Source: Promethearchaeota archaeon
GTDB taxonomy: Archaea > Asgardarchaeota > Lokiarchaeia > Sigyniarchaeales > SOKP01
Length of the DNA: 64,000 nucleotides
NCBI GenBank assembly: GCA_030603385.1
Contig: JAUVXW010000001.1
Span: 224,001 to 288,000 of the forward strand
Direction of reading: 5' to 3'
In this document: positions 1-64,000 of the stretch, piece by piece
How the letters are laid out: every line of letters starts with the position of its first letter
Numbering within the stretch: position 1 is the stretch's first letter
Notes under the pieces: model-generated
What the model saw: only the letters and a program-made list of their open reading frames with translations
Told to the model about the DNA's origin: nothing
Database searches by the model: none
Made by a program: the position numbers and the translations under genes

Positions 1-125
1 AGCGATTGCTTGGAATTCCCGAGAATGTAATTGTAGGCCAAATATCCCCAATCGGAACTGGTCGTGTAAACGTGATGTTTGATCTTGATGCTAATCTGGA
101 AATATTAAAACAGCTGAAAAAATAA
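1..125 (+). CDS. rpoA2: RNA polymerase subunit A'' (Rpo1C), 3' end, partial
   Basis: Frame from nt 3 reads RLLGIPENVIVGQISPIGTGRVNVMFDL...*, the conserved C-terminal ENxIVGQxxxxGTG motif; precedes L30e-nusA as usual. Confidence 0.92.
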   Translation, partial: RLLGIPENVIVGQISPIGTGRVNVMFDLDANLEILKQLKK

Positions 126-216
126 AACTCTTTTTGAAAGAATAAAATACACCAAAAAAAACTTAAACATTAAATTATTATTATTACTAATTATATAGAC
201 ACGATTTGAAAATATC

Positions 217-588
217 ATGGCAAAGAAGAAAATTGAAGGCATTACGGAAAAGGTTGATTTATCGCGCAAGAAAAAGAAGGAATTTGATGTTGATACAAAT
301 ATTAGAGTAGCATATAAAACTGGTAAATTTGTCTATGGGAGAAATAGTGTATTAAAACATCTTAGAGAAAGTCTCTTCAAACTATTAATTATCGCAAATA
401 ATTGCCCCGCAGAATTTGAAAGTCAATTAAACTATTACATTTCCCTTATGAAGGATAAAATATATATTCATAAGTATAAAGGATCTTCTTGGGATCTCGG
501 TTTAGCTTGTGCGAAACCTTACATGATCTCTGTTATTGGAGTTGTTCATGAAGGAGATTCAGATCTCTTAACTTTAAAGACTATATGA
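217..588 (+). CDS. rpl30e: 50S ribosomal protein L30e
   Basis: KTGKFVYG, IIANNCP and YKGSSWDLGLACAKPY motifs; synteny with rpoA2-nusA. Confidence 0.95.
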   Translation: MAKKKIEGITEKVDLSRKKKKEFDVDTNIRVAYKTGKFVYGRNSVLKHLRESLFKLLIIANNCPAEFESQLNYYISLMKDKIYIHKYKGSSWDLGLACAKPYMISVIGVVHEGDSDLLTLKTI

Positions 589-615
589 AAATAATTACAA
601 TTATGGATTTTATTT

Positions 616-1092
616 ATGCTAAAAAAAAATATTAAGATTGATAGAGAAGCAATGGAACTTATCTCGTTGTTTAATAATATCTCAGGAGCAATTATAAAGG
701 ATTGTCTAGTATTTAGAAATCTGGAAAATAATTCTGAAGTTATTATCTTTCTTGTAAAGGAAGAAGATGTAGGAAAGGCTATTGGAAAAGCAGGTGAACA
801 TGTTAAAGATTTAAAATCAAAACTTAATAAAAAAATTGATGTAATTGCGTTTTCAGAAGATCTTAATAAATTTATTCAAAATATTTTACAAACTACCAAA
901 AATTCTATCGTGGTTCAAAATATTGAAATAAAAGATAGCAGAAACTTAAAGAAAACAGTTATTATAACTGTACGACCTCAAGATCGTGGAAAAGCAATTG
1001 GTAAAGAAGGATCCATGATAAGAAAAATCAAAGAACTAGTTCTAAGGTATTTTGACGTTGATAACGTAATTATTAATACGAAAAATATCTGA
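616..1092 (+). CDS. nusA: archaeal NusA (two KH domains)
   Basis: Two GKAIGKxG KH motifs; operon position. Confidence 0.95.
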   Translation: MLKKNIKIDREAMELISLFNNISGAIIKDCLVFRNLENNSEVIIFLVKEEDVGKAIGKAGEHVKDLKSKLNKKIDVIAFSEDLNKFIQNILQTTKNSIVVQNIEIKDSRNLKKTVIITVRPQDRGKAIGKEGSMIRKIKELVLRYFDVDNVIINTKNI

Positions 1093-1117
1093 TTCTTATT
1101 GCTTAAAAATTATACTT

Positions 1118-1363
1118 CAAGAAATCCCTTCTGAGAAAGCAAAAATCTCATTATGATCTGGAAGTGATCATCTAGTGTTTCAGGCTTCTATAAAAAAAGC
1201 AGAGAAGAAAGGTTTTCAAGTAACCTGCTTTCTATCAAATAAGGATTCAAAATATATACATTCTAAAAAGGATATACCTGAATTATGTTCTGTTGAAAAT
1301 CTAAATGGATGCATAGAAATTTGTTATAATGCAATAAAAAGCCTTGATCTGAGAATTGAATAA
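1118..1363 (+). pseudogene. C-terminal remnant of an M28-family peptidase
   Basis: Frame reads QEIPSEKAKISL*SGSDHLVF...KYIHSKKD; SDHxxF and YIHSxxD are M28 C-terminal motifs; in-frame TGA at 1154 and no N-terminal part. Confidence 0.6.
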
Positions 1364-1476
1364 ATTATTTTTCTTTTCTTATAGATGAATTAAAATCAAA
1401 ATTAGCAGGGAATTAATTCATATACATAAATTTTAAGTTCTAGGATATATTTTTTCTCAATATACATATTTTAGAT

Positions 1477-1917
1477 TTGGTGAAGAAATTGCCAAAAGGA
1501 CTATATGCTGCGAGAAAGCTTCAAGCGAATAGGAAAAAGTTTAGATGGTCAAAGAAAAAATATAAAAGGAGAAAACTTAAGCTAAAACAGAAATCCGACC
1601 CATTGGAAGGGAGTTGTCAAGCCCTCGGGATAGTACTTCAAAAAGTTGGCCGAGAGAGTAAACAACCTAATTCAGCTATTAGAAAATGCGTGAGGATTCA
1701 ACTGAAGAAAAATGGAAAAAGTGTGACAGCCTTCCTTCCGGGAGATGGGGCGCTTAATTTCATTGAAGAACACGACCGAGTCATAGTTGAAGGAATTGGT
1801 GGAGCCAAAGGAAGAAGTATAGGCGATCTTCCTGGAGTACGTTACAGGGTAGTTAAAGTAAATGGTGTAAGTTTAGAAGCTCTTTTAGCTGGAAAGAAAG
1901 AAAAACCTTTACGTTAA
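1477..1917 (+). CDS. rps12: 30S ribosomal protein S12 (uS12)
   Basis: [12 protein letters not shown] and [13 protein letters not shown] motifs. Confidence 0.97.
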
Positions 1918-1939
1918 TGAGATAATGGGATAAGGAAAT

Positions 1940-2557
1940 ATGAGCAAAACGAAAAATGAAATTAAGTTTTTTAATAAATGGTCTTTTGATAACGTCACTG
2001 TCAGAGATCGGACACTCGAGAATTATATCAACTTAAAACCGATAATAATTCCTCATTCTGCTGGAAGACATGAACATAGAAGGTTTTGGAAATCTACCAA
2101 AGTATCAATACTTGAACGATTTGTAAATAGATTACTTTCTCCCGGATTTATTGGAAGTAGAATTAGGGGACGTAAAAGTTCATTTAATTCTGGCAAGAAA
2201 GGAAAATTATTGACAAGTATAAAAAATGCATTTGTTTTAATTGAGTTAACTACAGAGCAAAACCCGATTCAAGTTTTCATAGATGCGATAATGAATACAA
2301 CACCTAGAGAAGAGACTACTCGTATCGCGATGGGGGGCATCAGTTATGCGTCAGCAGTAGATATCGCGCCGCAACGCAGAGTTGACTTGGCTTTAAAGTA
2401 TCTATCTCAAGCTATTGCTGCAAGGTCGCATTCTAATGAGAAACAGTTTGAAGAGAACTTAGCACAAGAGTTGATATTAGCAGCAAATAATAGTCAAGAA
2501 TCTAGGGCTGTAAAGCGAAAAGACGAAATAGAAAGAATCGCAGTTTCAGCTAGATAA
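1940..2557 (+). CDS. rps7: 30S ribosomal protein S7 (uS7)
   Basis: NPIQV, PREETTRI, VDIAPQRRVDLAL and ERIAVSAR motifs. Confidence 0.97.
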   Translation: MSKTKNEIKFFNKWSFDNVTVRDRTLENYINLKPIIIPHSAGRHEHRRFWKSTKVSILERFVNRLLSPGFIGSRIRGRKSSFNSGKKGKLLTSIKNAFVLIELTTEQNPIQVFIDAIMNTTPREETTRIAMGGISYASAVDIAPQRRVDLALKYLSQAIAARSHSNEKQFEENLAQELILAANNSQESRAVKRKDEIERIAVSAR

Positions 2558-2814
2558 AGATCCTCATAATAAAAAATCAGCAGATTAACTAGTTTAAGAA
2601 GATTCTGAGGATACTAAGGTTCAAACTATACTCTAGCTCATATAAATAATTAATCTTATTCTTCAGTATTAAAAAAGGATTTAAATTATTTAGATTAGGT
2701 TTAAAATTTCTTTTACTTAAAAGATATACCAATTTCTTTTTTATATTAGTAATAAATTATAGTTATTAAGGGATATTTTAAATCATTAATATGAAGAGGT
2801 GATGATACATTAAG

Positions 2815-2964
2815 GTGTTAAAGAAAAGGCAATGGTTAACAATAAATGAAAAAATGGCAGATATGAGCCCAAAAGAATACTATGAAGAAATTTTTAAAGA
2901 AATTATACAGAAAATTAATGAAAATGAAAATAGGACTAAAAAATATATTAGTATAAAAAAATAA
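2815..2964 (+). CDS. candidate small protein (49 aa), unknown function
   Basis: GTG-started frame LKKRQWLTINEKMADMSPKEYYEEIFKEII...*; GAGGTGA lies upstream; below the ORF-track cutoff. Confidence 0.35.
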   Translation: MLKKRQWLTINEKMADMSPKEYYEEIFKEIIQKINENENRTKKYISIKK

Positions 2965-2986
2965 GGAAATTAAGAATAATTTATTT

Positions 2987-4453
2987 TTACAAACAATAAT
3001 CTATAATAGTGTCCATAGTTGCAAAAGCAAGGTAAGCTCCAATGGGAATCAATGGAATCCAAAACTCGTTACGATCAAAGATCTCTACTTGAAGAATTAA
3101 CATTACAAAACTCAGCAGTAAAAATAGTGTCCATATCCCTAAAGTTCTTGTTTTAATTGGTCTTTTAATAAAGTAATTAGTACCTAAAGCAATAATGGCG
3201 TAATTTAGAATGATTATAAGAGGTATTGGAATCCAGAAACCTTGAGCCCAAAAAATAAACAAAAGTATTGACGTAAAAACTATGAAAAAGTTGATGTAAA
3301 AGAGTGTACGTCTTACTAAATCTTTGTTTTGATCTATTTTATACCAAAGTATCCCGAATGAAATAAAAAAGACCCAAACAGTGATTAGTTCTAATATTTC
3401 TTCAAGCCCAAAACCGGTCTCAATAGCATAATGAGTACCCCCATAAGCAAAAATCATTCCATACCCTAAAATTTGCGTAAGTAGAATATGATATGTTGAA
3501 TTCCCAATCAATGTAACTGCTCGCGAAATTCGCCCATCTGATTTTTTGGGTAAGAATCTCATTGCAAGTAAAAATAGAAAGGCAGAGTATGGAATAATTA
3601 AGAAATGATAATCTCCTCTTAAAAGTGGAACGTCATCAATCATAATCCTAAAGCCAAAAAATTGATGTGCACCAATAAACGCTAAACTAATAGGGTATAT
3701 AATCCACATAAAGAAATTTCTATTATGTTCTAGTTTATATCCAAATGAGAACCACATACCTAAACCAATAGCAGAAAGATAAAATAAAGTACAGGTCATG
3801 AACATATTTAGAATATGTACTTCTTCCCATGAGGTAATTTCTCCAATTAAGAAAAATACAGTTAATTGCATTGCAATCTCAACAACAAAACAAAGAAATA
3901 ATGATAAAATTGGCTTTTTTGTAAATGCTTTATAGAGTAAAGGTAAGATTAAGATAGACTGGAAAAGTATTGGAAGAAACCAATTTCCAGGGCCCCAAAA
4001 AGGTAAAAAACCTATAAATAAGTTTATAAATCCATGACTTGGATAATATTGTCTATGATACATCGCTGAGATATTAAAACCATACATAAATAAACCTATA
4101 AAAGTTGAAACCGCGTATAAGATAAGAAATGGGACAATGTACCGCAAAATTTTGCTTTTAAAATAATTCCAAGAATATAAATCTCTTAGTTTCAGTGTCT
4201 CTCTTCTCTGAAATGATTTACCTGCATTAAATCCCAATATTACTAAAAATACAGGAATTGAGATTCTTTCCCATAGGGTTACACCGATATCGCTTTTTAT
4301 ACTCCAAGATACAATATGATCGAAAATTACTAGAAAAATCATAGCTGCTTTCAAGACGTCCACTTGAAAGAATCGCGATTCATCAGATATCTCTTTATCT
4401 GTCTTAATTAATGCTAATTCACTAATTTGTTTTTGATCTGTCATATAACTCAA
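2987..4453 (-). CDS. acyltransferase family 3 (OafA-like) membrane protein with extra C-terminal TM helices
   Basis: RFFQVDVLKAAMIFLVIFDH, PVFLVILG, GNWFL and IGNSTYHILLTQ motifs; polytopic. Confidence 0.8.
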   Translation of the reverse strand: MSYMTDQKQISELALIKTDKEISDESRFFQVDVLKAAMIFLVIFDHIVSWSIKSDIGVTLWERISIPVFLVILGFNAGKSFQRRETLKLRDLYSWNYFKSKILRYIVPFLILYAVSTFIGLFMYGFNISAMYHRQYYPSHGFINLFIGFLPFWGPGNWFLPILFQSILILPLLYKAFTKKPILSLFLCFVVEIAMQLTVFFLIGEITSWEEVHILNMFMTCTLFYLSAIGLGMWFSFGYKLEHNRNFFMWIIYPISLAFIGAHQFFGFRIMIDDVPLLRGDYHFLIIPYSAFLFLLAMRFLPKKSDGRISRAVTLIGNSTYHILLTQILGYGMIFAYGGTHYAIETGFGLEEILELITVWVFFISFGILWYKIDQNKDLVRRTLFYINFFIVFTSILLFIFWAQGFWIPIPLIIILNYAIIALGTNYFIKRPIKTRTLGIWTLFLLLSFVMLILQVEIFDRNEFWIPLIPIGAYLAFATMDTIIDYCL

Positions 4454-4735
4454 TAAATTTGTGTAATTATAAGAATATCATAATCATATTTTATTCAGAA
4501 AGAAATATAAAAAATAAGGAGTCCAATTATTATTGTCAGAATGAAGTAAATAAAATAGGAATGAGGAACCTTTGATCCTATTCTACAAAACTTGTGACTC
4601 TACTTATTAGTTCTCGCAAAATAAACCAAGATATCACCTGTATATTACCTAAATTAATTCTAAGATTAAAAAAATCCTAAATTTTTATATAATAGATAAT
4701 CATATTATTTAGTTAAGCAGATTTAAAGAATATGT

Positions 4736-6751
4736 ATGGTTTCGATAAGTAAAGTGGATTCCGACAAAAATAATAATTTTTTAGAGAGGCAACTAAAGAC
4801 ATTAGGTAAAAAGATAAGAATAGATATTTTGAAAAAACTAAAAGTTGCTCATAACCATTTTTCCTTTTCGAAACTCCAAAAAGAAGTCCTGGAACATAAT
4901 TTTTCTTCTGTAAATTTCTCTTTTCATTTAAATGCATTAAAAAAATGTGAACTTATTGATTCATCAGAAGAAGGATATTATATAACGAAATTAGGGAAAC
5001 AAATTTTAAATAATATATTATCAATAGAACAGATCCTCACAGATAGATCCAAAACAAGAATGATTAGGACATCTAAATATTCTAAAGAATTATTTGATTC
5101 AAACAAAATAGAAGAATATCTTGTTGTTGAAGGTGAATTAGATGTTTTTTTAGCTAGACAAATTGCTCGAGAAGTTGAAGAGCGTTTAGCTAAAACAAAT
5201 ATTGAATATTTAACTGCTCCATTAATGCGAGAGTATATAAACGCTATTTTATTAGAAAATGGTTTAGAAGAGGTAAGACATAAGCTTACTAGATTAGGAA
5301 CTCCCCCTTATGAAGTATTTAAATTATTCAATTCAAAAGAAAAAGAAATGACACCAGAAAAATTTATAAAAAGACTAGGTTCTGATGTTTCTGAACAATT
5401 TCTACTTTTAAATCTCCTTCCCAAAAATCTCGCAGATTTATATTTAACAGGAGAAATAGCTCTCCTACATTTAAATTATTGGAGTTTAAGGCCTCTAAGT
5501 ATTTATTTAAACACTGATTCTGTTATTAAGTATATTTTAAAGAATAAATCAAATGTATCAAATAATTTTGAAAAAACCGAAGATTCCATAAAAATAATTT
5601 TAGGTTTCTGTGATTTTCTAAATAAATTTAAACGATTTTACTCTGAAGATTTATTGTTAGGAGATTTTAATAACCATTTTCTCACAAATTTAAATTTACC
5701 AGCAAATAAGTCTTATATCATCGATTTATTAACCTCCCAAATGCTCAGTTTTAATGAAAGCTTTAATGATGGTCAATCACATTTATCCTTAGGATTTAAT
5801 AACACACAGTCTCCAACTAATGCTAGTATTTTAACGGACCAACCAGTAACACAAATCTTATATTCTTTTATTGAGAAGTCAGTAAAGAACAATGGGCCAT
5901 TATTGTTGTTTGGATACTCAGATTTTGTTGCTCAAAATTCAACAAGGGATATTCTTAATGATCTTTTTTCTCATTCCCTAAAAAATAATGTAATTCTCCA
6001 AGATAATGGTTTTTTAAATTTGCAAAATTCTACAATAATAAAAATTTTAGATCCAAAACAAAACAAAATCATTTTAGATAAGATTTTAATTAATTTGCAT
6101 ATGATTTCAGTAGAAGCAAAGCAAAATGATGACACATTTATTGAATTGTTACAGGACAAAATGGAATCGATTTTTAAATTATTCAATTTTAAGAAAAACC
6201 TTGTAAACAAAAAATTAAGTACGGTTAATGATTGGATTAAAATAATCCCGCAGGTATTTGGTGAAAAAGAAGATTGCATAATAAAGGATTCAATAAAGTC
6301 AATAAGTTTTTTTGGATTAAATAAAGCAATTCTAAATCATTGTGGTATAGAACTTGATAGAACGGAAACTAGTACTTCATTTGCATTAAATATCTTATCT
6401 TTTATGAAAAAACTTATTGAAGAAAAGAATGAATTAGAAAATGAATACTATACTTTGACGCAACCCCATAATGATAAATATTTACAAGATTGCTGGAATA
6501 ATGGAATCTCACATAGTGGACACAACATTTACTATTATTCATCTAAAATTATTAGAGAGAACTCTACTTTATCTTTAGTTAAAAAAATTTCCCTATTTAA
6601 AAAATTTGAAAATATATTAAATGGGGGGTCAATATTTGATCAATCTATTAATGCAAATGATATCTCCCTTAACAATTATCTAAAAATGTTAATTGATTCA
6701 AAAATTAATGCTTTTTCTTTAAGTAATTTTGAAAATTATGTAAGAAATTAA
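4736..6751 (+). CDS. winged-HTH + ATP-cone + degenerate class III ribonucleotide reductase (NrdD-like) fusion
   Basis: N-terminal ArsR-like wHTH (RIDILKKL...FSFHLNALKKCELI...YYITKLG); NrdD-type ATP-cone (IRTSK...FDSNKI...YLTAPLMREYINA...TRLG); no C-terminal Zn site or RxxGY motif. Confidence 0.75.
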   Translation: MVSISKVDSDKNNNFLERQLKTLGKKIRIDILKKLKVAHNHFSFSKLQKEVLEHNFSSVNFSFHLNALKKCELIDSSEEGYYITKLGKQILNNILSIEQILTDRSKTRMIRTSKYSKELFDSNKIEEYLVVEGELDVFLARQIAREVEERLAKTNIEYLTAPLMREYINAILLENGLEEVRHKLTRLGTPPYEVFKLFNSKEKEMTPEKFIKRLGSDVSEQFLLLNLLPKNLADLYLTGEIALLHLNYWSLRPLSIYLNTDSVIKYILKNKSNVSNNFEKTEDSIKIILGFCDFLNKFKRFYSEDLLLGDFNNHFLTNLNLPANKSYIIDLLTSQMLSFNESFNDGQSHLSLGFNNTQSPTNASILTDQPVTQILYSFIEKSVKNNGPLLLFGYSDFVAQNSTRDILNDLFSHSLKNNVILQDNGFLNLQNSTIIKILDPKQNKIILDKILINLHMISVEAKQNDDTFIELLQDKMESIFKLFNFKKNLVNKKLSTVNDWIKIIPQVFGEKEDCIIKDSIKSISFFGLNKAILNHCGIELDRTETSTSFALNILSFMKKLIEEKNELENEYYTLTQPHNDKYLQDCWNNGISHSGHNIYYYSSKIIRENSTLSLVKKISLFKKFENILNGGSIFDQSINANDISLNNYLKMLIDSKINAFSLSNFENYVRN

Positions 6752-6778
6752 AAATTAGAAGTGATATCTTCGGTTCCT

Positions 6779-7696
6779 TTATTCTATCATTAATTCTGCT
6801 AAAAGGGCTTTTCTCATCGGAATACCATAAGAAGCTTGTTTAAAATAAATTGCCTTTTCAGAATTATCAACACCAGGAGAAATTTCTGTTATTCGAGGTA
6901 AAGGATGTAATAAACGAAATTCATCCTTTGTGTTTTCAAGATCATTTTCTCTAAAAGTGTAAAAATCTTTCACTTTTTCATATTCTTCTAAATCAATAAA
7001 CCTTTCTTTCTGAACTCGGGTCATATAAAGTACATCTAATATGTTTAAAATCTTTCTGTAATCCGTTATTTCCTTATATTTCATATGTCGTTGTTGTAAG
7101 AAATCTTTATCTCGATTTCTCATTTTCAATTCGACAGGACTTATGAAATAAATATTAACATCAAAATTAGATAAAAGAATTGAGAGTGAATGGACTGTTC
7201 TGCCATACTTAAGGTCTCCCATTAATCCTATATTCAAGCCATTCAATGTGCCGAATTCTTCAGTTATGGTTAAGAGATCTAATAATGCTTGAGTGGGATG
7301 TTCTCCACTTCCAGAACCCGCATTAATGACTGGGACCTGTGCGAATTTTGAAGCCATTCTCGCAGCACCTTCAAGCGAGTGCCTCATCACAATACAATCA
7401 CAATAATTTTCTACTGTCCTAATTGTATCCGCAATACTCTCGCCTTTTTTAATGGAGGAAACATCTCCAGAATGAAACCCAATTACATTCCCTCCTAATC
7501 TATACATGGCAGATTCAAAACTAAGTCGAGTACGAGTAGAAGGTTCGAAAAACAAGGTTGCAAGAATTTTACCCCTCAGAAGATTTGAGTTTCTTTCACT
7601 TATCATTTCTTTGCCTTTATTCAAGAAATACGCAATATCTTCTCTATCAAATTGCTTTGCACTTATTATTCCTTCGGCAAATTTCTCATGAAGCAT
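6779..7696 (-). CDS. pyrB: aspartate carbamoyltransferase catalytic subunit
   Basis: FFEPSTRTRLSFE, HPTQALLD, GDLKYGRTVHS and HPLPR motifs. Confidence 0.97.
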   Translation of the reverse strand: MLHEKFAEGIISAKQFDREDIAYFLNKGKEMISERNSNLLRGKILATLFFEPSTRTRLSFESAMYRLGGNVIGFHSGDVSSIKKGESIADTIRTVENYCDCIVMRHSLEGAARMASKFAQVPVINAGSGSGEHPTQALLDLLTITEEFGTLNGLNIGLMGDLKYGRTVHSLSILLSNFDVNIYFISPVELKMRNRDKDFLQQRHMKYKEITDYRKILNILDVLYMTRVQKERFIDLEEYEKVKDFYTFRENDLENTKDEFRLLHPLPRITEISPGVDNSEKAIYFKQASYGIPMRKALLAELMIE

Positions 7697-7856
7697 TTAA
7701 ATTCTCATTTATAATGTTTTTATTAACATTATGAAAGTAAGATTTAAATTTTTTATTATTAAACTATGGTTTTTCAAAAGAAATAGGCTAAACTAATAAA
7801 ATTTAAAATTTATAAATAATTAAATTAGTTAATTAGATAAAATTAATATTTTAAAT

Positions 7857-8138
7857 ATGAAGTACCCTAAAACCACAAGGAAATATTGCCCCAGTTGTCG
7901 TTCACATCAGATACATAATGTTTCATTGTACAAAAAGGGCAAAGAACGTGCTCTTAATCATGGAAGACGTCGATTAGAGAGGAAGAAAAGAGGTTATGGA
8001 AGTTTTCCAAAAGAGATTTTTAAAAAAAACGCAAAAACTAATAAAAGAAGCACTCCTGTTTTAGAATGTACTAAGTGCAATAAGAAGCAATACGCCAAAT
8101 CCTATCGTGTTAAAAGACTTGAATTACAAGAAGTATAA
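7857..8138 (+). CDS. rpl44e: 50S ribosomal protein L44e
   Basis: YCPSC...CTKC zinc finger; KKRGYGSFPK. Confidence 0.95.
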   Translation: MKYPKTTRKYCPSCRSHQIHNVSLYKKGKERALNHGRRRLERKKRGYGSFPKEIFKKNAKTNKRSTPVLECTKCNKKQYAKSYRVKRLELQEV

Positions 8139-8159
8139 CCAATAAGGAGGTAAAAATTA

Positions 8160-8366
8160 ATGGCAAACAATAAAAAATCAAAAATTCTAATACCGCAACC
8201 AAAAAGTAGGTTTTTACGTGTGAAATGTTTAAATTGCGGAAACCAGCAAATTATTTTTGGATGTTCGGCAACTGATGTGGAATGTTTAGTGTGTGGAAAA
8301 ACTTTACTCCAATCCACGGGTGGTAAAGCTCGAATTCTTACTAAAATTTTAGAAGTTCTTTCTTAA
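8160..8366 (+). CDS. rps27e: 30S ribosomal protein S27e
   Basis: [20 protein letters not shown]...CLVCG...TGGKA. Confidence 0.96.
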
Positions 8367-8403
8367 TTACAAATTTTTGCGTTCTATTCCTTCTTGATTT
8401 AAT

Positions 8404-8429
8404 AAGTTCGTGAAACCGAACTTTCACGA
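8404..8429. repeat. overlapping inverted repeats between convergent rps27e and tfs (possible terminator or RNA structure)
   Basis: AAGTTCG/CGAACTT (8404-8423) and TCGTGAAA/TTTCACGA (8408-8429). Confidence 0.45.
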
Positions 8430-8485
8430 TTAAACTTCAATATCGTAGTAATATAATTATTTAGTTTTCCAGATAAAAAATTTTA

Positions 8486-8818
8486 TTACTCTTCACGCCA
8501 CGTGTGTTTACACTTTACACATCTAAAAAAATGAGTACTTGGCTCATCAGAGCTTCTAATTTGTATATGCCAAGTTTCAGCCTCCTTATGTTGACATTTG
8601 GGGCAAATTTTTTTAACTATAGGATGAATAGAAATTTTATCTTCTTTGTTAACTATTATCAGATTTTTTTCTAAAGCTTCTTTCTTCTTCTGAACACTTT
8701 CAAAATCTATTGCAGTGTCTAGATTTTCTTGATAACCACACTTACATGCAAGATATCCGTTTCCATCTTCCGTTTTTTTGCGTAAAAGATTTGAACACTC
8801 TGGACAGAATTGTACCAT
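8486..8818 (-). CDS. tfs: transcription factor S (TFS/RpoM family)
   Basis: FCPECSNLL N-terminal Zn ribbon; CPKC...QIRSSDEPSTHFFRCVKC with catalytic DE. Confidence 0.93.
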   Translation of the reverse strand: MVQFCPECSNLLRKKTEDGNGYLACKCGYQENLDTAIDFESVQKKKEALEKNLIIVNKEDKISIHPIVKKICPKCQHKEAETWHIQIRSSDEPSTHFFRCVKCKHTWREE

Positions 8819-8843
8819 TTGTTATATCCTATAGTTTTTCTTA

Positions 8844-9161
8844 TTATTCATATTCCTTTTTTAATTCATAAAGCTTTAGATAGTATTTAAAATTTAATTT
8901 ATTCATGTCTTGGATGATTTCTGCCACAATTGTTTTTCCTCCATCCATACTAATGACAAGTTCACCAATGACATTAATTAAATCATTTTTCTTATTTCTA
9001 AAATCAAGATTTTTAATATCAACATTAATTTGTCCGGTTTTATCATCTAAAATGAGGTGTTCTTTTTCAATAAGATCTTTTATATAACCAGTTACTTGAA
9101 TTCTAACATCATTATTTTTGATATCTTTTATCGTTCTTTGTTTCGCAGATTGTGATGACAT
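8844..9161 (-). CDS. small OB-fold protein, RPA small-subunit-like
   Basis: VRIQVTGYI...LILDDKTGQINV...INVIG...AEIIQDM OB-fold pattern; next to PCNA and primase. Confidence 0.7.
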   Translation of the reverse strand: MSSQSAKQRTIKDIKNNDVRIQVTGYIKDLIEKEHLILDDKTGQINVDIKNLDFRNKKNDLINVIGELVISMDGGKTIVAEIIQDMNKLNFKYYLKLYELKKEYE

Positions 9162-9339
9162 TTTTTCTTTAAAAAACTCAAAATTTAATACTACTATACA
9201 TTGAAAATTTAGGATAAGTATAAATAATTAATTTAATACATAGAATTGATTTTATTAAAAGACTAATATTAAACATTATTAATAATGCTAATAAAACATT
9301 ATTATCTTAATTATAATTGAATAAAGGTACTGAAAGAAT

Positions 9340-10143
9340 ATGAGCTTTACGTTAAAATTGGAAAATAGTCGGATATTGAAAGGGATTGTTGAAACTCTTG
9401 CCAGTATTATAGATGAAACTGAGTTTCGAGTCACTCCTAAAGAGTTTACAATTTCAGCGATGGATCCTAGTAGAATCTGTTTATTAAAATTATCGTTAAA
9501 AAAGGATGATTTTGATGATTATCAATGTAGTAAAGAATCAAAAGTTGGTTTAAATTTGGATGATCTGGATAAGATCTTGAAGAGGAGTGCTGCTAATGAT
9601 TCGGTTGAGATTGACTTTAACGAAACTGACCAAAAAATAAAAATAAAAATGCAAAGGGAAGGAGTATCACGAACAAGAACATTTAGTCTAGCTTTATTAG
9701 ATATTGATATCGAAGAAATTCCAATGGATAATTTACTAAAGATAGAATATCCATCGAGTTGGGTATTAGACCCAGATTTTTTAGTAGAGGCAATAAAGGA
9801 TGCTGAAATTTATTCCGAAATTCTTAATATAAACGCCAATGAAGGACAGGGACTCATTTTTAGCTCATCAGGGCAAATTGGTGAAATGGAATACGATCTC
9901 AATGAAGATGATTTAATCGAGAGTGAACTCCAAGGTTCAAGCAGCGGGGCTTATTCCTTAACATTTCTTAAAGCTATTTTAAAAATTGCTTCAATTACAG
10001 AGAAATTGGAAATATCTTTAAAGACTGATCATCCCTTGAAAATGAATTTTGATCTTCTTGAAGGTGGAAAACTAAGCTACTTCCTTGCACCAAGAGTAGA
10101 AGAAGAAGAATTTGATGAAAACGAGGATATGGACGAATTTTAA
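9340..10143 (+). CDS. pcn: DNA polymerase sliding clamp PCNA
   Basis: AMDPSRICLL, YSLTFL and YFLAPR motifs; acidic C-terminal tail. Confidence 0.96.
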   Translation: MSFTLKLENSRILKGIVETLASIIDETEFRVTPKEFTISAMDPSRICLLKLSLKKDDFDDYQCSKESKVGLNLDDLDKILKRSAANDSVEIDFNETDQKIKIKMQREGVSRTRTFSLALLDIDIEEIPMDNLLKIEYPSSWVLDPDFLVEAIKDAEIYSEILNINANEGQGLIFSSSGQIGEMEYDLNEDDLIESELQGSSSGAYSLTFLKAILKIASITEKLEISLKTDHPLKMNFDLLEGGKLSYFLAPRVEEEEFDENEDMDEF

Positions 10144-10265
10144 TCAGCTCCTTTTTTATTAAAATTATTATAAAACCAATTAACTCGTAATAATTAAAAC
10201 AAAATATCAATCATTTTCAAATAGATTAATTTATTTCCTTTTTAAAAAGTGAGGTAACAGGAGCT

Positions 10266-11459
10266 TTGAGCATTCCAACTGAATTAATAAATCGTTATCC
10301 ATGGCTCCCATCGTTAAAAAAACATTATTCTGAAATTGCTTCAAGATCTCCATCTATGTTCATTTCCGAAGTATTTTCAAAAGACTTTGGGAGTGATTTA
10401 AAAGAAAGACTTTTAGATTTATTTGAAGCAGCTTTCGATAATTTGGAAGAAATTTCTGATTACAAAAGTGATAGGTTAAATGTATATGTATATTTATTAT
10501 TAAATATCTTTCTCTATGCTTTAGATAATCAAATGATTACTAATCGATTAGCCAATCTCTATTCTAAAATAACCTATAACGAGTTAATCAAAGAAAATAA
10601 TGATGCTAATCTCTATAACATATGCCAAGATCTAGGGTTAAAAATAAGGTATTATGAACCACCAATTAATTATGGCGTGAATATTGTAAAAGATCATCAT
10701 CAAAAACTTGAGACTAATTTCACAATTCATTTTATTGATTATTTAAGTCTTGCATCAAACTTAAGAGATGAATACAGAAAATTAGCACATAATTCTCTTT
10801 TAGAGGGTTATGTATTCATTCAAAACAAAAGACTAATTCGTCTAATTCAAGAATATGTAAGAAATAAACTTCTTATTAAAGAAGCTGAGGATAAAGAATC
10901 ATTAAAAGCATTTTTAAAAGAAGTTTCAGATATTAAAGATTTCAAAGAGATACTTGAAAAAGTTTTAAATACGTGGACAGAACGAAAAGAAGAGTTTGAA
11001 TACACATTTAAAATTAATTTTGAAAGTGAAACAGAATTATTAACATTATTTCCTCCATGTGTAAATGAAATACTGAAGAAAACACAAGAAGGCCAAAATC
11101 TAATTCATAACGAAAGGCTTTTTATTGTTTGGTTTTTACTTGCTCTTGAATATCCCGTGGAGAAGGTTGTGGATTTATTTTCAACATTACCTGATTTTAA
11201 CAGAGAGAAAACTACCTACCAAGTCAATTATGCAAAAAAGAAAAATTATATTCCATATAAATGCTTAACATTAAAGTCTCTAAATTTATGCTTAGCCGTA
11301 AAATATAAGGATGAGCTATGTTTAACTGGTTATGGTTCAGTTGAACCTAGTGAAAGAAAAAAAATAGCTCATCCCTTATTTTATACTCGGATAAAGAAAT
11401 ATAGGGCCTCTAGAGATGAGAATTACAAAAAAAAAGAATTAGCCAAAGAAAATGAGTGA
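10266..11459 (+). CDS. priL: DNA primase large subunit
   Basis: RYPWL, FPPCV, HNERL and PDFNREKTTYQV motifs; Fe-S cysteines. Confidence 0.92.
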   Translation: MSIPTELINRYPWLPSLKKHYSEIASRSPSMFISEVFSKDFGSDLKERLLDLFEAAFDNLEEISDYKSDRLNVYVYLLLNIFLYALDNQMITNRLANLYSKITYNELIKENNDANLYNICQDLGLKIRYYEPPINYGVNIVKDHHQKLETNFTIHFIDYLSLASNLRDEYRKLAHNSLLEGYVFIQNKRLIRLIQEYVRNKLLIKEAEDKESLKAFLKEVSDIKDFKEILEKVLNTWTERKEEFEYTFKINFESETELLTLFPPCVNEILKKTQEGQNLIHNERLFIVWFLLALEYPVEKVVDLFSTLPDFNREKTTYQVNYAKKKNYIPYKCLTLKSLNLCLAVKYKDELCLTGYGSVEPSERKKIAHPLFYTRIKKYRASRDENYKKKELAKENE

Positions 11460-12738
11460 TATCGCATATCTAAAACGCCTATTCCGAACATATTATAAAG
11501 AGAAGAGATCAGAAATCCCCACCGTAAGTTTATTTGACAATCGAGAATTCGGTTATATTCCATGGGATAAACAAATAATAATGAAAAGACACATGAGTTT
11601 TAAAAGTCAAGATAGTATAACAAAACATTTAATTAATGAGGGGCCCAGACATGTTTATTTTAGTGGTGCTCTTTATGAACAACCAGAAATCCAAGATATG
11701 GACGGGAAAGGCTATCAGGGTTGCGATTTTATTGTTGATATTGATGTAGATCATTTTTATACTCCTTGTAAGGAAGATCATGATTTCTGGTATTGTAAGG
11801 AATGTGGAAAAAGCGGATTGGGAATGGTACATAAGTGTCCCAAATGTGGTAAATCAAAAATTAAAACATTAGCATGGATTTGTGATAAATGTTTAGATGT
11901 CGCTAAAGGAGAAATAATTAAATTGATTTATGATTTTTTAATTCCTGATTTTGGGATAAGCTTAAGCCAAATGAGGATAGCTTTTTCAGGGCATCGAGGT
12001 TATCACTTGAAAATTGAAAGTGAACAAATTAGAAATCTGTCCAGTAATGAGAGGAGGGAAATTGCAGATTATGTATCAGGAGAAAATATCTCCCTTGAAA
12101 TTTTAGGCTTACAGAAGAAGAGTGGAACTTTTTATAGTTTTTCAGGTGATACCTATGGGTGGCCAAAGAAGATTATTAGAAAAACTTATGAAATACTGAA
12201 AAAACCTAATTCAGAAATTCATGAATTGTTATCAGAAAAAGAAAAATTCGATTTTAGCGATAATTATATTAAGGGCTTTCTAAATTCTAAGCAAGATTTT
12301 ATTGATAAGATTGCTAATAATAAATACTTTATATTACCCTCAATTGAGGGTTTTGGAATGACTAATTGGAGAAAATTTTTCACAGGAATAGTTCATGAAG
12401 TTGGAGTAGAAATTGATACTCCTGTAACTATTGATATCCATAGACTGATCAGGTATCCTGGATCTTTACATGGAAAGACTGGGTTTAAAGTCCAAGAAAT
12501 ATTTCCTGATGAGCTTGATGATTTTAATCCCTTAGATGAAGTAAATGAAAAACTAGATCCAATTGTTTTTGAAAGCAAGGTGCAAACTACTCAGAAATTG
12601 GAAGTATTAGAGGCACAAGTACCAGCCACAAAAATCAAAGGGAAAACTTATGGACCTTATACTAAAGGTGAAATAATCGAAGTCCCTCATCATATTGCTA
12701 TATTCCTTTTATGCAAAGAAGTAGTAAAAACCATATAA
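11452..12738 (+). CDS. priS: DNA primase small subunit
   Basis: REFG, DIDVD, FSGHRGYH and IDTPVTIDIHRLIRYPGSLHGKTG motifs; Zn-ribbon insertion. Confidence 0.95.
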   Translation: MSDIAYLKRLFRTYYKEKRSEIPTVSLFDNREFGYIPWDKQIIMKRHMSFKSQDSITKHLINEGPRHVYFSGALYEQPEIQDMDGKGYQGCDFIVDIDVDHFYTPCKEDHDFWYCKECGKSGLGMVHKCPKCGKSKIKTLAWICDKCLDVAKGEIIKLIYDFLIPDFGISLSQMRIAFSGHRGYHLKIESEQIRNLSSNERREIADYVSGENISLEILGLQKKSGTFYSFSGDTYGWPKKIIRKTYEILKKPNSEIHELLSEKEKFDFSDNYIKGFLNSKQDFIDKIANNKYFILPSIEGFGMTNWRKFFTGIVHEVGVEIDTPVTIDIHRLIRYPGSLHGKTGFKVQEIFPDELDDFNPLDEVNEKLDPIVFESKVQTTQKLEVLEAQVPATKIKGKTYGPYTKGEIIEVPHHIAIFLLCKEVVKTI

Positions 12739-12799
12739 GTTAAAAATTTATTTACATGAACACTAGTTTAGTATATTAAAGTGAAAAGTTTCGATATTA

Positions 12800-13468
12800 A
12801 TGGATTTAAAAAAAGATTATGAGAATCTTTATCAGCATTGGCTTAATGAATTCCAACAAGTAGATTTAACTAAATTAAATCAGAAACTTTTTGATAAATA
12901 TAGTAAACTTTTAAATTCTATTGATAATCATCAAGAAAATGGAACTGATAATATTAAATTCCAAGTATTTGAATCTTATAAAAAAAATATTAACTATTTA
13001 TACGAAGATCTTTTAAGGATGAGAGAGCTTAAAATTATCAATACCGCTCTTGCTCTTAAAGAAATTAATATTGGTAATGTTATTGAAGCTGAAAAATTAC
13101 TTTACCAAAATTTAGTAAGTTCAATTAAAGGATATAAAAAAGTAAAAGCTATTTCGATTTTTGAAGGTGGAGAAGAATTAAAAACTGAAGAAATTATTGA
13201 ATCTAAAGTTGAAATTGAACCAGAAATTGGACAATCAGAATTATCCTTAAAAGAAAAAGAATCTATTATCTCTGAAATAGCCAATGAACAAAAGACAGAA
13301 CAAGTGGATTTTACTTTATTAAGATTTGTAAGGAAAACACCACCATTAGTTGGAATTGATCTTATTAATTATGGGCCATTCGAAGAGGAGGATATTGCTT
13401 ATATTCCCTCTCAAAATGCTATTATCCTTGTATTAGAAAAATTTGCAGAAAAAGTAGAAATCCCTTAA
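12800..13468 (+). CDS. GINS complex subunit (Gins51/Gins15 type)
   Basis: LRMRELKII A-domain; C-terminal B-domain LLRF...VGIDLINYGPFEEEDIAYIP..NA; follows priS. Confidence 0.88.
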   Translation: MDLKKDYENLYQHWLNEFQQVDLTKLNQKLFDKYSKLLNSIDNHQENGTDNIKFQVFESYKKNINYLYEDLLRMRELKIINTALALKEINIGNVIEAEKLLYQNLVSSIKGYKKVKAISIFEGGEELKTEEIIESKVEIEPEIGQSELSLKEKESIISEIANEQKTEQVDFTLLRFVRKTPPLVGIDLINYGPFEEEDIAYIPSQNAIILVLEKFAEKVEIP

Positions 13469-13471
13469 TAA

Positions 13472-13657
13472 TCAGTTAAATTTTTTTTCAAATTCTTCTT
13501 TAAAATAGATTAATCGATATTTACCATATTTATCCATTAAAGAAAATTTTGGAGGTCTTGGATTTACCAACTGACCCTTACAGTAACGACACTTTGAATT
13601 AGGGTTTGCTAAACCGTATCTCTTACAGCTACTACACTTCTGTAAATATTTTGTCAT
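13472..13657 (-). CDS. nop10: H/ACA RNP protein Nop10
   Basis: CxxC...CxxC followed by PPKFSLMDKYGKYR; downstream of aIF2-alpha. Confidence 0.9.
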   Translation of the reverse strand: MTKYLQKCSSCKRYGLANPNSKCRYCKGQLVNPRPPKFSLMDKYGKYRLIYFKEEFEKKFN

Positions 13658-13685
13658 AGGATAGTCAAATATATTAATTTAGGAT

Positions 13686-14507
13686 CTAGTCTCTTATGAA
13701 TTCAAATGTACCATTATACTGACCTGTTTTTTGTTCAATAATATCTAAAGCATCAGACAATATATTTTCTGCGTCTAAATAGTCTTTTGTTATAACTTCT
13801 AATCGGTAAAATGGTGCAGCTAAATAATTAATCGTAATATTACGAGTTAACTCTGAGTCAATGACTTTTAAAGCTTCAATTAATGATTCTTTAATTTGCT
13901 CTATTCCATTTTCTGAATTAAATGATAGCTTAACTTTCCCAGATATACTTACTGTTGAAATTTCTACATTCTCATCTACTATTTTTAATAATACCGTTCT
14001 AATTTCGTCAGTAACTCCTTCTAAATTGCTTAAAATCTCTTCTCCGTGTTCCTTCAGATTCTCTATAGCCTCCTGATAAGTATCAAAAAAATCTAAGACA
14101 GGAAATCCAATTAATTCATAAGCTTCATCGAGATTCATGTTAACTCCTTCAGTTTCTGTAAGGAATTGCAATAAATTCTCATATTTCACTGCATATTTCC
14201 ATTCTTTTAGCCTAATCTCTTTCTGAGCTGAATTTACTCTTCTTAATGACATATCGACGTGACCTTTTTCTGGATCAACGCGTAATACACGTAATACTAT
14301 TCTCTGGCCAATTCGAACAAAATTTCTTATATTCTTAATCCACCTAGAGCTTATCTCTGATATATGTATCATTCCTCTTGCTGTTTCCTCAGAATATAAG
14401 CCTTCATAGTCAACCAGATCAACGTAAACATATTGCTTTTGAACTTCAGTAACCTTTGCTATGACAAACTCCCCATCCTTTGGAAATTTTGCTCTACTTT
14501 TTACCAT
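13686..14507 (-). CDS. eif2a: translation initiation factor 2 alpha subunit
   Basis: S1 domain IHISEISSRWIKNIR and KGHVDMSLRRV; APFYR. Confidence 0.95.
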   Translation of the reverse strand: MVKSRAKFPKDGEFVIAKVTEVQKQYVYVDLVDYEGLYSEETARGMIHISEISSRWIKNIRNFVRIGQRIVLRVLRVDPEKGHVDMSLRRVNSAQKEIRLKEWKYAVKYENLLQFLTETEGVNMNLDEAYELIGFPVLDFFDTYQEAIENLKEHGEEILSNLEGVTDEIRTVLLKIVDENVEISTVSISGKVKLSFNSENGIEQIKESLIEALKVIDSELTRNITINYLAAPFYRLEVITKDYLDAENILSDALDIIEQKTGQYNGTFEFIRD

Positions 14508-14814
14508 AATATTAAATAAATATTGTTTATTCTTTTTCTTTTTTTCAATTATTACGTTATTTAACGATCAATAGTTTTTTATTTTTATTATCTTATTCCC
14601 TTGGAGATTAGAAATAATATCAAAAAAACTTATTTGAGTTTGGTATTTGTATAAGAATTAAATTATAAGATGAAAAAGACCTTAAATTTAGTAGAATATA
14701 GAAAAAAATATAAACTCAACAACATTAAAAAATAACATCTAATGAAAATTATTTTAATTTAGAAATTTAAAATTAAAAGAAATAAATCATAATTAATAGA
14801 GGAAATTGATTAAA

Positions 14815-16113
14815 ATGGTTGATAAACCGCATTTAAATCTTGTGATCATTGGACATATCGATCATGGCAAATCTACCATGATGGGGGCGCTTCTTATCGA
14901 AACTGGAGCAGTTACTGATAGAGAGGCTCGTGAATTAGAAAAACTCGCAAAAGAATACGATAGAGATTCTTGGTCTTACGCTTTTGTTTTTGACAAGCTA
15001 AAAGAAGAACGACAGCGTGGAATCACAATTGATTTAGCTTTTAGGAAATTTGAAACCCCAAGTCGATACTTTACCATAATAGATGCTCCTGGCCACGCAG
15101 ATTTCGTCAAAAACATGATAACTGGCGCCAGTCAGGCAGATGCTGCTATACTTGTCGTCTCCGGGAAGAAAGGTGAAATGGAGGTTGGAATTGCAGCAAA
15201 TGGACAAACACGTGAACATGCATATTTAGCACAAACTTTAGGTGTAAAGCAACTTGTTGTTGCGGTAAATAAAGCTGATGTTTATGATTATAGTGAAGAT
15301 CGGTTTAATGAAGTTAAAGAATCTGTCGGTGATCTTCTAAAAAATATTGGTTTTAAACTTAAAGACGTACCTTTCGTGCCTACAAGTGGTATGGCAATGG
15401 AGAATCTTTCGAAAAAGAGCGATAAATTGTCATGGTATGATGGTCCAACCTTAATTGATGCAATTGATAACTTTACACTTCCCGAGAAACCAACTGGTAA
15501 ACCTTTAAGACTTCCGATTCAAGATTCCTATAGTATTAAGGGAACGGGTGTTGTACCTGTGGGTCGAGTAGAAACAGGTGTATTGAAGAAGGGCGATAAA
15601 ATAGTAATCATGCCAACTGGCTTCGAAGGAGAAATTAGAACTATTGAAATGCATCATGAGGAAATCTCTCAAGCTGAGCCTGGAGATAATGTTGGTATAA
15701 GCATCCGTGGAATTACCCTGCAAGATGCAGGTCGGGGAGATTGTTTAGGGCATCCTAGTGATCCTCCTACTGTAATTAACCCAAGTGGAAAATGGACGGG
15801 GCAGATAATAGTCATTTGGCACCCAACAGCCATTGCGCAGGGATACACACCTGTCGTCCATGCACACACAGCCCAAGTTGCCGCAAAGTTTGTAAGTTTA
15901 GTTAAAAAACTAGATCAGAAGACAGGGGCTGTAATAGAGGATTCCCCTAAGTTTCTTAAAAGAAATGAATCAGCTATCGTTGAGTTATCTCCAATCAAGA
16001 AAATGTGTCTCGAGAAATATAACGACTTTCCTGAAATGGGCCGATTCGCTGTACGTGATATGGGAAGAACAGCATGTGTTGGAATAGTTAAGGATATTGA
16101 CACGGGAGAATAA
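14815..16113 (+). CDS. tuf: elongation factor 1-alpha
   Basis: KPHLNLVIIGHIDHGKST, ERQRGITID, DAPGH, NKAD and GRFAVRDMG motifs; ATG at 14815 preferred over TTG at 14806. Confidence 0.97.
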   Translation: MVDKPHLNLVIIGHIDHGKSTMMGALLIETGAVTDREARELEKLAKEYDRDSWSYAFVFDKLKEERQRGITIDLAFRKFETPSRYFTIIDAPGHADFVKNMITGASQADAAILVVSGKKGEMEVGIAANGQTREHAYLAQTLGVKQLVVAVNKADVYDYSEDRFNEVKESVGDLLKNIGFKLKDVPFVPTSGMAMENLSKKSDKLSWYDGPTLIDAIDNFTLPEKPTGKPLRLPIQDSYSIKGTGVVPVGRVETGVLKKGDKIVIMPTGFEGEIRTIEMHHEEISQAEPGDNVGISIRGITLQDAGRGDCLGHPSDPPTVINPSGKWTGQIIVIWHPTAIAQGYTPVVHAHTAQVAAKFVSLVKKLDQKTGAVIEDSPKFLKRNESAIVELSPIKKMCLEKYNDFPEMGRFAVRDMGRTACVGIVKDIDTGE

Positions 16114-16120
16114 AGAAATC

Positions 16121-16140
16121 TTTTTTTTTTGAACTTTTTT
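16121..16140 (+). terminator. poly-U terminator after tuf
   Basis: T10 run directly after the stop, followed by further T runs. Confidence 0.6.
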
Positions 16141-16328
16141 ATTTTATACTTATTTTGATTTATAGGTTTTTGTAATTTTATTGTATAATTCTGAATTTTT
16201 TTTTAAGCTATTTTTGGATTCAGCTTAGCTTTATATTGGAATATTCCCATGTTATATGAATATTATTTTAATTCTTGAAGCTTTAATCACCTTTTCTTAG
16301 TAAGAAGATTCTAATAAGAGAAGGTTGA

Positions 16329-16811
16329 TTGGAAGTTCACGCGACAAAAACAAAAATATGTTTTGTAGGGCAAAGTGGAGTTGGAAAATCTTCATTGTTA
16401 TCATTACTTCAAGGAAGGAAAATCTCAAAGAAGACAAACCCAACTGTGGGATTAGAAATAGAAGATTCTGTTTTAAATGGAAGCAAAGTTAATGTCTGGG
16501 ACTTTGGGGGTCAAGAACGTTTTAGATTCATGTGGCAAGATTTTTTGAAAGGAGCGGGATTAGCAATACTAGTATGCGACTCTACTGAAGATAGTATCGA
16601 AAAGACAAAAGAAATCTATAGAAAGTTTTCACGTTATATAGGTTCAAAAATAATTGCGATAGCAAATAAACAAGATCTTCCTGATGCTTTAAGTGCTGAA
16701 CAAGTTGAAGAAAAATTAGGTATCCCCACTTATGGAATGTCTGCGATAAGAGTAGATCTACGTGGAAGAATTAAGCGTATTTTAGAATACGAAATTGATA
16801 GTAACAAATGA
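16329..16811 (+). CDS. Arf-like small GTPase
   Basis: GQSGVGKS, PTVG, WDFGGQERFRFMW, NKQD and SA motifs. Confidence 0.9.
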   Translation: MEVHATKTKICFVGQSGVGKSSLLSLLQGRKISKKTNPTVGLEIEDSVLNGSKVNVWDFGGQERFRFMWQDFLKGAGLAILVCDSTEDSIEKTKEIYRKFSRYIGSKIIAIANKQDLPDALSAEQVEEKLGIPTYGMSAIRVDLRGRIKRILEYEIDSNK

Positions 16812-16819
16812 TTTAATAA

Positions 16820-17380
16820 TTAGAACAATTTTCCAATTAAATGTGCCAGGCGAAGACACTCTGGTAATTTAGAATCAATTGTACTCTTTTGTATTAATAA
16901 TTCTACTTCAGAAATTTCTATACCTTTTAAATGAAAATAAAGATTTGAGATTCCCCCAGCAGTTTGAATTCTAGTTTTGTATAGATTTCCAGCACTTATT
17001 ATGTAATGGATTTTTTCTCTATAATCTTCTGGAAATTTTTTAATTAGAGCATTGATAACAGAATCGAGATTAACTTTTTGATCATTAAATGCAATTATAG
17101 GTTTTTTAAATTCATTGTAAATTTGTTCAAGGCTAATGATATTGAAACCTCCAAATGTTATTGTATGAGTAAGTACATATTGGATATGTTTCTCATTTTG
17201 CCGTACAAGTTCAATTATTTTTTCAGTTGCATTATTTCCATCAATATTAATTTCTGTTCTTATTACATTTACCAGCCTAGTACCTTGGCATACAACTCCA
17301 ATCAGTTGAGTTGTCTTAAGTCCAGATTTTAAATCAAAGGTTGAATCATCTATTCCAATAGTAATAGGATTATCTTTCAT
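16820..17380 (-). CDS. DUF99 family protein (endonuclease V-like fold)
   Basis: IGIDDSTF, IDGNNAT, ITFGGFNII and LPECLRLAHLIG motifs. Confidence 0.85.
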   Translation of the reverse strand: MKDNPITIGIDDSTFDLKSGLKTTQLIGVVCQGTRLVNVIRTEINIDGNNATEKIIELVRQNEKHIQYVLTHTITFGGFNIISLEQIYNEFKKPIIAFNDQKVNLDSVINALIKKFPEDYREKIHYIISAGNLYKTRIQTAGGISNLYFHLKGIEISEVELLIQKSTIDSKLPECLRLAHLIGKLF

Positions 17381-17384
17381 TGCA

Positions 17385-17837
17385 TTATTTCTTAGGTAGA
17401 AGTTCCTTAATATAATTGAAAAGATTAGTAAAAGCTTCTATAGCACTCTTTATCTCTTCATTTCTAATATTTAAATCTCCCCTTAAATTCTCTGATAAAT
17501 AGTTAATTATTTCATATAAAGAAACTTTTTTGCTGAGCCAGACATAGGCGACTAAGGCTTCAGCTGTATCAGCAAGATCATGTGCATCAGCTCGAGTTTT
17601 TGCGAAGTTCTTCATGTTGGCATTTTTCAACGCGTTAGCTAAAATTTTTTTACTAACTTTTACTCCAGTTCTTAAAATTTTGTTATTTGGGCTGTTTTTA
17701 GTTAAATATATCGATTTTGCCATGGAATAAGTGAGATTTACAATTCCATCTCCTATTTTTGCTAACCCTTTATCTGTCCCTATCGCTTTTTGGGATTTAT
17801 TCAGGTCTAGATCTCTAATTAAAAACTCATAATCCAT
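17385..17837 (-). CDS. archaeal RNase III-like domain protein
   Basis: DKGLAKIGDGIVNLTYS and HDLADTAEALVAY motifs; usual neighbour of rpoL. Confidence 0.8.
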   Translation of the reverse strand: MDYEFLIRDLDLNKSQKAIGTDKGLAKIGDGIVNLTYSMAKSIYLTKNSPNNKILRTGVKVSKKILANALKNANMKNFAKTRADAHDLADTAEALVAYVWLSKKVSLYEIINYLSENLRGDLNIRNEEIKSAIEAFTNLFNYIKELLPKK

Positions 17838-17895
17838 TAAGGTAAGTTGAATTATGGCTTCTTATAAAGTTTGCATATAAAGATTATAAAAATAG

Positions 17896-18378
17896 TTAAG
17901 TAAGTTTTTGGAATAGTTTTTGGACCTCGATAACTTCTTCCCTTAGAGATTCAATTGCTTCAAACAAGATATCTTTGATTTTACCCTTATCAAGGCGAAT
18001 AAAGATTTGGGCTGGTACTATACCTGTTACTTTGTACGCTGCAGCGTTTACACCCTCGGTTTTTAATAAATGTTTCACGAGAATATTACAGAAATCATGT
18101 GATTGGCCTTCAATAATTAATTCGTAATCATTCTCACCAACTGTTTTAGTTAAGTTTAATTTGAGGTGCTTATAATCTGGAAATCTAGCTTCCTCTTCTA
18201 TTTCAAATTCTTCTTCTTCTTCATCAATATCAGCGTCATCTGCTGATGAAGGAACAACTTCTTTTTCTTTTTTCTCACTTAATTTAGGGTATTCACTAAT
18301 ATCATCATCAATTAGCTCATCTTCTAAATCATCTAATTCATCTTCTTCTTCTGATTTAACTGCTTTTTTCTTAGCCAT
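17896..18378 (-). CDS. rpoL: RNA polymerase subunit L (Rpo11) with acidic N-terminal extension
   Basis: ELIIEGQSHDFCNILVKHLL..EGV.AAAYKV core; synteny with csl4. Confidence 0.82.
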   Translation of the reverse strand: MAKKKAVKSEEEDELDDLEDELIDDDISEYPKLSEKKEKEVVPSSADDADIDEEEEEFEIEEEARFPDYKHLKLNLTKTVGENDYELIIEGQSHDFCNILVKHLLKTEGVNAAAYKVTGIVPAQIFIRLDKGKIKDILFEAIESLREEVIEVQKLFQKLT

Positions 18379-18467
18379 TACAAAAAACACCAAATAATTA
18401 GGAATTTATAATATAAAATATTTAAAATAAAATAAAATTTTTATGGTTTTGTAAGAAAAGTCAATTC

Positions 18468-18686
18468 TTATAGATATTGATTTGCAAGGTTTTTTAATCT
18501 TTCAGTTGCTAGATTTTGAAGATCTCGTGAACCAAATAAAGTAATCTTTATGTTTTTTCCCTCAACTCTCGCATTTAAATTGAGATAATTTATCTTTTTT
18601 TGCACATTTTCAAGGAATTCAATAACATTGTCTAAAGAACCACTATTATTATAGAAATGAATGACTTTTTTACCTACTTTTTTCAA
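18468..18686 (-). CDS. small protein resembling the N-terminal part of DUF2067
   Basis: Sits between csl4 and rpoL where DUF2067 is usually found; EFLE...VEGKNIKITLFG pattern. Confidence 0.5.
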   Translation of the reverse strand: MKKVGKKVIHFYNNSGSLDNVIEFLENVQKKINYLNLNARVEGKNIKITLFGSRDLQNLATERLKNLANQYL

Positions 18687-18751
18687 ATCTAAACACTTTA
18701 CAATATATATAATGGTTGCTATAAAATAATTTTAAGTTAAGTTAAAAAAAA

Positions 18752-19363
18752 TTAAAATCTTAAAGGTTCAGAAACATTCCTATAGTCATTTGCCATTTTT
18801 CTCGTCTCGGTGTTCCCACATCTTTCACATCTTAACTTATTATAACCAATTTTATCCAGAGGTGTTCCACAAATAACACAATCTGCATAAATTACACCAA
18901 GATCATTCCTGCTTGTACTTAAATTAAATTCGTTATAATTTAAGCTGATTACACGAGCTCTTATAATATCAGTAATTTGAAATGCATCTTGTATTTTTTC
19001 AATAAATCTATCTGAGATTTGAGAGACATGAATGTTACCAAAATAGCTTGAATTAAAATGAATTTTCTGATTTATCGTGTAAAAATTTGTACCAACTGAA
19101 TACTGCCGTAAAAATAAAATAGGACCAATAACGATATCTCCAATTTTTACAGTTTTTCGGTCTTTTTCTTGATGAGTTTTTATTTCAATTTTTCTTTTTT
19201 CATTGTCAATATCAATAAATCCTGATTTAGTCGCATAAATTTGTCCATCTTTAACAAAGGTTGATTGCTTATCAGGCAGAAACTCCTCAACGACTCCAAG
19301 ATACTGACCTGTGAGAACCAGATCGTCATTTTTTAAAGATTTTTTATCCAAAAGTATCAACAC
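18752..19363 (-). CDS. csl4: exosome RNA-binding subunit Csl4
   Basis: LGVVEEFLP, IHVSQIS, DIIRARV and LGVIYADCVICG...CERCGNTETRKMA motifs. Confidence 0.93.
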   Translation of the reverse strand: MLILLDKKSLKNDDLVLTGQYLGVVEEFLPDKQSTFVKDGQIYATKSGFIDIDNEKRKIEIKTHQEKDRKTVKIGDIVIGPILFLRQYSVGTNFYTINQKIHFNSSYFGNIHVSQISDRFIEKIQDAFQITDIIRARVISLNYNEFNLSTSRNDLGVIYADCVICGTPLDKIGYNKLRCERCGNTETRKMANDYRNVSEPLRF

Positions 19364-19465
19364 TAATCTTTTAATTTCCCAATTTCTTTCTTTATTAAGA
19401 AAATATTATTAAATAAAATAAATAAATTTAATGTATTAGTCATAAAAGAGTAAATATTTTTACGG

Positions 19466-20116
19466 ATGAAAATCAACAAAAAAGAATTAATCTCTATCAT
19501 CCAAAACACTGAAACATTTACTAAACCTAAAATTGAATTGGAACAATATTGCATTGATGCAATTAGTGCTGTTGATATTATATTATTCGCCGGTTTAGAA
19601 TATAATGATATTAATAATAAATTTATTGTTGATCTTGGCTCAGGAACAGGAAGATTATCTATAGCAAGTGCTTACTTAAAAGCGAATTCAGTTTTAAGTG
19701 TTGATATAGATTTTAACGCTTTAAATGTTTTAAAAAAGAATATACATGCCCTGAGATTAGAAAATATCATATTTCCTTTATGTACTGATGTAGGTAATCT
19801 TGAATTTTCAAAGAAGCACTTCTTCAATAATTTAAAAATCACTACTATAATGAATCCTCCTTTTGGAGTTAAAAAAAGAGCTGCTGATCGTATTTTTTTA
19901 GAAAAAGCTTTCTCTTTTTCAAATGTGGTTTATTCTATTCATCTAGCTGGAGACAAGGTTTTTAGATTTATCTCTAAGTTTTGTGAGAGATTTAATTGGC
20001 ATATTGATAATTTCTTTCCTTATAATTTGAGTCTAAAAAGAACCTTTCAATTTCACACAAAAAAAACTAAATATATTAATGTCAATGTATTTAGGTTTTT
20101 AAAAAATAGAATATAA
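19466..20116 (+). CDS. METTL5-like N6-adenine RNA methyltransferase
   Basis: PKIELEQY, DLGSGTGRL, MNPPFG, DRIFL and VYSIH motifs. Confidence 0.9.
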   Translation: MKINKKELISIIQNTETFTKPKIELEQYCIDAISAVDIILFAGLEYNDINNKFIVDLGSGTGRLSIASAYLKANSVLSVDIDFNALNVLKKNIHALRLENIIFPLCTDVGNLEFSKKHFFNNLKITTIMNPPFGVKKRAADRIFLEKAFSFSNVVYSIHLAGDKVFRFISKFCERFNWHIDNFFPYNLSLKRTFQFHTKKTKYINVNVFRFLKNRI

Positions 20117-20137
20117 ATTTATTAAATAATTAAATTC

Positions 20138-21442
20138 TTATTGAAATTTCTTCCATGAGTCTAAATTTTTAGGGTAAATCGCCTTACTTTCTAGCAGTTC
20201 CTCAATTCTTAGCAATTGATTGAACTTGCATGTTCGATCTGATCTACATGTAGCTCCTGTTTTAAGCTGCCCTGTACAAAGTCCAACTGCTAAATCTGCA
20301 ATGAAGGGATCCTCAGTTTCTCCAGAACGGTGAGATACCATAACATTAAATCCATTATTGAAGGACATTTTACACGCATTTATAGCTTCTGTAAGAGAAC
20401 CGATTTGATTCACTTTCAGTAATAAAGCATTTCCCGCTTTTTCATTTATAGCTTTTTCTAAGATTTTTATATTAGTTACCGTTAAATCATCGTCTACAAC
20501 TTGCATTGTTTTATCAATTTTAGCAGTTAAATTTGTAAAACTTCTAAAATCTTTCTCGTCAAATGGATCCTCAATTGATTTAAATGGGTAATCCCGAACT
20601 AAATCGAGATAATATTGTAATAACTCTTCTTCACTTAGTTTTTTTCCATCAATGTTATAAATGCCATCTTCATAAAATTCACTCGCTGCCGCATCCATTC
20701 CTAAAACAAAATCAGTGCCCATTAAAAATCCTGCTTCTTCGATTGCTTCAATTATAATATCAACAGCTTCGGATGTTAAAGATAAGTTCGGGGCGAAACC
20801 TCCTTCATCTCCAACATTAATCGCGGAGGGGCCATACTTTTTAGCTAATAAGGTTTTTAATGTTTGGTATACTTCAGCTACATTCTGTATAGCTTCTGAG
20901 AATGATTTAGCGCCTATGGGTAGAACCATAAATTCCTGGATTGATATATTATTTCCCGCATGTTTTCCTCCATTGATAATATTACAAGATGGCAATGGTA
21001 AGAGATAATCTTGTCTTGTCTTATTGAATGCTAATTTATGAATATGAGCAAATAATGGTATTTCGGATAAATTTGCAGCTAGCTTAGCAACTGCTAATGA
21101 AACAGACAATATAGCATTAGCTCCTAAATTACTCTTATTTTCAGTTCCATCAATGATTATCATTTCTTCATCAATTTTTGACTGTTCTCGTACATCAAAA
21201 CCTAACAGTTTTTTACTTAGTATCTCATTGACATTAGATACTGCTTTTGTGACGTGTTTACCTTTAAAAGCTTTGCCACCGTCTCGTAGTTCAAGTGCTT
21301 CTAAAACACCAGTAGATGCCCCAGAAGGAACTGCTGCTCTTGCATATATTTTTCCTGCATAAACCTCTGATTCCACAGTGGGATTTCCTCGTGAATCTAA
21401 AATCCATCTTGACTTTATATTTGTTATTTTGAATTCAGTCAT
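20138..21442 (-). CDS. eno: enolase
   Basis: LDSRGNPTVE, VPSGASTG, VGDEGGFAP and SHRSGETED motifs. Confidence 0.97.
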   Translation of the reverse strand: MTEFKITNIKSRWILDSRGNPTVESEVYAGKIYARAAVPSGASTGVLEALELRDGGKAFKGKHVTKAVSNVNEILSKKLLGFDVREQSKIDEEMIIIDGTENKSNLGANAILSVSLAVAKLAANLSEIPLFAHIHKLAFNKTRQDYLLPLPSCNIINGGKHAGNNISIQEFMVLPIGAKSFSEAIQNVAEVYQTLKTLLAKKYGPSAINVGDEGGFAPNLSLTSEAVDIIIEAIEEAGFLMGTDFVLGMDAAASEFYEDGIYNIDGKKLSEEELLQYYLDLVRDYPFKSIEDPFDEKDFRSFTNLTAKIDKTMQVVDDDLTVTNIKILEKAINEKAGNALLLKVNQIGSLTEAINACKMSFNNGFNVMVSHRSGETEDPFIADLAVGLCTGQLKTGATCRSDRTCKFNQLLRIEELLESKAIYPKNLDSWKKFQ

Positions 21443-21548
21443 AAATATCCTATAAGTTTTTTTTTTTAGATATGAATATTAATAAGGAATTAAGGAAATT
21501 TAATTCTTAATATAATCTATTAAAAGTTAAATTCATCTATTAAAAAAT

Positions 21549-22520
21549 ATGTCTCTTGAGAATAGACCTTTCGTTGAAAAATATCGTCCCAGATTTTTAA
21601 GTGAGGTTGTAAATCAAGAAGGTATCATTAAACGTTTGAAACAATTTGTTAAAGATAAGTCTATGCCTCATCTCATTTTTGCTGGTCCAGCTGGTACAGG
21701 TAAAACAACTTCTGCGCTAGCAATGGTTCGAGAATTATATGGGCGAAAGATGGCAAGGAATAGGACATATTTAGAATTAAATGCCAGTGACGCAAGAGGT
21801 ATAGATGTCATAAGGACATTTATCAAGGATTTTGCCAAAGCATTACCAGCTATAGACATTCCATATAAAATATTGATCTTAGATGAAGCAGACAACATGA
21901 CATCTCCTGCTCAACAAGCTTTAAGGAGAACAATGGAAAAATATACAAAAAATTGTCGGATGATTTTAATCTGTAACTATTCAAATAAAATTATTCCGCC
22001 TATTCAATCAAGGTGTGTTGTGTTTCGATTTTCATCCTTAAGCAACACTGATATCAAAACCAGGGTGAATTATGTAGCAAAACAAGAAAAGATAATCCTA
22101 ACTCCCGGAGGTCTAAATGCGTTAGTAGATGTTTCTAGAGGTGATTGTAGAAGGGCTATAAATTACTTACAATCATGTGGCACGATCTCTAAAAAAATTG
22201 ATAATGATATTGTTTTTAGAGTTGCTGGAGAAGTCCCTCCTGGAAAGATAAAAGATATTTTAAAGGCTGCTTTAGAAAGACAATTACAATTATCAATTAA
22301 ACTATTAAATGATTTAATCAATGATTATGGGCTCTCAGGACAAAATATTATTAAAAATATTTATAGAGAAATTTATGACTTAAATATTTCTGAAGATTTG
22401 AAAATTGAACTAACTAAGCTTTTAGCTGAATTTGAATATCGCCTAAGTCAAGGTGGAACGGAAGAAATACAGTTGCAGGCATTACTCTCTAAAATCGTGA
22501 TGTTGCAGGAGGCTGAATAG
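21549..22520 (+). CDS. rfcS: replication factor C small subunit
   Basis: VEKYRP, GPAGTGKT, LELNASDARGIDVIR, LDEAD and IQSRC motifs. Confidence 0.96.
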   Translation: MSLENRPFVEKYRPRFLSEVVNQEGIIKRLKQFVKDKSMPHLIFAGPAGTGKTTSALAMVRELYGRKMARNRTYLELNASDARGIDVIRTFIKDFAKALPAIDIPYKILILDEADNMTSPAQQALRRTMEKYTKNCRMILICNYSNKIIPPIQSRCVVFRFSSLSNTDIKTRVNYVAKQEKIILTPGGLNALVDVSRGDCRRAINYLQSCGTISKKIDNDIVFRVAGEVPPGKIKDILKAALERQLQLSIKLLNDLINDYGLSGQNIIKNIYREIYDLNISEDLKIELTKLLAEFEYRLSQGGTEEIQLQALLSKIVMLQEAE

Positions 22521-23366
22521 TTGATGCTTAAAATTAAAAGATTCTTTATTTTTTAAAAAGAAACTTTCCATTCTTCCCTTAGATCTTAGATCCTCACTTA
22601 ATTTAACTTTTTCTTCATAAATAATGTCCCATAATATTAATCCCCTTGGATCAGCTGGTTGATAAGAAAAGATTTTCAAGGGATCGAGTAATTGAATGAA
22701 ATCGTTATATAAAATCTCACCAATTCCCAACTCTAAAATTTTCTTAACCATGCGGCGAACTTGTTGCCTTAAAAACCCTTTGCTTTTAAACTGAAAAATT
22801 AAAAAATCACCCTCAATTGATAATTTTACTGATTCCATATCTCGTTTAGTATTTACTTCGTTCTTACTTCTTTTTGAGAAATTAATAAAATCATGTCGCC
22901 CTTCTAAGGCTCTACAAGCTTTATGCATGATTTCAATATTTATAGAGCTAATATTCTGAAGATGCGAAAGTGGTTTTGGCACGAGATATATATAATGGCG
23001 TAATATCGCATTATATCGAGAAGAGAAATCTAAAGGCACTTTTGTATATGCCCAGATCCCTATATCATAGGGTAAAGCTGAATTAATTTCCATTAAAACT
23101 GGTTCTTTTTCCAATATACAAGTAAAATAAGCGCCACGAGCAGATACAAGTCTATCTGTTCTGCTCGCCGCCTCAAATCCTGAAAGTTTAATGTTGTGAA
23201 TATATTTTTTTTTCATTAATGCTTTTAAAATACAATCTTCTATAGTCAGAAAATTAGATTGTCTTTGAGATCCGAAAAATTTCGATTTTCCTATATAATA
23301 TATTTTAAAAAGGTACTTGCTTTTTTCCATAGTTTTTATATCAACAATATTTAGTACTTCAATCAA
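22482..23366 (-). CDS. truA: tRNA pseudouridine(38-40) synthase TruA
   Basis: GSQRQ, ASRTD, GRHDFINFS and FLRQQVRRMV motifs; true start may be the internal Met. Confidence 0.9.
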   Translation of the reverse strand: MIEVLNIVDIKTMEKSKYLFKIYYIGKSKFFGSQRQSNFLTIEDCILKALMKKKYIHNIKLSGFEAASRTDRLVSARGAYFTCILEKEPVLMEINSALPYDIGIWAYTKVPLDFSSRYNAILRHYIYLVPKPLSHLQNISSINIEIMHKACRALEGRHDFINFSKRSKNEVNTKRDMESVKLSIEGDFLIFQFKSKGFLRQQVRRMVKKILELGIGEILYNDFIQLLDPLKIFSYQPADPRGLILWDIIYEEKVKLSEDLRSKGRMESFFLKNKESFNFKHQLFSLLQHHDFRE

Positions 23367-23531
23367 AGATGTAAAAAATCTAAAACATTTTTATTTTATT
23401 GATACGATTTTGATTTTTACAATGTGTTGGATTAAAGAAAAACATTTTAATCTGAAGGATATTTTTTATATTCAAAATTTAATTATGGTTTATAAATTAA
23501 CAATTTTTATTAAAATTTTAAATGAAATGCC

Positions 23532-26500
23532 ATGGTCAAGATCATTGCTTCACTAAGAAATTTCCGTGATCGCATCAGAACCTCAATAAGCATAAAAACG
23601 CAAAATGTCTTATTTTTCTTCGCAATTTTTATGGTTGTATTCTTAGCCATTTTATTAAGGATCAGTCCAATTATTAGAGGACCACGATTAATTAAAGCGT
23701 TTGATCCTTGGATACAATGGTATAACGCAGAATATTTATCGGAACATACTTTATACGAATATTTTTCATGGCGTGATTTTAAGAGCTGGTATCCAACTGG
23801 ATTTAACCGTGGATCTCTACGTCCAGGTTTGACCTTTACAGTTGTTATTATATATAAAATATTAACCTTTTTTGGAATTCCTATCTCACTGTATGATATA
23901 TGCTATTTTTTCCCTGCAATTATAGGCGGTCTAACGGTATTAGTCATTTATTTCTTAGGAAAAGAAATTCTTGATCGAGGGACTGGACTAATTGCTGCTT
24001 TTTTTCTAGCCTTTAATCCCGGTTATATGCAGCGTACAATGGCAGGATTCTTTGATAATGAAACAATTGGTGTTTTTGCTACTCTATTGACATTTTTATT
24101 TCTTTTAAAAGCTATAAGAACTGGAAGATTTCTATTTTCTATTCTTGCTGGTCTTTCCTTAGGGTATTTGTCTCTAAGTTGGGGTGGTTATCAATTTGTT
24201 TACTTAATTATCCCATTACTTTGTATTATATTAATCCTTACTGAAAAATACAATGAAAATATACTAATTTCTTATGCTGTTGTAGAAGGAACTGGTTTGT
24301 TAATCTTTTCTTTATATACAGGTTTTAGTTATGATTCCTTATTCTCAGATTTAGAAATAGGTGGCATTTTTCTATTTACCATAATTTTAATTATATTTCA
24401 TATAATACAAACAAAAAAAGCCGAACAACCATCTTTATATAAAAATATTATAAATTTTGTAAAGTGGGGTTTTGTACCCGCATTAGTAATTGGTGCAATG
24501 ATTATATGGATTGCTCCTGATATTCTTCCTTTTGGTTTTGGTGGGCGGTTTCAAACGATCCTTAACCCTTTATTTCGCGAGGATGTAAGTCTAATAGCTT
24601 CAGTTGCAGAACAGATGCCAAGTTCATGGAGTGTTTTCTATTATAATACATTAATTCCATTAATTTTAACACCTCTAGGTGTTTATTTCTGTTTTAAAAT
24701 TTTAAATGCTCCAGAAATTTTCCTAATTGCGTTTGTAATTCTTATGTTCTATTTTACAGGAAGTATGATTCGGATTATATTAATGTTTTCACCTGCAGTT
24801 GCTTTGATGGGGGCATATGGATTAGTAAGTATTTTAAAAATTTTTGGTAGTTTTTTAGGAGAAAGGAGAGAGGGCATTAGTAGAAAACGTAAAAGACAAT
24901 TAAAAAGCACAATAGGGAATTCTGAAATCCTTGCTATATTTATGGTTGTTGGGTTTTTAGGTGTCGCTCAAATTGTTCATTCAACAGATATTTCAATTGA
25001 CCAATTTTCTTATAGTCAAATATCACCGGCGGGTGTTATTCATGATTGGGAAGAATCTCTGATGTGGATGAGATCTAACTTAGAAGGGACTGATGTAGTT
25101 GTATCTTGGTGGGATTACGGCTACTGGCTTACCCCAATAGGCAACGTCACTACAGTTAATGATAATGCAACCATGAATTCAACTAGAATCGGTTTAACAG
25201 GTATGGCTTTAATGCAGACTGATGAAATTTACAGTGCAAAAGCATTTCGTAGCTTAGGTGCAGATTATGTCTTAGTTTATTTTGGTTTAATGATTAGTGG
25301 ACTAGGAGGAGATGAAGGAAAGTGGCCTTGGATGGTAAGAATTTGCAATGACAGATATGCAAGTTATAAAAGGTTAGGTATGGAGGAAGATAATTGGGGT
25401 GAAGATTTTGTATTTAACGAAAGTGAGTACCAAAATCCTGATACTGGAAGAATGGGTGCTAAGTGGTTTAATAGTCAGTTAGTTAAGTTGATGTTTTATG
25501 GTGTCCCAACTAATCCGGCTGATATAGAGCAAGGAGACATAAGGGCGACTTATGTTAATACAATTAACAATGAAAATAATCCTACTGATGATGGTAAATT
25601 ATGGAAAGATTATATCCCTAACAATGGATTATATGATTTTAACATATTTTATCCAATATATATCTCAGCTTTAGGTTTAGTTAAACTTTATAAAATTGAC
25701 TATACAATCTTAGAATCTAGTTTTATGATAGAAGAAGCAGAACTTTTTGAAACTGGATATGCTACATTCAACCTAAAAAATACTGGTACGAAAGATTTAA
25801 CCATAAAAAGTGTTGAAGTAAATGGAATTGAATATGATTTTGTAATGCGTGAAAGTGGTGATCCTACTATAGTCGAAAGTGGTGATTCAGAAATGGTTTG
25901 GGTAGACATTAAATCGAAGGGTACAACTTTTCAGGAAGATGATGTTGTACATATTAATGTAACTGCAGAATCTGTAGCATTACAAGGAAAAAAATATGAA
26001 TTTTCGAATGTTACGAAAAATTTCTTTGTAAAAGAACCGGAACAAGGCGCTATTAGAATTAATAAGGAAAACAGTAAAGTAATCCAAAAAGATTCTTCAA
26101 CAACTGACATATATCTTGAAGTAGAAAACATTGGAGATACAATTGAAGTCTTGGAAAGGTTCTATCTCAATACCGATACTGTAGAAAATAGAATTAATCC
26201 TAATAACATTGATTATCTAAGTGGTTCATCTATTTTAAAACCAGGAGAAAAAGTAGATGTATATATAAATGATGTTTTTACTGACTTTTACCCTATTAGG
26301 AATTATAATAAGATTGGAGTTGCCAGTCCTAATAATGTAAGTGATGAGGTGTTATTTACTTCAACTATGGAAAATTATTCTATCTCTATCTTAAGTAAAG
26401 AGAGAATAATCTCCCCCGAAGCTTTAGCAGCAATTAATAGTAATGATAGAAAACATATTCCTATTAATTTCAATTTGTCTCATGGCTTTACTTATGAAAA

Positions 26501-27455
26501 TGGAAGTACAATACTTAAAATTAATGTGAAGAATACTGGAGATATTATATTTGGGATAGATTCAATTTATTTAACAGAATCTTTGATTGAAGTTGATTTT
26601 GCTGATTTCTATACAGAAAGTGGAAGTCTACTTTTGGATAAAGACGATGAGGATTTTATAATTATTGAAGCAACTGACTATGGGGATTTTGAAATCAATG
26701 ATGAGATTTTAGTTTGCATCACTGGAAGCTTCGGGACAACAGTGACTTCAGATATAGGCTATATTCATACAATAAAAGATGAACCAGATATTCAAATAAT
26801 TGAAAATATCGATAATACAATGACATCCTATATTTATGCAAATGAAACGGGGAAATTAGTAATTAAGAACACTGGAGATGAAACAGTAACAATTGATAAA
26901 ATATATGTAAATTCCTCTTTAACTAGTAATGTTACATATCTCTATGGAAATCCTTCTTTAGATGTTCAAGAATGTGCAATAATATCATTCGATATTCCGA
27001 ACTTGATGATAAATAAATCAAATGAGATGATTGTAAATGTTACAACAGCAATTCCATCAGTATATACTAATACAACATTAAATGCTTATGTGGATCCCGT
27101 ATATTATGATATAACAATTGATGATGATGGCACTTCTATAGAAAGTTCTTTTAACATGACTTTATTATTTACTAACACTGGAGAGTTCAATGTTACAATT
27201 GAGTCTGTTTATGTAAATGATACTTATATACCATTATCTCAACTTTATGCTTATTTTAATGATACTTGGGTACCATTAACTAGTAGTAATATAGAGGCTT
27301 TTGAAATTGGTGCTGGAAATTCAATGGAATTAACAATCAGTGTTAATGATCTCGAATTGATAACAGGACTAACGATTAATGTTGATGATGAAATAGTAAT
27401 CACTATACGAACAGAAGAAGGTGCGGAGATTATTCATGAAGAAATTGTTACATAA
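23532..27455 (+). CDS. aglB: oligosaccharyltransferase AglB/STT3 with long C-terminal repeat extension
   Basis: FDPW, GFFDNE, SVAEQ, SWWDYG, DNAT and DEGKWPWMVRI motifs; about 13 TM segments. Confidence 0.93.
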   Translation: MVKIIASLRNFRDRIRTSISIKTQNVLFFFAIFMVVFLAILLRISPIIRGPRLIKAFDPWIQWYNAEYLSEHTLYEYFSWRDFKSWYPTGFNRGSLRPGLTFTVVIIYKILTFFGIPISLYDICYFFPAIIGGLTVLVIYFLGKEILDRGTGLIAAFFLAFNPGYMQRTMAGFFDNETIGVFATLLTFLFLLKAIRTGRFLFSILAGLSLGYLSLSWGGYQFVYLIIPLLCIILILTEKYNENILISYAVVEGTGLLIFSLYTGFSYDSLFSDLEIGGIFLFTIILIIFHIIQTKKAEQPSLYKNIINFVKWGFVPALVIGAMIIWIAPDILPFGFGGRFQTILNPLFREDVSLIASVAEQMPSSWSVFYYNTLIPLILTPLGVYFCFKILNAPEIFLIAFVILMFYFTGSMIRIILMFSPAVALMGAYGLVSILKIFGSFLGERREGISRKRKRQLKSTIGNSEILAIFMVVGFLGVAQIVHSTDISIDQFSYSQISPAGVIHDWEESLMWMRSNLEGTDVVVSWWDYGYWLTPIGNVTTVNDNATMNSTRIGLTGMALMQTDEIYSAKAFRSLGADYVLVYFGLMISGLGGDEGKWPWMVRICNDRYASYKRLGMEEDNWGEDFVFNESEYQNPDTGRMGAKWFNSQLVKLMFYGVPTNPADIEQGDIRATYVNTINNENNPTDDGKLWKDYIPNNGLYDFNIFYPIYISALGLVKLYKIDYTILESSFMIEEAELFETGYATFNLKNTGTKDLTIKSVEVNGIEYDFVMRESGDPTIVESGDSEMVWVDIKSKGTTFQEDDVVHINVTAESVALQGKKYEFSNVTKNFFVKEPEQGAIRINKENSKVIQKDSSTTDIYLEVENIGDTIEVLERFYLNTDTVENRINPNNIDYLSGSSILKPGEKVDVYINDVFTDFYPIRNYNKIGVASPNNVSDEVLFTSTMENYSISILSKERIISPEALAAINSNDRKHIPINFNLSHGFTYENGSTILKINVKNTGDIIFGIDSIYLTESLIEVDFADFYTESGSLLLDKDDEDFIIIEATDYGDFEINDEILVCITGSFGTTVTSDIGYIHTIKDEPDIQIIENIDNTMTSYIYANETGKLVIKNTGDETVTIDKIYVNSSLTSNVTYLYGNPSLDVQECAIISFDIPNLMINKSNEMIVNVTTAIPSVYTNTTLNAYVDPVYYDITIDDDGTSIESSFNMTLLFTNTGEFNVTIESVYVNDTYIPLSQLYAYFNDTWVPLTSSNIEAFEIGAGNSMELTISVNDLELITGLTINVDDEIVITIRTEEGAEIIHEEIVT

Positions 27456-27478
27456 GAGACACCGCGGATATACTTCAA

Positions 27479-27502
27479 TTTTTTTTTTACTGCTTTTTTT
27501 TT
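27479..27502 (+). terminator. poly-U terminator after aglB
   Basis: T10 and T9 runs. Confidence 0.5.
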
Positions 27503-27609
27503 AGAAAAAATCAAAAGATATTATTCATTAGAATATCTATAGACTTATCTTTTATATATTATATTTTGTATAAATTAAAAATTAATTAAACATAATAAGT
27601 AAAAGTTAT

Positions 27610-29646
27610 ATGATTATGGACTTTCAATTACAAACTGATTTTGAACCTGCTGGTGATCAACCCTTAGCTATTCAAACTCTAACCAAGAATATTAAAAATG
27701 GTAAAAGGTTTCAAACCTTATTAGGTGCCACTGGGACAGGAAAAACTTTTACAATTGCTCAAATAATACAAGAAGTTCAGAAACCAACATTAGTAATGTC
27801 TCCTAATAAAACATTATGTGCTCAATTGTATAATGAGTTTAAAGAACTCTTTCCTGAAAATGCCGTTCACTACTTCGTTTCTTACTATGATTATTATCAG
27901 CCAGAAAGAATATTTCATTAAGAAATATCTCTGGAAGCATATATGCCTGTTTCAGGGATGTTTATAGAAAAAGACTTCAGTGTGAACGAAGAAATAGAAA
28001 GATTACGATTGGCTGCCACTCACGCTATCAGAACAAGAAAAGATGTTATAATAGTTGCTTCTGTTTCTTGTCTTTATGGAATTGGGAACCCGGAGGTTTG
28101 GACAGCAGTTTCTCTCAGTTTAGAAACAGGGCAAGCTATTAACCGAGGGGAAATGTTGAAAAGACTTATTAGTATTAATTATGAAAGAAATAATATCGAT
28201 TTTAAACCAGGTATAGTAAGGGTAAGAGGAGACATTATAGATATTTGGCCAGCATATTTAATTAATGCTATACGAATTTCACTTTTTGGGGATGAGATTG
28301 AATCAATTCAAGAGATACATCCAATTTCAAGTGAAGTATTAAATGATTTACCTAATTGCCGAATTTTCCCTGCTACTCATTTTATAATTCCAGAAGAGAA
28401 TAAAGTTAAAGCTCTTGAATCAATAAAGATTGAATTGAAAGATCAACTTGATAAATTTAGGAAAGCGAAAAAGTATGCCGAGGCACAGCTATTAGAAAGA
28501 CGCATTAAATTTGATCTGGAAATGTTAAGAGAAATGGGTTGGTGTAAAGGTATAGAAAATTATTCTAGGCATTTAGATAGAAGAGCTCCTGGTTCTCCTC
28601 CCATGACATTAATCGACTACTTCCCAGAAGATTTTCTTATTGTAGTTGATGAATCTCATGTTTCAATTCCTCAAATTCACGGGCAAATAGGTGGAGATAG
28701 ATCTCGTAAAAAAAATCTTGTGGATTATGGTTGGCGTTTACCAAGTGCCTATGATAATAGGCCCCTTACTTTTGATGAATGGGAAGATAAAATTAAATAC
28801 TCAATCTTCATGAGTGCTACACCCGGAGATTATGAATTAAAGAAAAGCGGGGAAATTTCAGCAGAACAAATAATTAGACCTACTGGTCTCGTAGATCCTC
28901 AAGTTGAGGTAAGACCTGCGAAGAATCAAATTGATGATTTGTTAGGAGAAATTAGAAAAGTCGTAGACAATAATGGTAGAGTTTTAGTTACTACACTTAC
29001 AAAGAGAATGGCTGAAGATATTGCGGATTATTATTCCGAGTTGGGGGTTAAGATAGAGTATTTACACTCAGAGGTAGATACTGTAGAAAGATTTGAGATT
29101 TTAAGGCAATTAAGATATGGAACTCATGATGTCATAGTTGGGATAAATCTATTGAGAGAGGGATTAGATCTACCTGAAGTTAAATTAGTTGCGATTTTAG
29201 ATGCTGATAAACTTGGATTTCTACGCGATAAAAGGTCTTTAATTCAAACAATTGGAAGAGCTTCTAGAAACGTAGAAGGGAGAGCAATTTTATATGGGGA
29301 TAGAATGTCTGAAGCGATGAAAACGGCAATAGACGAGACCAATAGGAGGAGGAATATACAGATTGCGTACAATGAGAAAAATAATATTACACCCCAAACA
29401 ATTAAGAAAAATATTTTAAAATCTTTATCTGAGGAAAAAGAATATAAAGAAAGAGAAGTGAAAAGATTAAAGCAAAGCGTTAAAGCGAAAATAGAAAGAT
29501 TACAAGAGGAAGGGGATATTGAGATTGTGATTGAATATCTTGAAAATAAGATGTATATGGCTGCTAAGGAACTTCGATTTGAAGACGCAGCATATTTGCG
29601 TGATAAAATTAAGGAGATAAAAAAGGCTTATAAAAAAACATCATGA
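27610..29646 (+). CDS. uvrB: excinuclease ABC subunit B, interrupted; proposed join(27610..27906,27937..29646), 668 aa
   Basis: [22 protein letters not shown]|[27 protein letters not shown] and UVR domain; both halves in the same frame with no other lesion. Confidence 0.93.
27907..27936 (+). other. candidate bulge-helix-bulge intron in uvrB (30 nt, contains in-frame TAA)
   Basis: 4-bp helix CCAG/CTGG, 3-nt bulges AA^A and AA^G, internal stem-loop; excision restores CCA GAA GCA TAT. Confidence 0.75.
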
Positions 29647-29687
29647 AATTTATCTTTTAATATTAACTGATTAAATTAGGAATCATT

Positions 29688-29756
29688 ATGAGCGAGAATT
29701 CGATTATTATCAAAGGAGCTAGACAAAATAATCTCAAAAATATTAATGTCATTTAA
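29688..29756 (+). pseudogene. uvrA: 5' remnant of a uvrA gene (22 codons)
   Basis: MSENSIIIKGARQNNLKNINVI* matches the UvrA N-terminus (compare 50269 MPDYIVIKGARQNNLKNIDVKI). Confidence 0.85.
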
Positions 29757-29852
29757 ACTCTCTTAGTCTTTTATAGTTGAAAAAGCTATATATAAAAATA
29801 ATCTATATATATCTATTGAATAATATATTCAAATTAAAAAAAGGAGAAAAAA

Positions 29853-30614
29853 ATGGTAAGTGATGTTTTAATTTATGAAGTTAAAGATCAAATAGCATAC
29901 ATTACATTAAACAACCCAAAGCGAAATCTACTAGACCCTCCTTTATGCAAAGCTTTGGGAGAAGCATGGGAGCATTTTGCGGATGACCCCGAAAGCAGAG
30001 TAGCAATTCTCAGTGCAAATGGTCCGGACTTTAGTTTTGGCGCAGATCTTAGACACAAGGGCTTATTAAAAGATCTTCGTAAAGCATTTCCCCCGAATGG
30101 TACCAAAATCCTGAAACCCATCATCGGAGCTGTCCATGGAACTGTTGCTGGAAGTGGATACGGAATTGTAATTCGCGGTACAGATATAACCTATGCTACA
30201 GAAGATACACAGTTTATCTTTGGAGAAGCCTGGGTCGGAATAGTTGGTGGAATTTTGGAATATTCACCTTACATGCCCTTTAAGATAGCTATGGAATTTT
30301 ATATGGGAGGGCAACCAATGAGTGGTAAACGGGCTTATGAAGTGGGGTTAGTCAACCATGTAACAAAAAATAGACAAGAACTCATGGAAGAAGCTACCAA
30401 AATGGCTGAAATACTACGTGACAATGCGCCATTAACATTAAAAGCGATTAAATACGGGCACTACAAGAATATGGAGCCTGCAGCAAGAAAAGCGACGCGT
30501 TTAGCGCAGGAGGAATTTAATGCGTTTATTCAACCTCAATTAGATAGCGAAGACCTGCAGGAAGGTATCGCAGCGCTTAAAGAAAATAGAAAGCCAATAT
30601 TTAAAGGACGCTAA
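29853..30614 (+). CDS. enoyl-CoA hydratase/isomerase (crotonase) family protein
   Basis: ITLNNPKRN, FSFGADL, KPIIGAVHG, AYEVGLVNHV and RKPIFKGR motifs. Confidence 0.9.
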   Translation: MVSDVLIYEVKDQIAYITLNNPKRNLLDPPLCKALGEAWEHFADDPESRVAILSANGPDFSFGADLRHKGLLKDLRKAFPPNGTKILKPIIGAVHGTVAGSGYGIVIRGTDITYATEDTQFIFGEAWVGIVGGILEYSPYMPFKIAMEFYMGGQPMSGKRAYEVGLVNHVTKNRQELMEEATKMAEILRDNAPLTLKAIKYGHYKNMEPAARKATRLAQEEFNAFIQPQLDSEDLQEGIAALKENRKPIFKGR

Positions 30615-30874
30615 CAACTTGGATCGGTATTTTTTCTCGAGACAAGAAATAAAAGAACTATTAAGAAGATCGGTAAGAATTGGCACTGATTTATTATTAG
30701 TTCTCTTACTATTTTATTTTTGAAACTACTTTCATTTTGAATCTGGATGAACATGTATATACCCTAATAGTTATTCTTATTAACAAACGTATCTATAAGA
30801 AAAAAAAATGTTTATTGGATATCTTAGCGTTTGTTTTAATTTAAAAAAACCTAAGAATTTAACTTAAAAAAAAA

Positions 30875-31984
30875 TTAAATTAAACTAAAAAGATCTATGC
30901 TTATTCCTTTAGGGTATTCGTCTCTTTCTTTGACCATTTTAATTGCGTTATTAGGACAATTCACAGCACAGATTCCACATCCTATACACACTTCTTCTCT
31001 GACTTTCATTTTTTCGTCTGATAAATCCGGTTTATTTGGCCAAATATGATAAATTGCTTCATTTGGGCATTTTTTCATACATGTTTCACATTTTGTACAG
31101 AGTTCCATATCAAATTCAGGAGTAAAATTGGTTTGATTTACACCCTTATAATGATGTAATTTTGCGGGGAAAAGTACTCCACAATGGCAACTGCAACAAT
31201 TACAAATCCACCTTGAGGTGTCCTTACTGGTATCCGCAACAGTATTATGAACAAGTCCCGCTTTCTCAGTATCTCTAATAAAGTCAATGGCTTCTTCCTT
31301 AGTTAATCTTTTTGCCCCTTGAGCGATCTGTCTTTCGGCTGCTTCTCCAGTTAAAAAACAACCCATTTCAGCAGGTGCTAGTTCACAGGGCTCACCCGTA
31401 TATTCACCAATTAACCGACATTGACAAGGAATGACAGCAAAAGATTTATTTTTATCGATCATATCTTTAACTACCTCAAAAGGAAGTACTTGAGTTTGAA
31501 CATCTAAAGATTTATTAACTTTAATTAACTTCTCCTCAGAGTCATATGGAAGCAAAGGACGGAATCCTCTTCTGATATTATCAACTTCTTCTAAATCTGG
31601 TGTCCTATTCTTAAAAATGTATCGGTAAATCTCCGCAACTTTGTGAAGATTTTCTTGGGAATCCTTACGTCTTATGAAATACATTTCAAATATACCCGGT
31701 ACAAGAGGTATTAATCTATAATCTGAACCAGATTTTAAAATAGTACCATTTCTTGCCGATCTTCTTAATATTTCTTCTATTTCTTCTTCTGAAATACCTG
31801 ATTTTTCCGCTAATTCTTTTCGTGAGATTTTTATACCAACATTATTAAATTGAGACAGAATTTTAATCTCATCTTCGTCCCAGAAAATTTTCATTAGTTT
31901 GTATACTTTTTTGTGTTTAGGAGCAGTTATTCTTCCAATTTGTAGTTTTTGTCTTACAATTTCATAATAGTCAACTTCAGTCAT
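30875..31984 (-). CDS. 4Fe-4S dicluster protein with N-terminal helical domain and Cys-rich middle region
   Basis: CQCR, GC, ICNCCSCHCG and two CxxCxxCxxxCP motifs. Confidence 0.85.
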   Translation of the reverse strand: MTEVDYYEIVRQKLQIGRITAPKHKKVYKLMKIFWDEDEIKILSQFNNVGIKISRKELAEKSGISEEEIEEILRRSARNGTILKSGSDYRLIPLVPGIFEMYFIRRKDSQENLHKVAEIYRYIFKNRTPDLEEVDNIRRGFRPLLPYDSEEKLIKVNKSLDVQTQVLPFEVVKDMIDKNKSFAVIPCQCRLIGEYTGEPCELAPAEMGCFLTGEAAERQIAQGAKRLTKEEAIDFIRDTEKAGLVHNTVADTSKDTSRWICNCCSCHCGVLFPAKLHHYKGVNQTNFTPEFDMELCTKCETCMKKCPNEAIYHIWPNKPDLSDEKMKVREEVCIGCGICAVNCPNNAIKMVKERDEYPKGISIDLFSLI

Positions 31985-32200
31985 AAAATAATTGAGGTTT
32001 GTATATATTATAAATTTTTCATATTAACATGAAACTTAATTTTTAAGATTTCAAAATCTGTTTTAAGGAAAAAGCATGAGTTTTGCATACGAATTTTTCT
32101 TATCTTTCTATTGTTTTTATCCTTTTTAAGCTTCCTAGAGTTTATTAAAGCTTAATAAATACCATTTATCAGGAAACTTAAGATTATAGGTTTATAAAGG

Positions 32201-32217
32201 AAAAAAAAAAAAAAAAA
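32201..32217 (-). terminator. poly-U terminator after the binding-protein gene
   Basis: A17 on + strand, U17 on the transcript, just past the stop. Confidence 0.55.
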
Positions 32218-32242
32218 TTAATTTTGAATTTATTATAAATTC

Positions 32243-34414
32243 TTACTTCAACATATGTTTCTTTTTTCTTATAATAGTGTATCCGATTCCGAGAATAGCT
32301 ATTAATGCAGCAGGTAAAACAATACTAACTGAATAACCTGGGATCAATGCTTTTTCACGCTCACTTGGTGCGTATTTAATCAATTCATAATGCATGAAAC
32401 CCCAATACCAGCTATAATCCCAATTTTTATCGACGGCATGCCCAATCAGATCATTTGCTAGATAAATCTGTGGATATTGATAGTTTTGAGCCCAATCACA
32501 TAGTTTATTATATGAATCCTGTCTTGCAGTACTGGTTTGAAACCACATTTGGGCTATTAATTCATCACAAGTTGTATTATAGTTAAAGCCCATATTCATA
32601 AATCCAGTGTATGGAAAAAATTGATTGTCAGCCAAGTTATTACCTTTATAATAGGCTTGAATGTAAGCAAGAACGTTTACTCGGGTATAATACCATTTTA
32701 TTGCAAATCCATCACATGTAAACCAAGGAAATGACCAAGAACCACCGGTCATTGAAGTATAAGTATCAGGATCATTTTTGGTAAGCGTTATACCACATCC
32801 AATATCCCTAAGACTGGTTGTCATCAAATTTTTAGTTTCTAAATGAGCGTCATCGTAACTATAATCCATTTTATAAATAGGGTTGTTATCTGCTATATAA
32901 TTCCATTCTGGTGTCGAATTAGAAAGATCTAGGTTTCTATCAGCACATATTGGTCCCCAAAATAGATCATCGAGAAGGGCTTGGCGTGCTATGTCGAGAT
33001 CATGATAAGCAAGCGGTATGGAGCTATTATAATATACATTGTTTTTTGGAAGCAATCCTCCACCACGCTCTACACGATCATCAAAAGCAACGGTTACGTA
33101 TGTATCATAATCAAATGCATAAGAAATCGCTTTCCTAAACGCACGATTCACTCCCTGTGCGTTTATCGTGCCATCTGGATTCATTATTCCTGAAATCTTG
33201 AATGGCCACTGGAGACCTGGGTAAATGCTAGTCATAGGGATGTTAAAATCATCAAAATACGTTTTCATAAATGTTTCGTTGATGCAATTTAAAATGACGT
33301 TTTCTCCATAATTTTCAAGACCCATAGGTATATATCTTATATCAGGGGCAGTAATCATATCCTCATAATTAAGAGGTTCCCATGCACGGTCATAAGCCCA
33401 GTCAATTTCTCCAGCAACTATAGCAGTACTTCTTGCTTGATATCCATCTTCGCTGTGGGCAAATGTAGCTAGTGCAACATATGGAATCATATGCCAACCC
33501 TCAGCTTGTGAATCAGTAGCGTTCCACCAATCATCAAATCTAGTCATTGTACCAATACCACTTCCAAGGTTATGACCTACAAACTCATACGGACCTGTAC
33601 CTATCAGATGTCCAGTTTCGTATCCCTCCATTATAGTATCTTCATTGGCTTTATACGCCTCCATTGAGATCATCCGTAATCCTACAGCTCCGCTGAGATA
33701 ACCTGGGCCAGTACGCCAATCATTAAAAGAAATGTTTACCTTTCCTCCCGATTGTATATTATCTGTGATTGTCACACCTGCAATCCGGGGAAAGCGGCTA
33801 ACATAATCTCCAGAAGCCCCAAATTCTGCATAAGTTGATGGCACTCCAGAAAACTGCGTAACATTCCAACCGTCTGTTTCATAATCTGCCCAATCATCTA
33901 CTTTTAACCACCAAGTTGTTCTCACACTAATTAAACTTTGTGGAATAGACGATGGGAGAATACCACTGATATTTCCTGTAATTCTCATAACTCTATCAAT
34001 ATTCCATTTACATACTGTAGCATTCCAATCTGAGCCGTCATGGAATTTAACATCTGGTCGAAGGGTTATCTCCATTGACTTTATTCCCGCATAACTCATA
34101 AAACCAGCCATATTCATTTCATCTGGTCTATCTTCAAATTCCCAGCTTGTTGCAAGTACTGGGTCAAATTCGCTATAGTCACCATTCCAACCATCTCGAG
34201 GTGAAAATAACGCTTCAATAGCGCTAAACATATAATAATCACCAGTACTGGTCACAAAACAAGTTGGGTCCCAATTGGCTATGGGTCGTGCTCCACAAGC
34301 ACCCACAACAAAAATAGGTATCTCATCCTGAGCGTTTACTGTTCTAGGTATGAATGGGAGTAACATAGAAGTAAGACAAAGAGTTAATATTAATCCTTTT
34401 GAATACTTTCTCAT
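32243..34414 (-). CDS. ABC transporter substrate-binding protein (family 5) with C-terminal IPGY-TM-basic anchor
   Basis: Signal peptide; LATSW, LRPDVKFHDGSDWNA, IGTGPYEF and RKAISYAFDY motifs; IPGY...RKKK tail. Confidence 0.9.
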   Translation of the reverse strand: MRKYSKGLILTLCLTSMLLPFIPRTVNAQDEIPIFVVGACGARPIANWDPTCFVTSTGDYYMFSAIEALFSPRDGWNGDYSEFDPVLATSWEFEDRPDEMNMAGFMSYAGIKSMEITLRPDVKFHDGSDWNATVCKWNIDRVMRITGNISGILPSSIPQSLISVRTTWWLKVDDWADYETDGWNVTQFSGVPSTYAEFGASGDYVSRFPRIAGVTITDNIQSGGKVNISFNDWRTGPGYLSGAVGLRMISMEAYKANEDTIMEGYETGHLIGTGPYEFVGHNLGSGIGTMTRFDDWWNATDSQAEGWHMIPYVALATFAHSEDGYQARSTAIVAGEIDWAYDRAWEPLNYEDMITAPDIRYIPMGLENYGENVILNCINETFMKTYFDDFNIPMTSIYPGLQWPFKISGIMNPDGTINAQGVNRAFRKAISYAFDYDTYVTVAFDDRVERGGGLLPKNNVYYNSSIPLAYHDLDIARQALLDDLFWGPICADRNLDLSNSTPEWNYIADNNPIYKMDYSYDDAHLETKNLMTTSLRDIGCGITLTKNDPDTYTSMTGGSWSFPWFTCDGFAIKWYYTRVNVLAYIQAYYKGNNLADNQFFPYTGFMNMGFNYNTTCDELIAQMWFQTSTARQDSYNKLCDWAQNYQYPQIYLANDLIGHAVDKNWDYSWYWGFMHYELIKYAPSEREKALIPGYSVSIVLPAALIAILGIGYTIIRKKKHMLK

Positions 34415-34470
34415 ATTATTAATTCGCCTTATATAATTATTTTATATATTTCGATTTTTTTGTTAAATTT

Positions 34471-34491
34471 TAAATTTACTAAGTAAATTTA
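34471..34491. promoter_or_regulatory. palindromic operator candidate TAAATTTAC-TAA-GTAAATTTA
   Basis: Perfect 9-bp arms in the divergent ABC promoter region; recurs before both GRE genes. Confidence 0.7.
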
Positions 34492-34648
34492 TTTAAAGGT
34501 TATGATTATAATATATTTAAATATTTCTGAAAATGACCAACAAAATATAAAAAATTAAATCATAACGAAGCGAAAACTTTAAGAAAATTAAAAAATTTTT
34601 AATTTAATTCTATAGAGATGAGAAAAGACGGCTAGACAAAAAACAAAT

Positions 34649-35695
34649 ATGATAAAATATATCCTCAGACGGATATTAATGATGGTACCAATGCTTTTTC
34701 TTGTTCTAACTTTTGCCTGGATTTTGTCGCATGTGATGACTGTAAGCCCAGTTACCAATAAATTAAGTGGATTAGTCGAACCTGAATTCATCGAAGCAGA
34801 ATTACAGAGAATTGGCTATTATGATCCCTGGTATATTCAACTTGGTGCCTATTATAAAAATTTTTTTACAGGAAATTGGGGTAACTCTTACGTAATTCGA
34901 GATGGTGAACCTGTATTATCATTTGTTTTAGAAGTATTTCCAAGAACATTAGAATTAATGATAATTCCGATCGTAATAAGTCCTATTATTGCAGTTAAGC
35001 TTGGATTATCATCCGCAACCCATAAGGACAAATCAAGAGATATTTCCATTAGAACTATTGCAATTTTTGGAGCTGGGTTTCCAGTGTTTTGGATTGCTAC
35101 TTTGCTCCAGCTCTTCTTTGGTTATTATTTAGACATTTTTACATACGGAAAGTTAGATTTACCCATTATGTTCATTAATAAACCTGGATTATCAGCTCCT
35201 GTACCAGATGGTGCATTTAGCACAGGATTTCGTATTATTGATAGTTTCATCTATAATGATCAAATATTTCTTTGGGATACAATAGCACATTTATTTATTC
35301 CAGCTCTTTGTTTAACTTTTGTTTCATTGGCTTCTATTACAAGGCAAACCCGATCAAGTATGTTAGACGTTTTAGATCAAGATTATATTAGAACTGCGCG
35401 GGCCAAAGGTGTTTTAGAAAAGGATGTTATAAATAAACATGCCCTTCGCAACGCTTTATTACCTACCAGTAATCTTATTATAGGAGGGACCGCAACGGCA
35501 TTGTTAGGATCTTTTTTTATTGAAGTAACTTTTGCCTATAACGGTTTTGGATATTATATGGTGAATTCTATATTCGCAGGGGATTATCTGGTTATTAACG
35601 GACTCTTAGTATTTGCAACTATCATACTTATTTCAGGAACATTAGTTGCAGATGTAATGTATACTATTATTGATCCTAGAATAACATACAATTAA
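34649..35695 (+). CDS. ABC permease DppB/OppB-type
   Basis: KYILRRIL, GNWGNSY, RSSMLDVLDQDYIRTARAKG and IDPRI motifs. Confidence 0.93.
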   Translation: MIKYILRRILMMVPMLFLVLTFAWILSHVMTVSPVTNKLSGLVEPEFIEAELQRIGYYDPWYIQLGAYYKNFFTGNWGNSYVIRDGEPVLSFVLEVFPRTLELMIIPIVISPIIAVKLGLSSATHKDKSRDISIRTIAIFGAGFPVFWIATLLQLFFGYYLDIFTYGKLDLPIMFINKPGLSAPVPDGAFSTGFRIIDSFIYNDQIFLWDTIAHLFIPALCLTFVSLASITRQTRSSMLDVLDQDYIRTARAKGVLEKDVINKHALRNALLPTSNLIIGGTATALLGSFFIEVTFAYNGFGYYMVNSIFAGDYLVINGLLVFATIILISGTLVADVMYTIIDPRITYN

Positions 35696-35710
35696 GATAA
35701 AATTGAGAGG

Positions 35711-36715
35711 ATGTTGAAGATTACAGAACAAGCTTTTATAGAGGATATAGCTCATAATCAATCTAAATCACTAACGAAAGAGAAATTTATTCGATTTTTA
35801 AGATTTTATTTAATTCCTGGTTGGCGAGATCCTGAATTTGCTTCTCAAGAATATGAAGCAGAAAAAATAAAATCTAAAAGGAGAATGTTTAGACGCCTTC
35901 TTAAACCTCTAACAATAACAGGATTCGTAATGATTATATTCATTTTAATATTAGCAGTATATGCTCCTTGGTTAACTCAATATAGATTAGGTGAAATTAT
36001 ATCACCTTATTATCCTCCCGGAGGAAATCCTTTTGATGATCCATCACCAGAACATCCGTTTGGGACAACAAAGTATGGATATGATATTTTAGCAAGACTT
36101 ATTTGGGGAAGTAGAACTACACTAGTAATGGCAGCAATCCCTGTAACCATCGCTATTGGAGGAGGTATTCTCTTAGGAACGATATCAGCATATTTTGGTG
36201 GAATTGTTGATTATCTTATGATGCGTTTTGTAGATTTAATGTATGCATTTCCGAATTTGATTCTTGTCATCATAATTGTTCCTATATTGGGACAAGCATT
36301 ATTAACTAGTCTTGTAATTTACGGAATTCTTTTTATACCATACAATATTAGGTTTATGAGATCACTTGTTTTACAGGTAAAGCAACTGGAATTTGTTCAA
36401 GCAGCAAAAACGGGTGGTGCGCAAAAATTCAAAGTGATGTTTACACATATTGTACCAAATGCAATATCTCCTATATTAATAGCTTTTTTTGGAGGTGCAG
36501 CAATTGCAGTATTAGGTCTAGCAGGTCTAGCTTTTATAGGAATTGGAGATCCAACTGTTGCTAGCTGGGGAACCGATATTAATTGGGCAAGAGCTTCATT
36601 TAGCAATTTCAATGCAGCTGTTTGGCCCGGATTATTTATAGGAATAATAGCTATAGGGTTTATGCTCATAGGAGATGGACTGCGAGATGCATTAGATCCA
36701 CGATTAAATATATAA
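35711..36715 (+). CDS. ABC permease DppC/OppC-type
   Basis: HPFGT..GYDILARLIWGSR, EFVQAAK and GDGLRDALDPR motifs. Confidence 0.93.
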   Translation: MLKITEQAFIEDIAHNQSKSLTKEKFIRFLRFYLIPGWRDPEFASQEYEAEKIKSKRRMFRRLLKPLTITGFVMIIFILILAVYAPWLTQYRLGEIISPYYPPGGNPFDDPSPEHPFGTTKYGYDILARLIWGSRTTLVMAAIPVTIAIGGGILLGTISAYFGGIVDYLMMRFVDLMYAFPNLILVIIIVPILGQALLTSLVIYGILFIPYNIRFMRSLVLQVKQLEFVQAAKTGGAQKFKVMFTHIVPNAISPILIAFFGGAAIAVLGLAGLAFIGIGDPTVASWGTDINWARASFSNFNAAVWPGLFIGIIAIGFMLIGDGLRDALDPRLNI

Positions 36716-36755
36716 AAAAGAGGGATTAAAGGTTTTAGATACAATATATGAAGCT

Positions 36756-38654
36756 GTGTATGGATTAAATTATGGAATGGCTTTTGTTGAATCTATTATT
36801 GCGACATTGATTTTATTCCTAATTTTAAATATTATCAATAACCAAATTCCTGAAGAACAACAGATCTCAAAAAAATTCCATAGAAAAAGTTCAGCTGTAA
36901 TTAGCATCATACTTTTTGGTATAATATTTGGCATTCGGTCTATTTTTGAAACTCTAGGGACTTTTTTTTACTTGTTTTTAATTTTCAATAATGATGCTTT
37001 ATTATTTGCACTAATGACAACAATTTTTTATTTTCTGTATATAGAATTAGTGTTCAAGCAAAAAATATTTGGCCCTATAAGAGAGGATCTTTTAAGTACT
37101 CCATTTTTTAGAATTTTTAGAATATTCATCAGATTAATTTGGATAATTGCCGCAATATTCTTCTCAATTCCTCTCCTACAAATTAATATGAATAATCCTG
37201 ACATTTTTAACCTCGGGTTTATATGGGCAGCTTTAGCTGTTGCATTTGATATTATCATCACGATTATAATAAATAGAATTCGTTCAATTGAGAAGCGTAT
37301 CCCTAAAGAAATTCTTAAATATTGTATGTTTTCTGGTGGACTCATCTCGTTTGGAATTTGGTCAATACAACTAATAATCTTTGAATTGTATTTGAATAGA
37401 TTATTTGGATTAATGCTGTTTGAACAAGACATTCGTATATTATTCGGTGTGGTTAGTGGTATATATAGTTCTATATTTTATTTATCTTTGAAAAAGAAAT
37501 TTATGCCTACTGCTGAGGAAAAAAGCAAGTTAAAAGTCCAAAAAGCACTTGAAATAGTTCAAAAGCAAACTGTAAAAGATTTTACACCAAATGGGAATCA
37601 TGCGATTCTTGAAGTGAAAGATCTCACTACTTACTTTCATACAGAAGAGGGTATTGTTCGTGCAGTAGAAGGTGTTTCTTTTAAAATGTATAAAGGAGAA
37701 GTTCTTGGACTTGTGGGTGAAACTGGCTGTGGGAAATCTGTAACCGCCTTATCTATTCTTCGACTAATTCGACCTCCTGGCAAAATCGAGAAAGGCAATG
37801 TTATTTTTAGAGGGGAAAAACTATTAATAAAACCTGAATCAGAAATGCTAAAATATCGTGGCAAAGATATTACAATGATTTTTCAAGATCCACTAAATTC
37901 TCTTAATCCCGTTTTTAGAATAGGTAAACAAATCTCTGAAGTATTTTTATTGCATATGGAAAATGAAATGCTTGCTGAAGCTTCCAAATATCCCGACAAA
38001 ACCATACTTGGTATTGCTCGAGAATGGAGTATAGACCTTTTAAGAGAATTAAATATACCCTTTCCTCAAGTAATTATTGATCGATACCCCCATGAATTGA
38101 GCGGAGGAATGCGACAAAGAGTTCAAATTGCTATGGCTCTTGCATGTAGACCTAAATTATTAATTGCTGACGAACCTACTACTGCGCTAGATGTCACAAT
38201 ACAGAACCAAATTCTTAAACTGATGAAAGAACTTCGTAAGAAATTTAATACAACTATATTATTTATTACTCACGATCTTGGAATTATCTCTAAAATGTGT
38301 GATCGTGTTGCTGTGATGTATTGTGGATCTATTGTTGAATATGGAAATATAAAAAAACTATTTACTAAACCTTATCATCCATACACGAGAGGGCTTATAG
38401 CTTCTGTCCCAGTTATGAGGAAAAGGCAAAAAGAACTTAAAGTTATACCTGGAATGGTACCAAATTTGATTTATCCCCCTTTAGGATGCAGATTTCATCC
38501 TAGATGTCAATTCTGTTTCGAGCCTTGTGATTCAAAAGCTCCAATCCAAATTGAGGTTGAACCTGGATATTTTGTAGCATGTCATCTTTATGATCCACAA
38601 TATAAAAGTATGGCAGAAATTTCTATAAAGAAAGTAGAAGCGAGATTAGAATAA
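36756..38654 (+). CDS. DppD-type ABC ATPase fused to an N-terminal multi-TM domain
   Basis: About 250 aa hydrophobic N-terminus; GETGCGKS, LSGGMRQR, ADEPTT, HPYT and GCRFHPRC motifs; start uncertain. Confidence 0.88.
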   Translation: MYGLNYGMAFVESIIATLILFLILNIINNQIPEEQQISKKFHRKSSAVISIILFGIIFGIRSIFETLGTFFYLFLIFNNDALLFALMTTIFYFLYIELVFKQKIFGPIREDLLSTPFFRIFRIFIRLIWIIAAIFFSIPLLQINMNNPDIFNLGFIWAALAVAFDIIITIIINRIRSIEKRIPKEILKYCMFSGGLISFGIWSIQLIIFELYLNRLFGLMLFEQDIRILFGVVSGIYSSIFYLSLKKKFMPTAEEKSKLKVQKALEIVQKQTVKDFTPNGNHAILEVKDLTTYFHTEEGIVRAVEGVSFKMYKGEVLGLVGETGCGKSVTALSILRLIRPPGKIEKGNVIFRGEKLLIKPESEMLKYRGKDITMIFQDPLNSLNPVFRIGKQISEVFLLHMENEMLAEASKYPDKTILGIAREWSIDLLRELNIPFPQVIIDRYPHELSGGMRQRVQIAMALACRPKLLIADEPTTALDVTIQNQILKLMKELRKKFNTTILFITHDLGIISKMCDRVAVMYCGSIVEYGNIKKLFTKPYHPYTRGLIASVPVMRKRQKELKVIPGMVPNLIYPPLGCRFHPRCQFCFEPCDSKAPIQIEVEPGYFVACHLYDPQYKSMAEISIKKVEARLE

Positions 38655-38680
38655 ATAAAAATTGGAGGTTATTTATAATC

Positions 38681-40399
38681 ATGGTTGATTTAATGGAAAT
38701 TATCGTTATTCCTGTTATTCTATTCATAATAGGATTTCTTATAATGAGACGGGTTGCACAAGGAAAGAGATGGGAGAATTCAGTGAGAATTACACTCTTA
38801 ACAAATTTGATTTGGTTAGTTTTCAGTATACTTTTGACTATTATTATTTTAAATTCTTTTGGTGATTCCCCTTTATTTAAAATTTTATTAATAGCGATAC
38901 TCATACCAGTTGGTATATTAATACTTTGGGGATTTTATAATAAAAATTTTTTCGAGTCATTTGAAGTCATTGGTCTTATCCAAGGTGCTTTACTTATAAT
39001 ATCATTGTTTTTAAGTAGTATTCAAGGAATTTTGAAAATATGGGTAATTGAAGGAAATGATGATTTAGATGGTTCTAAATTTACATTTGCTTTTGCTTTT
39101 CTCTTTCTTTTTGGGCTATCTATTTTTTTTGCTTATTGGGGAGATAAAATACAATTAGTTAAATTCAGGGTAACTTTTGCTCTTGGCAGTATAGTACCCG
39201 GATTGTATTATTTAATATATACATTTATTATTCAGCAGGAAAACTTTTATGATAATATAGTTGATAATCTCTTAATTAGCTTTACAATTGCAATTCTTTC
39301 TATTTTAATAGTAAAAAAAATTGCATACCAAACAATACAGTTCAAAGAAATCAGAGCTTTAACTGTCCTTGAGAAAGGTAAACCATTACTAAAGGTAAAA
39401 GATCTTAAAGTTCATTATCCACTCTTTAAAGGAACCCTTAAAAGACAAATTGGAGCTGTTAAAGCTGTTAATGGGGTCTCTTTCAGCATAAAAACCGGTG
39501 AAACACTCGGTTTAGTTGGAGAAAGTGGATGTGGGAAAACAACAATAGCAAAAGCAGTTTTAGGTTTGGTAGAAAAAACGGAAGGAGAAATGTTTTTCCA
39601 AGATCTTGAGGAGCCAATCCCTCCTGAATATTCATCTTATATAAGACATAAAATACAAATGGTTTTCCAAGATCCAGATGCATCCTTGAATCCACGTTTA
39701 AAAGTAGTTGACATCATTTCAGAACCTCTTAAGAATTTACTTGGTATTACTAATAAACTAGAAATCAGAAAACGCATTTTAAAATTGTTGGATGAAGTTT
39801 CCTTAAAACGAGAGCATATGGATCGCTATCCTCATGAATTTTCTGGTGGTCAAAAGCAAAGAATCGTTATAGCAAGAGCATTAGCTTGCAATCCCGAGTT
39901 GATAATTTTAGATGAACCTACTTCTGCTCTTGATGTATCAGTTCAAGCACAAATCCTTAATCTTCTTAGAGAATTACAAGCAGCATATGGGTATGGATAT
40001 CTGTTTATTACTCACAATTTAGCCGTTGTAAACTATATTGCTGATCGCGTAGCCGTAATGTATCTTGGCAAAATTGTAGAAGTTGGAAGTAAAGAACAAG
40101 TTTTTTCAAGACCAACTCATCCTTATACTCAAGCACTTCTTGCTTCACATTCTGACATTGATCCTTACAATCAAGAAATCAGTTTTGTTATCGAAGGTGA
40201 AGTACCAAGCCCTATAGCACCTCCACCAGGATGTGCGTTTAACCCACGTTGCTCTTCAGATGCGCGTACAAAAGAATGTGAAATTGATTTACCTCATAAA
40301 ATAACAATCGAGGAAGGTCATTCCATCTGGTGTGTAAATCCTCCTACATCAATGCAATCAGAACTTCAAGAATCTAAAGAGAGTTTATCTCTTGAATAA
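38681..40399 (+). CDS. DppF-type ABC ATPase fused to an N-terminal multi-TM domain
   Basis: About 210 aa hydrophobic N-terminus; GESGCGKT, FSGGQKQR, LDEPTS and GCAFNPRC motifs. Confidence 0.88.
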   Translation: MVDLMEIIVIPVILFIIGFLIMRRVAQGKRWENSVRITLLTNLIWLVFSILLTIIILNSFGDSPLFKILLIAILIPVGILILWGFYNKNFFESFEVIGLIQGALLIISLFLSSIQGILKIWVIEGNDDLDGSKFTFAFAFLFLFGLSIFFAYWGDKIQLVKFRVTFALGSIVPGLYYLIYTFIIQQENFYDNIVDNLLISFTIAILSILIVKKIAYQTIQFKEIRALTVLEKGKPLLKVKDLKVHYPLFKGTLKRQIGAVKAVNGVSFSIKTGETLGLVGESGCGKTTIAKAVLGLVEKTEGEMFFQDLEEPIPPEYSSYIRHKIQMVFQDPDASLNPRLKVVDIISEPLKNLLGITNKLEIRKRILKLLDEVSLKREHMDRYPHEFSGGQKQRIVIARALACNPELIILDEPTSALDVSVQAQILNLLRELQAAYGYGYLFITHNLAVVNYIADRVAVMYLGKIVEVGSKEQVFSRPTHPYTQALLASHSDIDPYNQEISFVIEGEVPSPIAPPPGCAFNPRCSSDARTKECEIDLPHKITIEEGHSIWCVNPPTSMQSELQESKESLSLE

Positions 40400-40557
40400 A
40401 TTAGCTTTTTATTCCCTCTAGGTTTTTTTCATTTATTATATCTTAAATTATAGAATAAAAGAATTTTCGAACTTAAGGAATAACTTTATTACAAATTAAG
40501 ACAAGGAAGAAAAGTACAATGAATTAAATTTTATACATTATTAACTTATTCCTTAAA

Positions 40558-40578
40558 TAAATATACAAAGTAATTTTA
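40558..40578. promoter_or_regulatory. operator candidate TAAATATAC-AAA-GTAATTTTA upstream of GRE1
   Basis: Two mismatches to the perfect palindrome; about 30 nt before the ATG. Confidence 0.6.
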
Positions 40579-40607
40579 AATAGTATAAAATCAATATTTA
40601 TGTTAAT

Positions 40608-43037
40608 ATGGTAGTTCAAAATGTAAAAATGACACCTCTTCAAGGGATTCCTACAGAGAGGGTTCGAAAAATTAAGGACAAAATGTTGTCACAACCCTTC
40701 GAATATGATCTTAAACGAGCACGATGCTATACAAGAATTTGGAAACAAATGGAAAATTCTCATCCATATATAAAAAAAGCCAAAGCATTAGAAGAATTCT
40801 TACGTTGTCTTCCTATAAGGATTGATGACGATGAGCTTCTTGTAGGAGTAAAATCTAGTAAAATAAGAGCTGATCCTTTCGAAATAGAACTTGGAAGGCA
40901 TGTTCGGACCTATGATTTTCTCTTAAATGATTCAATAGACGAAAAAGCTAAAGAGTATTTCCGTAGACATAATCCTATCCTTAGGCGTTATGTCCCTTTT
41001 TCAGAACAAGAGCTTAACGAGCTGAAAAATGATATTATCCCCGTTTGGAAAGGAAAAACATTAGCTGACCGAAAGAGAGAGCTCTGGAGGGAAGCAGGCT
41101 TACTTAAGGAGAAAAAGGGATCTATAGAAAGAGCTATGAGTTGGATCAATCCATTTTATGCGGAAATGCAAGGCCATACCATTCCAGGTTATAGACGAGT
41201 TCTTAAAATAGGATTTAAGGGAATAGAAAAGAGAGCGACAGAAGAACTTGAGAAACTTAAAGATACTGATGAAGATTACGAAAATCGCAGAATCTTTTAT
41301 GAAGCAGTTCAGGTGTGTGCAAGAGCTGTTTGTGATTATTCTAATCGTTACGCAGATCTAGCGATTAAAATGGCAGAAAACGCATCAGAACATAGAAAAG
41401 CAGAACTTTTAGATATTGCTGAACGAGCAAGGCGAGTACCAGCCCTCCCACCAAGAACCTTCATGGAAGCACTTCAATCGGTATGGATGACCAATGTCGT
41501 TATGGAAATGAGCTATGGTGAGGGCAATATTTTTTCTCAAGGACGCGTAGACCAATATCTTTACCCATATTATGTCGCTGATTTAGCCGAAGGACATATT
41601 ACTTATGAGGAAGCTCTAGAAGCAATTGAGGAATATTTAGTTAAACTTGCTTCTGTTGTTATCGCAGGACAAAATAATATAACTATTGGGGGATTAGATA
41701 AAGATGGAAATGATGCTACGAACGATGTGTCATACATGTTTCTCGAGGCTATTGCAAATGTAAAAAGTCTGTTGAATACATTATCGATACGAATCTCTTC
41801 CAAAACGCCCCGAGATTTTTTAAAAAGAGTAATTGAAACGTATCGATTTACAGCAGGAATGGGGATTCATAATGATGAAATATTAGTACCACAACTTCAA
41901 AAAGATGGGTATTCATTAGAAGATGCCCGTGACTATTCACTTGTGGGGTGTGTGGAACCCCATGGTACTGGTAATGATTTTTCCTATACAGCAGGCAATG
42001 GTGTTCGGTTATCAATTGTTTTACATTTGGCTCTAAATGAAGGACGGATTCTCGTGGCAGGAAATCGTCAATTTGGTGCAAAAACTCCTGATCCAAGTAC
42101 TTTTAAAACTTTTGAAGATGTGAAGCAGGCTTTTGTAGATCAGTTTTCATTTGGAGTAGACTTAGTTGTGAAAAAGGCAGAATTAAAAGATCGAGCCTTT
42201 GCAGAAGGTTTTCCTTCCCCATTACTTTCATCTACAATAGAGGGATGTCTAGAGAGTGGAAAAGATGTAACTCGAAATGGAGCGCGCTATAATAATAATC
42301 CGATAGGTTGCCAAGCATTAGCAACTGTAACTAATTCACTAGCAGCAATTCGCTGGGCAGTATTCGAAGAAAAATTATTGACAATGGGAGAATTAGCTAC
42401 GCATCTCCGTAATAATTTCAAGGGAGCAGATAAACTTAAGGAACTATTAAGAAACAAGGCTCCCAAATATGGTAATGGTGATGAAAGGGTAGACGAACTA
42501 GCAAAATGGGTGGCGAATACTTTATGTGATATTGTGAGAAAACATCCTGCTAGAGATGGTGCCGGTATATATCGCCCATGCCTTGTATCTTCTGGACTTA
42601 ATATTCTTGAAGGTAGAATGTTAGGGGCAACTCCCGATGGAAGATTATCTGGTGAAGCTGTATCTAATGGTATATCTCCCGCAAACGGCACAGAGAAAAA
42701 TGGTCTTACCATGACACTTCGATCAGTAGCTTTCGCAACAAAAAACGCTCTTCTAACCGATGGTGCAACAATGAACATAAGAATCAATCCCAGTTTAATA
42801 GAAACAGATGAGGGTGTAGATAAATTAACTTCTATTGTTGAAGCTTATTTAGAATTAGGAGGAAGAGAGCTTCAGATTAATCCAATAAGTTCAGAAACAT
42901 TGAGGGACGCGCAAGTTCATCCAGAAAAATATCCTGACTTGTCGGTTAAGGTCACAGGTTATTCTGCTCGTTTCATAGAAGTGGGAAGAAGTCTCCAGAA
43001 TGACATCATCGCCCGAACGGTATTCAATGAATTATAA
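40608..43037 (+). CDS. glycyl radical enzyme (PFL superfamily), copy 1
   Basis: GRVDQYLYPYY, Cys loop GCVEP, GATPDGR and Gly loop VKVTGYSARF. Confidence 0.93.
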   Translation: MVVQNVKMTPLQGIPTERVRKIKDKMLSQPFEYDLKRARCYTRIWKQMENSHPYIKKAKALEEFLRCLPIRIDDDELLVGVKSSKIRADPFEIELGRHVRTYDFLLNDSIDEKAKEYFRRHNPILRRYVPFSEQELNELKNDIIPVWKGKTLADRKRELWREAGLLKEKKGSIERAMSWINPFYAEMQGHTIPGYRRVLKIGFKGIEKRATEELEKLKDTDEDYENRRIFYEAVQVCARAVCDYSNRYADLAIKMAENASEHRKAELLDIAERARRVPALPPRTFMEALQSVWMTNVVMEMSYGEGNIFSQGRVDQYLYPYYVADLAEGHITYEEALEAIEEYLVKLASVVIAGQNNITIGGLDKDGNDATNDVSYMFLEAIANVKSLLNTLSIRISSKTPRDFLKRVIETYRFTAGMGIHNDEILVPQLQKDGYSLEDARDYSLVGCVEPHGTGNDFSYTAGNGVRLSIVLHLALNEGRILVAGNRQFGAKTPDPSTFKTFEDVKQAFVDQFSFGVDLVVKKAELKDRAFAEGFPSPLLSSTIEGCLESGKDVTRNGARYNNNPIGCQALATVTNSLAAIRWAVFEEKLLTMGELATHLRNNFKGADKLKELLRNKAPKYGNGDERVDELAKWVANTLCDIVRKHPARDGAGIYRPCLVSSGLNILEGRMLGATPDGRLSGEAVSNGISPANGTEKNGLTMTLRSVAFATKNALLTDGATMNIRINPSLIETDEGVDKLTSIVEAYLELGGRELQINPISSETLRDAQVHPEKYPDLSVKVTGYSARFIEVGRSLQNDIIARTVFNEL

Positions 43038-43122
43038 AACTCAGAGAATTATTTATGGCATTATAAAGAAGAATAGCCAATAAGAATGTTTCAAAAACTT
43101 TTAAATATTTTATTATCATAAA

Positions 43123-43143
43123 TAAATTTACAAAGTAAATTTA
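43123..43143. promoter_or_regulatory. palindromic operator candidate TAAATTTAC-AAA-GTAAATTTA upstream of GRE2
   Basis: Perfect 9-bp arms, 27 nt before the ATG. Confidence 0.7.
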
Positions 43144-43170
43144 ATTAGTAACAAAAACAATATTCAAATT

Positions 43171-45621
43171 ATGGTAGTTCAAAATTTAAAAATGTCACCT
43201 CTTCAAGGAATTCCTTCAGAGAGGGTTCGAAAAATTAGAGATAGAATGCTATCTTGCCCTAGAGAACTTGATATTGAACGCGCACGATGTTACACAAGAA
43301 TATATAAACAAATGGAAGACTCTCCTCCGTGTATGAAGAATGTTAAAGCATTAGAAGAATTCTTACATTGTCTTCCTATTAGGATTGATGAAGATGAGTT
43401 TCTTGTAGGAGTAAAATCTAGTAAAATACGAGCTGATCCTATCGAAATAGAACGTGGAATGCGTGCCAATATTTTTGGGTTTATCCTTAATGATTCTATA
43501 GATAAAAAAATAAGAGATATGTTCAGCAAGAATTTTACTTTTATTAATCGATATGTTCCCTTAACAGAGCAAGAACTTGATGAGTTGAAAAATGAAATTG
43601 TCCCCTTCTGGAAAGAAAGAACAGTAATGGCCCGTAAAATAGAATATTGGAAAAAAGCAGGTTTAACTGAGGAATCAAAGGGTTCTATGGATATTGCAAG
43701 TGCTTTTGGGGTTTCTAGAGGTGGTACTGATTTATTTGGATCTGCTGTGGGTCAAGGACATGTCGTTCCGGGATATAGACGAGTTCTTAAAATGGGATTT
43801 AGAGGAATCGAAAAGATGGCCGAAGAAGGACTTGCGAAACTCAAGGAGACAGATGAAAATTATGACCATCGCAAGGATTTCTATGAATCAGTTGTGTTGG
43901 CAGCAAGAGCGGTTTGTGATTATTCCAATCGCTATGCTGATCTCGCAATGGAAATGGCGGAAAAGGCACCAGAAACAGGAAAGGCTGAACTTTTAGAAAT
44001 TGCTGAACGTGTAAGACGAGTACCAGCCCTCCCACCAAGAACATTTATGGAAGCACTTCAATCAATATGGATGACTAATGTCGTTATGGAAATGAGCTAT
44101 GGTGAAGGAAACATATTTTCTCAAGGACGAGTAGACCAATATCTTTACCCATATTATGCCGCTGATTTAGCCGAAGGACGTATTACTTATGAAGAAGCCT
44201 TGGAAGCAATTGAGGAATATTTAGTTAAACTTGCTTCTGTTGTTATCGCAGGACAGAACAATGTGACTATTGGGGGATTAGATAAGGATGGAAATGATGC
44301 CACTAATGATGTGTCTTATATGTTTCTTGAAGCTATTGCAAATGTAAAAAGTCTATTAAACACGTTATCGATACGAATTTCATCCAAGACACCCCATGAT
44401 TTTGTGAAAAGAACTATTGAAGCTTTTAAATATACCGCTGGAATGGGAATTCATAATGATGAAGTTTTAGTACCACAGCTTCATAATACTGGATATTCAT
44501 TAGTAGATGCCCGAGACTATTCACTCGTAGGGTGTGTAGAACCAACGGGCACAGGGAATGATTTCTCTTATACAGCAGGTAATGCCATTCAGATTTCAAT
44601 CCTTCTTAACATGGCATTAAATGAGGGACGTACAATTTTTTCAGGAAATCGAACTGTTGGAGCAAAGACACCCCCTCCCAGTTCTTTTAAAACTTTTGAA
44701 GATGTGAAGAAGGCTTATGTAGACCAACTTTCTTTTGCAATAGATCTTACTGTGAAAAAGGCGGAGCTAAAGGATAAAGCATTTGCTGATTATTTACCTT
44801 CCCCGTTGCTTTCATCTACAATAGAAGGATGTCTAGAGAGTGGAATGGATGCAACTCGAAATGGAGCACGCTACAATAATAATCCTATGGGTTCACAAGG
44901 GTTAGCAACCGTTACTAATTCCTTAGCAGCAATTCGCTGGGCAGTCTTTGAAGAAAAATTATTGACAATGGAAGAATTGGTTAACCATATGAGTAATAAT
45001 TTCAAGGGGGCAGAAGAACTTCGAGAAAAATTACGAAATAAGGCCCCCAAATATGGTAATGGTGATGAAAGGACAGACGAACTTGCACAATGGGTTGCAA
45101 CTACCCTATGTGATCTTACAAGAAAATATAAAGCGAGGGGTGGTGACGGTATATATCATAATTGCCTTGTATCTGCTGGAACTCAGATTAGGGAAGGCAA
45201 AGGGTTAGGGGCAACTGCAGATGGAAGATTAATTGGTGAACCTGTGGCGAACGGTATTTCTCCTGCAAATGGTACAGAAAAGAATGGTCTTACTATGGCA
45301 CTACGATCAGTAGCATATGCAACGGGTGAACCTCATCTAACTAATGGAGCATCAATGAATATAAGAATCAATCCCAGCTTAATACAGAAAGACGAGGGAG
45401 TCGATCAATTAGCTTCTATAGTAGAGGCTTATTTAGAGTTAGGAGGACGAGAGCTTCAGATAAATCCAATAAGTTCAGGGACATTAAGAGACGCACAAGC
45501 TCATCCAGAAAAATATCCTGACTTATCAGTTAAGGTCACAGGCTACTCCGCTCGATTCATAGATATCTCTAAAGAGTTACAAGATGATATTATCGATAGA
45601 ACCGTTTTCAGTGAATTATAA
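43171..45621 (+). CDS. glycyl radical enzyme (PFL superfamily), copy 2
   Basis: Same motifs as copy 1: GCVEP, GATADGR and VKVTGYSARF. Confidence 0.93.
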   Translation: MVVQNLKMSPLQGIPSERVRKIRDRMLSCPRELDIERARCYTRIYKQMEDSPPCMKNVKALEEFLHCLPIRIDEDEFLVGVKSSKIRADPIEIERGMRANIFGFILNDSIDKKIRDMFSKNFTFINRYVPLTEQELDELKNEIVPFWKERTVMARKIEYWKKAGLTEESKGSMDIASAFGVSRGGTDLFGSAVGQGHVVPGYRRVLKMGFRGIEKMAEEGLAKLKETDENYDHRKDFYESVVLAARAVCDYSNRYADLAMEMAEKAPETGKAELLEIAERVRRVPALPPRTFMEALQSIWMTNVVMEMSYGEGNIFSQGRVDQYLYPYYAADLAEGRITYEEALEAIEEYLVKLASVVIAGQNNVTIGGLDKDGNDATNDVSYMFLEAIANVKSLLNTLSIRISSKTPHDFVKRTIEAFKYTAGMGIHNDEVLVPQLHNTGYSLVDARDYSLVGCVEPTGTGNDFSYTAGNAIQISILLNMALNEGRTIFSGNRTVGAKTPPPSSFKTFEDVKKAYVDQLSFAIDLTVKKAELKDKAFADYLPSPLLSSTIEGCLESGMDATRNGARYNNNPMGSQGLATVTNSLAAIRWAVFEEKLLTMEELVNHMSNNFKGAEELREKLRNKAPKYGNGDERTDELAQWVATTLCDLTRKYKARGGDGIYHNCLVSAGTQIREGKGLGATADGRLIGEPVANGISPANGTEKNGLTMALRSVAYATGEPHLTNGASMNIRINPSLIQKDEGVDQLASIVEAYLELGGRELQINPISSGTLRDAQAHPEKYPDLSVKVTGYSARFIDISKELQDDIIDRTVFSEL

Positions 45622-45918
45622 ACTGTACTTTAAATTTAATACTTAAAATTTTCTTTTTATTTTTTGAATTCAGATAATTTTCAATATTAGAGATGAGATG
45701 TTGTCTGCAGAGGAAATACTATAAAACTTTAGACTGCTATAAGACATTTAATGATCGTTGAACATTTAAATATTAATATCAATTTTTATGAACTCTATGT
45801 ATTTATCTTTCAATTTTTTACTGGAATTTTGGAACTTGATGAATATTTGCATGGTAGATATTGTATAGCTAAAAATTATTAAAATAAAAAATTATAACTA
45901 AATGAAAAAAAAAAGTGT

Positions 45919-47949
45919 ATTATTATAAAAGCAAATGAGTCAACTGAATCAAGTGATCCTCTTTTCAACGAGCCATATATAGATATTGATGAGTGGTGGG
46001 ACGAGCCCGTACGCCATCGATACGTCCATGGCGGTTTTAAAGGCACCGATGCCAGATTTTCTTTCTATTTCCCTCCGAAGGAACAATACGAAGGTAGATT
46101 CTTCCAGTATATCATGGCGATATCAGGTAACGAGAAGGCTGCACAATCGCCAGAATATCCTGATCCCAGCTATGCGTTAGGTTTTGTCTTCGAGAGTGGT
46201 GCTTATTTTCTGGAATCAAACCTGGGGAGAAAGGACATGTTTCCTGGCGATGATCCTACCATCGCTGGGTATCGAACAAGTGCGGCAGTAGCGAAGTACT
46301 CGCGCGTTTTGGCCTCTGAAATGTATGGTCCCCATCGCCCCTATGGTTATGCATGGGGCGGTAGTGGGGGAGGATATAAGACCATTAGCTGTATTGAAAA
46401 CACAGAGGGTGTTTGGGACGGTGTGGTGCCATTTATTCACGCAACACCAATGGCCATGATCAATGTATTCTCTGTGCAGGCCCATGCGATGCGCATATTG
46501 AAAGATAAAATACCCTCCATCGTCGATGCGGTAGAGCCTGGTGGTAGCGGAGACATGTACGCTGATTTAAATGAAGAGGAACGAGAAGCACTTACCGAAG
46601 TGACTAAGATGGGATTTCCACCAAGAGCTTGGTTCAATTACAGGAGGATAGCGTTCGGCTACACCGGAGTCTTAACCACCCTCCTTGACATAGTGATTAA
46701 ATGGGATCCAACATATTTTGAAGATTTTTGGAAGGTTCCGGGCTACCTTGGTGCGGACCCACCCGAGTCACTCCTGCGCGCCCGGATCCAACATGAAACA
46801 ACAATTAACAAACTTATAATGCCCGAAGATATCAGGAAAATGGGTCAATCACTGTCAATATCTGCCGGGCAAGCGGGTAACATAACAGTCCCAGCAGGAT
46901 TAGTATTCGAAAGCGTGCCTGAGGGTGAAATACAGGGAGCATCATTGTTTTTAAAAAGTGGTGAAGCAGAGGGTCGAGTTGCTTATGCTATTGCAGCCTT
47001 CGGTAATACGGTAATGCTTGCCTATGGTGAGGAAAACTATCCATATCTAGCAGGTATCAAGGTGGGTGACAAAGTGCTGATTGACAATTCTAACTATCTC
47101 GCTGCTCAAACCTATCATCGCCATCAGGTACCATCACCTGAATATAAGGTTTGGGATCAGTTCCGAGACGCCGATGGTAAACCGTTGTATCCCCAACGAC
47201 CCGAGATATTAGGTCCGCGTCATGCCTATCATGGCGCAGGTTCGGTCCAGACTGGTAAATTTAAGGGTAAGATGATTGTGGTAAATACGTTGATGGACGA
47301 AGTTGCCTATCCTTGGCAGGCTGATTGGTATCGCTCGAAGGTAAAAGAGGCATTGGGAGACAAATTCGACGACAACTACCGGCTCTGGTATATTGACCAA
47401 GCAATGCATACGCCACCTGTGATCACACCGTTTGAATCCCGTCCAGCAATAACCACCCGAATTATCAACTATGGTGGTATTTTGCAGCAGGCACTACGGG
47501 ATGTGAGTGCATGGGCTGAAAAAGGCATTGCACCCCCAGCAAGTACTACATATGAAGTGGGGGATGGCCAAGTGGAAGTGCCACCGACCGCTAAGGAGCG
47601 TAAGGGAATTCAACCAGTGGTCACTCTTACAGTAAATGGAGGTGAGCGTGTAGATGTCAATGTCGGGAAGAAAGTTAAGTTTACCGCGGTTATCGATACA
47701 CCACCGGATGTCGGTTCGGTAGTTGGTGCGGAATGGGATTTTGAGGGCGTTGGTGACTATCCAATAACCGAGAAACTTAAAGACACCAAAAGCACTCATG
47801 TAGAGGTGAAAACCACTTATACTTTCTCCGAACCTGGCACTTACTTCCCGACAATTCGTGTAACCTCGCATAGACAGAGCGATCCTAAAACTCGCTATGC
47901 AAGAATCCAGAACATCGGTCGTGTGAGGGTTGTGGTTACTGTTCAATGA
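45919..47949 (+). CDS. tannase/feruloyl-esterase-like alpha/beta hydrolase with C-terminal PKD-like domain; start upstream of the track ORF
   Basis: WGGSGGG nucleophile elbow; frame open upstream of 46114 with DPLFNEPYIDIDEW..PVRHRYVHGGFKGTDARFSFYFP; C-terminal EWDFEG...YTFSEPGTYFP; start codon uncertain. Confidence 0.7.
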   Translation: MIIKANESTESSDPLFNEPYIDIDEWWDEPVRHRYVHGGFKGTDARFSFYFPPKEQYEGRFFQYIMAISGNEKAAQSPEYPDPSYALGFVFESGAYFLESNLGRKDMFPGDDPTIAGYRTSAAVAKYSRVLASEMYGPHRPYGYAWGGSGGGYKTISCIENTEGVWDGVVPFIHATPMAMINVFSVQAHAMRILKDKIPSIVDAVEPGGSGDMYADLNEEEREALTEVTKMGFPPRAWFNYRRIAFGYTGVLTTLLDIVIKWDPTYFEDFWKVPGYLGADPPESLLRARIQHETTINKLIMPEDIRKMGQSLSISAGQAGNITVPAGLVFESVPEGEIQGASLFLKSGEAEGRVAYAIAAFGNTVMLAYGEENYPYLAGIKVGDKVLIDNSNYLAAQTYHRHQVPSPEYKVWDQFRDADGKPLYPQRPEILGPRHAYHGAGSVQTGKFKGKMIVVNTLMDEVAYPWQADWYRSKVKEALGDKFDDNYRLWYIDQAMHTPPVITPFESRPAITTRIINYGGILQQALRDVSAWAEKGIAPPASTTYEVGDGQVEVPPTAKERKGIQPVVTLTVNGGERVDVNVGKKVKFTAVIDTPPDVGSVVGAEWDFEGVGDYPITEKLKDTKSTHVEVKTTYTFSEPGTYFPTIRVTSHRQSDPKTRYARIQNIGRVRVVVTVQ

Positions 47950-48154
47950 ATTATAAACTTTATTTAAACTTTAAATATTAACATATCTTTCTTTTTATTT
48001 TTTGAATTTTATTTTCCCTTCTTAACTAAAATCTTTAAAAACTCACAATTATATCCTTGTTTACAATATGATATGAAATTGATATTTTTGTATAAAAATT
48101 AAGAAAAAGAGTATTTTGTTATTTAGGTTAATGTACAGAAATTGTTTTTTGCAC

Positions 48155-49102
48155 CTAACGAGTTAAACCCGACCACTTAACGTTTTTAACTCCAGTACTT
48201 TTAGCAATTTTAAAAAAATTTTCCATCTCCTCTTTTGTCATTAATGGTTCATCTTTTAAAGGCCATGACATACCTAATCTTGAATATTTAATTTCGCAAA
48301 GTTTATTAAAACTTAATAGATCCCATTGATCAGGAATATTATTTAATTCATTTACAATAAATTCTCCAATTCCTTTAACATTCTCCTTTGTGGCAGTATG
48401 GTTAGGTATTATTGGTGTCCTTATCCACATTATTTTCCCATTTTCTTTGATATATCGTGAAATCCATTTAGCATTTTCTAAAATTGTTTTATTTGAAACA
48501 CCTGTATATTCTTCATGTTTTTTAGGATCAATAACCTTTATATCTAAAAGGACTATATCAAGGTAGGGTAATAAATCTTGATAAATCTTTTTACTTGAAT
48601 ACCCACATGTATCTAAAGCAGTAGAAATGTCATTTTCCTTACATAATTTTAAAAATTGTAAGAGAAAATTTGGTTGTAATGTAGGTTCCCCACCAGAAAC
48701 GGTTATACCTCCTTTTGTTTTATTAAAAAATATTTTTTCTTTCTCTATTTCGTGAAAAAGAACCTCCAAATCCCACCACTTCCCGAACATAGTTAATGCC
48801 GTACTGGGACAGGCTTCTACACAATCTCCACAACTATTACATTTCTCTCTGTTAATATGTAAACCATCTTCTTCAAAAAATAAAGCATCCTCTTGGCAAG
48901 CATCTATACAACTATTGCAACCAATGCATTTACGATCTATCCATTGAAGTTGAGGTTTTTTTGGAATTGATTCTGGATTGTGACACCAAACGCAATTTAA
49001 AGCACAATAATTAAAAAAAATTGTTGTACGGACACCAGGACCATCGTCAGTAGCCACTCTCTCAATTTTGAAGATTAAACCTTTTGATTTTGGCTCTACA
49101 AT
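48155..49102 (-). CDS. glycyl-radical enzyme activating enzyme (radical SAM with 2x[4Fe-4S] insert)
   Basis: GLIFKIERVATDDGPGVRTT, CALNCVWCHNPE, two ferredoxin motifs, GGITVSGGEP and DTCG; extended 15 codons to an ATT. Confidence 0.9.
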   Translation of the reverse strand: MVEPKSKGLIFKIERVATDDGPGVRTTIFFNYCALNCVWCHNPESIPKKPQLQWIDRKCIGCNSCIDACQEDALFFEEDGLHINREKCNSCGDCVEACPSTALTMFGKWWDLEVLFHEIEKEKIFFNKTKGGITVSGGEPTLQPNFLLQFLKLCKENDISTALDTCGYSSKKIYQDLLPYLDIVLLDIKVIDPKKHEEYTGVSNKTILENAKWISRYIKENGKIMWIRTPIIPNHTATKENVKGIGEFIVNELNNIPDQWDLLSFNKLCEIKYSRLGMSWPLKDEPLMTKEEMENFFKIAKSTGVKNVKWSGLTR

Positions 49103-49213
49103 ACACCACCATATTAACTTCTAAAATTCATTTAACAAAAAAATCCAAAAAGTAATTGAAGATCAAAATATTTTATAACTTATTGTGTAAATTTAAAATC
49201 ATTTTTATGTTCT

Positions 49214-49957
49214 GTGAAATCAATGATTGATGATAAAAGCATTACTCATGGGAAAAAAAAAACGAGAAGTAGATCACCTGAGAAGAAAGCACAACAATTT
49301 GATAAAATATTAGAAGTAGGAAAGCAATTATTTCAAGAACAAGGACGAGATGGCTTTACACTACGCATACTAGGAAAAAAATTAAATATGAGCCAACAAA
49401 ATCTCTATAATTATGTAGAAAGCAAACGAGAACTATGGATTGCAATAAGGAAGAAGTTTTATGAGAAATATAGGGATGAAAATCGGGATATCATTAAGAA
49501 TTTTAGTGGTTCAACCATTGATTTATTATTAAAAATTTTTGAACACTTTTTTGAATTTGCCGGAAAAGATTATGCTGCTTTTCGAATGATGCACATTATC
49601 CGTTCTCCTCCATCAGAAAAAGTGGGGCCATTTGAAAAAGAATATAAACAATTTAGCTTTCTAGACGGAACTACTCGCGTAATTCAAAAAGCAATTGATG
49701 AAGGAGAGATCAAAGAAAAAAATGCTGCTTTACTCTCTTTCTTTTTATTTAGTCTATTATTAGGATCAGCTATGATAGAATACGCCATGCGGGATATTGA
49801 AAAGACTAATGATAAAATAGGAAAGGAAGTAGAGGAACACATACAATTTGGAACTCAGAGTTTCACAAGTAAGGAATTTCGGAAATATACGTTAAGGAAA
49901 ATCCAAAAAGGATTAATTGATCCCAATTTAGTAATAGATGAAACTGAATATAAATAA
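49214..49957 (+). CDS. TetR/AcrR family transcriptional regulator
   Basis: ILEVGKQLF...GFTLRILGKKLNMSQQNLYNYVESKREL HTH. Confidence 0.9.
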   Translation: MKSMIDDKSITHGKKKTRSRSPEKKAQQFDKILEVGKQLFQEQGRDGFTLRILGKKLNMSQQNLYNYVESKRELWIAIRKKFYEKYRDENRDIIKNFSGSTIDLLLKIFEHFFEFAGKDYAAFRMMHIIRSPPSEKVGPFEKEYKQFSFLDGTTRVIQKAIDEGEIKEKNAALLSFFLFSLLLGSAMIEYAMRDIEKTNDKIGKEVEEHIQFGTQSFTSKEFRKYTLRKIQKGLIDPNLVIDETEYK

Positions 49958-50268
49958 GAGCCTAAGTATTATTACTATACCTAAAAATCTTCTTATCAGT
50001 ATAATTTCCTTAAATAAAAACAAGATAGGATTAATAATGGGAGAGCAAATATTAATAAAACTCCCTAATAATGAACTTCGTATTATCTTAAATCGGTCCC
50101 TAAAAAAGAATACTAGACATTGATTTCGATGATAATAATTTAAAAAATATATACCGAGTTTCTATATATTATTTTTTAATAGTTAATACAAGTGTAAGGT
50201 TTTAAAACATCTTAGAAAAACTTTTTTGATCCCCAGAATTAAGATATTTAAAAAGAAAATATTTAAAT

Positions 50269-53139
50269 ATGCCTGATTATATCGTCATTAAGGGCGCTAG
50301 ACAGAATAACTTAAAGAATATTGATGTAAAAATTCCACGCAATAAGCTTGTAGTTGTAACTGGCATTAGTGGGAGCGGAAAAAGTTCCTTAGTTCTTAAT
50401 ACCCTGTACGCGGAGGGACAGCGCAGATTTCTGGAATCATTATCAAGTTATGCGAGACAATTCTTGGGTGAAATGGATAAGCCAGATGTAGATTCAATTG
50501 AAGGATTGTCGCCTGCAATTGCAATAGAACAAAAGCCTCTTTCTAAAAATCCAAGGAGTACGGTAGGAACTGTCACAGAAATCCACGATTATTATAGGCT
50601 ATTATTTGCTAACGTTGGTGTCCCACATTGCCCCAATTGTGGAAAAGAAATAAGACCTCAGACACCACAACAAATTATTCAAATACTTCTAAGTTCTATT
50701 AAAGAAAATCAGAAATTTATAATTAAAGCCCCAGTTATAAGGGATCGAAAGGGGGAATATAAAGATCTTCTACAAGATTTAAGAAAGCAGGGATATGTAA
50801 GAGTAGAAGTAGATGGGATTCAATACACTTTAGATGAAGAGATAGTGATGAATAAGAATGTGAAGCATAATATCAATGTAGTCCTTGACAGGCTAGTGAT
50901 GAGAAAAGATATAAAGACAAGATTAGCTGATTCGATTGAAAACGCCTTAGATCTAGCAGAAGGATTAGTTATTATTGAGGTTATTGACGAAGGAGAACAG
51001 ACATATTCAGAACATCTTGCATGTATTGATTGTGGAATCTCTTTTCCTCAATTAGACCATAAAATGTTTTCATTTAATATCCCCCATGGAAGTTGCAGAT
51101 ATTGCAGTGGTTTAGGTACAGTTATGGAATTCGATTATGGATTAGTATTAGGAAACGATTTAACTGTACCACTTAACGACACTCCAATCAGAGACATTCC
51201 AGGATTTGGTTCTTTAACTGGATACTCTTGGCAAACTATAATGCAGGTAGCGAGCCATTATGGATTTAATGCTAATAAGACTCCATTGCAGGAAATTGAG
51301 CCGGAGATGTTACACAAACTATTGTTTGGTTCTGAAAATGAATCAATAAAACTTCATTTTGAAAGTAATGGAAATGATTATAGGAACCAAAATGGTGAAT
51401 TTAAATCCTCATGGGATGTTGTCAGACCTTTTGAGGGTATAATTCCAATATTGCATAGAAGATATATGGAGACTCGATCGGAATGGGCTCGGGAGGTCTA
51501 TGAAAATTTTATGAACCGGATAGCGTGTCCTCAATGTAAGGGAAAAAAATTAAAACCAGAGAGCTTAGCAGTAACTATTAATGATCTGAACATAGCACAA
51601 TTATCAGATTTACCCGTAAAGAAATCAACTAAATTTTTCAAATCATTACAGTTAAGTGAAACTGATAAAACCATAGCAAAAGAAATATTAAAAGAAATTA
51701 TGGATAGATTGTCTTTTTTAGAAAATGTAGGTTTAGATTACATTTCATTAAGCCGTCGCTCAGACACTTTATCTGTTGGAGAAGCAGAAAGAATAAGATT
51801 AGCAACTCAATTAGGTTCTAGTTTAGTAGGTGTATTATATGTATTAGATGAACCAAGCGTTGGTTTACATCAACGAGATATAGGTCGTTTAATAAATATG
51901 TTGAAAAAGTTAAGGGATTTAGGTAATACTGTTATTGTAGTTGAACATGATGAGGCAATAATGCAAAATGCAGATCATATTATCGACTTAGGGCCCTTAG
52001 CTGGTGAAAAAGGGGGTGAAATTGTAGCAGAGGGGCCAATGGAAAAAATAATTAAAGCTAATACTTTAACTGGAAGATATCTGTCAGGAAAGGAAAAAAT
52101 TGAAATACCTCAGAATCGACGTAAATCGAATAATGAATTTCTTCAAGTTATAGGAGCAAGAGAAAATAATCTGAAGAATATTAATGTGAAAATACCCTTA
52201 GGGCTATTTACATGTGTAACAGGCGTTTCAGGTGCTGGTAAGACTAGTTTGATTATCGATTGTCTCTATAAAGGATTACACAATCTTATAAATACACGTA
52301 GTTCAAAAATCAGGGAAGGGGATTTTGATACTATAGAAGGTTATGAAAAAATAGATAAAATGATTAATATTGACCAATCTCCTATAGGAAGAACTCCAAG
52401 ATCAGTTCCCTCAACATATACAAAAGCTTTAGATTACATTAGAGATATTTTTGCCCAATTACCTGAATCAAAAGAAAGAGGATATAAAAAAGGTAGATTT
52501 AGTTTCAACACTAAAGCAGGTCATTGTAAAAAGTGTAAGGGTACTGGATATATCCTAAAAGAAATGTACTTCTTACCTGATGTTTATATTAAATGTGATT
52601 TATGTAACGGAAAAAGATATAATGCAGAAACATTAGAAATTAAATACAGAGAGAAAACGATTTCAAATGTTTTAGAAATGACATTCAATCAAGCTTTAGA
52701 ATTTTTTGACAGCTTTCCGAAGTTAAAGAGAACTTTACAAACAGTAGTAGATGTAGGTTTAGGTTATTTAGAATTAGGTCAATCATCAACTACTCTGAGT
52801 GGTGGAGAATCCCAAAGATTAAAAATCGCAAGGGAATTAAGAAAAACTAGTACAGGAAATACTCTTTATATCTTAGATGAACCTACAACTGGATTACACA
52901 TGTATGATATTAAATTCTTATTAGATGTACTTCAAAAATTGGTTGATAAAGGTAACACAGTAGTTATTATTGAACATAACATGGATATAATAAAATCTGT
53001 TGATTATATTATAGATCTTGGACCTGAGGGTGGAGAAAAGGGTGGAGATATTGTTGTAACAGGCACTCCCGAAGAGATTATTAAAATAAATCATTCTTTT
53101 ACTGCTCAGTTTTTAAATAAATATCTAAATAACAAATAA
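50269..53139 (+). CDS. uvrA: excinuclease ABC subunit A
   Basis: GARQNNLKNI, TGISGSGKSSL, Zn fingers, second ABC domain TGVSGAGKT, LSGGE and LDEPTTGLH. Confidence 0.97.
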   Translation: MPDYIVIKGARQNNLKNIDVKIPRNKLVVVTGISGSGKSSLVLNTLYAEGQRRFLESLSSYARQFLGEMDKPDVDSIEGLSPAIAIEQKPLSKNPRSTVGTVTEIHDYYRLLFANVGVPHCPNCGKEIRPQTPQQIIQILLSSIKENQKFIIKAPVIRDRKGEYKDLLQDLRKQGYVRVEVDGIQYTLDEEIVMNKNVKHNINVVLDRLVMRKDIKTRLADSIENALDLAEGLVIIEVIDEGEQTYSEHLACIDCGISFPQLDHKMFSFNIPHGSCRYCSGLGTVMEFDYGLVLGNDLTVPLNDTPIRDIPGFGSLTGYSWQTIMQVASHYGFNANKTPLQEIEPEMLHKLLFGSENESIKLHFESNGNDYRNQNGEFKSSWDVVRPFEGIIPILHRRYMETRSEWAREVYENFMNRIACPQCKGKKLKPESLAVTINDLNIAQLSDLPVKKSTKFFKSLQLSETDKTIAKEILKEIMDRLSFLENVGLDYISLSRRSDTLSVGEAERIRLATQLGSSLVGVLYVLDEPSVGLHQRDIGRLINMLKKLRDLGNTVIVVEHDEAIMQNADHIIDLGPLAGEKGGEIVAEGPMEKIIKANTLTGRYLSGKEKIEIPQNRRKSNNEFLQVIGARENNLKNINVKIPLGLFTCVTGVSGAGKTSLIIDCLYKGLHNLINTRSSKIREGDFDTIEGYEKIDKMINIDQSPIGRTPRSVPSTYTKALDYIRDIFAQLPESKERGYKKGRFSFNTKAGHCKKCKGTGYILKEMYFLPDVYIKCDLCNGKRYNAETLEIKYREKTISNVLEMTFNQALEFFDSFPKLKRTLQTVVDVGLGYLELGQSSTTLSGGESQRLKIARELRKTSTGNTLYILDEPTTGLHMYDIKFLLDVLQKLVDKGNTVVIIEHNMDIIKSVDYIIDLGPEGGEKGGDIVVTGTPEEIIKINHSFTAQFLNKYLNNK

Positions 53140-53228
53140 CTTTTAAAACTAAACTTAAACATAATTCAATATTCATGTAAGTATTCATTAAATAATTTTT
53201 AATAATTTATTGAGATTCGTGGTATTGC

Positions 53229-55034
53229 ATGGCAGAAGTTGAGAGCAAGATAATTAGGGCACCAATTGTATGCATTTTGGGTCATATAGATCATGGTAAA
53301 ACAACTATTCTTGATTATATTAGAGGAACAATAGTTCAACAAAGAGAAGCCGCAGGAATTACTCAACATATAGGTGCTTCTTATTTTCCCATAGAAGATA
53401 TTAAAGAATTTTTAAAGAAATCTAAACAAGAATTCGCAGAAAAAGAATTTAAACTTCCAGGTATATTAGTAATCGATACCCCAGGTCACGCAGCCTTTTT
53501 AAATTTACGACGTCGCGGTGGTGCGGTAGCAGACATAGCTATCTTAGTAATTGATGTGACTGCTGGTACTATGCCAATAACCTGGGAATCTGTGAGAATT
53601 TTAAGAGATAGAAAAACACCTTTTGTGATAGCAGCAAATAAAATTGATAGAATCTCTGGTTGGAAGTCTCAAAAAGATGCGGATTTTTTAGATTCATACA
53701 ACAGTCAAAAACCTCATGTAAAAGATTTCTTAGATGAGAAAATTCTGCAAATTATGGGAAATTTTTTGGAAGAGGGATTTAAGGGAATAGAGAGGTACGA
53801 CAAAATTAAGGATTTTACCAAGCAGGTGGCTATTGTGCCTACAAGTGGTAAAACTGGTGAGGGAATATCCACCTTATTGTTGGTATTAATGGGATTGGTT
53901 CAACAATATCTAACGAAAAATTTGAAATTTTCAGAAGGACCTGCTAAAGGTGTGGTTTTGGAAGTTAAAAAGGAGAAAGGACAGGGTAAAACCATGGACG
54001 TCTTAATCTATGATGGTGTTATTAATAAGGGAGATGAATTTATCGTTGGGGGTTTAGAAAAACCAATTAAATCAAAAGTAAGAGCGTTATTAATTCCAAA
54101 GCCATTAGATGAGATAAGAGATCCTAGACAAAAATTTGATTCAGTTGAGTTAGTAGCAGCAGCGGCAGGTATTAAAATACTTTCACCAAATATAGATGAT
54201 GTTGTAGCTGGATCCCCTTTTAGGGGAATCGGAGATCCTTCTGAAGAATCTAATATATACAAAGAAGTTGAATCTGAAGTAGAGAGCATTCGTATTAAAA
54301 CTGACAAAGCTGGTGTTGTCTTAAAAGCAGATACTTTAGGATCTCTTGAAGCTTTAGAAAATCATTTTACTAAGAATGGTGTGAAAATCAGCATTGCTGA
54401 TGTAGGACCAATAAAAAAAGAGGATATAATGAATGCTAATATTGTAAAGGAATTTGACCCTTACTCTGCGGCCGTGCTTGGATTTAATGTCCCAATACTT
54501 CCTGAAGCAAAAGAGCAAGCATTTATTGATAACATCCGGATTTTTACTAATAATGTAATATATCGATTATTAGAGGATTATATAGAATATGCTGAAATAC
54601 GAAAAGCCGAAGATACTGCTAAAGGGTTAAGTGAATTAATCTTACCTGCTAAATTAAAAATGTTTCCTGATTATATATTTAGGAATTCAGATCCCGCAGT
54701 ATTTGGTGTTAAAGTTGAAGCAGGTACCTTATATCCTAAAGTCCCTTTAATAACTGATGAGGGTAAGAAAGTAAGGAGAATTCATCAAATACAAGATAAA
54801 GGAGAAACATTAGAAAAGGCAGAAAAAGATACCGAGGTCGCAATTTCAATTCGGGGTATTGAAATAGGAAGAGAAATTGGAAAAGATGAAACCTTATTTG
54901 TGAATGTCCCTGAGTCCCACGTAAGACAATTAATGGGAAAATTTCTAGATGAATTAACTACAGATCAAAAACAAGTTCTAAGAGAATTCATCTCTTTAAT
55001 GCGTAAAACAATTAATCCTTGGTGGGGGATGTAA
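53229..55034 (+). CDS. infB: translation initiation factor aIF5B (IF-2)
   Basis: RAPIVCILGHIDHGKT, AGITQHIGA, IDTPGH, NKID and KADTLGSLEAL motifs. Confidence 0.97.
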   Translation: MAEVESKIIRAPIVCILGHIDHGKTTILDYIRGTIVQQREAAGITQHIGASYFPIEDIKEFLKKSKQEFAEKEFKLPGILVIDTPGHAAFLNLRRRGGAVADIAILVIDVTAGTMPITWESVRILRDRKTPFVIAANKIDRISGWKSQKDADFLDSYNSQKPHVKDFLDEKILQIMGNFLEEGFKGIERYDKIKDFTKQVAIVPTSGKTGEGISTLLLVLMGLVQQYLTKNLKFSEGPAKGVVLEVKKEKGQGKTMDVLIYDGVINKGDEFIVGGLEKPIKSKVRALLIPKPLDEIRDPRQKFDSVELVAAAAGIKILSPNIDDVVAGSPFRGIGDPSEESNIYKEVESEVESIRIKTDKAGVVLKADTLGSLEALENHFTKNGVKISIADVGPIKKEDIMNANIVKEFDPYSAAVLGFNVPILPEAKEQAFIDNIRIFTNNVIYRLLEDYIEYAEIRKAEDTAKGLSELILPAKLKMFPDYIFRNSDPAVFGVKVEAGTLYPKVPLITDEGKKVRRIHQIQDKGETLEKAEKDTEVAISIRGIEIGREIGKDETLFVNVPESHVRQLMGKFLDELTTDQKQVLREFISLMRKTINPWWGM

Positions 55035-55042
55035 TCCACTTA

Positions 55043-56500
55043 ATGACATTAAATGATGAACTTTTTGCAGAAATATTAAAGGAAATTACTCCAACTCAAA
55101 AAGAAATTGCTTTAATTAAAACTATTACTGAGAAATTAAAATTATTATTGAATGAAAAAGTAAAAGAATTAGATATTAATTATACAAAGATTGAACCTCA
55201 AGGCTCAACAGGAATCAAACAGACACAATTAAAAGATGATTTTGATATTGATCTCTTTATCGGATTAGATTATAAAGATTTTGAACCAAAATATAGGGGA
55301 TTAAGCAAGAATAAATTAAAAAAAGAGTCAAAAAAAGATTTTTTAGGCTTATGTAATAATTGGATAATCCCAAGTTTAACTTTGAAAGAATTTCACAATC
55401 CTCGGTTATTGTATGCAGAACACCCTTATGTAACAGTTGATTTTTATTTAAATGGTGTAGAAATAAAGATTGATATAGTCCTTTATTTTGATTTAGATGA
55501 AGAAAGAATTAAACAGGAAGGTCCTATAACTGCCGTTGATCGTTCTCCTTGGCATGGGCGTTTTGTAAGAGAGAATCTATCTAAAGATCAAAAAAATGAT
55601 GTTCGCCTTTTAAAACAATTTTTTAAATCAAATCATAGCTATGGGGATAAAAGCTCTGTAGGTAAGGTGGGTTTTATAGGGTATAGCTCAGAACTACTTA
55701 TTTATTATTTTGGCAATATAACTAATCTTTTTAAAAATTTTGATAATTTACCTTCGAATCCATTAGATTATTATAAGAGAAGTGTGAAAGATATACAAAA
55801 AATTTTACACTTTCAAAATGATTATTTAATTATCGTAGATCCTATTGATAAAAACAGAAATGTCGGATCAGCTATATCAGAAAAAGCATATAAATATTGT
55901 AATTATAGAATCAGTGAATTTTTAAAAAAACCGAATAAAGATTTTTTTAAGATAAATCCCATTGCAGAAGCAGATTTACAAGATTTAAACGATCCCATTC
56001 TCTCAAATACATATATCGTAGAGTTAAAAAATTGCGAAAAGGAAATACATTATACAATAAATAGAGATAAATTATATTCATTAGGGGAAAGCATTGTGGT
56101 TAATGGAGAAAAAGAGTTCACTCATGCAGAGAGATTTGGTAATATTATTTTTGAACTATATTTTGAAGATGAAATTGATGAATACAACATAGCAATTTAT
56201 TGCGAAAATCCAGACATTTCCCAAACTTATATTCGTAAAGGTCCTCCAATTAAAGAATCCTTTCATGCAGACAATTTCAAAAAAAAAAATCCAAAGCATT
56301 TTGAAAGAAATGGATATTTATGGGTAGAAACTCGTAGAGGATTTAATAATTTCCTTAAATTCCTAAAATATTTCATTAAAAGTAAAATCACAGATAACTT
56401 TGAAGTACTTAATATTTCTAAATCCTTCAATACAAAAACATCCTCAGGAAAAAAAACAATAACCATTCTTACCGAAATGGTTTTACCATTTTATATTTAA
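55043..56500 (+). CDS. cca: class I CCA-adding enzyme
   Basis: GS....T.L..D.DIDLF, YAEHPYV, TAVDRSPWH, VRLLKQF, GF.GY..ELL and IVDPID.NRNV motifs. Confidence 0.9.
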   Translation: MTLNDELFAEILKEITPTQKEIALIKTITEKLKLLLNEKVKELDINYTKIEPQGSTGIKQTQLKDDFDIDLFIGLDYKDFEPKYRGLSKNKLKKESKKDFLGLCNNWIIPSLTLKEFHNPRLLYAEHPYVTVDFYLNGVEIKIDIVLYFDLDEERIKQEGPITAVDRSPWHGRFVRENLSKDQKNDVRLLKQFFKSNHSYGDKSSVGKVGFIGYSSELLIYYFGNITNLFKNFDNLPSNPLDYYKRSVKDIQKILHFQNDYLIIVDPIDKNRNVGSAISEKAYKYCNYRISEFLKKPNKDFFKINPIAEADLQDLNDPILSNTYIVELKNCEKEIHYTINRDKLYSLGESIVVNGEKEFTHAERFGNIIFELYFEDEIDEYNIAIYCENPDISQTYIRKGPPIKESFHADNFKKKNPKHFERNGYLWVETRRGFNNFLKFLKYFIKSKITDNFEVLNISKSFNTKTSSGKKTITILTEMVLPFYI

Positions 56501-56503
56501 AGT

Positions 56504-57835
56504 TTAATGAGTTTCAGGGATTAATATAATAATATTAGTTCCTTTCTTATAATCTCCTTTAACTCTATCTTCAGCCCATACTTTGCCATTGAAACTTTGA
56601 ACTACTTCTCTTACAAGTAATAATCCCAACCCAATTCTCTTAAAACTTCTGGGTTTCTCATAAATGTTATAAAAAATATTTTCTTTCATTTTATCTGGCA
56701 TTCCAATGCCGTTATCCATTAAATCCATTCTTACATAATTAATTCCTTCTTTCTGTTCCAGATTAATTTTTACGATAACCTCTACTTCATGATTATCGTT
56801 ATAGCGAACTGAATTATTTAAAACTATTCGGAAAACATCAGATAAAATTTCACTCGCCTTTACTATATATGTTTCTTCCTTGGAATCGAAAGTAATATTA
56901 ATTTTCCTATCGGGAAATCTGGTTTTCACATATTCTATAGCATTTCCTAAGACTTCATTCAAGTGTATGGGGGTGTTTTTAATTTTCCCTATTTCTAGAT
57001 CTGAGAGTTTTCTTACATTAACTCCCAGTTCTGCGCCCCTGTTTACTTGAGTTTTTGCAAGGCTTAACAATTCTTTAATACTCTCTTCAATATTATGCTT
57101 AACACATTCCTGAGAAAGAATTTCTAAAGAGAATTCTAAATTTTGAAGTATGTTATTAATATCATGCACAAAGAGATCTTTATAGAATTCTGCTCTATTG
57201 TATGCTAACCTATATTTACTTTCAGATCTTACTATTCTGTCCTCAATAACAGCAACAACACCAGTAATAAGCATCACAGTAGCCATAACTACTCTAGAGA
57301 ATTCTAATAATTCATCTGCTCCGGGATACCCTTGATCTCTAAGTATGCTTGCGATTACTTGTAATAATCCAGTACTCAAAATGAAACACATAAATGCATG
57401 AGTTGGCGTTTTCTTTTTTAAATATATTCTAATACTCAAGAATATCGCAATAAGTAATAAAAATGCAATTGTTATTTGTAATCCTAGTAGAGTCATTTGT
57501 TGCTGAAAAAATAATAAAATCATTGGAGCTACTGCTTTCTGAGCGGTTTTTGAAAAGGTTCTATAATATTCATGAGACACGGCAATAATAAATAGTATGA
57601 CACTTAAAGCTGCAAAACTAATACGCATTACTTCAAAAGTATCATATTGTTCTTGAGAAAATAATCTAAAACCTTCAGATAATGTTGCTGAAATATATGC
57701 GAAAAGCCATGAAAATAAATCCCTCCTTTTAAGACATACCCATGCAAAAATTAATGTAGCTACGAATATGACAACAGTTGTCGATAAATTCATTACAAAA
57801 TATTCTTTCAACTCTAAAACCTTAACCCTTTTCAA
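56504..57835 (-). CDS. membrane sensor histidine kinase
   Basis: Multi-TM N-terminus; HDINNILQ H-box, NNSVRY N-box, DNGIG and GLGL motifs. Confidence 0.88.
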   Translation of the reverse strand: MKRVKVLELKEYFVMNLSTTVVIFVATLIFAWVCLKRRDLFSWLFAYISATLSEGFRLFSQEQYDTFEVMRISFAALSVILFIIAVSHEYYRTFSKTAQKAVAPMILLFFQQQMTLLGLQITIAFLLLIAIFLSIRIYLKKKTPTHAFMCFILSTGLLQVIASILRDQGYPGADELLEFSRVVMATVMLITGVVAVIEDRIVRSESKYRLAYNRAEFYKDLFVHDINNILQNLEFSLEILSQECVKHNIEESIKELLSLAKTQVNRGAELGVNVRKLSDLEIGKIKNTPIHLNEVLGNAIEYVKTRFPDRKINITFDSKEETYIVKASEILSDVFRIVLNNSVRYNDNHEVEVIVKINLEQKEGINYVRMDLMDNGIGMPDKMKENIFYNIYEKPRSFKRIGLGLLLVREVVQSFNGKVWAEDRVKGDYKKGTNIIILIPETH

Positions 57836-58008
57836 ATTTAATGATTAAAATATTAATAGAGTTGACTATTTTAAATCTACCCTTATGTTAAAATCGTGAG
57901 AAATCCTTAAAGATTAACAGTTTATAGCTTAAATTCATAAAATTTTTATGATTTCACGTATTCTATACTTCAATTATAACAACAAAATTTGAACAAAGTG
58001 AATTAATC

Positions 58009-60261
58009 ATGGTTAAAGTTAAAAATCCAGAGGAGATCGCTCAACTGGTGACTTCTGGCTCATATGAGAAGAAACGTATATTCTCGATTACGGCACACAT
58101 AGATCACGGAAAGACAACCGCTACAGATTACCTGTTAAGGCGTGCAGGACTTATGCGCCCTGAAGATGCTGGTCAACTTCAAATGACAGACTCAGATGAA
58201 GAAGAGCAAGAGAGAGGAATAACGATATTTACAAGTGTAGTTCTCCTTGCATTTAATGACACTAGGAAGCCAGATGACCCTGAACCCTATATCATCCAGT
58301 TAAATGATACTCCTGGTCATATTAGTTTTACCGGGGAGGTGTCACGGGCTCTCAGAGGTAGCGATGGTGCTATAATTTTAGTCGATGCTCTTGAGGGTGT
58401 AATGACTCAGACAGAAACCAATATTCGCTTATCTGTAGGTGAGGAATTTTGTAAACCTGTTTTATTTATTAACAAGGTTGACAGACTCATTAGTGAACTT
58501 AAATTAAGTCCTCAAGATACTTTTGCTAAAATAGATAAAATTACACGCGAAGTTAATGAGCTTATAAAAAAAGTGCGACCTGAAGGTTCGGGTTGGACAA
58601 TTGATTTTGCTAAAAATTCCGTTGCTGTAGGTTCAGCAAAACATGGCTGGGGTTTTACTTATGAAATTTTAATTGAAAAAGGTATGAAACCTCAAGATGT
58701 TTTCGCTAAATATAACGAAGGAGATATAGAATGGTTAAGAGATAATTTACCATTAGACGAGCCTATGTTGAGGATGATTGTTGATCATCTACCTGATCCT
58801 GTTAGTGCTGCTAAATACAGAATACCCCATATATGGGGAGGTGACTTAAATTCTGAAATTGGACAATCTCTTGTGAAGAGTGACCCAAATGGACCCCTTT
58901 ACGGGATGATTACAAAAATCTTTTTGGACCCTAAGAGGAATTATCAAGCAACACTTATTGGCCGTGTTTTTTCAGGAACATTTGACCAATCTGATTCAAT
59001 CTATTTGCTCAACAGTGATTCAAGCAATCGAGTGAAAAGACTCGGCGTTATGGAGATAACTGATCTTCTGGATATTCCTAGAATCCCTGCTGGAAACCTA
59101 TTTGCATTATTTGGTTTTGTATGCCCTGCTGGGGAAACATTTATGCTCACAAGCGAAGTTCCCAAAGATAAAGAAGAAAGGAAAAAGTTGCACCCCTTCG
59201 AAAAAATTCATTATGCATGTGAGGCTGTTGTGTCAAGAAGTCTCAAACCAAAGGATCCACACGAAATCGATAAATTAGATGAAGTAGTAGGAAAATGGCT
59301 TAAAGCGAATCCAGAAGCAGAATATCGAAGAGACGATGAATCTGGTGAATTTATACTAAGTGGTATTGATCCTCTCCAAATCGAAATCTTAACTAAAAGG
59401 ATTAATAAGCAAGTACCAATTTACATTGGAGAACCAATTATCATTTATAGAGAAAAAATTACAAAAAAGAGTCCTGACTATTATACAAAATCCGCAAATA
59501 CTCATAATCGTATTTTACTGCACATAGAACCATTGGACGAGACTACAGAAAGATTAATCGAAACTGGGAAAGTTAATGATTTACAAAATGATAAGGATAG
59601 AGCTCAGATTCTCAGAGAAGATGCGGGATGGGATGCAAAGGAAGCAAGACGTATAGTTGATGTTTATCATGGAAGCCTTCTTGTTAACGGTACTTCTGGA
59701 TTACAAAGATTTGATCGTGTCAAATCTTATTTGAGTGCTGCCTTTAGAGATTGGCTTGGTAATTGTATTATAGCAAAAGAGCCTGCTGCTGGCATGAAAG
59801 TAGTTTTTACAGATATGACTATCCATGAGGATCCTCGGCATACGCAGTATGGCCAGATTGCTGGAATGGAATTTTCTGCTCTATCTTTGGCTATGTTAGA
59901 TGCAGACCCTCATCTATATGAACCAGTTCAGAAAATAGATATAAAAACACCACAAGGAACTGAGGGAAGCGTCACCTCGATCATAAACAAGCGTCGTGGT
60001 CGAATAACAAACGTCATTCCTGAGGGTGAATACGTGAGAATTCAAGGTCAGATACCCGCAGCCGAGACAATTGGAATTGCTGATGATATTAGAGGCTCAA
60101 CCCAGGGAAGAGCATTTTTCGGTTATGAATTCAAGGGTTTCGAAAAGGTTCCTGCTTCTTTAGAAGAAGACCTCATTATGGAAATCAGAAAACGCAAAGG
60201 CATGCCATTGGAAATGCCAAGTCGAAGAAGCTGGGAACGCTTTATTTACAAACGTACCTAG
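58009..60261 (+). CDS. fusA: elongation factor 2 family GTPase (aEF-2 or its Asgard paralog)
   Basis: AHIDHGKTT, EQERGITI, DTPGH, NKVDRLI, HEDPRH and IRGSTQGRA motifs. Confidence 0.9.
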   Translation: MVKVKNPEEIAQLVTSGSYEKKRIFSITAHIDHGKTTATDYLLRRAGLMRPEDAGQLQMTDSDEEEQERGITIFTSVVLLAFNDTRKPDDPEPYIIQLNDTPGHISFTGEVSRALRGSDGAIILVDALEGVMTQTETNIRLSVGEEFCKPVLFINKVDRLISELKLSPQDTFAKIDKITREVNELIKKVRPEGSGWTIDFAKNSVAVGSAKHGWGFTYEILIEKGMKPQDVFAKYNEGDIEWLRDNLPLDEPMLRMIVDHLPDPVSAAKYRIPHIWGGDLNSEIGQSLVKSDPNGPLYGMITKIFLDPKRNYQATLIGRVFSGTFDQSDSIYLLNSDSSNRVKRLGVMEITDLLDIPRIPAGNLFALFGFVCPAGETFMLTSEVPKDKEERKKLHPFEKIHYACEAVVSRSLKPKDPHEIDKLDEVVGKWLKANPEAEYRRDDESGEFILSGIDPLQIEILTKRINKQVPIYIGEPIIIYREKITKKSPDYYTKSANTHNRILLHIEPLDETTERLIETGKVNDLQNDKDRAQILREDAGWDAKEARRIVDVYHGSLLVNGTSGLQRFDRVKSYLSAAFRDWLGNCIIAKEPAAGMKVVFTDMTIHEDPRHTQYGQIAGMEFSALSLAMLDADPHLYEPVQKIDIKTPQGTEGSVTSIINKRRGRITNVIPEGEYVRIQGQIPAAETIGIADDIRGSTQGRAFFGYEFKGFEKVPASLEEDLIMEIRKRKGMPLEMPSRRSWERFIYKRT

Positions 60262-60270
60262 TATTTTATA

Positions 60271-60280
60271 TTTTTTTTTT
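60271..60280 (+). terminator. poly-U terminator after EF-2
   Basis: T10 run about 10 nt after the stop. Confidence 0.55.
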
Positions 60281-60363
60281 TAAAATTAATATTTTAGGCT
60301 TTAATTTAGATTTAATTGGATAGATTCAATATCTCCAAATGTTCAAAACAAAATATATTAAAT

Positions 60364-60942
60364 TTATGAAAAACTCGAGATTTTGGCAATCATATATAAT
60401 TTTCTGACAAGAGCCTTAAAAGCGTCAGTTACACCCTGACCTGTTAGAGCACTTGTTTTATAATAACCAATAAATCTATTATCTTTAGCAAATTGCTCTA
60501 CATTACTATCTGATGCTGGAATATTTGGATTTGAAGCTAGTTCACCATTATCGATTAAATCAACTTTATTTCCAAACAAAACGATTGGTATGTTTCCACA
60601 GTGTTTCTTAAAATCATCAAGCCATTTACTGACATGATTATAACTTTCCGTTTGTTCAGAAGCATGAGAAAATACAATGATTGCTCCACTACTACCAGTG
60701 TAAAACCTTTGACGGAGTGCTTGAAAACTATCTTGGCCAGCAATGTCCCATAGATACAATTCAACTTTATCTCCATCAATAACTTCTTCATATTTAGAAA
60801 ACTGGGTTCCCAAGGTTGAAATATATTCTTTCTGAAAAGAGCCTTGCGTATATTTTTTAATTAATGAAGTTTTACCAACAGCACCATCTCCGATTACAGT
60901 TATTTTAAACCCATACCCTTTTTCAGCATTCAGTTTTTTCAA
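60364..60942 (-). CDS. Rab-like small GTPase
   Basis: GDGAVGKT, YISTLG, WDIAGQ, GNKVD and TSAL motifs. Confidence 0.92.
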   Translation of the reverse strand: MKKLNAEKGYGFKITVIGDGAVGKTSLIKKYTQGSFQKEYISTLGTQFSKYEEVIDGDKVELYLWDIAGQDSFQALRQRFYTGSSGAIIVFSHASEQTESYNHVSKWLDDFKKHCGNIPIVLFGNKVDLIDNGELASNPNIPASDSNVEQFAKDNRFIGYYKTSALTGQGVTDAFKALVRKLYMIAKISSFS

Positions 60943-61111
60943 TCACCATTTTGTAGTTTCTCTTTCTTAATTAGTAAAAGTAAGATGTTTTAAATTTTTA
61001 CAAAAGAATATCCTATTAAAATTTGATATAATAAATCGAATAACCAATATTAAAAGATTATATTATCAATATATGTTAGAAAAACTGCTAAAGCTGAATA
61101 TAGAAAGAAAT

Positions 61112-61672
61112 TCATATTGCAGCTCGTTGATATAATTTGAATATTAGTGCTTGAAATGCCTCTTTTACATCTTGACCTGTTAGCGCACTTGTTTTATAAT
61201 ATTTAATAATTTTATTATCTTGGGCAAATTTATTTACATGAACATCTGAAGTTGCATAATTTGGGCTTGTAGCTAATGCATTTTGGTCAACTAAATCAGC
61301 TTTATTTCCAAATAATATAGTAGGAATATTCCCACATGCTTCTTTTACATCCGAGAGCCATTTAGTAACATGACCGTAAGTTTCAATTTCTTCAGGAGAA
61401 AGAGAAAAAACAACAATAGCACCACTGCTTCCTGTATAAAACCTGCCACGTAGAGTGCTAAACGTTTCTTGGCCCGCTAAATCCCACAGAAATAATTCTA
61501 CCTTGTCCCCTGCAACATTCGCTTCATATTTCGAAAACTGCATACCTAAAGTTGAAATATAATCTTTTTCAAATGAGTTTGTTGTATATCTTTTAATTAG
61601 TGAAGTTTTCCCGACAGCACTATCCCCTACTATCACAATCTTAAATTTGAAAGCATCACTCAAATGATTCAA
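61112..61672 (-). CDS. Rab-like small GTPase (tandem paralog)
   Basis: GDSAVGKT, YISTLG, WDLAGQE, GNKAD and TSAL motifs. Confidence 0.92.
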   Translation of the reverse strand: MNHLSDAFKFKIVIVGDSAVGKTSLIKRYTTNSFEKDYISTLGMQFSKYEANVAGDKVELFLWDLAGQETFSTLRGRFYTGSSGAIVVFSLSPEEIETYGHVTKWLSDVKEACGNIPTILFGNKADLVDQNALATSPNYATSDVHVNKFAQDNKIIKYYKTSALTGQDVKEAFQALIFKLYQRAAI

Positions 61673-62059
61673 CCTTTTATTTCATTATATGTTTCCTAAA
61701 TAGTAAAAATGAGCTATTTTAAATTTTTACAATATAATAATTACGAATAATTTTATAGAATGATTTCGAATATTTAGAATAAAAAAGCATATGATATCGC
61801 TATATTCTAAAAATCTAGTTAATTCGATTCCCCTTTTGGAACAACTTAATTCTCCCAAAGAAGAATATAAAATTTCGATTGCATATGGAAGAGTTTATTT
61901 AATAAGTCTATCACTTATACTTCTTTTTTTATAAAAATGATAAAAAATGCTTTAAAGAAGATTCTAAAATGGTCTAAAATGTAAAGATTTAAATATTATG
62001 AGATCGAAATTAGTTATTGATTTATTGAAAAATATAATTTAAAAAGAAGTTGATATCCA

Positions 62060-62761
62060 ATGGCTGATTGGAAAAAGTTTATATGGGCAGTACCTATTGT
62101 TGGTGCTATCATCACATTTATATCAATGGCAATTCCTGCGATTACCACATCGACGTTAAGAAGTGAAATGATGGGACCAGCACCATGGGACATGGATTTC
62201 TGGTTGATTGGACGTTTCAAGTTTGGGACTCTTGACGGAGGAGTAGATGAACTCTCTGATGTTTTTGGGGGTATATTTTCAGTACCCATGGTTGCTTTCA
62301 TTATTTGCTTTGCTGGTGTATTAATAGGCGCAATTTTAGCTGTAGCATCAGGAGTACTTGGATTTCGTGGAAATTTTAGAAAAGAAATTGCCCTGGCTGG
62401 TGGGGGTTTAATGGTTCTATTTAGTCTTATCTTTATAATATGGCTAGAAGTTGATATGAGCCTCTTTTCTGGTGACTCTGTAGTTGTCCCTGGGGATGTT
62501 TATACTTATAAGTATAACGTGGGTTTTGGAATAATTGGCCCCATTATTGGTGGAGTGCTTTGTATCGGTTCATTTTTTATGGACAGAATCCCAACAACGG
62601 AACGAATAGTTCCAGAAACACCCAAGCAACCTCAAGTTACAGCTCAACCTCAAGCTGAACCAACTTCAGAAGCAAGGTTTTGTCCTCACTGCGGCACAGA
62701 AGTACCTGGAGATTTTTGTCCAGGTTGTGGAAAACCCTTCCAACCCTTAATTGCACAATAA
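62060..62761 (+). CDS. 4-TM membrane protein with Pro/Gln linker and C-terminal zinc ribbon
   Basis: Four hydrophobic segments; FCPHCG...FCPGCG. Confidence 0.75.
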   Translation: MADWKKFIWAVPIVGAIITFISMAIPAITTSTLRSEMMGPAPWDMDFWLIGRFKFGTLDGGVDELSDVFGGIFSVPMVAFIICFAGVLIGAILAVASGVLGFRGNFRKEIALAGGGLMVLFSLIFIIWLEVDMSLFSGDSVVVPGDVYTYKYNVGFGIIGPIIGGVLCIGSFFMDRIPTTERIVPETPKQPQVTAQPQAEPTSEARFCPHCGTEVPGDFCPGCGKPFQPLIAQ

Positions 62762-62924
62762 AAAAATGATAAAAATCTTAAATAAATTTAATTTTTTCTT
62801 TTTATGATATCATTAATCAGAGAGTTCTTTTGATAAGCAATTAAGATATCCAGAATAATAAAGAATTAAAAAAATTTCCCATTTAAATATTAAAAATAAT
62901 TTCTATTGGCGTTAAAATCTCTCT

Positions 62925-63050
62925 TTATTGTAAATTTTCTTTAAGATTATTTTTTAATTTCTCAGCCAAACTTCCTAGTTTATGAGCAGTCGCAGAAATT
63001 TCTTCCATTGAAGCAGTTTGTTGTTCTGACGACGAGTTTATTCCTTCCAT
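62925..63050 (-). pseudogene. C-terminal remnant of a methyl-accepting chemotaxis-like protein
   Basis: MEGINSSSEQQTASMEEISATAHKLGSLAEKLKNNL, matching the MCP methylation-helix pattern EQQxASMEEIxAxAxxL. Confidence 0.7.
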
Positions 63051-63148
63051 TATTTCAATTAAAACTAGTTAGATAAATTATTTAATTCTATCTCGCTTCA
63101 CAAGTAGAGTAGAATTAAATATTCTTATGTATTAACCTAAGTTTTAGA

Positions 63149-63865
63149 TTATTGAAAACCAAAAAGATTAATCAATTCCTCTGTGTTGTCAACTAATATA
63201 TCTGGATTATGTTCTTGCAAAGTCTCCTTTTTAGCCAGACCAGAAGCTACACATATCATTTTTACATTCGCAGATTTTCCCGCTTCTATATCTGTTGTCA
63301 TATCTCCTATAAAGATAGCTTCTGAGGGTTTTATATTCCATTTATCAAGGATTTTTATAATTCCTTCTGGACTTGGTTTCACTTCTGAAACCTCATTAAA
63401 CCCTATAATAGTGCTGAAAAATTTATTTAAATTAAACTTTTCTAAAACTTCTTCGGCATATTGGCTTTTGTTATTCGTTAAAATTGCTAACTTCAGTTTT
63501 TTATCATAAATTTTGCTAATTAACTCATCTATTCCCGTATATATTGAAGATTCAGCATCTTTATACTTATTGAATTGATTAAATAAAAATATAGCAATAC
63601 GTAGTTTTTTAAAATAACTTAATCCTTCTAAAAACCGTACTTGTAACAAATCATATGAATTAAGAAGAATTTTAGGGATGGGGTAATTTTGGATCTCTTC
63701 AATTAGATGAGCGAGTTCTTCCATAATTTCGTCTGTATTTACATTCATTTCATATTTCTCTACTGAATCGTCGACTGCTTTTTCAATTGCTTCAGAAATA
63801 TTAAAAATCACACCATCCATATCAAAAATGATTCCTTTATATTTTTCTAAGTTAATTTTTTCCAT
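63149..63865 (-). CDS. HAD-family hydrolase (phosphoglycolate phosphatase-like)
   Basis: IFDMDGV, LTN, KPSPEG and IGDMTTDIEAG motifs. Confidence 0.9.
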   Translation of the reverse strand: MEKINLEKYKGIIFDMDGVIFNISEAIEKAVDDSVEKYEMNVNTDEIMEELAHLIEEIQNYPIPKILLNSYDLLQVRFLEGLSYFKKLRIAIFLFNQFNKYKDAESSIYTGIDELISKIYDKKLKLAILTNNKSQYAEEVLEKFNLNKFFSTIIGFNEVSEVKPSPEGIIKILDKWNIKPSEAIFIGDMTTDIEAGKSANVKMICVASGLAKKETLQEHNPDILVDNTEELINLFGFQ

Positions 63866-63966
63866 ACTAAAGTGAATAAATATTTAGAACAATTTTAATT
63901 ATACGAATGGCAATATTTTAAATAAACAAGTATCAACTATTATATTTATTAACTTCTCAGTTTAAA

Positions 63967-64000
63967 ATGAACGAAAAAAAAGAAGAAGAAAACGAAGAGC
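63967..64000 (+). CDS. probable start of next gene, partial
   Basis: ATG followed by an open frame MNEKKEEENEE running off the window end. Confidence 0.4.
   Translation, partial: MNEKKEEENEE

Follow-up and report, generated by a model that had tools for sequence, protein, structure and literature searches.

In a Loki-type (Asgard) archaeon, the only uvrB gene contains a short insert that breaks its reading frame and is very probably an mRNA intron, spliced by EndA and RtcB; judged from comparative sequence analysis, it would belong to a relaxed class (HBh') among bulge-helix-bulge (BHB) motifs. A BHB-type intron in this mRNA had been proposed in an earlier, sequence-only reading of the DNA. 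The proposal is now supported by several lines of comparison, namely the recurrence of the insert at one site in eight species, its predicted structure, selection on the gene, loss of the insert in one lineage, the splicing enzymes encoded, and other genes of the same design.

The interrupted uvrB gene

The genome is a metagenome-assembled genome of 3.9 Mb in 58 contigs, and the window analyzed here is a stretch of 64,000 nt on contig 4. Within the window, uvrB occupies positions 27610-29646 of the plus strand; the gene upstream of it encodes a 1307-aa STT3/AglB oligosaccharyltransferase. The sequence-only reading described a uvrB split by 30 nt (27907-27936) with an in-frame TAA and otherwise free of lesions, and both the open reading frames and the Pfam domains agree with this description: the insert is the sole lesion in the gene (Table 1). 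Read in frame, it would add ten codons (R-I-F-H-stop-E-I-S-L-E). The product of exon 1 is 74-99% identical to the N-termini of UvrB from relatives. The joined exons encode 668 aa, and the UvrB proteins of intronless relatives have 666-668 aa. Removal of the insert yields a UvrB with the full set of Pfam domains and with a conserved segment that is present in all intronless relatives. GAA stands at either end of the insert, so that its boundaries can be shifted leftward by up to 3 nt and the product stays unchanged.

Table 1. Coordinates of uvrB, of the predicted RNA elements of its insert, and of related features (window positions unless a contig is named)
Feature	Position	Strand	Description
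uvrB exon 1	27610..27906	+	99 codons, ending ...YYDYYQPE; open reading frame list, Pfam ResIII/DEAD
Central helix H, 5' strand	27901..27904	+	exon CCAG (Pro codon and G of Glu), predicted to pair with 27931-27934
5' bulge AAA	27905..27907	+	from geometry; predicted cut after A27906
Putative mini-intron (relaxed BHB, HBh' type)	27907..27936	+	30 nt; in-frame TAA at 27919-27921; boundaries by the EndA rule
Inner helix h' and loop	27908..27930	+	27908-16 with 27922-30; 5-nt loop AUUAA at 27917-21
Central helix H, 3' strand	27931..27934	+	intron CUGG
3' splice-site 'bulge' AAG	27935..27937	+	predicted cut after A27936; no real outer helix beyond
uvrB exon 2	27937..29646	+	569 codons and stop, starting AYMPVSG; Pfam UvrB_inter, Helicase_C, UvrB, UVR
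uvrA	50269..53139	+	956 aa, intact; Pfam UvrA_DNA-bind in a 969-codon open frame; same repair pathway
rpoA' insert	contig 4, 220013-220042		~4 kb upstream of the window; 30 nt, in-frame TGA, between TYDEDG and LPIP, 9-bp stem
RNase HII insert			30 nt with TAA, between DEAGR and GP; helix UGGU/ACCA, bulges AGA and AAA
AMP/thymidine-phosphorylase-like gene insert			30 nt, between KHS and TGG; geometry scan, Pfam domain cut at junction
MoxR-like AAA ATPase gene insert			32 nt, after Walker B; geometry scan, Pfam domain cut at junction
LOR-family gene insert			30 nt; geometry scan, Pfam domain cut at junction

The expectation that the insert would recur in independent DNA data was borne out. DNA contigs from two independent studies cross it without a gap, and one JGI metagenome contig, the only further contig found by a pattern scan of metagenomes, carries an insert identical to the variant of a related species (G019). 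As the insert occurs in contigs from separate studies, it is real DNA; an assembly artefact was rejected, many independent assemblies containing it. A group I or group II intron or an intein was rejected as well, since neither would fit into 30 nt that include a stop codon, and a search of Rfam with positions 27400-28400 matched no known RNA family. Sequence of the window recurs in the metagenomes of 12 studies, from marine sediments, cold seeps, the subsurface, and hydrothermal vents.

In two metatranscriptome runs, the contigs cover only positions 28377-29474, a part of exon 2, and they come from a relative that is ~93-94% identical. Loose ends at position 27906 in DNA runs were considered as spliced forms and rejected; they belong to the uvrB of unrelated organisms. 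When longer proteins were sought with exon 1 in a collection of 5.8 billion proteins, none was full-length and more than 94% identical, and the best exon-1 matches among longer proteins belong to an intronless lineage similar to the species G048.

Predicted structure of the insert

The CCAG/CUGG helix, the inner stem, and the AUUAA loop drawn in the sequence-only reading can all be read from the sequence at the positions listed in Table 1. The inner stem consists of seven Watson-Crick pairs, one G-U pair, and one A·C mismatch. The claim of 3-nt bulges stood in part: AAA and AAG are present at the positions given for them, but the unconstrained minimum-energy fold adds the pair A27905-U27930 to the central helix, so that the helix has 5 bp and the bulge 2 nt, and the strict form with a 4-bp helix and a 3-nt bulge is ~2.4 kcal/mol less stable than this fold. 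The 3' 'bulge' is merely single-stranded, as no outer helix closes it. The outer exon-exon helix (h) had been called weak and the motif relaxed, and this description holds, because h is limited to the pair G27900-C27938, followed by mismatches, and is not conserved among species. The outer helix that the hBHBh' form requires is thus missing, and the insert is assigned to the relaxed HBh' class. The fold of the 42-nt core has a z-score of -3.2, with 1 of 200 shuffled sequences as stable, and shuffling the insert 200,000 times gave the required register (four of four central pairs and at least seven stem pairs) in only 9 cases.

Inserts at the same site in related species

A search through all 54 species of the Promethearchaeota genus located uvrB exon 1 in 47. 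An insert lies exactly between QPE and AY in eight of these 47 species, the genome of the window included, and each of the eight carrier genomes has a single match to uvrB exon 1. The remaining uvrB loci that were read have an unbroken QPEAY. No uvrB insert was seen in genomes of the same order outside the genus, where the uvrB open frames are mostly 528-743 aa, and none was seen at the other 75 loci in a scan of the genome collection. The inserts fall into three sequence classes. Class A comprises inserts of 30, 30, 29, and 30 nt (the genome of the window, G019, G002, and G060), class B comprises 32-nt inserts that are unrelated to class A in sequence (G008, G021, and G046), and class C is a single 32-nt insert with a different sequence again (G011). 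The 29-nt and 32-nt inserts shift the reading frame, and in-frame stops are present in classes A and C.

The three classes have a common architecture, in which exon CC[A/G]G is opposed to intron C[U/C]G[G/A] and the intron contains a hairpin of 8-10 bp with a loop of ~5 nt. CCAG or CCGG of the exon is paired, in the minimum-energy folds of all eight species, with CUGG, CCGG, or CCGA located just before the last two bases of the intron. The central helix has four of four pairs in six species and three of four in the other two, both of class B. Class B folds with an exact 3-nt 5' bulge, and the lowest-energy form of classes A and C has a 5-bp helix with a 2-nt bulge. The third base of the Pro codon covaries with the intron, as an A-U pair in five species and a G-C pair in three. 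Same-site inserts with covarying stems, which the sequence-only reading had led one to look for among relatives, are therefore found in eight species and in three sequence classes. Across the alignment (four central pairs and six outer stem pairs), 84.8% of cells are paired, and sliding the partners by 1-3 columns lowers this to 25-56%; two-sided changes are found at 6 of the 10 pairs overall and at 5 of the 6 outer stem pairs. None of 500 shuffles reached the observed pairing or covariation, figures that are descriptive rather than a formal test and that overstate independence, because the eight carriers represent only about three independent lineages.

In the sequence-only reading, a cut after the second nucleotide of each bulge was applied to the window and gave P-E-A-Y and a 668-aa protein. 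The same rule carries over to the relatives: cutting after the second nucleotide past either strand of the central helix gives P-E-A-Y again in every one of the eight species, whatever the length of the insert.

Splicing enzymes

Two EndA paralogues and one RtcB, the latter on contig 39, are encoded in the genome. The 198-aa EndA paralogue, on contig 44, aligns end to end with the catalytic subunit of Aeropyrum pernix EndA and has retained both the Tyr/His/Lys residues and the specific loop's lysine (K44 in A. pernix, K56 here). The 200-aa paralogue, on contig 9, does not have the histidine and looks like a structural EndA subunit. Asgard archaea have a two-subunit EndA with an L1 loop, which permits cleavage of the relaxed HBh' and hBH motifs, and the loop lysine is linked to the cleavage of relaxed motifs (PMC5829648). 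With an EndA that has the relaxed-motif loop, the missing outer helix should be no obstacle in principle.

Selection, gain, and loss

Both exons of the insert-bearing uvrB are under strong purifying selection. Carriers compared in pairs have dN/dS values of 0.03-0.12 (dS from 0.18 to ~1.7), indistinguishable from those of intronless pairs; in each of the eight carriers, exon 2 stays open over at least 489 codons, as far as the sequence taken for the locus extends. A UvrB clade with 100/100 support unites seven carriers with the intronless G048, and G048 is the sister of the carrier G060. This nested position points to a precise loss of the insert in G048. The class C carrier, G011, is situated in the other main UvrB clade, among intronless species, a placement that suggests either a second arrival or an old intron that was lost many times. 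A long conversion tract is unlikely for G011, because its flanking exon sequence resembles that of its own relatives and not that of class A. Two origins of the intron at this one uvrB site are probable.

Other genes with the same design

Several further genes of this genome contain inserts of the same design (Table 1). These putative mini-introns are 30-32 nt long and share one layout, which for a length of ~30 nt would be 1 nt, a 23-nt hairpin, 4 nt complementary to the upstream exon, and 2 nt. The RNase HII insert splits a codon (AG/A), and its flanks have no matching landing codon. The gene for uL11 is split between the N-terminal strand and the GPPIGP motif, its two parts lying in different frames; a search with exon 2 for a spliced form of uL11 gave no protein more than 94% identical.

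A scan of other split genes for the same geometry had also been proposed in the sequence-only reading. Further genes with the layout were found, but in numbers the scan gave no excess over controls. It combined a 4-bp helix, bulges, and a nested stem with a test for the joining of open reading frames, applied to the whole genome, and the controls had cut sites shifted by 1-2 nt. There were 2458 matches, as against 2314-2534 in the controls, and stricter filters gave the same result; the counts equal those of the controls because adjacent co-directional genes swamp the signal. The other introns in this genome were picked by homology and not by scan statistics. Among the rejected matches, those near 18762 and 19413 (minus strand, in the window) are ordinary gene junctions, and three further top matches (contigs 13, 31, and 20) join unrelated neighbor genes.

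Alternative explanations

One alternative is that the ribosome, and not a nuclease, deals with the insert: it would stay in the mRNA, and the ribosome would hop between a GAA take-off codon and a landing codon that matches it. A length of ~30 nt is within the size range of known bypass elements, and the class A insert, bounded by GAA on both sides, forms a hairpin and has a stop shortly past the take-off codon. Beyond class A the resemblance breaks down. In five of the eight species, GAA or GAG precedes the Ala codon at which reading resumes; in the other three the preceding codon is AAA, AAG, or GAC, with which a Glu-tRNA could not re-pair, so that bypass fails there, and in class B no stop follows the take-off codon. 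Nor does bypass predict the pairing between the exon and the 3' end of the insert or the covariation of the Pro codon, and in RNase HII, as described above, the insert splits a codon and matching landing codons are absent from the flanks. Translational bypass is therefore regarded as very unlikely. It is extremely unlikely that uvrB is instead a split gene, whose 103-aa and 567-aa polypeptides (the second starting from the ATG at 27943) assemble into a working UvrB. An ATG does lie directly after the insert (AY-M-P) and both open reading frames are called separately, but the break falls inside a conserved motif of the helicase core, no Shine-Dalgarno-like run is seen in the insert, and the Met is not conserved as a start, several intronless relatives having Leu there (AYLP). 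The exon-insert helix, the covariation, and the conservation of frameshifting inserts would be left unexplained, and in rpoA' and RNase HII, too, the breaks of this design fall within short motifs of catalytic or structural function.

The sequence-only reading had itself named the opposite outcome, a uvrB under relaxed selection in which the insert is a scar. On this explanation a mobile-element footprint or similar scar with a GAA target duplication killed uvrB and left a young pseudogene, as the GAA at both ends of the class A insert and the in-frame stop or frameshift in every carrier could indicate. The dN/dS values of 0.03-0.12 speak against it, since the carriers have diverged to dS 0.5-1.7 while bearing the insert; exon 2 is still open in all eight, no further lesions are present, uvrA and uvrC of this genome are intact, and the structure of the insert is conserved while its sequence changes. 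The probability of a pseudogene is close to negligible. A last alternative accepts a real BHB intron and makes its removal regulated, with splicing as the step that turns on repair capacity, much as in the HAC1/XBP1-like switch put forward in the sequence-only reading. Its one argument is that expression of uvrB must pass a splicing step. Against this, G048 and most of the genus do without a uvrB intron, the same mini-introns occur in housekeeping genes, e.g., rpoA', and no sensor or alternative structure is seen; regulated removal is very unlikely, and the switch is not retained. Because nothing points to regulation and housekeeping genes contain the same mini-introns, constitutive removal of a tolerated element would be the simpler reading of the uvrB intron.

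Proposed mechanism and implications

Splicing of uvrB by EndA and RtcB may proceed as follows. In the pre-mRNA, the last bases of exon 1, CCAG, would find their partner in a CUGG close to the insert's 3' end, and the remainder of the insert would fold as a 9-bp hairpin. The two-subunit EndA is predicted to cut after A27906 and A27936, i.e., after the second nucleotide past each strand of the 4-bp helix, and RtcB would then ligate the exons, bringing ...CCAGAA next to GCAUAU... to encode P-E-A-Y in a 668-aa UvrB. The excised intron would probably be a small circle.

A broader interpretation, which we consider fairly probable, is that uniform EndA-dependent mini-introns of ~30 nt form a population in the coding genes of this Asgard genus, the essential rpoA' and uL11 included, and that this population is actively turning over, with two probable arrivals and one precise loss at the uvrB site. 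If this is true, mRNA splicing by protein enzymes would be routine, and introns would be spreading through coding genes, in the closest prokaryotic relatives of eukaryotes. The conserved uvrB intron, together with the introns of rpoA', RNase HII, and other genes, would extend protein-catalyzed mRNA splicing to Asgard archaea, and the set as a whole suggests that such splicing is common in this lineage. Genome annotation is affected, as gene callers split or truncate intron-bearing genes. The mini-introns also bear on how tRNA-type introns arrive and persist, and on the debate about the origin of introns near the root of eukaryotes.

Comparison with known systems

A BHB intron in the pre-mRNA of crenarchaeal cbf5 was reportedly described by Watanabe in 2002. 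In Crenarchaeota, the gene for this pseudouridine synthase has a BHB intron inside its coding sequence, with both gain and loss (Yokobori 2009, PMC2738675). The introns of cbf5 and uvrB are alike in that they are short, lie within the coding sequence, have the fold of an EndA substrate, and are needed for a full-length protein; both are also restricted to certain lineages and have been secondarily lost. On the other hand, the uvrB intron is found in a different gene and a different phylum (Promethearchaeota/Asgard), has a minimal relaxed HBh' motif and a uniform length of ~30 nt, shares its genome with several more introns of this kind, and probably has two origins at one site. Splicing of cbf5 has been demonstrated experimentally, whereas that of uvrB is predicted from sequence comparison.

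Two other systems offer partial parallels. In HAC1/XBP1, the mRNA is spliced in a non-spliceosomal manner by Ire1 together with a tRNA ligase or RtcB, the RtcB-type ligation being that of animals. As proposed for uvrB, a small mRNA intron is removed by protein-catalyzed cutting and ligation. The nuclease of HAC1/XBP1, in contrast, is the stress-activated Ire1, which recognizes paired stem-loops, and the system is a regulated one. Gene 60 of phage T4 and the byps of Magnusiomyces mitochondria are translational bypass elements, and like the uvrB insert they are short, form hairpins, contain stops, and lie inside the coding sequence of functional genes. However, bypass elements stay in the RNA and need matched take-off and landing codons, and the match fails in three of the eight uvrB inserts.

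In Haloferax volcanii, the mRNA of HVO_1309 has a BHB intron in its 5' UTR, and cbf5 was named as the only other mRNA example in 2020 (PMC7714728). EndA acts there on an mRNA, as is predicted for uvrB, but the HVO_1309 intron is situated in the untranslated leader and leaves the reading frame uninterrupted (PMC7714728). In the searchable literature, archaeal BHB introns in coding sequences are confirmed for cbf5 only, and nothing later was found for Asgard mRNAs; mRNA introns receive no mention in a 2026 preprint about the tRNA introns of Asgard archaea (bioRxiv 10.64898/2026.10.13.758758). The tRNA introns of Asgard and TACK archaea resemble the uvrB intron in the predicted enzymes, RtcB and an EndA of two subunits that has the specific loop (PMC5829648; bioRxiv 10.64898/2026.10.13.758758). 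They resemble it also in the relaxed class of the motif, in an exon that supplies half of the motif, and in evidence for repeated gain. The difference lies in the host molecule: the uvrB intron is in an mRNA, where the exon half of the motif is at the same time coding sequence, with a Pro codon whose third base covaries with the intron.

Further split genes in the genome

Inserts resembling the 30-nt relaxed bulge-helix-bulge intron of uvrB are present in other genes of the same genome. In rpoA', which encodes RNA polymerase subunit A', the insert carries an in-frame TGA and interrupts the motif TYDEDGLPIP between DEDG and LPIP; it lies ~4 kb upstream of the start of the window. Its architecture matches that of the uvrB intron, with a 9-bp stem and a 5-nt loop, and four nucleotides pair back onto the exon with three of the four pairs formed. 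The catalytic motif of RNase HII is broken between DEAGR and GP by an insert containing TAA; here the helix is UGGU/ACCA, the bulges are AGA and AAA, and a codon is split as AG/A. Inserts of 30–32 nt with the same design as in uvrB are also found in an AMP/thymidine-phosphorylase-like gene, a MoxR-like AAA ATPase gene and a LOR-family gene, and in all three the Pfam domain is cut off at the junction.

uL11 is encoded by one gene in this genome, and its N-terminal strand (KALVTGG) lies in a different frame from the GPPIGP motif, with ~37 nt between them. Public data include shorter uL11 calls of 146 aa, which suggests that the gene is split in relatives as well.

Locations of split genes and associated features
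Feature	Genome and contig	Position	Strand	Remark
rpoA' insert	window's genome, contig 4	220013-220042		30 nt; read from sequence
RNase HII insert	window's genome, contig 17	18136-18165		30 nt
AMP/thymidine-phosphorylase-like gene insert	window's genome, contig 10	126771-126800		between KHS and TGG
MoxR-like AAA ATPase gene insert	window's genome, contig 26		minus	
LOR-family gene insert	window's genome, contig 55	17369-17398		
uL11 split region	window's genome, contig 41	~68090-68130	minus	
uvrB with interruption	G004, contig 107	6817-8685		~1.5 kb
uvrB with interruption	G051, contig 14	27747-29627		~1.5 kb
STT3/AglB oligosaccharyltransferase	window	23532-27455		1307 aa

uvrB in related species

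One congeneric species, G048, is nested among intron-carrying species and has an uninterrupted QPEAYMP in its uvrB, which together indicate precise loss of the intron. In two other species of the genus, G004 and G051, the N-terminal region of uvrB is broken by ~1.5 kb of sequence contained in a single open frame of 1200 codons; this interruption may be an intein close to Walker A.

Over window positions 28377-29474, metatranscriptome contigs of a single study match the uvrB exon 2 of a relative that is ~93–94% identical. The uvrB of this relative may therefore be transcribed, the alternative source of these contigs being DNA carry-over in the library. The STT3/AglB gene directly upstream of uvrB is unusually long, with a large C-terminal extension.

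tRNA genes

ARAGORN identified only ~20 tRNA genes in the whole genome, which is 94% complete, and seven of them bear introns; its calls include the odd assignments Pyl, SeC and one 4-base anticodon. Non-canonical introns probably hide many others from detection, as has been reported for other Asgard archaea.
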